Shown piece after piece: positions 1-64,000 of a stretch of 64,000 bases of DNA. The translations under genes were made by a program, and so were the position numbers. This stretch comes from Eledone cirrhosa (taxonomy: Eukaryota). Under the pieces are notes generated by a model. The model saw only the letters and a program-made list of their open reading frames with translations, made no database searches and was not told the DNA's origin. Each line of letters starts with the position of its first letter. Position 1 is the stretch's first letter. The DNA lies in contig OZ024740.1 of assembly GCA_964016885.1 (NCBI GenBank), positions 154,690,001-154,754,000 of the forward strand, given 5' to 3'.

Positions 1-32
<32 letters not shown>

Positions 33-439
33 AACCAGTAAGACCCCGACAGCTGAGCTGTATGTGTGTGTGTGTGTTTATATGCATATGTAGAATAATC
101 TGTGTATATATATGTATATGAAATAAACTGTATTAGAGACAGTTAACTTTGTAGTATTATATATTAATAATGACTGCTCCTTCGTTGTTTTGAGCTGATT
201 TAGGCGGTTTTTGGCTGCTATTTCTAGCATCGATATAAGTTCATAGTATTGTCCTGATACACTGAGTGTGATGAAAGAGCTTTGACAATATAAAAACAAC
301 CATCCGGTTATCGAACCAAACAGCCAACCAAAAATTTATAATACAGGTGCATGTGTTTTTATTGGCAGCATGACCCTCTCAAAGTATAACAATATATGTA
401 TATATATATACATATATACATATATATATGTATATATAT

Positions 440-1303
440 GTCCCAAATGCAAAGTATGGGTGCATAAAAGATGTAGTGGGATCACAGGTAAACTATCTAA
501 GAACGTAGATTTTTATATGTGACCAGTGCTCAGGTTCAATAAGTAGCAAGTGCCCACAGGATACTAGCTCCTTCTATTGCCCAGATGGCTCTATAGAAAT
601 AGTGGACACCTTCCATCAGCTGGGTGACAAAATCAGCAGTGGTGGAGGGTGCTCAGAAAGTACAGTAGCCAGAGTCAGAACGGGATGGAATAAGTTCAGA
701 GAGCTTATACCACTATTGACCACTAAAGGTTTCTCTCTAAAAATGAAAGGCCGACTGTATGATGCCTGCATACGAACAGCTATGTTACATGGCAGTGAGA
801 CTTGGGCATTGTGTGTAGAGGATCTGCGCAGACTGGAGAGGAACGAAGCTTGCATGCTCTGTTGGATGTATAATAGTAATATACGTGAACAGCAAAGCAT
901 AAATGAACTAAGTGAGAAATTAGGTATAAGAGGGATCAGATGCTGTTTACTCGAGAGAAGACTACGTTGGTATGGTCACGTGATGCGCACACCCCTTTCA
1001 ATGTAAAGTTATGTTAGTACTACAACATCCAGTCCTAAATAAATGAGGTCGTGTAGGTGTCACGACAAAAAACATGCATTCCACACTGTAATGTGGCCGT
1101 GTAGGTAACACGGTAAAAACCTCCCAGTCCACACTGTAAACGTAGCTGGTGTTAGGAAGGGCATCCAGCCATAGAAAACCTGCCAGACAGTCCCATACGA
1201 GCAAGACAACCAATCTTGCCTCAAGTGGGACAATTCCCGTCTAAACCCATGCTAGCGTGGAAGATAGACGTTAAACGATGATGATGATGATGATGATGAT
1301 GAT
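440..1303 (+). mobile_element. RTE-clade LINE, 3' fragment with internal deletion and (GAT)n tail
   Basis: RT C-terminus (ARVRTGWNKF, LHGSETW, RRLRWYGHV), a 3' UTR shared with other copies, and a (GAT)n tail at 1277-1303. Confidence 0.9.
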
Positions 1304-1362
1304 GAATGATGATTTTCTTCGAATTAAAAAGTTCTAGTCCTGTAGAAGCCATTTCTATATTG

Positions 1363-4389
<3,027 letters not shown>

Positions 4390-4517
4390 ATCATCAGTGG
4401 TACTATTATGTTTCCTCTCGTTTTATTGTAAAGCCTACACCATTTTTAAAATACAACAGGAGGAAACATAATAGTACCACTGATGATGTCGCTGATGTGT
4501 GACGAAAGAACTTTGAT

Positions 4518-4524
<7 letters not shown>
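4390..4524 (+). mobile_element. Small fold-back element: 28-bp inverted repeat (4390-4417 / 4460-4487) with an HHR-like motif (4471-4524) ending at (TA)n
   Basis: atcatcagtggtactattatgtttcctc / gaggaaacataatagtaccactgatgat. The right arm runs into CUGAUGA-U-GUCGC..GUGAC-GAAAGAACUU. The element truncates the upstream RTE copy. Confidence 0.65.
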
Positions 4525-4565
<41 letters not shown>

Positions 4566-4783
4566 TTTATATCTGTACTTTTAACCATTGGTCAGTCAAT
4601 GATAAACATTGATTGCCAAATAAATTAACTATGGAGATATAAAAGATACAGAAGTGAAAACCAACCCAAACCAAACAGTGAGTGTGTTCTGTTATTATTT
4701 CTGGCAATATTATAACAATATGACCCTCCCCAAGTATAACAATATTTGTTTCGACACACGATTTCATATGAAAAATCTTGCAA

Positions 4784-4828
<45 letters not shown>

Positions 4829-4835
4829 ATGTATG

Positions 4836-4868
<33 letters not shown>

Positions 4869-5164
4869 ATAACGTATTTGGTATCTATTTTAATTAATAT
4901 TTATATATATTCATTAACATAGATACTAAATAGGTTTTTACATTAAATGATGATTTACGAACGTTTTGTCCCCATCCTGGGTCTTGTCAAAATCAGTTAT
5001 TTAAGATTAAAAACATGCTTTTGGGGCTAATTCTTTCAAAGTAGCATGAAACATAGCCTTTTGTACTGCTTATAATAAATTACTCTATTTTGAGCTGTTT
5101 TTTAACTTCTCCGCCTATGTTTCTAATTTTTTATATTGTTTTTGTAAAAAATGATATATATTTC

Positions 5165-5317
<153 letters not shown>

Positions 5318-5643
5318 TCAGACCGGGTGATGTGTTGTTTCCTTGAGCAAGACACTTTATTTCACATTGCTCCAGTTTACTCAGCTGTAGAAATGAGATG
5401 ATAGGGACTGGGGTCCATATCATTCCACTGCAAAGTGGTCGTGGAGGTGCCACGGCAAAAAAGCACCCAGCACTCACTGTAAATGAGGTTGGTGTTAGGA
5501 AGGGCATCCAGCTGTAGAAATCAAGCCAGAATCATATATATATAAGAGATGTCAACATGCATGGACCTGTTATGTTTATCTAAAGACATTTTTTTCCAAT
5601 TCCAACTCGCCCGTCGCTTCAATCTATCGCATTTCTCATTCTT

Positions 5644-5679
5644 TCTTCTAATGAAGGACTAGCGTCCGAAACGTCAAGA
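5644..5679 (+). ncRNA. Minimal hammerhead motif, core-mutated
   Basis: UCUU-CUAAUGA-A-GGAC-uagc-GUCC-GAA-ACGU-C-AAGA. Every helix is present, but CUGAUGA is changed to CUAAUGA. Confidence 0.65.
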
Positions 5680-5757
5680 CCCTCTTCCTGCTATTTCAAA
5701 CGTTACTTAAAATATTCCTTTCATATACAGTACCGATTGTGTTGTTATTTCCGTTTA

Positions 5758-5795
<38 letters not shown>

Positions 5796-5864
5796 GACGT
5801 AAAATAAGAAAATATTTTTTTTTAAAAAAAATTTAAAAAAAATTTTTTTCTTACTTAAATTTTC

Positions 5865-5946
5865 ACTCCAACTAATTAGTTTCTGCAATGGGATAAAGAC
5901 AGTTACGTAATCCAACTGTCGAGAATTCATTGCGTCATCAGGAAGT
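5865..5946 (-). ncRNA. Type I hammerhead ribozyme motif (copy 1)
   Basis: Minus strand: ACUUC-CUGAUGA-C-GCAAUG..GACAGUU-loop-AACUGUC..CAUUGC-A-GAA-ACUAAUUAGU-U-GGAGU. Stem I ACUUC/GGAGU, intact core, extended stem II, palindromic stem III, GUU cleavage triplet. Confidence 0.8.
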
Positions 5947-6423
5947 CTATTCTCAGTTAAGTCTCCAGGCAATGCGCGGACACTGGCGGCTCATATAAAA
6001 ATAATAATAATTCGGTAGATCGAACAGCTTGCGAGGACTGAATTCTATGTACCGAAATTCTCACTGCTTCAAGTCAAATGGCCGATTCTAAAGAATCAAT
6101 CACGTGACACAGAGGCTAGTTAGAAGGAATGGGATGGTAAGATGACTGACGCCTACTAACACCCCAAAAATAATTTTTTTAGAAGTGGTTTTGACAAGTT
6201 TGCTCGACAAATCAGTGATTTGGAGATAAATATAGATAATTTAATATATCAACTAACATAAGCGCACAGATGCACGCCCATGCCAGCAAATACACAGGTT
6301 ATGTCATAGTACCTAGGTGGTTCAATGCAGGAGAATGCAGAACAATAATATAAAGGACGTAAAATAAGAAAATATTTTTTTTAAAAAAAATTTAAAAAAA
6401 ATTTTTTTCTTACTTAAATTTTC

Positions 6424-6505
6424 ACTCCAACTAATTAGTTTCTGCAATGGGATAAAGACAGTTACGTAATCCAACTGTCGAGAATTCATTGCGTCATCAG
6501 GAAGT
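6424..6505 (-). ncRNA. Type I hammerhead ribozyme motif (copy 2)
   Basis: Same sequence as 5865-5946, offset 559 nt. Confidence 0.8.
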
Positions 6506-6982
6506 CTATTCTCAGTTAAGTCTCCAGGCAATGCGCGGACACTGGCGGCTCATATAAAAATAATAATAATTCGGTAGATCGAACAGCTTGCGAGGACTGG
6601 ATTCTATGTACCGAAATTCTCACTGCTTCAAGTCAAATGGCCGATTCTAAAGAATCAATCACGTGACACAGAGGCTAGTTAGAAGGAATGGGATGGTAAG
6701 ATGACTGACGCCTACTAACACCCCAAAAATAATTTTTTTAGAAGTGGTTTTGACAAGTTTGCTCGACAAATCAGTGATTTGGAGATAAATATAGATAATT
6801 TAATATATCAACTAACATAAGCGCACAGATGCACGCCCATGCCAGCAAATACACAGGTTATGTCATAGTACCTAGGTGGTTCAATGCAGGAGAATGCAGA
6901 ACAATAATATAAAGGACGTAAAATAAGAAAATATTTTTTTTAAAAAAAATTTAAAAAAAATTTTTTTCTTACTTAAATTTTC

Positions 6983-7064
6983 ACTCCAACTAATTAGTTT
7001 CTGCAATGGGATAAAGACAGTTACGTAATCCAACTGTCGAGAATTCATTGCGTCATCAGGAAGT
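6983..7064 (-). ncRNA. Type I hammerhead ribozyme motif (copy 3)
   Basis: Same sequence as 5865-5946, offset 1118 nt. Confidence 0.8.
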
Positions 7065-7341
7065 CTATTCTCAGTTAAGTCTCCAGGCAATGCGCGGACA
7101 CTGGCGGCTCATATAAAAATAATAATAATTCGGTAGATCGAACAGCTTGCGAGGACTGGATTCTATGTACCGAAATTCTCACTGCTTCAAGTCAAATGGC
7201 CGATTCTAAAGAATCAATCACGTGACACAGAGGCTAGTTAGAAGGAATGGGATGGTAAGATGACTGACGCCTACTAACACCCCAAAAATAATTTTTTTAG
7301 AAGTGGTATATATATATATAAAGGTTTACACATATATATAC

Positions 7342-7464
<123 letters not shown>

Positions 7465-7526
7465 GCAACGGGTCACTTTGTGGCTCAATGAAGAGTTAAT
7501 AAATTAAATAATCAGAGCTATATATC

Positions 7527-7834
7527 ATAAAACATGTCTATAGAATCACCAGATAAAATATATACCGTTTCCTCTCCCAATTAGCATAATTAACCATATA
7601 AAAAATCGATTAGACCAAGCTATAAGAATAAAGGCTTCTATGAAGAAATCTCCGACAATTAACCGAAAGCAGCCCTTTGCGGTGCTGCCACGGAGTATTT
7701 ATCGAGTATTTCGACAGCGTGTATAAATCGTTCAGATATACAGTCAACTAAACAGAATTAGGTGTAAAATAAACTAGGAGAAAAGTTAACATATTTAGGA
7801 AACGGTATATATTTTATCTGGTGATTCTATAGAC

Positions 7835-7843
<9 letters not shown>
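7527..7843. repeat. Fold-back element with 47-bp perfect inverted repeats (7527-7573 / 7797-7843)
   Basis: ataaaacatgtctatagaatcaccagataaaatatataccgtttcct and its reverse complement. Abuts (TA)n. Confidence 0.8.
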
Positions 7844-7867
<24 letters not shown>

Positions 7868-7952
7868 GCAAAAGTTCTATTTAAATTGTTGGGATACAAC
7901 AAGCAAATATTTTCATAACTGATATAAAGCACTCGACAAGTATTTGGAGTAA

Positions 7953-8255
7953 ATATACGATATTAATAAATGGAAACTATATTTATAAACCCATATTTAT
8001 TTCATTATACATATTTCAAGGATACCATGTTAAATTATGGTATGCCTTCATCAGACAAAATACAATATATACCAGTTTTATAAATAAACATTGACGTACC
8101 CTTTCAAAATGCGACCGTTACTTTTGGAAGACATCCTGATTCTTCCAAAAGTATTTTGTCTGATGAAGGCATACCATAATTTAACATGGTATCCTTGAAA
8201 TATGTATAATGAAATAAATATGGTTTTATAAATATAGTTTCCATTTATTAATATC

Positions 8256-8261
<6 letters not shown>
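7953..8261 (+). mobile_element. Fold-back element with 111-bp inverted repeats (7953-8063 / 8151-8261) carrying an HHR-like motif at ~8160-8206
   Basis: Arms match with 1 mismatch. Right arm reads CUGAUGA-AGGcAUACCAU..AUGGUAUCCU-U-GAAAUAUGUA and ends in (TA)n. The spacer contains a separate 13-bp hairpin (8119-8153). Confidence 0.75.
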
Positions 8262-8319
<58 letters not shown>

Positions 8320-8479
8320 TATATATATACATATATATACACATACACATATAGCGATGTCATAATGTCGTAATGCTGACAGCCAGACATACAGACAGAT
8401 ATTATAAGGGCGTAACGTTATATCTATGTATCTATCTAAAAAGAAAGACTAAGAATTATAGAGAGAGATCGCTAAATCG

Positions 8480-8660
8480 CCTAATGCGCTCCCTAGGGCA
8501 TTGAAAATTTGAAATTTATTTTGCTCAAAACACTCATGGGACCATAAGTATTACATGTGTAAAGTTTGAAAACAATCGGTTGGGTGTTTCACGAATTTTA
8601 GTGAGCTGACAGACAGACAGACATTCTCTGTTTTAGACATATAGATGTAGATATAGATGA
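8480..8660 (+). mobile_element. Possible Helitron/Helentron (DINE-like) terminal fragment
   Basis: gtaaagtttgaaaacaatcggttgggtgtttcacga..gacagacagacagacatt..tatagat resembles the ends of non-autonomous Helentrons. Pattern memory only. Confidence 0.35.
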
Positions 8661-8998
8661 TATATAAATGTGTTTGTGTAAACCAGCGTTCAAATCGGAG
8701 ACGCTGGCCACAAAACACGATCATCACTAACAATGAATACATAGAGAGAATCCCTTATGATTGATTCCCAACCTGCTAGAAATAGCAGTCAGCTTAATTA
8801 GCATACCCGGATGTTTTTCTTCTTCTTTGATATTATAAAATTAGTATCAATAGACCCTTGTGGATATATCCTTATTCCATTGCCGTACTTTCTTTCAATT
8901 GTCAGTTTTCATTTTTGTGTGATACGCGAAGAAACCAACCAACAAACACCTCTCTTTTATATTATATATAGATTGTTATATAAAACATTTAATTACAG

Positions 8999-9092
8999 AT
9001 GAGAAACCTCAAAATTATAGGAAGAGATCAGAATCAGATGGCACCATTCGAAACTACACAATTGAAGTTTTAGCACTTGTTGATGAAAGCAA
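8999..9092 (+). CDS. ADAMTS/M12B-like metalloprotease, first exon seen (end of prodomain, RKR furin site, start of catalytic domain)
   Basis: ttacag|AT...AGCAA|gtaagt. Translates (D)EKPQNYRKRSESDGTIRNYTIEVLALVDES. YTIEVLALVD matches the first strand of reprolysin catalytic domains. Phase 1 in, phase 2 out. Confidence 0.85.
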
Positions 9093-11653
9093 GTAAGTTG
9101 GATAAAGAATGTTTAAGTTTATTCCTATGTCATAGTCACTGCTCTGACCATACATCCCTGGCTCAGTGATAACATGTAAAAATGGTCTTCATGTGTAGTT
9201 AAAGGATTCACTTTATAACCATATGGTTAAGGTCTCAGGCCCACTGCATTATACTTTGGGAAGTGTCTTCAACTATAGCTTATTGTTAACCAATGGCTTG
9301 TGAGTGGAATTTGATAGATGGAAACTGTGTAGAAGCTTATTATATATGTATATATGCATATCCCTTGTTTTGTTTACGTTTAGTGTTTGTTTATGCTCTG
9401 TAACTTACCAGTTTGACATAAAAATATCAATAAAATATGTACCAGACATGAAACAAATAAAGAACAGTGTCGATATGATCAACTATGTCCCTTCAAAGCA
9501 GTGTCCCAGCATGGTCATAGTCTAAAGACTGAAACCAGTAAAAGAATAAGAATAACTGTCTCTCATCTTTTACACTGAATGTTTTCTGTCAGATCATTCC
9601 ATTACAGAATATTTTGTTGCCATTCTTATCTACCCTCATTGTTTTAACTAAAGTCTACCTCACAGTTCAGTTAGCCCCCCCCCCCTCAATACACACCACC
9701 ACCACCACACACACATGTCCTTCACTATACATTCACTACTGTATCTTGCATGTATGGCAGCAGAACCCTGAGAGTGGCTGATGAAAAACGTTTTGTGGTA
9801 TTTATTCTGGTTCTTTGCATTCTGAGTTTAAACTCCACCAAAGACAACTTTGCCTTACATCCTTTCAAGATTAATAAATAATGTACCTCCTTTCAAGATT
9901 GATAAATAATGTACCTGAATGGGATCATTATGTTCATCATCATAACTATTGCTTGTGGTGATGATAGGATTACCAGGATCTAGTTGATCTTGTCAATCTT
10001 ATCAATACTCCCAGGGCCACAGCATGGATGCTCCTATCTTGAGAAAGGACAGCAATGTGTTCAACTGTGGTGGAACCACATCTAACCAATCTTTGTAACT
10101 GACACTCTTGTGGACACGATAAGAAGAAGATCATCATCATCATTTAACATCTATTTTCCATGATTGCATGCGTTAGATGGATTATCACATACTGAGGCTC
10201 ACTAGTTAGGTGACCATGTCTTGCTCATACACATCGTTTTTGGCTGTGTGCCCTTCTCAATGCCAGCCACTAAACAGCATGTTCTAGGAGAATCTTATTG
10301 TGATTCCGGCATTATCACTGTACTGGGCGTTTTCCATTGTGGCACCAACATGTTACAGAGTAGACTGAGTGTTTTTATTGTCGCCACATCAATTACTTCA
10401 TTACAACACTATGGTGTTCATGGGAGTAGGTGTGTTAAAAAAGTGGGAAGGTTGCTAGCTATATGAGGAGGGAGACATCACATTATAGGAGAGGAAGCGC
10501 TGGGTAATCAGGTGACTCTGAAATAAGTGGGTATATATCTTGTGGTGTTAATTTTGGCTCTTTGTGTTCTGAGTTGAAACTCTCTTGTGGCCTACCAAGC
10601 ACTAAAGAAAGGATTGGATCCCCTCTGTGTACACACATAGTTAACCAGAGATAGTATTTCAACCATCCATGATATTGAACCTCTTGGGAGCAGACAATAC
10701 CTGATAAAGATGTCAAAGATTATTGACACTACCATACTTCATTTGACTAAATAGAATTTTAAGATTATAAATTTTCATATAACATAATTGATCCTTGAAA
10801 AACTACACACAAAAATCTGTTAGAATGTGATGAAAATGTTTACACTACAAAATAAATGAAAAGTAAAAATAATACTTCTTGTGTATGTGTGTGTGTGTTT
10901 TATTTAATAATTTGACTCCAGTACTTGTTTTATAAAGTCTAGTATTCATCCATCATTCCCTTTTTTTGTCAAACTGCTAATGTATGGGACATAAACACAG
11001 ACACTCACAGACACATGCACATGGATACACATCTACATTCATACAATTAGTTTCTCCACTTCCCATCTACCAAATTCCTCTTACAAAGCATTAATCAACC
11101 TGAAACTGTAGTAGAAGACATATACCCATGGTGCCATACAGCAGGACAATATCCAGAATGTCATGGTTGCAATGTGAACTCCTCAACTATGGTTAAAATA
11201 ACTCTTCCATGATGTAATTGCTTCAATTCCAACACAGACACAAGACACTTGCCAAATAAGTACAATGCCAAAATTAATTTGCCCTTAAATTAACTGAAAT
11301 TCTGAAATATTTTTCAGCCTATAACATTCAAAACGTTCATGAAGACTGGGCTACTAACAATGCAATTTTTTATCATTGTTGGCAGCTTATCTTAATGAAG
11401 TATCAGTTGATGCTTGTGAGGGTGCCTAACTATTCCAATGACTTAGCTTTGCTATCAGCAATGGCAATGCTGTGAGTGTCTTAATTTGCCTCAAACAGTT
11501 TTAGAAGGAAACACCAGTATTCCCTATTGTAATGCATAATTGAGTGTGCATGTATTTTCCCATTTTCTTCTTTCTGACTCCTTTTTATTGATTTGTTTCT
11601 TTTGTAAATAATACTGTCTAAACCCATGCTAGCGTGGAAGATAGACGTTAAAC

Positions 11654-11693
<40 letters not shown>

Positions 11694-12329
11694 AATTATA
11701 TAATCTGTGTTTATAAAAATTTACCCTTTTATTTATAAAATCTTCTTCCATATATTATTATCATCACTATATATCTGCTTTCCCTCCTGACATAGATTGG
11801 ACCAGGTCCAGGTCTAGGGCCACATCTTGATCATATGTTGCTTATTTAGGCATGGTTTCTATGGCTGGATGACCTTCCTAATGCCAATCACTTTACAGAG
11901 TATATGGGATGCATTTCATCATGGCTCCAGCACTAGTGAGATTGTCAAGTCATTAAGAGTTTTCCACATACTTTCTATTAATCAAATTTATCGTCAAGAC
12001 ACTGGTCGACCTGAGCCTACAGTAGATGATGCTTACCCATAGTGCCATGCCATAGGATCGAACCCCAAGCCACATGTTTGTGAAGCAAATGTCTTAACCA
12101 TACAACCGTGCCTGCACCAACACATGAAACAAAATCACAATTTAAAATATATACAAATACTAATATTTAATTGATTGACTAATAGTTAATCATTTTGAGG
12201 TAATGAACTGGCAAAGTCATTTGATATTTGTTCTGATTGACTGTGCTAGAGTTCAAACCCTGCTGAGGTTACGAGGTTAACTTTGCCTTTCATCTTTTCA
12301 AGGTCAATAAAGTACAAATCTAGTACACA

Positions 12330-12393
<64 letters not shown>

Positions 12394-12496
12394 CTCACAC
12401 ACACACACACACACAGAAACTATGTTCTAACCTGGAGATGGGCGGGCTCTGCCAGGTTAGAAATGGCAAATTTAATGTTTTCTCTTTTCTATACAG

Positions 12497-12569
12497 ATGG
12501 ATTGAAGACGAGACTTTTGGCATAGGACTTAGGAGATTACGCTCATACTTTGGCCATGTATTTTATGGG
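12497..12569 (+). CDS. ADAMTS-like exon
   Basis: ttttctatacag|A...GGG|gtaagt. Translates (K)WIEDETFGIGLRRLRSYFGHVFYG. Phase 2 in, phase 0 out, compatible with both neighbours. Confidence 0.8.
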
Positions 12570-13996
12570 GTAAGTTTTGATTATTAGATTTTGAGGATTA
12601 ACATTTTGATATCAATCCAACCAGAACTGGTACTGGTTCTATGAAACAAAACCACCAATTTTAAAGGGTTCCTAAATAACTCTTAACATCCTGTAATGAT
12701 TTTGCAGAAAATATTTTTTAATGGGTTTATTTAAATGCTTATAGTATTTGTATTAGTGAACAGATTATTGTGAAAATTTGCAATAAACTAAAGTAGACTT
12801 TAATTTTTAATGTGATGCAGTCATAGTGCTATTTTGCACTTTTCAAGAATGTTTTGTAATGTCGTTTCATGTTAAATTAAAATCTCCCAAGATAATCTCT
12901 TAATATATAATAGCCTTGTGTATTTGTCCGTTACACACTTGAGATGTCTGAGGAAGGAAGGGATGATAATGTCAACTGAGGAAAGAGAGGGTGATTATAT
13001 CAACTGATAAAGGAAGGGGCGATAACATTGACTTAGGAAGGAGGGGTGGCAGTGTCTAATATTCGCTACATATTATGTGTGCCTATATGTATAGCAAATT
13101 GGTTACACACATTGGCTGTTATGATTATGTGAGTGTTTGTGTGTATGTGTGTTTGTGTAAATTATATTTATATATAATATTTGTGTGAGTGTATAAGTGT
13201 TTGGGTGTGTTTATTTATAAAGATACATAAACAATAGAATAACAAACACACACACATCTACACATACGTATATATAAACAGACACACTTAGAAAAAATAA
13301 TAATTACAAACACACACATCTATGTGATGACTGAGAAAGCGGGGGTGAGAAACTATGGAAGTCCAGCATTCTAAGATTTGTCACAGCTGTGTGTTTGTAA
13401 GTTTGTATCACTTGTGTGAGTGAGCCAACCAACCAACCAACAAACAAACACATTTTTTTTATATGTATAGATATTACAATTAGGCGTCATTTTTGATGGC
13501 ACAGGGCCAGATTGCTTTATATAAAAGCCATATAGTGATTTATCTTAGTAATAAAATAATTAATGATTTTAGTAAATCTCTAAAAATGTTTCATTAATTA
13601 ATAGAAATATGGTCATGCAGAAGTAAATACACACCCACTCTTACTCACACAATATCAACATCATCATCATTTTACATCTGCTTTCCATGCTGGCATGGGT
13701 TGGATTGGTTGTCACATTTTGCTTCTTTGTAATTGAACAGGTTGGAAAACCATGTAATTTTTAGTATGGTTTCTACAGCTGGATACCTTTCCCAGCACCA
13801 GCCACTTGACAGAGTATACTGGGTGCTTTATCTAATTTCATCAGCACTATCACTTTATAGTTGGTAGTTGATGCATTTTATCATGGCATTAGTTCTAGTG
13901 AGATTGTTAAGTCCTCAACACGACTAATAGAGTCCTCTCAGCCCTACACAGTCTCAGTTCACACACACACATACAAACATATATATATATATATTT

Positions 13997-16900
13997 CGTC
14001 AACCCCTTTTCACGCTAACCTGCTCGCTCGCCCGGTGAAATGTAACGTACAAATGCTATTTCTTTATCCTCTCTCCATTTTCTCCCCAGTCCATTCATCT
14101 ATCTGTATCATGTCGTCCAGAATCCAATCTTTGCTTTTTCAATGCTATTCGATAATTCTGTCTGATTGTTCAAAACAATCTTCTTGTTTTTTTTTAAATT
14201 GCCATAATTCTTCCCTTATTACTGTTATATATGCTTGTTCAGTTATGCCCAAATTTCGAGGATTTTATTTAAACCTTATCGCTAACTACCCCCATTCTCG
14301 TTCATTTAATTATGGTAGAAATTCTCGTTCGTTCAATTATGGCAAAATTCTAGGATTTTATAAAATAACCTTCTCTACTCCCTCCTATTCTTCACTCCTC
14401 CCCCCCCCCACCCCCTATATCCTGCTGGTTCCATCTCAATCCCTTCCTCTCTCTCCCAGGCTAGGCTGCTCGCTCGCCCGGGGAAATTCGTACAAATGCT
14501 ATTTCTTTACTCTTCTCTCCATTTTTTCCCCGGTCCATTCATCTATCTTTATCATTTCGTCCAGAATCTAGTCTTTGCCTTTTCAATGCTATTCGATAAT
14601 TCTGTCTGATTGTTCACAACAATCTTCTTGTATTTATTAAATTCCCATAATTCTTCTCTTATTACTGTTATATATGCTTGTTAAGTTATGCCCAAATTTC
14701 GAGGATTTTATTTAAACCTTCTCGCTAACTACGTCATTCTCGTTCGTTTAATTATGGCCGAAATTCTCGTTCGTTTAATTATGGCAAAATTCTAGGATTT
14801 TATAAAATAACCTTCTCTGCTCCCTCCTATTCACTCCCACCCCCCTATATCCGGCTGGTTCTTTCTCAATCCCTTGCTCTCTTTCCAAATATAAAATAAA
14901 CCTGTTAAGGATACGAAATTCAGAGTTCATCAACCCCTTTTCAGGCTAAGCTGCTCGCTCGCCCGGTGAAATGTAACGTAAAAATGCTATTTCCTTATCT
15001 TCTCTCCATTTTTTCCCCGGTCCATTCATCTATCTGTATCATTTCGTTCAGAACCCAATCATTGCTTTTTCAATGCTATTCGATAATTCTGTATGATTGG
15101 TCAAAACAATCTTCTTGTATTTTTTAAATTCCCATAACTCTTCGCTTATTACTGTTATATATGCTTGTTCAGTTATGTCCAAATTTCGAAGATTTTATTT
15201 AAACCTTCTCGCTAACTACCCCATTCTCGTTCATTTAATTATGGCCGAAATTATCGTTCCTTTAATTATGGCAAAGTTCTAGGATTTTATAAAATAACCT
15301 TCTCTGCTCACTCCTATTCTTCGCCCCCCCCCCCCCCCCTATATCTTGCTGGTTCCCTCTCAATCTCTTCCTCTCTCCAATTATAAAAGAAACATGTAAT
15401 GAGTACGAAACTCAGAACTCGTCAACCCCTTTTCAGGCTAAGCTGCTCCCTCGCCCGGTGAAATGTAACGTACAAATGCAACGTACAAATGCTATTTCTT
15501 TACTCTTCTCTCCATTTTGTCCGCCGGTCCACTCATCTATCTGTATCATTTCGTCCAGAATCTAATCTTTGCCTTTTCAATGCTATTCGATAATTCTGCC
15601 TGATTGTTCAAAACAATCTTCTTGTTTTTTTCAAATTGCCATAATTCTTCTCTTATTACTGTTATATATATGCTTGTTCAGTTATGCCCAAATTTCGAGG
15701 GTTTTATTTAAACCTTCTCGCTAACTACCCCATTCTCGTTCGTTTAATTATGGCAGAAATTCTAAGATTTTATAAAATAACCTTCTCTGCTCCCTCCTAT
15801 TCTTCACCCCCTACACCCCACCCCCACCCCTATCCCCTGCTGGGTCCCTCTCAATCCCTTCCTCTCTCTCCAAATATAAAATAAACCTGTTACGATTACG
15901 AAATTCAGAATTCGTCAACCCCTTTTCAGGCTAGGCTGCTCGCTCGCCCGGTGAAATTCGTACAAATGCTATTTCTTTACTCTTCTGTCCATTTTTTTCC
16001 CGGTCCATTCATCTATCTGTATCATTTCGTCCAGAATCCAATCTTTGCTTTTTCAATGCTATTCGATAATTCTGTCTGATTGTTCAAAACAATCTTGTAT
16101 TTTTTAAATTCCCATAATTCTTCTCTTATTACTGTTATATATCTAAGGCGGGTAAAATTCCCGAGATCCATGGACGAGTTCTCTCCAGCTGTCTCCGTCC
16201 CTCATTATCGCTGCCATGTCTTGCGTCTCCAACAGACCAGTGTCTGTCCTTAGGGCATCAACATACGTTAACCTTGGTCTTCTTCTTCTAGTATGTCCAT
16301 GTAGGGGCTCCCAAAGGAGCACTGGGTGCAATGTCAACTCTGGATGTCGGTGAGCATGTCCAGCTAACCTCAGTCTCCTCTGTGTCACTTTTGAGCTGAC
16401 GTTTGGGATGCTCCCATACAGCTCTGAGTTTTTCATCCTCAGTGTATACTGATTAATGTTCAGAGCCATCCTCAACATTCTCGTGTAGCACCCATCCACC
16501 ATCTGGGTGAGTTTCTTGGTCAGTGTCCAAGTCTCAGACCCATACAGCAGCACAGACTCCACTACATCAATGAAGAGGCAGACTTTCAGGTCTCTACGAA
16601 GGTCCAACTTCCACACCGATCTCAAGCTGTGGCACGCCCCCCAGGCCTTGCTCTTCCTCTCAACCACATCATCTTCCGTATTCCCAATCTTTACTCCCAA
16701 ATACAGGAAGCCCTCAACCAATTCTAGCGGCTTCCCGCCGACATTAGTGATCCCCTCTGGCTTCTCAACATTCTCTACCAGATATTTTGTTTTAGTCTCA
16801 TTCATTCTCAGCCCCACACTCATCGACACAGTCTCAACCTCCCGCATCAAATCCTCTGCCTCCTTCACTGTATTTGTCACCAAAACTATGTCGTCGGCAA

Positions 16901-19900
16901 ATTCAGCATCCGATACCTTTTTCGCCCTAACTCTCCTGCTCTGAGCCGGTGCTACAGTAAATCCAGAGTCCTGGTGTTTCTCCAGTGCAAGGCGCATACA
17001 ATAGTCCACTACGATGATAAAAAGGTAGGGAGCCAATGTATCTCCCTGGAGCACTCCAGCCAGTATCTCAAAGAACTCTGTCATCCCATCAGGTGTAATG
17101 ACTTGGGCTTTGGTGTTGGTGTAGAGCAGTGATATCAGGTCCACTATCTTCTTGGGGATTCCATAAGCCTGTAAGATCTTCATCAGGCAGTAACGGTCCA
17201 CAGAATCAAAGGCCTTCCTAAAGTCAATGAAAACCATGACCGCGGGAAGGCATTTGCTCTAGCTCCCTCTAATATCCTCCTCAGCATCAGGATGTGACTG
17301 GTGGTTGATCTACCCTCTCTGAAGCCGTTCTGGTTGTCTCTGAGCTTCTTCTCCATCTCAAGCTGGATCCTGTTAAGAATCATCCTGTTGAGGGTCTTTG
17401 CCACAAGTGACGTCAGTGAGATCCCCCTGTAGTTGTTGGTGTTAGAGAGATCTCCCTTCTTTGTCACTGGGACGATGTTACTGATCCTCCACTGATTCGG
17501 GGCAACTCCCTTCTCCAGTGCCCCGTTACAGAACCCCAGGATGATATCATCAAAATCACACCTCTTCATCACCTCTGATGCCACTCCATCTTCTCCATGA
17601 GCCTTGCCCTCCTTGATCCTCTTCTTGGCTCTCTGAAGCTCCTCTCTGGTGAAGGGCTCTCTCAACATCCAGTTCCTCAAACAGCCGCCTGATCTCCCCA
17701 GTGCTCTGAGCTGTGGAGGGTGGCACTCCTAGTAGGGTCCTAAAATGGTCTAGCCATTTCCTCTTCCTATCCTCGGGCCCCGTTCCCTGGATCTGAGTCG
17801 AACACCTTCTCTTCCTCCCTGTGATCTCGTTGATGATCATCCAGCTCTCCTTACATCCAGATCTGTCAACCGCTCTCTCCACACTTCTGATCTTCTCTAT
17901 CAGTGCCTCCTCTCTGACTTCAGTGTAAGCGGTACAGAGTTCTTCCCTCATCACCTCCACAGTCTCCATCCTCTCCTCCGTAGGATCATCATAGAATTGG
18001 TCCTTGGCAGCCTTCGGGTGTTCTCTGGCTGCACACACTTTTGGGTTTGCAGAGCTGACGTGCTTCCCTTTGTTCTTTTTCCTCGGCACCAGGGTTTCAC
18101 TTGCTTCCGCCACTGCATTGGTGAAGTGCCCGTACCTCCTCGTCACACTCTCCTCGGTCCATCCAATCTCTCTCTCCTCTGACTCTCCACACAGAGCACT
18201 AAACCTGTTTCTCACTTCCACTGTGAACCTCTCCTGTAGATTATCATCTTCCTTGAAAGCTCCCCAGTCATAGATTGCTCTCCGGGGCCGAGCCTTGCTC
18301 TTTCTTAAGCTCACCCGGACCTCACTCATAACAAGCCGGTGGTCACTACCCAGTGTACTGAAATAACTGTATGGTTCTGTGTTCAGAACACTATTCTGCC
18401 ACTTTTTCCTCACGAGAATGAAATCAATCTGGGACTTGGACAGGTGCACATCTGAGATGTAGGTCCACATCTTCCCCAGATTCTTCCTAAACCTTAGGTT
18501 GGTCGCCATCAAGTTCGCCTCCAGCAGGGTGTCTCTCAGTAGTCTTCCATTTCGGTTGGTGTTGTTATGGAAGTACCAGAAAGGATCTTCACTGCCCTCC
18601 TTACTCAGATGTGCATTGAAGTCCCCCAAAACAAGCAGGATATTGTGTGCCTGAGTGGTGTTGACAGCTCTACACACCTCCTCATGGAACTCTTCCGCAC
18701 TCACATCTTGGGTTTCCATTGAAGGTCACCCTCAACACTCGCGGGGAGATAGGCATTATTTCCCTCACCAACAGATTGGTTCCTGCACTGAACACAAAAC
18801 CCACTCCTCCTACTGCAGCATTTGTCGTGTTCTTCGCTGCCGATGTGGTGATGAGCTGGCTCCTCTTCCCGACCATCACACTCCTCACGGGCTCATCGTG
18901 TAGGATCCTGTGTTCTTGGATCGCAAGTATCTGTATACCACTCTCCTCAAACAGATGTCCCAACTCCTCTCTCTTCTCCAGCGTCCGAATAGTCCTCACA
19001 TTCAAAGTGCCCATTTTGATGGCTCTTCTGCAGGACAAAACTGCATTCTTTATATTTGTCTCAGAGACAGCTGATCCATCATCCACTGGCCCTCTCTGTG
19101 GCTCTAAGCCAGCAGAGTCATAACGACCAGGCTGCTCCTTGACAGTGTAATTAGGGGCTCTAACCCTAGTGCTGTTAGATCGACTCTCCATATTTCTTTT
19201 CAAATGGCTGACAATACCTTACCGGCGCCACTCGAATAAGGTAGTTATTTAACCCATAAATGGAGCCCTAACTGGTACTACCACCCCGGGCCAGGGCAGA
19301 CCTGGGAGTCATGACAACTAAGGGGTAACTCCACATTCCCCACAACTCCTGAAATCCCGAACTTGAGCCTTGCCACTGGATGTAGTTAATGTCATACCCA
19401 GGACTGTTATATATATATGCTTGTTCAGTTATGTCCAAAATTCGAGGATTTTATTTAAACCTTCTCGCTAACTACCCCATTCTCATTCATTTAATTATGG
19501 CCGAAATTCTCGTTCGTCTAATTATGGCAAAATTCTAGGATTTTATAAAATAACCTTCTCTGCTGCTTCCTATTCTTCACCCCACCCCACCCCCCACCCC
19601 CACCCCCACCCACCCACCCCTATAACCTGCTTGTTCCCTCTCAATCCCTTCCTCTCTCTCCAAATATAAATTAACCTGTTCCGCGTACGAAATTCAGAAT
19701 TCGTCAACCCCTTTTCAGGCTAGGCTGCTCTCTCGCCCGGTGAAATGTAACGTACAAATGCTATTTCTTTACTCCTATCTCCATTTTTCCCCGGTCTATC
19801 TGTATCATTTCGTGCAGAATCTAATCTTTGCTTTTTCAATGCTATTCGATAATTCTGTCTGATTGTTCAAAACAATCTTCTTGTATTTTTTAAATTCCCA

Positions 19901-20485
19901 TAATTCTTCTCTTATTACTGTTATATATGCTTGTTCAGTTATGCCCAAATTTCGAGGGTTTTATTTAAACCTTGTCGCTAACTACCCCATTCTCGTTCGT
20001 TTAATTATGGCCGAAATTCTCGTTCGTTTAATTATGGCAAAATTCTAGGATTTTATAAAATAACCTTCTCTGCTCCCTCCTATTCTTCACCCCCTTATAT
20101 CTTGCTGGTTCCCTCTCAATCCCTTCCTCTCTCTCCAAATATAAAATAAACCTGTTACGAGTACGAAACTCAGAATTCGTCAACCCCTTTTCAAGCTAGG
20201 CTGCTCGCTCGCCCCGTGAAATTCGTACAAATGCTATTCGTACAAATGCTATTTGTTTACTCTTCTCTCCATTTTTCCCCGGTCCATTCATCTATCTGTA
20301 TCATTTCGTCCAGAATCCAATCTTTGCTTTTTCAATGCTATTCGATAATTCTGTCTGATTGTTCAAAACAATCTTCTTGTATTTTTTAAATTACCATAAT
20401 TCTTCTCTTGTTACTGTTATATATGCTTGTTCAGTTATGTCCAAAATTCGAGGTTTTATTTAAACCTTCTCGCTGACTACCCCAT
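13997..20485. repeat. Tandem satellite, ~470-490-bp unit, ~7 copies, interrupted by an RTE insertion
   Basis: cgtcaacccctttt caggcta(a/g)gctgctcgctcgcccggtgaaa recurs near 13997, 14457, 14929, 15420, 15913, 19702 and 20178. Confidence 0.9.
16143..19402 (-). mobile_element. Near full-length RTE-type LINE of a second family (APE + RT, 2-3 frameshifts) with 12-bp TSD
   Basis: MGTLNVRT/IQEHR, LGDFNAH, IDFILV, SDHRLV, YRGISL, QNGFR, FIDFRKAFDSV, GVLQGDTLAP, FADD, LYGSETW. TSD actgttatatat at 16131-16142 and 19403-19414. Confidence 0.92.
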
Positions 20486-21770
20486 ATCCCACCCACTACC
20501 ATTATTATGTGGACCAATCATAAGTCAGCGGCCTATGCTATCACTTAAGTTTAGACCTGTTTGCCTTTCGATATGATGGATGGACTACGGAATTCTGGAG
20601 TGTTTGAAAAGAAAAAAAATCTGGACACTCAGTGACAATGCCAAAGATAAAGACAAATTCACCTCATGTTGCCGGACGAGAAAGCAAGGACTGCTCCTCT
20701 TTATTTCGGCCGCGGATGGCTAACATAACCCCATCCCTCCTGCGCGTCACCGTTCCCACCCTCCAAACGCAATCCAAAACTTCAGAGTTGGTACCATGAA
20801 TGTAGGTACCTTAAAAGGTCGCTCTAATGAGGTTGTAGAAATGCTTGAACGTAAGGAGGTCGATGTTTGCTGGATTCAAGAGACCAGGTGGAGGGGTGGG
20901 TCTGCTAGATTCATTGTGAGTAAAGAACGATGCTATAAGCTTTTCTGAGTGGGAAATGACAATGGGCTGGGTGGAGTAGGAATCATGGTAGCAGAAAAGT
21001 GGGCAGATAAGATAATAAAAATAAGACTTGTCCTCAATAGAACTACTGTAACAACAATATCTGCATATGCACCCCCAATCCGGACTGCCTGGCTGGTGTG
21101 TTCACCTATAGATCAGGGGAACACACCAGCCATGTAGATTATATCCTTACCAGAATACGTGACAGAGTGTCTGTTGTAAACACTAAATCCCTCCCCCATG
21201 CAGAATACACCTCTCAACATACTCATAATTAGCGACCTCATAGTCAGGACGAGACATACTCGACAACAGAAGAGGACTATCCTCAGGAGAAAAATATGGA
21301 AGCTAAAGGACCCCACAGCCAGTAATAAATTTAAAAGCATATTACTTGATGCTTTTGATAGTAAGGAAGAGCAATTAGTCGTACAATATAGAGGAACAGA
21401 GAGAATTCCTGAAAGCTAACCTGCTGAAGGCGACAGATGAAATCTGTGGCTGGAGCAGACCTACAGGCAGGAGAGAGTAACTTGTTTGTGGAACAGTAAG
21501 GTGGAGTCAATCAAGGCCAAAAAGCAGGCTTGGAAAACATGGCGAGATGGGGGAAGTAGAGAAGACTATCAATTGGCCAGGAGGGAAGCTAGGAGAGAAG
21601 TGTACTTCGCAAGAAGGGAAGCAGAGGAAAGAAAGTTCAAGCATGTTCTACAACGCGGGGACCAAAAACGTGAGGTGTTCAGGATTGCTTGGCAATGTGT
21701 CAAGGAAAACCATGATATTGTCGGAGAAGTGTGTCCTTAATGATGATGGTGTACTTGCCATCACTGACGC
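20486..21770 (+). mobile_element. RTE LINE 5' part (5' UTR + degenerate APE), truncated by the inverted-repeat element
   Basis: VGTMNVGTLKG, IQETRW, SAYAP, IWKLKDP, homologous to the 1503-4389 copy. Breaks at 21770. Confidence 0.85.
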
Positions 21771-21878
21771 TGAGTGTCCAGCTATTCTGTATGTAAACAC
21801 ACAGACAAACCGGTTTTTAGAGTCATACTGGTTTTTGAGGAAACACCTTTCCTCTATTCTCCAGAAAGCCAGACAAGG

Positions 21879-21923
21879 AATATTGGACTAGTTTCGATGT
21901 TGTTACATCTCATCAGCAATATT
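21879..21923 (-). ncRNA. Hammerhead ribozyme, inverted copy of 27734-27778
   Basis: Exact reverse complement within the left arm of the 798-bp inverted repeat. Confidence 0.88.
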
Positions 21924-22108
21924 TACCTATCTTCCGGCCTTTCTAGAGAATCGTAAAAGCACATATCGTTATATGCTTTTTCTATGAAAATTAGTAGTGG
22001 GCAGACTAATTTGCATAGAGCGTGAGTACGTACCGGTTCAACGGAGACGATAAAAACAAATAACGAAATGATATATATATATATATATATATAATTTTAA
22101 TATAGATG

Positions 22109-22159
22109 AGATTCTACAGGACTAGAACTGTTTCATTCTTTAGAAATCATCAGGAATCT
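22109..22159 (-). ncRNA. Hammerhead ribozyme, inverted copy of 27498-27548
   Basis: Exact reverse complement within the left arm of the inverted repeat. Confidence 0.75.
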
Positions 22160-22869
22160 GGGTATCAAAAAATAAATATGGTATTTATAGGTCTCTACAA
22201 GTGGTAGGAGAGGGTGGGGAGTGGGATGGGTGTAGGTCATTGGTTGATAGAAAAGGGAATTCATTAAAACCTAATTCTACAAAGCTATAGTTTATTTTTA
22301 TTAATTTTATTAATTTTTGTTTTTAGAGTAACAAAGGCAGACAGAATTGTATAAACAGGTTCCGGATGGTATACCATTCCTTGTCATTAAGTTTCTCTTA
22401 AGCTAACAGATGTCTATAAGATCAGTGGCGGGTCAGTCATGGTAGATAGAATTAAAGGAAAGGGAGATTCTTTAAAAGCTAAATTCATTGAGGTTCTACT
22501 AAGTGACAAAGGTTTAGAGAATTCTGTAGACAGATTCAAAATACTGAGTGCATATCTTACAATTATCTACTCCAGAAAGCGCGCTCTTACAACGGAGGAC
22601 ACAAGGGCTGCGACCTTTGTATTTCAGAGAGCTACGAAATTTTATTCGCCAAGGGCCCGCTACTGAACAAACTCTCTGAACACTGCCCGAACTGCATGCA
22701 ACTTTCAAACACTTTAAGCCAGTGTTAAAGCCCGATGGCTAAAAACGACCTCCCCCTATTGGCCCCTATACCTCCTTCCCACCCTACCCCCACCCCTCCT
22801 CAACCTGAAATACGGCCACTATGGTTATGTGAGTACCTCTTTCCTATCTACATTTTCTGCCTGTAGAGG

Positions 22870-23117
22870 TGTTTTTATGTGCCTGCGTATATGCGTATAT
22901 TTATTGAGTACTTATTTATTTGTATGTGTATATATTTGTGTGTATGTGTGTATATGTATGTGTATGTATATATATATATGTATGTGTTTTATGTGTGTAT
23001 ATTTATGTATGTATATGTATGTATATATGTATGTGTATCTGTATGCATGTATGTATATGTGTATATGTGTATATATGTGTATGTATGTGTATGTGTATGT
23101 ATGTATATATGTGTATG

Positions 23118-23160
<43 letters not shown>

Positions 23161-23210
23161 ATGTGTGTATGTGTGTGTGTGTGTGTATATATATACGAGT
23201 GTGTGTGCAG

Positions 23211-23294
<84 letters not shown>

Positions 23295-25757
23295 GGAAGT
23301 AGAGAAGACTATCAAGTGGCCAGGAGGGAGGCTAGGAGACAAGTGTACTTCGCAAGAAGGGAAGCAGAGGAAAGAAAGTTCAAGCATGTTCTACAACGTG
23401 AGGACCAAAAACGTGAGGTGTTCAGGATTGCCAGGCAATGTGTCAAGGAAAACCGTGATATTGTCGGGGAGAAGTGTGTACTTAACGATGATGGCATACT
23501 TGCCATCACCGACGCTGATAAGAAGGTAGCTTGGAAGTGTCACTACGAAAGGCTTCTAAATGAGGAGAACAAATGGGAGAAAGACAGTCTCCCCCAGATC
23601 GATCCAATAGAGGGACCAGCAGTGTTAGTTGAAGGTAGTATAATAAGTAAGGCAATCAAAGATATGAAGACGGGTAAGGCGGCTGGGCCTTCGGAAATAG
23701 TTGCTGAGATGCTGAAGGCATCTGGTTCGGTGGGACACACCATGGTCACCCGGATAGTTAACCAAGTCGTACAGAATGGGGTTGTTCCGAAGGAATGGCG
23801 TAGCAGCATCATCGTTAACTGCTATAAGGGAAAAGGAGATGCCCTAGATAGGAGTAACTATAGAGGCATTAAATTAATCGACCAGGTCATGAAGGTCACG
23901 GAAAAAGTAATAGCGCAACTAATCAGAGAGAGAATTGATCTAGATGAAATGCAGTTCGGGTTTGTGTCAGGCAAAAGTACCACAGACGCTCTTTTCATTG
24001 TACGACAACTACAGGAGAAGTACCTAGCTAAAAGTAAACCCCTATACTTAGCTTTTGTCGACTTGGAGAAAGCCTTCGACAGAGTCCCCCGTTCCATTAT
24101 CTGGTGGTCTCTTAGAAAACTAGGTGTTGACGAATGGCTTGTGAGAGCTATACAAGCCATGTATAAAGAAACAGTCAGTAAGGTTAGAATTAACAACGAA
24201 TATAGTGAAGAGTTTAGCGTAAAAGTTGGTGTCCATCAGGGCTCTGTACTTAGCCCCCTACTATTTATTATTGCCCTTCAGGCTATAACAGAGGAGTTCA
24301 AGACCGGCTGCCCATGGGAACTCCTATACGCAGATGATCTAACGCTCATAGCTGAATCAATGACCGAACTAGAGAAGAAATTCCAAACGTGGAAGCACGG
24401 CCTAGAATCAAAAGGCCTTAAAATTAACCTGGCTAAGACTAAAGTTCTAGTTTGTAGGAAAGAAAATAAGGCGGCGGTCCCATCGGGGAAATGGCCATGC
24501 TCAGTGTGTAGGAAAGGCGTAGGTAGAAACTCCATTTTATGTCCCAAATGCAAAGTATGGGTGCATAAAAGATGTAGTGGGATCACAGGTAAGCTAACTA
24601 AGAACATAGATTTTACATGTGGCCGGTGCTCTGGTGCAATAAGTAGCAGCAAGTGCCCACAAAATACTAGCTCCTTCAACTGCGCAGAGGGTTCTATAGA
24701 AATAGTGGACAGCTTCCGTTATCTGGGTGACAAAATCAGCAGTGGGGGAGGGTGCTCTGAAAGTACAGTAGCTAGAGTCAGAACTGGATGGAAAAAGTTC
24801 AGAGAGCTTATACCACTATTAGCCGCTAGAGGGTTCTCCCTAAAAATGAAAGGCAGGTTATACGATGCCTGCATACGAACAGCAATGCTGCATGGCAGTG
24901 AGACCTGGGCATTGTGTGCAGAGGATATACGCAGACTAGAGAGGAACGAAGCTTGCATGCTCCGCTGGATGTGCAATAGTAATATACGTGAACGGCAAAG
25001 CATAAACGAACTAAGAAAAAAATTAGAAATAAGAGGGATCAGATGTTGTTTACTCGAGAGAAGGCTACGTCGACAGCTGTATAACAAAGTGCAGGGCAAT
25101 AAAGATAGACGGTAGCCACGGAGTAGGCAGACCCAGAAAAACATGGGACGAGCTGATAAATTCCGACCTCACACGCTTACACCTCTCCAAGACAATGTCA
25201 CTGGACCGAGACCTTTGGCGGTACTCAGTAATAGAGAAGACCCGCCTTACCTAAATACAAAGTAAAAACCTACTACAGTCAGTAGGCACCTCTATCAAAA
25301 CACACCCCCGTCCCACCACCTCCACCCCACCCACACCGCCCCTTTCAATGTAAAGTTATGTTGGTCCCACAACATCCAGGCCGAAACAAATGAGATCGTG
25401 TAGGTGTCACGACAAAAAACACACAGTCCACGCTGTAAATGTGGCCGTGTAGGCAACACGGTAAAAACCTCCCAGCCCCACACTGTAAATGTGGTTGGTG
25501 TTAGGAAGGGCATCCAGCTGTAGAAAACCCGCCAGACAGTCCACGCTGTAATGTGGCCGTGTAGGCAACACGGTAAAAACCTCCCAGCCCCACACTGTAA
25601 ATGTGGTTGGTGTTAGGAAGGGCATCCAACTGTAGAAAACCCGCCAGACAGTCCTATGCGAGCAAGACAACCACTCTTGCCTCAAGTGGGAAAACCCCCG
25701 TCCAAACCCATGCAAGCGTGGAACATGGACGCTAAACCTGATGATGATGATGATATA

Positions 25758-25803
<46 letters not shown>

Positions 25804-26001
25804 CGTGAGAGAGAGTGTGTGTATATATATTTTTGTGTGTGTGTATGTGTGTATGCGTGTATATATATGTATATATGTGTGTATATATGCGTATATATGT
25901 TTGTATATATGTGTATGTTTATGTATATGTCTGTGTATGTATGTGTATATATGTATATATATAGATATATATATAGAGAGATATTTATATATATGCATGC
26001 A

Positions 26002-26034
<33 letters not shown>

Positions 26035-26280
26035 GTATATGTGTGTGTGTGTATATATGTGTATATGTGTGTGTGTGTATATATGTGTGTGTATATGTAT
26101 GTATATATGTGTATGTATATATATATATATATATATGTATATGTATATATGTATATATATTTGTATATGTATGTATGTATGTATGTATGTGTGTATGTAT
26201 GTGTGTGTGTGTGTATATGTATATATGTGTATATATGTTGCGTGTGTGTGCGTGTGTATATATATGTGTATATGTATATT

Positions 26281-26335
<55 letters not shown>

Positions 26336-26392
26336 ATATATGTGTATGTATTTGTGTATATATGTATGTATGTGTGTGTATGTGTGTATATA

Positions 26393-26430
<38 letters not shown>

Positions 26431-26471
26431 TATATGTATGAATGGTGTATCTCTCTCTCTCTATATATATA

Positions 26472-26523
<52 letters not shown>

Positions 26524-26621
26524 GTGCTTTTTCCTTATATATGTGTATATGTGTGTGTGTGTATATATATATGTATGTGTGTGTGTGTGTGTGTGTATGT
26601 ATATGTATATATTTGTTTATG

Positions 26622-26652
<31 letters not shown>

Positions 26653-26720
26653 TTGTGTGTATGTGTGTGTATATGTATGTATATGTATATATATATATAT
26701 GTGTTTATATATATGTATTT

Positions 26721-26755
<35 letters not shown>

Positions 26756-26886
26756 GTATGTGTATATATATGTATATATATACACATGTATATTTGTGTG
26801 TATGTATGTTTGTGTGTGAGTGTATATATATGTGTATATATGTGTGTGTGTTTGTGTGTGTATATATATATATGTATGTGTGTATG

Positions 26887-26919
<33 letters not shown>

Positions 26920-27030
26920 ATGTATATATATATAAATATATTTATATATGTGTGTGTGTTTTTATGTGTGTATATGTGTATGTGTATGTGTGTTTATTGT
27001 TGCGCGCGAGTGTGTGAGTGAGTGTGTTTT
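22870..27030. repeat. Compound (TA)/(TG) low-complexity tract (22870-23291 and 25754-27030) split by the RTE insertion
   Basis: Directly visible. It is the source of the many spurious YI/CV ORFs. Confidence 0.9.
23292..25753 (+). mobile_element. 5'-truncated young RTE LINE (open RT with PHD-like finger), inserted in a TA microsatellite
   Basis: [40 protein letters not shown] short deletion near 25070 removes WYGHV. The 3' UTR has a ~112-bp internal duplication and a (GAT)n tail. Confidence 0.93.
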
Positions 27031-27497
27031 TTTGTGAATGTGTCTGTTGATTTTTGGCATATAGTTGATTAGTTTAAGAGAAGTTCGAAGATAATTGTAA
27101 GATATGCACTCAGTATTTTGAATCTGTCTACAGAATTCTCTAAACCTTTGTCACTTAGTAGAACCTCAATGAATTTAGCTTTTAAAGAATCTCCCTTTCC
27201 TTTAATTCTATCTACCATGACTGACCCCCCACTGATCTTATAGACATCTGTTAGCTTAAGAGAAACTTAATGACAAGGAATGGTATGCCATCCGGAACCT
27301 GTTTATACAATTCTGTCTGCCTGTGTTACTCTAAAAACAAAAATTAATAAAATTAATAAAAATAAACTATAGCTTTGTAGAATTAGGTTTTAATGAATTC
27401 CCTTTTCTATTAACCAATGACCTACACCCATCCCACTCCCCACCCTCTCCTACCACTTGTAGAGACCTATAAATACCATATTTATTTTTTGATACCC

Positions 27498-27548
27498 AGA
27501 TTCCTGATGATTTCTAAAGAATGAAACAGTTCTAGTCCTGTAGAATCT
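27498..27548 (+). ncRNA. Type I hammerhead ribozyme motif
   Basis: AGAUUC-CUGAUGA-U-UUC-uaaa-GAA-U-GAA-ACAG-uucuaguc-CUGU-A-GAAUCU. 6-bp stem I, weak stem II, 4-bp stem III, GUA cleavage site. Confidence 0.75.
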
Positions 27549-27733
27549 CATCTATATTAAAATTATATATATATATATATATATATCATTTCGTTATTTG
27601 TTTTTATCGTCTCCGTTGAACCGGTACGTACTCACGCTCTATGCAAATTAGTCTGCCCACTACTAATTTTCATAGAAAAAGCATATAACGATATGTGCTT
27701 TTACGATTCTCTAGAAAGGCCGGAAGATAGGTA

Positions 27734-27778
27734 AATATTGCTGATGAGATGTAACAACATCGAAACTAGTCCAATATT
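27734..27778 (+). ncRNA. Canonical minimal type I hammerhead ribozyme
   Basis: AAUAUUG-CUGAUGA-GAUGU-aaca-ACAUC-GAA-ACUAGU-C-CAAUAUU. 7-bp stem I, perfect core, 5-bp stem II, palindromic stem III, GUC cleavage site. Confidence 0.9.
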
Positions 27779-28760
27779 CCTTGTCTGGCTTTCTGGAGAA
27801 TAGAGGAAAGGTGTTTCCTCAAAAACCAGTATGACTCTAAAAACCGGTTTGTCTGTGTGTTTACATACAGAATAGCTGGACACTCACAGTAAAGTGACCA
27901 GTGAAAAACTCGGTACATCTACATATGTACACGTGTGTGTATTCATATGCATACTAGTATTTCAGTATACATATGTGGATGTACATTTTTAACTTAATTG
28001 TTTAAGCGTCAGTCATACAAAAGTGAGTTACAAACGAAACGAAATTTAATTTCGTTTCGTTATTTGTTTTTATATATATCATCATTTCCATTTAACATTA
28101 ATTTTTCCACGCTTCCAGGGGTTAGATGGGCAATCCATGCCGGGAGACAAGTCTGGCCATTGTTGGCTTTGTGTCACACCTTGCTCTGGTGGGGACTGTA
28201 AATTTAGCTGGGTATTTTACAGCTGGATGCCCATTCTAACACCAACCATGTTTACAATATGGAACTGGATGGCTCCATTAGGAGGAGGGACAAGCCAGCT
28301 GGAAGTGCCGAGCCTATCTTACAATGGAACCATGTTTTCAGAGCCCAACCCATCACACAGTCAAACCATAGTTTTGGAGCCCAGTACCGGGTGGCATTGA
28401 TATGAGGAGCCTAACCTATCTCACAGCGCAGCCTCAGTTTTGGGGCCCGGTACTGTGTGGCACCACTATGAGGAGGGGTGGCCTGTCGGCTGCACAAAAC
28501 CCATCACACAACGTTGCCATAATTTTGGGGCTTGGTACTCGATGACACTGCTATGAAGAAGGACATGTGCAGAACCACAGTTTGGGAGCCTGGTATTGGA
28601 TGGTACCACTATGCAAAGGGACCTGTGATATCACTATGAGGAAGGACAGGCCATTTGGCAGTGCCAAACCCTTCTCACAGTGATACCCCAGTTTCAAAGT
28701 CCGGCACTCTGCATGCCACAGACACTTAATATGAAACTGGACTCTGCAGCCTAGGAGTAG

Positions 28761-29585
28761 ATGGCACCACTATGGGAAGTGACAGGCCAGTTGGCTGTGC
28801 CGAACCCTTCACACAGCAGACCCTCAATTCGGGTATTGGATGTGCATGACACCACTATGGGAAGTGACAGGCCAGTTGGCTGTGCCGAACCCTTCACACA
28901 GCAGACCCTCAATTCGGGTATTGGATGTGCATGACACCACTATGGGAAGTGACAGGCCAGTTGGCTGTGCCGAACCCTTCACACAGCAGACCCTCAATTC
29001 GGGTATTGGATGTGCATGGCACCACTATGGGAAGTGACAGGCCAGTTGGCTGTGCCGAACCCTTCACACAGCAGACCCTCAATTCGGGTATTGGATGTGC
29101 ATGGCACCACTATGGGAAGTGACAGGCCAGTTGGCTGTGCCAAAACCCTCTCACAGCAGACCCTCAATTCGGGTATTGGATGTGCATGACACCACTATGG
29201 GAAGTGACAGGCCAGTTGGCTGTGCCAAAACCCTCTCACAGCAGACCCTCAATTCGGGTATTGGATGTGCGTGACACCACTATGGGAAGTGACAGGCCAG
29301 TTGGCTGTGCCAAAACCCTCTCACAGCAGACCCTCAATTCGGGTATTGGATGTGCATGACACCACTATGGGAAGTGACAGGCCAGTTGGCTGTGCCAAAA
29401 CCCTCTCACAGCAGACCCTCAATTCGGGTATTGGATGTGCGTGACACCACTATGGGAAGTGACAGGCCAGTTGGCTGTGCCAAAACCCTCTCACAGCAGA
29501 CCCTCAATTCGGGTATTGGATGTGCATGACACCACTATGGGAAGTGACAGGCCAGTTGGCTGTGCCAAAACCCTCTCACAGCAGC
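28761..29585. repeat. 85-bp minisatellite, ~9.7 near-identical copies, with degenerate relatives at ~28270-28760 and ~29590-29950
   Basis: Unit atg(g/a)caccactatgggaagtgacaggccagttggctgtgcc...gggtattggatgtgc at 85-nt spacing from 28761. Confidence 0.95.
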
Positions 29586-30099
29586 ACACCAGTTTTGGAG
29601 CCAGGCCCTCTCCATGTGATGAACACTTCTCAATATGAAACCGGATAACATGTGACTCCACCACGTGACGAACCGTTCTCAGTACAAAAAGCACCTTGGG
29701 GTGGCTGGCATTGGAGGACACCACTATGCAAAAAGGCCAGTTTGAATCCAGTACTGGATGGCCCCGCTACGAGGACCCTAACCCATCTCACAGCGTAGCC
29801 ATATTTTCGTGTCCCAGCATCAGATAGCACCACCATTAGGAGGGACAGGCCAGTGGCTGCGCTGAACCCACCACACGGCATAGCCATAGTTGAGAGGCCC
29901 GATACTACATGACACCGCGATGAGGAAGGATAGGTGCGGGACCACAGTATGGGAGCCTGGCTTACAGCAGGAACACACACAATCTCACTTGACCTACTTT
30001 TCAGTGTCCCTACATCGATGGTTGCCACTCTGAAGTCACGGGTGAAGCATACAGCTTTGATGGGAGGGGGGTATCTTTGTGCCCGGTTTGGCGTTTGTA

Positions 30100-33000
30100 T
30101 CCACCATGAGGGTCCCCATATTTCGCTACTATTTTCAGCACACTTATGATCTTTAGCTGATGTAGATGCAATTTCAAGCACATATATGGATCACCATAAG
30201 GTTCCCCCTGTTAAGATGATGTAGCTGCTATTTCCAGCACATCTGTCGACCACCACGAGGTTACTCCTAGTTAGTTCCTATTTCAGGCACACCTATGGGC
30301 CACCCTGAGGTTCCCCCGTCCAACTGATGCAGCTGCAACCTCTAGCAAAACTATGGCCCACTATGCGGTTCCCCATTTACCTGATCTAGCACCTATTTCT
30401 AGCACACCTACGGTCCACAGTGAGGTTCTCCTATTTAGCTGCTATTTCTACCACAGCTATGAACCACCATAAGGTTCCCATTATTTTGATGATGTAGATG
30501 CTATTTCTAGCACACCTATAGACCACCATAACGGTTCCTTCTATTTAGCTGTTATTTCTAACACATCTATATACCAACATTTATTTAGCTTCTATTTCTA
30601 GCACACCTATGGACTACCATTAGGTTCCCCCTGTTTAGCTGATGTAGCTGTTATTTCTAGCAAACTTATAAACCACCATAAGTTTCTCCTATTTGGCTGC
30701 TACTTCTAGCACATCTATGGACAACAATCAGGCTCCCTTTTAACTGATGCAGCTACTATTTCTACCACAGCTATGAACCACCATAAGGTTTCCACTATTT
30801 TGCTGATGCAGCTGCTATTTCTAGCACACCTATAGACCACCATGGTGTTTCCCTTATTTAGTTGCTATTTCTACCACAGCTATGAACCACCATAAGGTTT
30901 CCACTATTTTGCTGATGCAGCTGCTATTTCTAGCACACCTATAGACCACCATAACAGTTCCTTCTATTTAGCTGTTATTTCTAACACATCTATATACCAA
31001 CATAAGGTCTCCCTATTTAGCTTCTATTTCTAGCACACCTATGAACCACAAAGAGGTTCCTCAAATTATGCTACCTTTTCTAGCACACCTATTGATTACA
31101 AGGAGGTTTTCCCCTAGTTAGAGGTTATTTCTAGCACACCTATGTACCTGTTCAGCTGATGAAGCTGTTATATCTAACACACTTATGGACCACCACGAGG
31201 TTCACCCCTATTTAGCTGCTATTTCTACTACATCTAGGGATTACCATGAACTTCTTCCTATTTAACTGCTATTTCTAGCACACCTATTTACCACCATGAG
31301 GTGCCCCCTATTTAGCTGCTATTTCCTGCATATCTATGGGACATCATGACGTTCCCCCTATTTACCTGCTATTTCCTGCACTCCTATTGACCACCATGAA
31401 GTTCCTCATATTTAGCTGCTGTTTCTAGTACACCTATGTACCACCATAAGGTGCTCTCTGTTTAGCTATGCAGCTGTTATTTCTAGCACACCTCTGAACC
31501 ACCATGATGTTTCCCTTATTTAGCTGCTATTTCTAGCAGACCTCTGGACCACCATGATGTTTCCTTTATTTAGCTGCTATTTTTAGCACACTTATGGACC
31601 ACCATGAGGTTCCTCTCTATTTAGCTGCTATTTCTAACACACATATTGAGCCTTATAAGGTTCCTCCTGTTCAGTTGATGAAGATGCTATTTCTAGCACA
31701 CTTATGGACAACCATGAGTTTCACCACTATTCAGTTGCTATTTCTAGCACACCAATTGACCACATTGAAGTTGCTCCTATTTAGCTGCTATTTCTAGCAC
31801 AATTATGGACCACCTTGAGGTTAGCCCTATTAAGCTGATAATTCTAGCACAAGTATGGACCACTATGAGGTTCCTCCTATTTAGCTGCTAAGCCTAGCAC
31901 ACACATGGACCTCTATAAGATACACCCTGTTTAGCTAATATAGATGCTATTTCTCGCACACCTATTGACCACCATGAGGTTCTCTTTTAAGAAGTTCCCT
32001 AGTTTAGCTGCTATTTCTAGCACACTTATGGACCTCCATGTGGTTCACTCTCTTTAGCTGCGTTTCCTAGCACACACATGGATCTCCATGTGGTTCCCCC
32101 TATTTAGCAGCTATTTCTAGCGCACATGAACCACAATGATGTTCCCCTTATTTAGCTGCTGTTTCTAACACACCTATGGGCCACCAGTGAGGTTCCTCCT
32201 GTTTAGCTGCTATTTCTAGCTCACCTATGGACCAACATGATCTTCCCCCCTATTTAGCTGCTATTTCTAGCATACCTATGAACCACCATGTGGTTTCTCC
32301 TGTTTAGCTCCGTTTTCTAGCACACATATGAACCGCCATTTGCTTCTCCCTATTTAGCATCTATTTCTAGCATACCTTGGGACCTCTAGCTGCTATTTCT
32401 AGCATATCTATTGATCACCATGAACTTTCTCCTATTTAGCTGCTATTTCTAGCATACTTTTAGACCACCATGAAATTCTGCCTATTTAGCTGCTGTTTTA
32501 AGCACACCTTTGGTCTACAATGATGTGCTCCTGTTTAGCTGATATAGCTACTATTTCGAGCACACCTATGGACCACGATGAAGTTGACCTTATTTAGCTG
32601 CTATTTCTACTACATCTATGGATTACCATGAAGTTCTTCCTATTTAACTTCTATTTCTAACACACCTATTAACCACTATGAGGTTCCGCCTATTTAGCTG
32701 CTATTTCCTGCACTCCTGTGTACCACCATGAGGTTCTCCTATTTAACTGCTGTTTCTAGTACACCTATGTACCACCATAAGGTTCTCCCTGATTAGCTAT
32801 GTAGCTGCTATTTCTAGCACACCTATAGACCACCATAATGTTTCCCTTATTTAGCTGCTAATTCTAGCACACCTATGTACCACCATGAGTTTCCCTATAT
32901 GTGACTGCTTATTCTAGCACATTTATGGACCACAATGAGGTCCCCCTATTTAGCTTCTATTTCTAGCATTCCTGATCCACCTTGAGGTTCCTCCTGTTTA

Positions 33001-33390
33001 GTTGATGTAGCTGCTATTTCTTGTACGCCTATAGACCACCATGAGGTTGCCTCACTGATGTAGCTGCTATTTTTAGCACACCTTTGGACCATCATGTGGT
33101 TCCCCCTGCCTAGCTATGTGGCTGCTTTTTCTAGCACACCTACTTACCACCATGAGGTGCACCCTATTTATCTGCTATTTCTAGCACAGTTACAGACCAC
33201 CCAGATTTTCCCCCCTGTTTAGCTGATATAGCTTCTATTTCTAGCACACCTATGGACCACGATGGGGTTCCCTCTATTTATCTGATATTTCTAGCACATC
33301 TATGTACCACCATACGGTTCTGCCTATTTAGCTGCTATTTATAGCACACCTATGGACCACCATCAAGTTCCCTCTGTGTAGCTATATCAC
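30100..33390. repeat. Degenerate ~50/59-bp minisatellite (~60 copies)
   Basis: Recurring tttagctgctatttctagcacacctatggaccaccatgaggttccccta, some units with an extra gatgtagct. Confidence 0.92.
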
Positions 33391-33694
33391 ACACACACTA
33401 TGGACTTCTGCACAATTTCTGTCTACCAAACTTCACTCACTTTTCAGTGTGGCTATAATAGAAGAAACAAGATTCTATGCAGTGGGATAGAACCTAAAAC
33501 CACATGTCTCTAAAGTGAACTCCTTAACCACCTGTGTCTACTCCATGCCTGAACCTATACTGTATATTTACTTTAACTTATACTTTCACATTTATATTCA
33601 GCATATCCTTGCTGGATGATAAACCCTAGAACTGGCTTGTGACAACAATATGTACCCTGTACACTCTGTAAAGTAGAAGTGCTGGTGTCATAAT

Positions 33695-33880
33695 AATTAT
33701 TTCTACATTGGCACAAGGCCAGCAATTATCCCAGTGTATTACTGGTACTATATTTTATCGACCCTGTAAGGATGAAAGACAAAGTTAACCTCAGCGGGAT
33801 TTGAACTCGGACCATAAAGGGCCGTAACTCTTGGCTGCAAAGCAAAGCGTCCGACTGTCTTCAGATACTGACAATCCACC
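33695..33880 (-). mobile_element. SINE copy (other copies at ~9765-9890 +, 12198-12330 +, 36690-36850 +, 41085-41360 -, 49390-49580 -)
   Basis: ggcacaaggccagcaatt...gacc..aaggatgaaag.caaagttaacctc.gcgggatttgaactc. Confidence 0.7.
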
Positions 33881-34680
33881 AAGCACTCAGTGTACCCTGT
33901 CTGGTGATAGTGCTTGTGTCATGATAAATTTCACCAGATACACATTGTGAAGTGAGTGACATTAAGAAGAGTTTCCAGCTTGAATGTATAGAAAGATGCA
34001 ATCATCTGACCTGTCTAGTCACAGAATGTTACAACCCACCTGACTCATGCCAGCATGTAACATGGACGTTAAATGGTGATGATGATGACGATGATGATGA
34101 TGACGACGACAGGGTTTGTTCTAAATTCTGTGTGTATCAAGTTTAGAATAGGTATACTGTAACTTTGCACATCAGGTTGGAATCAGGAAGGGAATCTAGC
34201 TGCAAAACATTGAACCCAAAAGGACCTCATGATCCACATGTCATGAGGCTGGCAAGGCTAACCACTGCTTCAGTAGAGAAAATTCCCTTAAATATTTCTT
34301 GGTATACAGTTTGTTGAATAATATACCTTTCAACACCAAGCTAGGATAATGTAGCTTATAAATTATAGTAAATAGGTGCTGTCATGGCTGCATGGTTAAG
34401 GAATCTACTTCACAATGGCAATATTCTTGGTTTAGGCCTGCTGCACAACACCTTGAGCAAGTGTCTTCCACTAGAGCATCAGGTTGACCAATGCTTTGTA
34501 AGTGAAATTTGGTAGATGAAAACTACAAAGATTGGGGTTAATATGCAGTGCCCAGCATGGACACAGTCTAGTAACTGAAATCAATAAAAGGATAAACATC
34601 ATAATGTTCTATATATTTTATATCTATAAATACATGGGACAAATATTCAAATTATAAAAGATTTAAATTTATTTTCTCAG

Positions 34681-34758
34681 GCTGACCTGATATATAGAAA
34701 TGTAGACCTGACTGATGCAATTTTTTCAATTAAATTGATGGGAATTATCTTAATATCA
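34681..34758 (+). CDS. ADAMTS-like exon
   Basis: ttttctcag|GCT...TCA|gtgagt. Translates ADLIYRNVDLTDAIFSIKLMGIILIS, the typical M12B 'xxLY...I.I.L..I.I' segment. Phase 0/0. Confidence 0.85.
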
Positions 34759-34800
34759 GTGAGTAATCATTATTTTACTTGATATTAATCATAGACCGAA

Positions 34801-35334
34801 CAGATGTTCTCAAAGTGGGCGCTACTGCTCCCGGCGAGATTTGAGAAGGTCCAAGGGGTGCTGGGGCCTAAGGAGGGGGGGGGGGGGAGAAATAATATAA
34901 TAGTATATTAAATATCAAATGTTACATATTATATATAAATATAGTAAAATAAAAAATGTATATTTATTTATACATAGTATATATTATATTATTTATTATA
35001 AAGTGGACGTGTAGGCGCCACGGAAAAAAGCACCCAGCACTCACTGTAAATGAGGTTGGTGTTAGGAAGGGCATCCAGCTGTAGAAATCAAGCCAAAATC
35101 AGTTCCTGTATGAGCACGGCATAGTCAGCCGACCAGACACTGCCCACAACAGGACAACCCATCTAACCCATGCTAGCATGGAAGAACGGACATAAAACGG
35201 TGATGATGATTTATTATATATTATTTACAATTTGTGCGTAGGCAGGTCTTTCTGGAAATAGGGTTGGGGAGAGGCGCTGAGGGTATTACGTGGCCATGAG
35301 GGGGACAGTGGCCCCAAAAATTTGAGAACCTCTG
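34801..35334. mobile_element. hAT-like MITE with an RTE 3'-UTR fragment inserted (~35005-35210)
   Basis: Terminal inverted repeats cagatgttctcaaa / tttgagaacctctg resemble hAT (Charlie-type CAGtGgTTCTCAAA) ends. TSD is degenerate. Confidence 0.55.
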
Positions 35335-37029
35335 ACCTAACACATTGAGTTAACTCTTGGTTCATGAATAGTTTATAGGCCTAACACACTGTCCTTGAAT
35401 ATTTTGTGTAATAGGCATAGCATGCCACCCTTTTTAACACCACCAGATGAATTATGATTACTGGGCATAGCAGATAACCCAGGAACCCACAATTGGTCTT
35501 TGTGTGACTTGTGAACAGTGCATAGTATATCACCCAGTATCACACCACTAATTGGTCCTTGGGTAACTTGTGGGCAGTAGACATAGCTTGCCACCTTGTT
35601 TAAGACCAGCACCTGGTCCTTTGATGAATTATGATTACTGGGCACAGCATATCATCCAGTTTCATACCAACAACTGGTCGTTGGGTGACTTGTCAACCAT
35701 AGGCATAATATGCCACCCAATCTCATACCACTAATTGGTCCATGGGTGAGCTGTGAGCATATTTAGTTTAACACCACCACCTGGTCTATGTGTGTTTTGA
35801 GGATTATGTTGCATTGGAACTCCAGCATTTATAATGAGTGTTCCAGTTGTTGGGTCAAACAATGGGTCAGCATACTCATAAAATTAATCCTGTGATAACA
35901 AATTGCCCAAAGATACCCTTGGTTTTATGATACAAAACTGTTTATTTTAAATGTTTATATTTATTTACAGAATTTTATGTAAAAATCTGTTATGTTGCAA
36001 ACATTAGCTCAATAATGAGAAAATTAGTTATATTACTAAATCCTTACAAATTCTTGATTAAATATTATCTGTAGTGTTTTCATAAGAAATATGGTAAGGA
36101 AAGGGTTATCATGCAAGTAGCTGAACATTACACAGACAAGTATGCCCTCAGGGAGATTCAGCATGATAGAGTGTATGGCAAGGTTGACCCTTTTTAATAT
36201 AGGTACAACTCATTTTTTCGAGCTGAGTGGACTGGAACAACATTAAATAAACTGCCTTGTTCAAGAATACATGTCAATGGGAATCAAATTCACAACCTCA
36301 TGATCATGAGCCAAATATTCTAACCACTAAGCCATACACCTTGTAGATTGTAGAACTACTATGTCACCAAGTTTAACTCAACCAGTTGATACTTGAGTGA
36401 CTTATTGTTTGTCAGTTTAACATGTCACCTAGTTTAACACCTATAGCTAAACCTTGGGTATTTTAACATTTCAATTTAACATCCCTATCTGGTTCATGGG
36501 TAACATGCCACCCAGTTTAACACATAATTAGTCGTTAGGTAATATAACATCCCAGTTTCAAACAACTTCCTGGTCACTGGGTAACATAACACCACAGTTT
36601 AACGCCTCTATCTAGTCCTTGGGTGACTTGCAGTTAGTCACTAATCTGAGAGTGAGTGTGACCTACAGATGTTCAATCCAATATTTCACAATTCACAATT
36701 TCTTCTTGTAGGTAGTGTGTTGTTGGAATGTCAGATAGAATACTTTGTGGTATTCATTCCAGCTCTCTGCTCTCTGAGTTCAAAACTCACCAAGCTCAAC
36801 TTGACCTTTAATCATTTCAAGGTTGACAAAAAAGTATCAATCCAGTACTAGAGTCAATTCTTCTGCACACTCTATCTCTATCTCTCTCTCTCTAACTGGG
36901 TTCAGATTTGGAGAAGGGATGGGCTCTGCCAGATTTATATTGGCCAAGACTTGTATGTCACTATTGTTGCTTTACAACCCCATTAGGAGTTATTGGTCCA
37001 TACATAAACACATATTTCTTCTTGTACAG

Positions 37030-37163
37030 AAAATATCACATGACATTTATTTGCAAGAAATGAATGGTGCCAACTACATTCATGGACCCCGCACACTTAA
37101 CTATTTGACTAACGAACGGGTGACTAAATATACCCAGTATGATCATGTTATGATGTTTTCACC
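37030..37163 (+). CDS. ADAMTS-like exon
   Basis: cttgtacag|AAA...CC|gtaagt. Translates KISHDIYLQEMNGANYIHGPRTLNYLTNERVTKYTQYDHVMMFS(P). YDHVMMFS corresponds to the M12B 'hDxAxLxT' motif. Phase 0/2. Confidence 0.85.
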
Positions 37164-38204
37164 GTAAGTTCCATTCTTCTTTTAACCATTTTCATATCAA
37201 ACTCCCTGAAACAGCCTCTGATTTACAATATTAAGCTTGATTTTAAAGTATATGCATTAATCTAAAAACCTTCCATCATAATTTTTGTTAGAACCTTTTA
37301 AGTTATGCTCCAAATGCCAGGTTAATTACTAGATTCTTCCAAATTCTTGATTATCTTTAAAATCATTTGAAAATCATAGGTAATATCTTTCATTGGAAAT
37401 ATGGAAATAAAAGGATTAAATCACTTTAGTTTGCTTCTTGTGTTTTTATCATGATATATTATATTTATCTAAAAACGCTCCATCTTAATTTTATTTAAGA
37501 ACCTTTGGGGATCCAGCTGGATTAGTTGAAGACGGTTGGACATGGTTGCTTCTGACAGGAACCTACTGGAAGAAGTGTTTAAGGACTCTGTCCCCACGAC
37601 CTTCTCAGGAATAAGTGGGCGTTGAAGAAGAAGAATGTTTTATAAGTTGTTCCAAACACCAGCTTATAAATGAGATAGTTATAGTTCTAAATCCTTCATT
37701 TAAAAATTATAGGCAGTCATTATGTCCAATGCTTGTGACAAAAAAAGAAGTTAAACCAGAGGATGAAGATGTCTTTCATATGGTAACAAAATGCTTAACT
37801 CCACATCACAAGACATACTGGTGTATGAATCAACTTTGCCATTCTTCCTTTTATCTTTCTTTTTTTTTATCAAGAAAGAAAGGGCAATACACATGACCCT
37901 TTTAATGGCTTCCCTAACTGGTGGGTGAGGATAACAGATTACATCTGAGTGTCTTAGAAAAGCAGACATTAAATAAAGTAGCTCTAATTAGATTATGTCT
38001 GAAAAAAAGATAGGATCACCAAGTCTGGAATACCTTGATCAAATGTGAAACTCTAGCTTGTAAATAGGTACTGACAGGTATTTAGGACAGAATGCCATGT
38101 GAGTTATGTCAAAGGTGTAGCTGGCAGAGATGACACTTAATACCTTAAATCAAGACTGATTCAAATGGGTTACTCTTATTCATTATAGTTCTCTAAGCCA
38201 TAAC

Positions 38205-39187
38205 AGAGGAGTTTAAGACTAGCTGCCCATGGGAACTTCTCTATGCTGATGATCTGGCACTTATAGCAGAATCAGCAGAGGAACTAGAGAATACATTCCG
38301 GCTAAAGAAACGGCAGTTGGAATCAAGAGGACTGAGAGAGAACCTAGTAAAGACTAAAGTGTTGATAAGTAGGAAAGAGGACAAAATTCTGATTCCATCA
38401 GGGAAATGGCCATGTTTAATATGTAGAAAAGGAGTTGGCATAAACTCTATAAAATGTACACAATACAGATCTTGGGTACACAAGAGGTGTAGTGAGATAT
38501 CAGGCAAACTAACAGGAAGGGAAAACTTCATATGTAGTAGATGTTCAGGGAAATTTGATAGAAGTGTCAGTGATAGGCATATTTTTCAAATGTAGGTAGG
38601 ATCTATAGAGGTGGTTGATAGCTTCCAATATCTAGGTGATCAGATTAGCAAGGGAGGGGGGTGCTCTGAGGCCATAGTATCTAGAATAAAGACAGGGTGG
38701 AAGAAGTTTAGGGAGCTGCTTCCTCTGTTGACAACGAAGGGTTTCTCCCTATGAACGAAAGGTCGGTAATATGATGCCTGTGTGAGATGCGCGATGCTGT
38801 AGTGAGACATGGGCAGCAACTGCGGAGATATATGCGATGGCTGGAGAGAAATGAAGCAAGCATGCTCCGGTGAATGTGCAATGTCAATGTGCGTGAACAA
38901 CCAAGCATAGACAAGTTGAGAGTGAAACTGTGTTGGTATGGATATGTGATGTGCATGGAAGATGACAGCTGGGTGAGAAGTGCCAAGAAATCCCGGTGGA
39001 AGGAAGACGCAGTAGAGGAAGACCAAGAAAAACATGGGTGGAGGTGGGGAGAGCTGACCTCAGATCGCTGAAGCTCACAGAGGAGATGACGAGGGACTGT
39101 GCTGAATGGAGAGATGCTGTGCTGAAGAGGACCCATCCCACCCTTGCAAGCAGGGAAAAGTGGATGTAAAATGGTGATGATGATGAT
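38205..39187 (+). mobile_element. Old 5'-truncated RTE LINE fragment
   Basis: [34 protein letters not shown], (GAT)n tail. Confidence 0.85.
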
Positions 39188-40621
39188 CTAACGAAACCTC
39201 AATGAAATTGAATAGTCGCATATCAGCATACACAGACCTTTAACTTCAGTCTGTCTAACTTAATTACCAATTCGTTTGTTTGGGCTCACATGTTGCTATC
39301 TGATTTTCTGCCCTTGTTTAGAGCGAAATGTCCGTCAAGACATCTGTTTAATGTTTCTGGGCACCCAATCCTTATAAACGCAAGACATTTTGACACCAGA
39401 ATTTGGAGTCTGCTTCTTCGCTCTACCATAGTCTGTTTTTAGCCTTGGACAGTTCCACAGATCATCTTTTAGACACACACAGATACATACACTTGCTAGC
39501 TAGCTCTGCCAGCAAAACTAGATACCAACATCAACAAAAGGTTAGTAGAATTCACTACTTTTAGATTCTACATTCATACACACAATCCAACCAACTTAAC
39601 ACATCACAATTATATGTACTCTATCTGAAACAAAAACCTTTCTGTTCATTAATGCACAATTTTTAGAAGTAAATTATGCAACCAATAAAAACACATAAAA
39701 ATTAGCAGTGTCTTGTTCATTTGTAAATTCATATCAATGTGATTGAGAAAATTGTCTTCCCCACGAAAATATCACACCACCACAAAAGTTACTACAACTA
39801 TTGGTTTCATCGACCATGGTAAGATTTCACAGCAACAATTCTCTCAACTCAGAGACACACACTTTACTCACTTGCCATGGACTCAACCAACAAACCTGTC
39901 AACTCATCTTACAACACCTACTACAAAACGACAAATGAACCAAGCAAACAAACAACCAAAACAAACAACTACTCTCTCACCTGCACACATATATATATAT
40001 ACTGTTTAACATCCTCGCCCCTCCATATCTGATACACCTCATGTCGAAGCTGTACAAACAAATATGGAAAGCTGGACATGCTCTACACCTGCTCTCCCAC
40101 AGTCATGCAACCATAGCCAAATCCACTATAAGGTGCTTGTATTGATGACAATAAAAAGCACCCAGTCTACGCAATAAGATGGTTGTGCTGGTGACACAAA
40201 AACATCACCCTGTAAGGCGGGTGTGCTGATGACACAACAAAAAGTACCCAGTCCATGCTGTAATGTGGTCGTGTCCGTGACATGACAAAAAAGCACTCAG
40301 TCCATCCTTAGATTGTCATTTTGGTGCCATGATAAAAAGCACCCTGTCCACACTGCAGTGTGATTGACATAAGGAAGGGCATCCAGCTGTAGAAACCAAG
40401 CCAAAATACAGATCCATATGAGTAAGATGTGGTCACCTGACCTGATTTGTCTCATAATGTGACAATCCGTCTAACCCATGCAAGCATAGAAAACGGATGT
40501 TAAACAGTAATGATGGTGATAATATATATGTATGTGTGTGTGTGTGTATATATATGTGTGTTTTTTAAGCCACCTTTGTGAGTGAAACACATGTATTGAG
40601 AATAAACATTTATTTTGAATT

Positions 40622-40671
<50 letters not shown>

Positions 40672-53947: not shown

Positions 53948-53965
53948 TATACTAATATATATATA

Positions 53966-54495
53966 TCATCATCATCATTGTTTTTACATCCATTTTTTCC
54001 ATGCTTGCATGGGCTGGAGGAATTCTTCTAAGCATGGCATTTTTTCAATCGATGTGTTCCTTCGTTATCTCCTATGTGAGTCCCACAACCTCAGCCAGGT
54101 CTTTCTTAATTTACCTCTACTATGACTTCCTTCCACTGGGATCCCCTGGTGCTTCTTTACCCAGTGATCATAATCCATGCACATCACATGTCTGTACCAA
54201 TGCAGTCTTCTCTCCTGCACACTGCCTTGGATTCCTCTTAGACCCAGCTTTTCCTCAGCCCATCCAAGCACTTTCTCTCATACTTACATTACACATCCAA
54301 CGAAGCATGGTTGCTTCATTTCTCTCCAGTCTATGCATATCCTCTACACTCACTGACCATGTTTCACTACAATGCAGCATTGCACTTCACACACAGGTGT
54401 CGGACAGTCATCATTTTGTATGTGGAAAGAAACTTTTTGAAACAACAGTGGGAGTAGCTCTATAAACTTCTTCCATCCTATCCTTATTATGGCTA
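53966..54495 (-). mobile_element. Old RTE 3' fragment
   Basis: (CAT)n tail at 53967. Minus strand gives IGWKKF and ERRLHWYRHV. Confidence 0.8.
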
Positions 54496-54499
54496 TTAT

Positions 54500-55797
54500 G
54501 TTTTGGAAGTTGAAAGAACCCTCAGTCAGTAACAGGTTTAGTGATATTTTGCTTGACGCCTATGACAGTAAAGAAGAACAGATAAAGACATTCAGTATAG
54601 AAGAACATAGGGAGTTCCTAAAAGATAACCTACTGAAGGTGACAGATGAGATCTGTGGATAGAGCAAGACTACAGAGAGGAGAGTGACTTGGTAGTGGAA
54701 CAATAAGGTAGATGAGACAATTAGGGCCAAGAGATAGACATGGAAACAATGGAGGAATGAGGGGAGCAGGGTACACAACATAGATGCCAGAAGGGAAGCT
54801 AAACAAAAAGTATACTTAGCAAAGATGGAAGCAGAGAATAAAAAGTTCAAGCGTGTTTTACAGCATGAGGACCAGAAGCAGGAGGTGTTCAGGATTGTGA
54901 AGCAGTGTGTTAGAGAAAATTGCAATTTCATTGGTGAAAAGCGTGTTCATGATGATAAAGCAGGCACACATGCCTTCACAGACGCTGAGAAAAAAGCGTT
55001 ATGGAAGAGCCGTTATGAAAGATTACTGAATGAGAAGAATGCATGGGAGAAAGAGACCTTCCCCAAGTGGACCCCATTGAAGGCCCAGCCGTACAAGTCA
55101 GCAATGGTGTAGTAAGTAAGGCAATTAAGGATATGAAGACTAGGAAAGCAGCCAGTCCATCGGAAATAGTTGTCGAGATGCTGGAAGCATCTGGGTCAGT
55201 AGGTCACACCATAACCACACACATTGTAAACCAAGTAGTACTAGATGCCATCATACCAAATGATTGGCACAGCAGCATCATTGTCAACTGCTACAAAGGT
55301 ATAGGAAGACTTGGTATGAGGTGATAAAAGCTGACCTTACTCAATTGCACCTCTCAAAGGCGTTGACAATTGACCGAGATGTCTGGTGTTACATAGTAAT
55401 ACAGAAGACTCAACTCCCCACAGGCACAAAACAAAGCTGAAGCATATATATAGTATGCACCACCCCGCCCCACCCACTCCCATACATCTTTCATGAGGAC
55501 AAGCTGAAGTATACATCCAGTGAAACCTCTAGCCCTACTGTAAAGTGGTCGTGATGGTGACACGACAGAAAGCACCAAGCCCACACTATAAATTGGTCAT
55601 GTAGGTGTCATGACAAAAAGGACCCAGTACTCACTGTAAATGAGATTGGCGCTAGGAAGGGCATCTAGCTGTAGAAACTAAGCCAAAATCAGTTCTGTAT
55701 GAGCGAAACATGGTCCTCCAACCTGATCTCTCACAAAGGGTCAGCTCGTCCTACCCATGCTAGCATGGAAAATGGATGTTAAACAATGATGATGATA
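54500..55797 (+). mobile_element. Old internally deleted RTE fragment with 3' UTR and (GAT)n tail
   Basis: WKLKEP, WKSRYERLLNE, DPIEGP, IVNCYKG, then RTE-type 3' UTR repeats and a tail at ~55787. Confidence 0.75.
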
Positions 55798-56859
55798 TAT
55801 ATATATAGTTTAAAGAAAACAAACAAGGAAGTCAACAATAAAAACAAAAAATATAAATATATATATATATATGAGCAAGACATGGTCACCTGACCTGGTA
55901 TTGCTCACAACCAATTTCATTATCATCATCATCATCGTTTAATGTCTATCTTCCACGCTAGCATTAAAGGATTTAATCTAGTTTTATCATCAGAGTTAAC
56001 TTTATGGTTAGAGTTAGCGTTGTATGTGATGACATTAAACAATTTTTGTTCGTAATTATAAACACCACTAATGTCACTGCATCACTTCCACTCACCCCCT
56101 ATTCTCCACTTTCCAGTTTGTTGTTTGTCAGACATGACCTTTCATTCCCCTTTCCACCACTTTCCCGTCTGTTGCTTTTCACATACTTATCCCCTTACAT
56201 CACTTGCTACCAGTGTAGACAAGTATGAAGGTGAACAGTCACTCCGAGCAAAATAAGATTAAGATTACATGGAGCTTTGTAAGTCATTGACAAGGCAGAC
56301 AGTCTAGAATGGAAGAAACTTCAATTATAAGTGACTCGCCGGGGCAGACGTGCACCTCATAGTCATAATGATAGCAGCTCATCTAGGATTCTGATTAAAT
56401 AACAACTGGCCAGAACAGATGAGAACTCCATAAACCGTAGTGAAGGCAACACCTCTAGGGGGACAGTGGCTCTGATTAAAACCGACTACATGAAGCAGAT
56501 GTGGACTCGGGTTGCCTTCACTATGGCTAACAGTCTAGGAGAGTAGACACTCCAAATAAACTGATATAGGGTAGAGATGACTCTTGAATTTAGTAAGACA
56601 ACCTCTCTAATGCTGGTGGCATGAATAATGCACCCAATTTGCACTGTAAAGTGGTTGGTGATAGGAAGAGCATCCAGCAAGAAAAAACTCTGCCAAAATT
56701 ATGGAAAGCACAACATATAAGATTCACACTAATTGCATATACAGGACTAACACTGGTCATGTTAGTGTTGCATATGGTAGTGGGGTGAACAGAGTAGCCA
56801 TGTACGAGAATCACTTAGCAATCATCAAGAAATGGCACAGCATTTTCCCCTTTCAGTTA

Positions 56860-57230
56860 CAAAGAACTGCTATCCAAGTAACTAACCACTGACAAGTTAC
56901 AAATCTCAGGACTGACACTCTTAATGTTGGCACCCTGAAAGGTAAATCAGGTGAAATTGTGGAGCTGTTAAAGAAGAGAGAAGTGGATGCATTCTGTGAA
57001 GAGGAGGTGAGATGGAGGAGTGTCTCAATGGGACTACTCCCAGGAAAACAACATAAATACAAACTTTTCCAGGTAGGAAATGACGATGGGGTAGGTGGTG
57101 TAGGTATTCTACTAGCTGAGAAATGGATAGATAATGTGATAAAGGTAGTTTGAGTGAATGAATTATCAAGCTTTAGAATAACTGTAAGAAACAGAATGAT
57201 GACAATTACTTCTAACTATGCACTCTCAAG
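56860..57230 (+). mobile_element. RTE endonuclease N-terminal fragment
   Basis: TLNVGTLKGKSGEIVELL, EEVRW, GVGGVGILLAEKW. Confidence 0.75.
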
Positions 57231-57239
57231 AAGGTGATT

Positions 57240-59120
57240 AGAATAGAATCAATAGAGTTTAGTAAAGAAGTAGCAAAGGAAATAGAGCAGACAGCAAGTT
57301 AGTATCCAAACTAAAAGAAGCAATTGGGTGTGACATTGCAACTGTTTTACTAGTTGTGAAAATGGCCCTAAACCAATTTTTCAGTGCGAAACATTGTTGC
57401 ATTGTCGGAACTACATCACGTGCTCTAAGACTTGAAGAAACAAAAGCTGTTAAAATGGCGTGAGTGTCAAAGGCTCAGAATAGCCACAAAGCTAGAATTC
57501 GGTCTTTGACAGACTGAGATGGGTATGTGCTGTTCAATTCCAAGCAGATGTGTGCAGCATTTTGCACAGCTGTTCAGAGTAAGCAGAGAGTCGAAGACAG
57601 TGGTTGACTATAATTCCTACCTCAACAGCCTACTGCAACTCTCAATGAAAGATGCAGAGTACACTGAAAGGCTGATAACACCAACTAAAATACGAGCAGT
57701 TCCAAGTAGCTGTATGAGGTACCGATCGTCCCACTTGGATGGTCTATCCTGCAAGTTCTATGTAGATATGCCAGACTTGTTCGCTGATGTCCTTACAGCT
57801 GATGAGGAAATACATGAACAAGGGGGATGTAATTGAGAATTTCCAGCCTATGACTCTACTCAACACAGAGTTTAAGATTTTGGCCAAGGTCCTTGCAAAG
57901 ATCTTTGCAGGAGTCTGGTCAGAGAAATACAGACATGTACAGTCCCAACCAGGTCTGGTACCTTACTCCAGCCCACGTCTCACCAAATTGGAGCGCCCGC
58001 TTTTTCACTTCTTGTAAAAGGAACAGGTTCCACTGGTAAGGTGGACCATCTGCTGCCAAGATGGTGGGCTCAGCAGGCTGTGGCTGGTGATGTGCAGTTA
58101 TACACCAAGGCTACAGCATTTACAAGTGAAGACCGACACTAGAGGCCTGGCATCTGGAATGTTGTCAGGTTCTCACAGCCTTCCACCAGTTAAGCAATGT
58201 GGTCAGTGGAAATTCGATGTTAGTGTTCTATAGAGGATACATGGTGGGCAAGAGCGACCATGAAATTACGCATTGATGCGAACAAACTAACCAGTCTGTT
58301 GCAGAGAACTTTTGGTCCATGGACTATTGACAATTTCCTGACATCCCTGGCCTGGCAATACTACAGGGGGCACTGCCAGTTCGAGACAAACTCTACAAGC
58401 ACAGAAGTGCTGTGAGATGGACCTATCGAGTTGCATGACAAAACCGTTCTGCACGCATTAATCCAATGTGCAAGCATTGCCGACTTGAGGAGTTTTGTTG
58501 AACAGCTGTTGTCACGTGTAAGACAGATCTGGCTATTGGCCAACCCCATTGTAAAGATTGCTCTGCTGTCTTCCTTTGCCTAAGAAAAACAAGTAGTTGT
58601 TTTCCTCTGACAGGTGGCTATGGCAAAAGAGGTAATGTAGTGGACACAACCCAAACAACTGAAGACAGATACATTCCTCTTCAGCTAAGTCCTCATCAAC
58701 TTTTCCAAATTCCATTTGGAAAAGTGATAATGGAGAGAGTAATGCTACCTCCCAGTATACTTGTTAAATGGTGAGTGAATGTAGCAAAAATTTCTCAAGT
58801 GAATTGACCTATTCTGAGCATGTGCCTGTAGGCTAGAGAGTACAGAGAGGAGAGGAGCACTTTCCTATGGTGCTCTTGGTAGTCAGGTTGGTTTTGGATC
58901 TGTGGAGTTCCAAAATGCCCCTGTGTGGTGCTACCCTTTCCTATTGTGGAATTCTTTTGTAATGAATTTTTCTTTGTTTCTTTATTACTTGTTTTCTTTT
59001 CTTTTCACGCACTTCTTTATATGTGATTCCCTACTGTCCCTCTCTAATGTTGCTGTCTATTATATTGTCCTCATTGTTTTGGACTCTGATGGCCAATAAA
59101 GAAATCATTATTATTATTCT
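57240..59120 (+). mobile_element. Highly degraded L1/Tx1-type LINE ORF2 and 3' end
   Basis: LDGLSCKFY, NFQPMTLLNTEFKILAKVLA, ending aataaagaaatc(att)n. The region overlapping 63650-64000 is homologous to the younger copy. Confidence 0.65.
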
Positions 59121-59830
59121 ATTGTTAAGTAAATCTATTACAAATTCTATTATTGTTACTTCGGGTGGTTTTCTGCTAGCATGTGTAGTGTGTATATTGA
59201 TATTATACGCAAATATATATGCATGTAGATATGATATGTCAAATAAAATCGTAATTGACAATATCCACAGAAATTGAAGAGAGTCTGTGTTACACTCTCT
59301 TCTGTAATCAGTAAAGTAATCCATGATACATGTAAAAAAGACGATATTATATATAAATTGCATTAGGAGAAAATTAGCAACGGAAATATATGCGATGTTT
59401 TTATAAGTGTTATAATATAACGGGCGCTAACCGGAAGTGTTGACATTTAAAAATTTTAAATAAGTGAATCTTTAAATAAGCAATAAAATTATTCATATTT
59501 AATCAAGAGTTATGAAATTTAGTACATAAATTATGTAATATTCATTCATTATTTATTCAAAATAATCCAACTTATTTTACAAACAGGATTAAAAAAATAT
59601 ATTCTGAACGCAGTCCCGCACTCCTTTCTTTATTATAGTTAAGATTCCTGCTGTTTTCTCTTCAATGATATTCCCTTTCTTTTACTCAGTATAAACCTCA
59701 TTTTGTGTTGTTTGTCCCTGTAATCTCCCCAATGTTTTAGGCCCTTCTGACTAATAAAAGAAATCATCATCACCATCATCATCATCCTTATTTATATTAT
59801 TATTATTATCATTATTATTATTATTATTAA

Positions 59831-60062
59831 GGCGGTGGATTGGCAGAATCAGTAGAGCATTGGATACCATGCATCACAGCATAGTTATGTCTCTTTACGT
59901 TCTGAGTTTAAATCCCACCAAGGTTAGCTTTGCCTTTCATCCTTACAGGGTCGATATAATAAAGCACCAGTGATGCACTGGGGTCGATTTAATCGACTTC
60001 CCCCTCTCCCAAAATTGCTGGCCTTGTGCCTAAATCAGAAACCATTATTACTATTATTATTA
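59831..60062 (+). mobile_element. tRNA-headed SINE with a Deu/Nin-like core and (ATT)n tail (best copy of a family with many copies here)
   Basis: A-box-like tggcagaatcag, B-box-like gagtttaaatcc, core ctttgcctttcatccttacagggtcgat..aaag(t/c)accag, tail gctggccttgtgcc..agaaac(att)n. Confidence 0.75.
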
Positions 60063-60064
60063 TT

Positions 60065-60568
60065 GGAAGTATCAGTAGAGGGTCGGACGCCATAGAGTTA
60101 CGTCCCTTTGCGGTCTGAGTTCAAATCCTGCCGAAGTTAACTTTGCCTTTCATCCTTACAGGGTCGATAAAACAAAGTACCAGTCAGTCACTGGGATAAT
60201 TGCTGGCCTTGTGCCAAAAAGTAGAAACAATTATTGTTGTTTCTTCGGTCAGCTTCTAACACTGGAGATGTATTAGTGTTAGATGTTCACTACAAATGAA
60301 CTGAGGTAACACCCCTTATTTTTCGAGTACCTTCTGGATTATTCGGGCTGTTTCAAGCAATGCTGTTTTTTGTAAGTGTTCCATCCATATTGCAATCCCT
60401 ATTTGTTTAATGTACTTTGCAATCCCTAAGTTTTGCCTTTCATCCTTATGAGGTTGATAAAACAAAGTACCAGTAATGCACTGGGGTTGGATTTAATCGA
60501 CTTTCCCCTCCCCAAAAATTGCTGGCCTTGTGCCTATATAAGAAATCATTATTATTATTATTATTATT
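60065..60568 (+). mobile_element. Two further SINE copies (60065-60235, ~60430-60568)
   Basis: Same core and tail as 59831-60062. Confidence 0.7.
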
Positions 60569-63500
60569 GGCGACCTACGTAGTAAATCGTATCATCGTGA
60601 GCTCCGCAAAGGTTTGTTATTTTCAGTTATTTAAAATTGCCATTTATGGAAACATTTTATTGTTAACTATATCTAAGTGCACATACATTGATTTCTGAAA
60701 AGGACACTCAAAAATATTGGGGCCTTGAGCCTAAATTTAAACTTTTTATAATTATCAAACAAAAAGTTTTTTCTTTGAAAAATAATGGATGAATCAGATT
60801 CACTCCTTCCTCACAATCCAACACCTCACACCGACACCACCATTGTAAACATTGCTACGTTTGCCAACACTGGAATTGTAAGCAGTAGCAATATTTTAAA
60901 TTTGTCTCAGGCAGACGTTCATTTCCCGCCATTACCAATGACTGCAGGTATTAAAGCCACCACCCCCACCATCACCACAGCGACAACAGAAACAAAAGAA
61001 AAAATAAATTAACTCATGATATCGAAATGAATTCAACCAAAATGAACTCTTCCACACCGAACACCACTGACGCCATCACCACCACAACTGAAACTAAAAT
61101 TAACAATAGCAAAAATAACGATAACAACAGCAACAATGAAATTAAGAAAACTACCCTGAGTTTTGCCAGAGTAGCAAAAACGTGCGAAGCGATCCAGGTA
61201 ACTCAGGAAGAATTAGACGAAGCCAAAGGAATGGTAAAGAAAGATGGGTACAGGGTCAGCCTTCCCCCCACCACCACCACCACCACCTAATAAAATGGAG
61301 CAACGTCGCCTATGCACCGTGTCTTATCGGACAATAAACATAAAATCGCGCCGAGTGGAACGGGCATCTGAGTCCCAAATCCCAAAAGCTTTGGGACATG
61401 TGTGGGCAAAAAAAACCCACATCAGACGTGGGCAGAAGTATGGAACCGTGGACGTGTTCTTTGAAACATCACAGGAGGCCAGGTAACACTCCATGGCCCC
61501 ATTAAGAAGTGACGACTTCACACTCATCCCAAGCTATTGTTGCCAGAGACTTGTGAAGATCAGGGTAGCCCACCGGCCATCGAAATTCCCTGGCTAATGG
61601 CTGCCGTCCTCGCCGGCATCGAGGCCAACACCAAAAAAATAGAAATAGCAAAAGAAAAGCAGGAGAACTGGTCCGGATCTGGGATGGAGCTCCTGATCCA
61701 AGCGGACCATAAAAGCATTGAAGAGATCCCAGAGGTAATAGACCTCACTGACGGCAGCCACCTCACCGTAATCGTCGAGGGCAGAAGACCTAGGTGTGTC
61801 GTTTGTGGTGAAGGAACCCACCTAAGGGCTTTCTGCCCTCAGGCTAAAAGGTTGAGGCCACCTCTCTTACCCACCCCAGTGACTCAACCATCAACACCAC
61901 CAGCAGCAGAAATAGCAGCAACAACTGTAGCCGCAACAACAGAAGCAACTAACAGCAACAACCCCAGCAACAGTAGCAAAACCACCACCACCCAACGCCT
62001 CAGAACTAGCACCAGCGCCTACACCATCCACCACGCCACAACCAAAACCAACGCCTGTGGAGGATTTTCCACTCCCCGGCTTATCACAACTGGAGACAGA
62101 TTGTGACGACAAGGAATGGGAAACGGTATCAGGAAAAAAGAAAAAAAAAAGAAACCAAAAAAGAAATTCTCTTCCTTCCCCCTCAAAAAACAAAATACAG
62201 AGGGGAAACAAATAAATTATCGAACAAGAAAGTTAAGACAGATATGCCACCATCCACACCAGCATCACTAACCCCATCACCACAACCACAAACACCATCA
62301 CCATCATTAACCCCAACACCACCATCACCAACACCACAAAAGTCACCAAAAAGCGTAACAGAAACAAACCCACAACAAACGCAAACAAAACAAAACAACC
62401 AAAACGATACACACTACACAGCATTAAATTTGAACAACAACCAATTATTACACTACATGCAGCACAACACCAGCATCACAGAAAAAGACTACACAACAAC
62501 CCAAAAGTTCACACCTCCTCCACACATACAAATCACTCGCATCACACAGAAAACGTACACGACACTAAAACAAAAATTCCCCAAAGACATCGGAGACTTC
62601 CGACAAACACTCTCCAGGAGGATTTATAAGGACATCCTTCCGGAGGAGGCCACAAGCAGTGAAAAGGATGGACAAACCATCCTTCCTCTACGAGAAGTAA
62701 GGTAAGTGGTCTTTCCCATCTTTTCCACTCCATTTCAACATGATCTCACTCAGAATAGGCAGCATAAATGCGCGTGGCTTGGGGTCGTCATGGAAGCAGG
62801 GCCACCTGCTCAACGACCTCAGGTCACTAAACATAGATGTAGTGGCCATCAGCGAGACCAGAATCTCCGAAGCACGGGCCTTCGCACCGATCTTCGGCGG
62901 CTACGATGTGTACGCATCTCCCAGCCGTCCGGGATCGGGGGGAGGAGTTGCTGTGCTTTTTCGGAGAGGTTTGGATCTCGCCATACGGGCCATCTTCCTG
63001 GACCCAGAAGGTAAGTTGGTGGTGCTAGATGTGACCAGCGGAGACGGGGAAGCTTTCAGGCTAGTGGCCGTCTATGCCCCGACAGGAGCAGGGCGGCCTG
63101 ATTTCTTCCGGCGTCTGGAGACCTTTCTTGGAACGTCCATCTCTTTAGTGTTAGTGGGCGACTGGAACGGGATCTTAGATGCACGCTGGCACTGTGTGGG
63201 ATTAGCGGATAGGGGAGGAGGGTGCAAGAGCCTCACCAACCTGCTCAGGCGTTTTGAACTGTCTGACAGGTACCGATTGGATTTCCCGAATGTACCAATG
63301 TGAACTTGGACAAATCGCATAGGGTCATCCAGATCATATCTAGATAGAGTATTTTGTAGAGAAATAGATAGGTCTAGCATAGGCTGTCCACAATTCAAGA
63401 TAGTCAGCTACACGGACCACAAATTCGTGATCTGTGTATTTGACTTAGATAGGCTTCATAGACAAGGACCCGGCTACTGGAAGCTAAACGCGTCCTTACC

Positions 63501-64000
63501 AGCGCGCAAGGCCTACAGAGACCGGATTAGCGAACTAGTTAAGCGGGCGTTGACGGGGGCCATCGTCAACAACAAGTGGTGGTTTGCTCTGAAAAGAGCA
63601 ATTAGAATAAGAGTCCATTAGGTTTAGTAAGGCTTTAGCAATAGAGAAAAATAGAGCAGAGGGAGAATTAGTTAGAAAATTAGACGAGGCGCTTAGCAAA
63701 GGCATCGCGACCGACGTACTTGCGGCGAAATTGGCCCTAGACCAATTCTTCAATGCGAAGCACGAAGGCTGCGTTGTCAGAGCTAGGGTGCGTTCTCTCA
63801 GACACGAGGGGACGAAAGCCGTTCAATGGGCCCGAGTGGCGGAGGCGCATCGTGACAACAAAGCCACGATCCGGTCTTTGGTGGACCACGACGGGCGCAT
63901 GCTACTCGATCCCGGGCAAATGTGTGAAGCTTTTCAGCGACACTTCGCTCAGTTGTTCGGGGGCAGCGGCAGGCCGGATCGGGGGATGGACTTTAGTGTC
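60569..64000 (+). mobile_element. L1/Tx1-clade LINE, 5' portion (broken ORF1 with zinc knuckle; ORF2 APE with stop and frameshift), runs off the window
   Basis: ORF1 CVVCGEGTHLRAFC (CX2CX4HX4C, 61795-61836). ORF2 from 62740: IGSINARGL, ISET, VYAP, VGDWN, SYLDRVF, TDHK, GPGYWKLNASL. TGA at 63301. Confidence 0.88.

What the first reader, a model, noticed from the sequence alone, without database searches (positions are those of the whole stretch)
21771..27886. 798-bp ~99% identical inverted repeat with two hammerheads per arm, inside the 22-kb intron of the metalloprotease gene
Seen: arms 21771-22568 and 27089-27886. Each carries two different HHRs separated by a (TA)n run, one of them canonical (27734-27778, GUC). 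The left arm cuts an RTE copy at 21770. Established: Penelope-like elements often have an inverted 5' copy of their HHR-bearing pLTR. Inference: the + strand pre-mRNA would hold sense HHRs able to cut the intron co-transcriptionally. The antisense arm is transcribed first, so it could pair into ~800 bp of dsRNA that masks the ribozymes and offers an ADAR substrate. This matters in cephalopods, which edit RNA heavily.
Basis: partly seen in the sequence, partly recalled or inferred. Interest (0 to 1): 0.75.

Follow-up and report, generated by a model that had tools for sequence, protein, structure and literature searches.

The report
Penelope twin-arm insertion with captured retrozyme
This intronic inverted repeat is the back-to-back footprint that an abundant Penelope-type jumping gene commonly leaves in this genome, and its left arm was likely extended later by DNA repair over a second, younger ribozyme repeat, so it is probably ordinary mobile-element debris and not a gene switch.

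Summary
The 798-bp inverted repeat is real (4 mismatches), and both hammerhead cores are intact. Each arm is a composite: about 475 nt from the 3' end of a Hydra-clade Penelope-like element (family A, about 1,500-1,800 candidate places), a (TA)n run, then 300 nt of an unrelated 466-nt tandem hammerhead repeat (family B, retrozyme-like). The spacer is the rest of the same A copy, with a very young RTE nested in it. Back-to-back arms are common in family A. Of 28 other pairs, 27 carry a 69-nt tail on exactly one arm, and none shares its flank. This pair has no tail and shares 300 nt of B. Its four differences all lie near the hinge; the distal 475 nt are identical. Likely history: a normal twin-arm insertion, then B landing in the right (TA)n, then repair copying TA+B into the left arm and deleting the RTE end (TGA microhomology). 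A pre-mRNA hairpin is plausible but generic: all ten hammerheads found in 144 kb have an antisense partner. Both ribozymes are predicted to be weak as monomers. The scan reported twin-arm architecture before at other loci of this genome.

The parts
21771..22070 (-). Left arm, distal part: inverted copy of nt 1-300 of repeat B, with antisense HHR-B at 21879-21923; joined to the RTE through TGA microhomology
   Evidence: Identical to 27587-27886; junction
22071..22568 (-). Left arm, hinge part: (TA)n plus the inverted 3' end of PLE family A, with antisense HHR-A at 22109-22159; lacks the 69-nt tail
22569..22870 (+). 5'-truncated PLE A body: C-terminal end of the GIY-YIG domain and start of the 3' UTR, with a private 13-nt deletion; head-to-head hinge at 22568/22569 with 1 shared base
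   Evidence: full ORF in L100
22871..26989 (+). Microsatellite-rich 3' UTR of PLE A, interrupted by the RTE
   Evidence: In the closest relative the GIY-to-arm distance is 2071 nt against 4520 here; the difference matches the RTE length. The microsatellite region is shared among copies.
23293..25750 (+). Very young 5'-truncated RTE-type LINE nested in the UTR of A
Evidence: RVT_1 E=9e-33; 39 other copies 100% identical over 1001 nt; 2-3 mismatches over 2.46 kb to the nearest copies.
26990..27563 (+). Unique 3' end (pLTR) of PLE A; the right arm begins at 27089; sense HHR-A at 27498-27548; no-tail end
27564..27586 (.). (TA)n target run, the same length in both arms
27587..28073 (+). One monomer (466 nt) plus overlap of the retrozyme-like repeat B, ending at the family's tail-type end; sense HHR-B at 27734-27778; the arm match stops at 27886
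20771..21773 (+). Older RTE copy (85-91% identical to the young copies) whose 3' part is missing at the left junction
12497..12569 (+). Predicted host exon 5' of the 22.1-kb intron
   Evidence: AG/GT ends; weak tblastn match (E 2.6, 3 homologues) in collinear position
34681..34758 (+). Predicted host exon 3' of the intron
   Evidence: AG/GT ends; weak profile match (E 0.38) in collinear position
45263..45368 (+). Host exon with the HExxH zinc motif (M12B, ADAM/ADAMTS-like)
   Evidence: 44 homologues at E<=0.01; those with a species name are molluscs; profile E 5e-11

Best explanation
The repeat is nested mobile-element debris: a Hydra-clade Penelope-like element with its common back-to-back arm, whose left arm was likely extended later by repair synthesis over a younger retrozyme-like repeat. 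Shown: the arm is the A 3' end + (TA)n + B nt 1-300; the spacer is the same A copy plus a nested RTE; head-to-head arms with one tail are the rule in the sampled pairs; this pair breaks the rule. Inferred steps: (1) A was copied from both ends of a break in (TA)n, which made the hinge at 22568/22569, a no-tail right end and, by the family rule, a tailed left end. (2) One B monomer landed in the right (TA)n. (3) A break near the left end was repaired by invading the right arm, copying through (TA)n into B up to 27886, and rejoining at TGA in the RTE; this removed the tail and the RTE 3' part. (4) A young RTE entered the spacer; its order relative to steps 2 and 3 is not resolved. In the pre-mRNA the arms would pair and could be edited by ADAR like other intronic inverted repeats, most likely as a by-product with no host role.
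For: Arm nt 1-498 matches 38 other scored places at 95-98%, from 1821 candidates. Arm nt 499-798 matches a separate set that includes 466-bp tandem arrays. A and B share only low-complexity sequence. Of 28 other adjacent head-to-head pairs, 27 have one tailed arm, 1 has two, and none has zero; none shares a contiguous flank. Divergence in the A part is family-typical, 4/424 against 72/7222 in 25 other pairs, so the hinge part looks as old as the insertion. The distal 475 nt and the TA length are identical; P=0.027 (one-sided) that all 4 differences fall in the first 323 nt. B carries no private allele in 487 nt against 121 pieces. The A-B junction, the 13-nt deletion and the 27308 variant occur only at this locus, so no donor copy was found.
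Against: The clustering test is weak: P=0.15 if the A/B border is used, about 0.05 two-sided, and the model was formed after seeing the data. Three substitutions shared by both arms are rare or absent elsewhere. This fits a late duplication as well, although 8 of 25 ordinary pairs also share private variants. The deleted left end cannot be inspected, and no empty or intermediate allele was seen. The sampled loci were the best matches to window queries, not a random draw. DNA and RNA templates for step 3 cannot be told apart.
Confidence: 0.6

Rival explanations
1. One retrotransposition of a chimeric read-through RNA (A 3' part + TA + B), primed at the ends of B from both sides of a break; a later deletion trimmed the left end.
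For: It explains two no-tail A ends, the shared private substitutions and the blunt hinge; the right end is the normal tail-type end of B. An earlier scan note (e1-8806526, not checked here) reports long RNA retrocopies in this genome.
Against: No donor: three exact patterns hit only this locus. It predicts equal age along the arms, yet B shows 0 changes where about 3 are expected. It needs a second event for the deletion. None of the four arm differences is an A-to-G change.
Confidence: 0.15
2. A single replication template switch, after B had arrived, copied the whole 798 nt in inverted orientation and deleted the DNA between 21773 and 22569.
For: A deletion plus a nearby inverted templated segment, with 3-nt and 1-nt microhomologies; shared private substitutions.
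Against: The hinge has exactly the geometry that family A makes by itself. Arm divergence equals that of ordinary pairs, and the differences cluster on the hinge side.
Confidence: 0.12
3. The antisense arm is kept by selection because it shields the host pre-mRNA from ribozyme cleavage; the extension over B restored the shield after an unshielded HHR-B arrived. This is compatible with the best history.
For: The extension covers HHR-B and ends 108 nt beyond it. All 5 sense hammerheads in 144 kb are preceded by an antisense copy. Retrozymes are reported as under-represented in Xenopus introns (bioRxiv 10.64898/2026.07.22.740005, passages). HHR-B here has GUC, whereas 93 of 113 family pieces have T at the third base.
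Against: One case only. The pairing arises from the insertion mechanism without selection. Both ribozymes are predicted to be poor monomers, and such short helix III motifs are described as needing a dimer (PMC4209133). 42-44% of Xenopus retrozymes do lie in introns. All parts are very young.
Confidence: 0.08
4. The extended left arm is an assembly artefact.
For: The distal 475 nt are identical between the arms, and the window holds 200 N elsewhere.
Against: Each arm carries two derived alleles of its own. The hinge is family-typical, and the left junction has microhomology.
Confidence: 0.05

Closest known systems
Hydra clade of Penelope-like elements (Craig et al. 2021, PMC8557442; section 11, passages and supplement look-ups read)
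   Same: C-terminal GIY-YIG, DKT, CxCX5C linker, CxxC and CxH near the C-terminus, (TA)n target, canonical hammerhead, inverted 5'-truncated copy, tail at one end only.
   Different: RWR instead of RWK; a 69-nt tail against the 30-40 nt described; a microsatellite-filled UTR. The hammerhead differs from that of the listed Hydra-1_Obim; a search of that supplement for a piece of this hammerhead gave 3 hits, of which the 2 shown were unrelated. Here both arms lack the tail and share flank DNA.
Metazoan non-LTR retrozymes (Cervera and de la Pena 2020, PMC7229834, passages read; bioRxiv 10.64898/2026.07.22.740005, first fifth and passages read)
   Same: Non-coding, low-GC (36%) tandem unit with one type I hammerhead per unit; monomers to multimers, dispersed.
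   Different: 466 nt, above the roughly 300-nt typical size; arrays are head-to-head with two fixed ends; circular RNA was not tested; the mobilising PLE was not identified (B is not derived from A).
Minimal and canonical type I hammerheads of PLEs (Cervera and de la Pena 2014, PMC4209133; first quarter read)
   Same: Short palindromic helix III (HHR-B); that paper already notes pairs of motifs close together on opposite strands.
   Different: Two different motifs lie in tandem here only because two elements are nested.
Aborted synthesis-dependent repair finished by microhomology joining (one-sided invasion); recalled, only a search listing seen
   Same: A templated tract that runs past the homology, a microhomology exit and a flanking deletion.
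   Different: Inferred from one sequence; the template is the element's own inverted arm.
Intronic inverted repeats as ADAR substrates; cephalopod repeat editing (PMC9068888, passages read)
   Same: A long near-perfect duplex in a pre-mRNA; in squid, ubiquitously edited sites are mainly in introns and 3' UTRs and overlap repeats.
   Different: No editing data here; the arms are 9.2 kb and 6.8 kb from the nearest predicted exons.

Membership tests
Hydra-clade PLE (family A) | Single ORF with RT and C-terminal GIY-YIG | tested here: met
   758-aa stop-to-stop ORF in L100 with YxDD at 392 and YIG at 647; Pfam GIY-YIG is only sub-threshold (E 0.019) and RVT_1 was not hit
Hydra-clade PLE (family A) | DKT in place of DKG | tested here: met
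   DKT at 161, no DKG
Hydra-clade PLE (family A) | CxCX5C linker | tested here: met
   position 611
Hydra-clade PLE (family A) | RWK motif | tested here: inconclusive
   RWR at 83, a conservative change
Hydra-clade PLE (family A) | No CCHH motif within GIY-YIG; CxxC and CxH further on | tested here: met
   No CxxC between the GIY-like and YIG strands (two cysteines lie 8 residues apart there); CxxC at 711 and 736, CxH at 739
Hydra-clade PLE (family A) | Insertion into (TA)n, hammerhead in the terminal repeat | tested here: met
Hydra-clade PLE (family A) | RT phylogeny groups with Hydra references | not tested
   No reference sequences were available to the script machine
Canonical PLE twin-arm insertion | Head-to-head inverted 5' copy next to the truncated body | tested here: met
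   hinge at 22568/22569
Canonical PLE twin-arm insertion | Tail on one arm only; arms stop at the target (TA)n | tested here: not met
   Neither arm is tailed, and 300 nt are shared past (TA)n; 27 of 28 other pairs follow the rule
Non-LTR retrozyme (family B) | Short tandem unit with a type I hammerhead in each unit | tested here: met
   466-nt period, arrays of 20 or more units; core kept and one compensatory stem II pair, A-U against U-A
Non-LTR retrozyme (family B) | Non-coding, GC under 45% | tested here: met
   longest ATG ORF 19 aa sense and 50 aa antisense; GC 36%
Non-LTR retrozyme (family B) | Self-cleavage and circular RNA in vivo | not testable with these tools
   needs cleavage assays and northern blots or divergent RT-PCR
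Functional intronic ribozyme or editing element | Conservation at the orthologous site; measured cleavage or editing | not testable with these tools
   No related genomes are held for this window; all parts are young repeats

The most novel reading that the evidence does not exclude
The head-to-head geometry of Penelope and retrozyme insertions is a built-in antisense shield. In a host transcript of either direction the antisense arm is made first and blocks the sense hammerhead, which is what lets these elements colonise introns. This locus would record the shield being rebuilt: an unshielded retrozyme landed in the tail, and an allele whose repair tract covered the new ribozyme was favoured.
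Probability: 0.1. Interest if true: 0.7.

Novelty: new member of a known kind. Interest (0 to 1): 0.25.

Why it matters
As a locus it is minor: a readable case of nested young elements and of likely repair between inverted arms. Its use is as a test object. It gives a natural one-arm against two-arm construct for asking whether intronic PLE hammerheads cut host pre-mRNA, and it points to a genome-wide count that would test the shield idea. The family survey also gives a clean rule (one tail per pair, 27 of 28) that constrains how Penelope-like elements prime reverse transcription.

Tried and rejected
Public runs: no RNA holder was listed. Contigs of six runs laid on the left arm and on the right end were swamped by repeat copies; no listed record bridged a junction and the tables were cut, so there is no verdict on the assembly or on an empty site. 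The miRNA matches of Rfam are microsatellite artefacts, all far under their gathering scores. My first reading, that the three shared substitutions prove a late duplication of the whole arm, was dropped after 8 of 25 ordinary pairs showed the same. The idea that the nested RTE predates the arms was dropped when it proved nearly identical to many copies. The third hit for the 27387 variant (C1639) is an ordinary 95% copy, not a donor. The flank similarity in L123 is a 58-nt, about 85% patch at different offsets, not a shared extension. B is not a derivative of the A pLTR. A homologue search with the single exon found nothing; the alignment search worked. The protein atlas gave no answer. Paper searches (listings only, apart from the papers named) showed no paper on antisense masking of PLE hammerheads or on twin priming in PLEs; most subscription papers are not in that library.

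Full report
Observation. Both hammerheads have complete cores. A descriptor scan of the window plus 40 kb on each side gave 10 hits, and 0 in each of 20 block shuffles. Rfam sees only HHR-B, below its gathering score (38.9 against 52 bits). The host gene is an M12B metalloprotease on the + strand. The HExxH exon has 44 homologues, molluscan where a species is named. A profile of them finds exons in collinear order; the two that flank the 22,111-bp intron (12570-34680) score weakly but have proper splice sites and matching phase.

What the arm is. Searching the genome splits the arm in two. Nucleotides 1-498 match 38 other places among the 40 candidates scored out of 1821, at 95-98%, stopping at or just before the (TA)n. 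Upstream, these copies continue through a microsatellite-rich region to the sequence at 22569-22870, which is the C-terminal end of a GIY-YIG domain. A full copy (L100) encodes 758 aa with DKT, a CxCX5C linker, no CCHH motif and C-terminal CxxC/CxH. These are the Hydra-clade features in PMC8557442 section 11, except RWR for RWK; no tree was built. The spacer is thus the body of the same element, lengthened by a nested RTE: 39 other copies are 100% identical to it over 1001 nt. Nucleotides 499-798 belong to a different family, a 466-nt non-coding unit that forms tandem and head-to-head arrays, with one hammerhead per unit and a compensatory pair in stem II. It fits the description of animal non-LTR retrozymes (PMC7229834, passages). 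The right side holds a whole monomer up to 28073.

The family rule and the exception. I fetched 60 ten-kb regions around family A hits; they were the best matches to window queries, not a random sample. Of these 60 plus the window, 57 held an element end, giving 28 adjacent head-to-head pairs besides the window's. In 27 pairs exactly one arm carries a 69-nt tail, in one both do (one of them partly), and in none do the arms share a contiguous flank beyond (TA)n. Repeat B shows the same two fixed ends, near nt 413 and nt 490. Inverted copies and one-sided tails are described for PLEs (PMC8557442), and two RT start sites that bound the tail were shown in vitro for a lizard element (PMC11167929, second quarter read). 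The window's pair has no tail on either arm and shares 300 nt of B, so it is not an untouched insertion.

History. In the A part the arms differ at 4 of 424 scored sites, as ordinary pairs do (72 of 7222 in 25 pairs; L106, short hits and hits under 90% were left out). The distal 475 nt, the TA length included, are identical, and B has no private allele in 487 nt against 121 pieces, some counted twice through overlapping fetches. The chance that four evenly spread differences all fall in the first 323 nt is 0.027 one-sided, or 0.15 if the A/B border is used: suggestive, not proof. Exact patterns for the A-B junction, the 13-nt deletion and one shared variant hit only this locus, so no donor is assembled. 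The left end joins an old RTE through TGA, and the RTE 3' part is missing. The simplest account is a normal twin-arm insertion, a later B monomer in the right (TA)n, and a repair tract that invaded the right arm, ran into B and rejoined by microhomology (0.6; the repair pathway is recalled knowledge). Against it, three substitutions shared by both arms are rare or absent elsewhere; however, 8 of 25 ordinary pairs also share private variants. Rivals are a chimeric retrotransposition with a missing donor (0.15), a single template switch (0.12) and misassembly (0.05).

Function. If the intron is transcribed, the arms would pair (predicted duplex -1430 kcal/mol against -169 and -188 for the separate folds) and would be a likely ADAR substrate; in squid, intronic repeats are commonly edited (PMC9068888, passages). 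This is not special here. All 10 hammerhead hits in 144 kb form five sense/antisense pairs at four loci, always with the antisense copy first, and 27 of the 28 other family A pairs have the core on both arms. The ribozymes are predicted to be weak alone. HHR-B forms stems I and II but not helix III, whose palindrome suits a dimer; the active helices of HHR-A have probabilities of 0.07 or less. PMC4209133 describes such short helix III motifs as poor monomers, and the lizard element's ribozyme needed protein. On the other side, a coral retrozyme monomer cleaved fast, nearest-neighbour models miss tertiary contacts, and the extension does cover HHR-B. A selected shield therefore stays open at about 0.1.

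Verdict. A real but ordinary product of two known kinds of element, with one unusual secondary rearrangement. Earlier scan notes describe the same twin-arm footprint at other loci of this genome; they are not independent evidence, and my family counts were made here. Supplements of the bioRxiv preprint could not be seen and may list related retrozymes. Interest 0.25.

Noticed in passing
window 27587-28073 (repeat B) in coded runs X4, X5, X6: Repeat B is nearly identical in three other organism labels (for example 0 differences in 84 nt in X4 and X6), while in X4 the A tail differs at 16 of 244 sites. X5 holds it as a 497-nt contig that closes on itself, as a tandem unit or a circle would. This suggests strong constraint or horizontal spread.
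   Followed up: partly
window 8054 (-) and 8160 (+); also 83330/85893 and 91791/91938 in window numbering, beyond its end: Three more head-to-head hammerhead pairs from other families lie in or near the same gene.
   Followed up: partly
window 52061-53965 (-): A second Penelope-like ORF of 634 aa (RVT_1 E 3e-7) with a GIY-YIG-like end, followed by a microsatellite-rich region like that of family A.
   Followed up: no
window 5788-7307: About 2.7 copies of a 559-bp tandem unit, 99.8% identical, each with a CUGAUGA motif on the - strand but no complete hammerhead by my descriptor.
   Followed up: no
L100:5314-7590: An uninterrupted 758-aa family A ORF; the 69-nt tail is the sequence that follows the pLTR into the start of this frame.
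   Followed up: partly
window 45263-45368 and 48584 onward: The zinc motif would splice to HExxH-SLN-xxH-D, with N where metzincins usually have G (recalled consensus).
   Followed up: no
window 13995-16142 and 19403-20485: A tandem repeat of about 490 bp is split by another LINE on the - strand (16143-19200; RVT_1).
   Followed up: no
window 28761-29584 and 30100-33390: An 85-bp minisatellite and a degenerate array of about 50 bp lie in the same intron.
   Followed up: no
window 1307-1390: A degenerate relative of the family A end (85% identical) whose hammerhead core is broken.
   Followed up: partly
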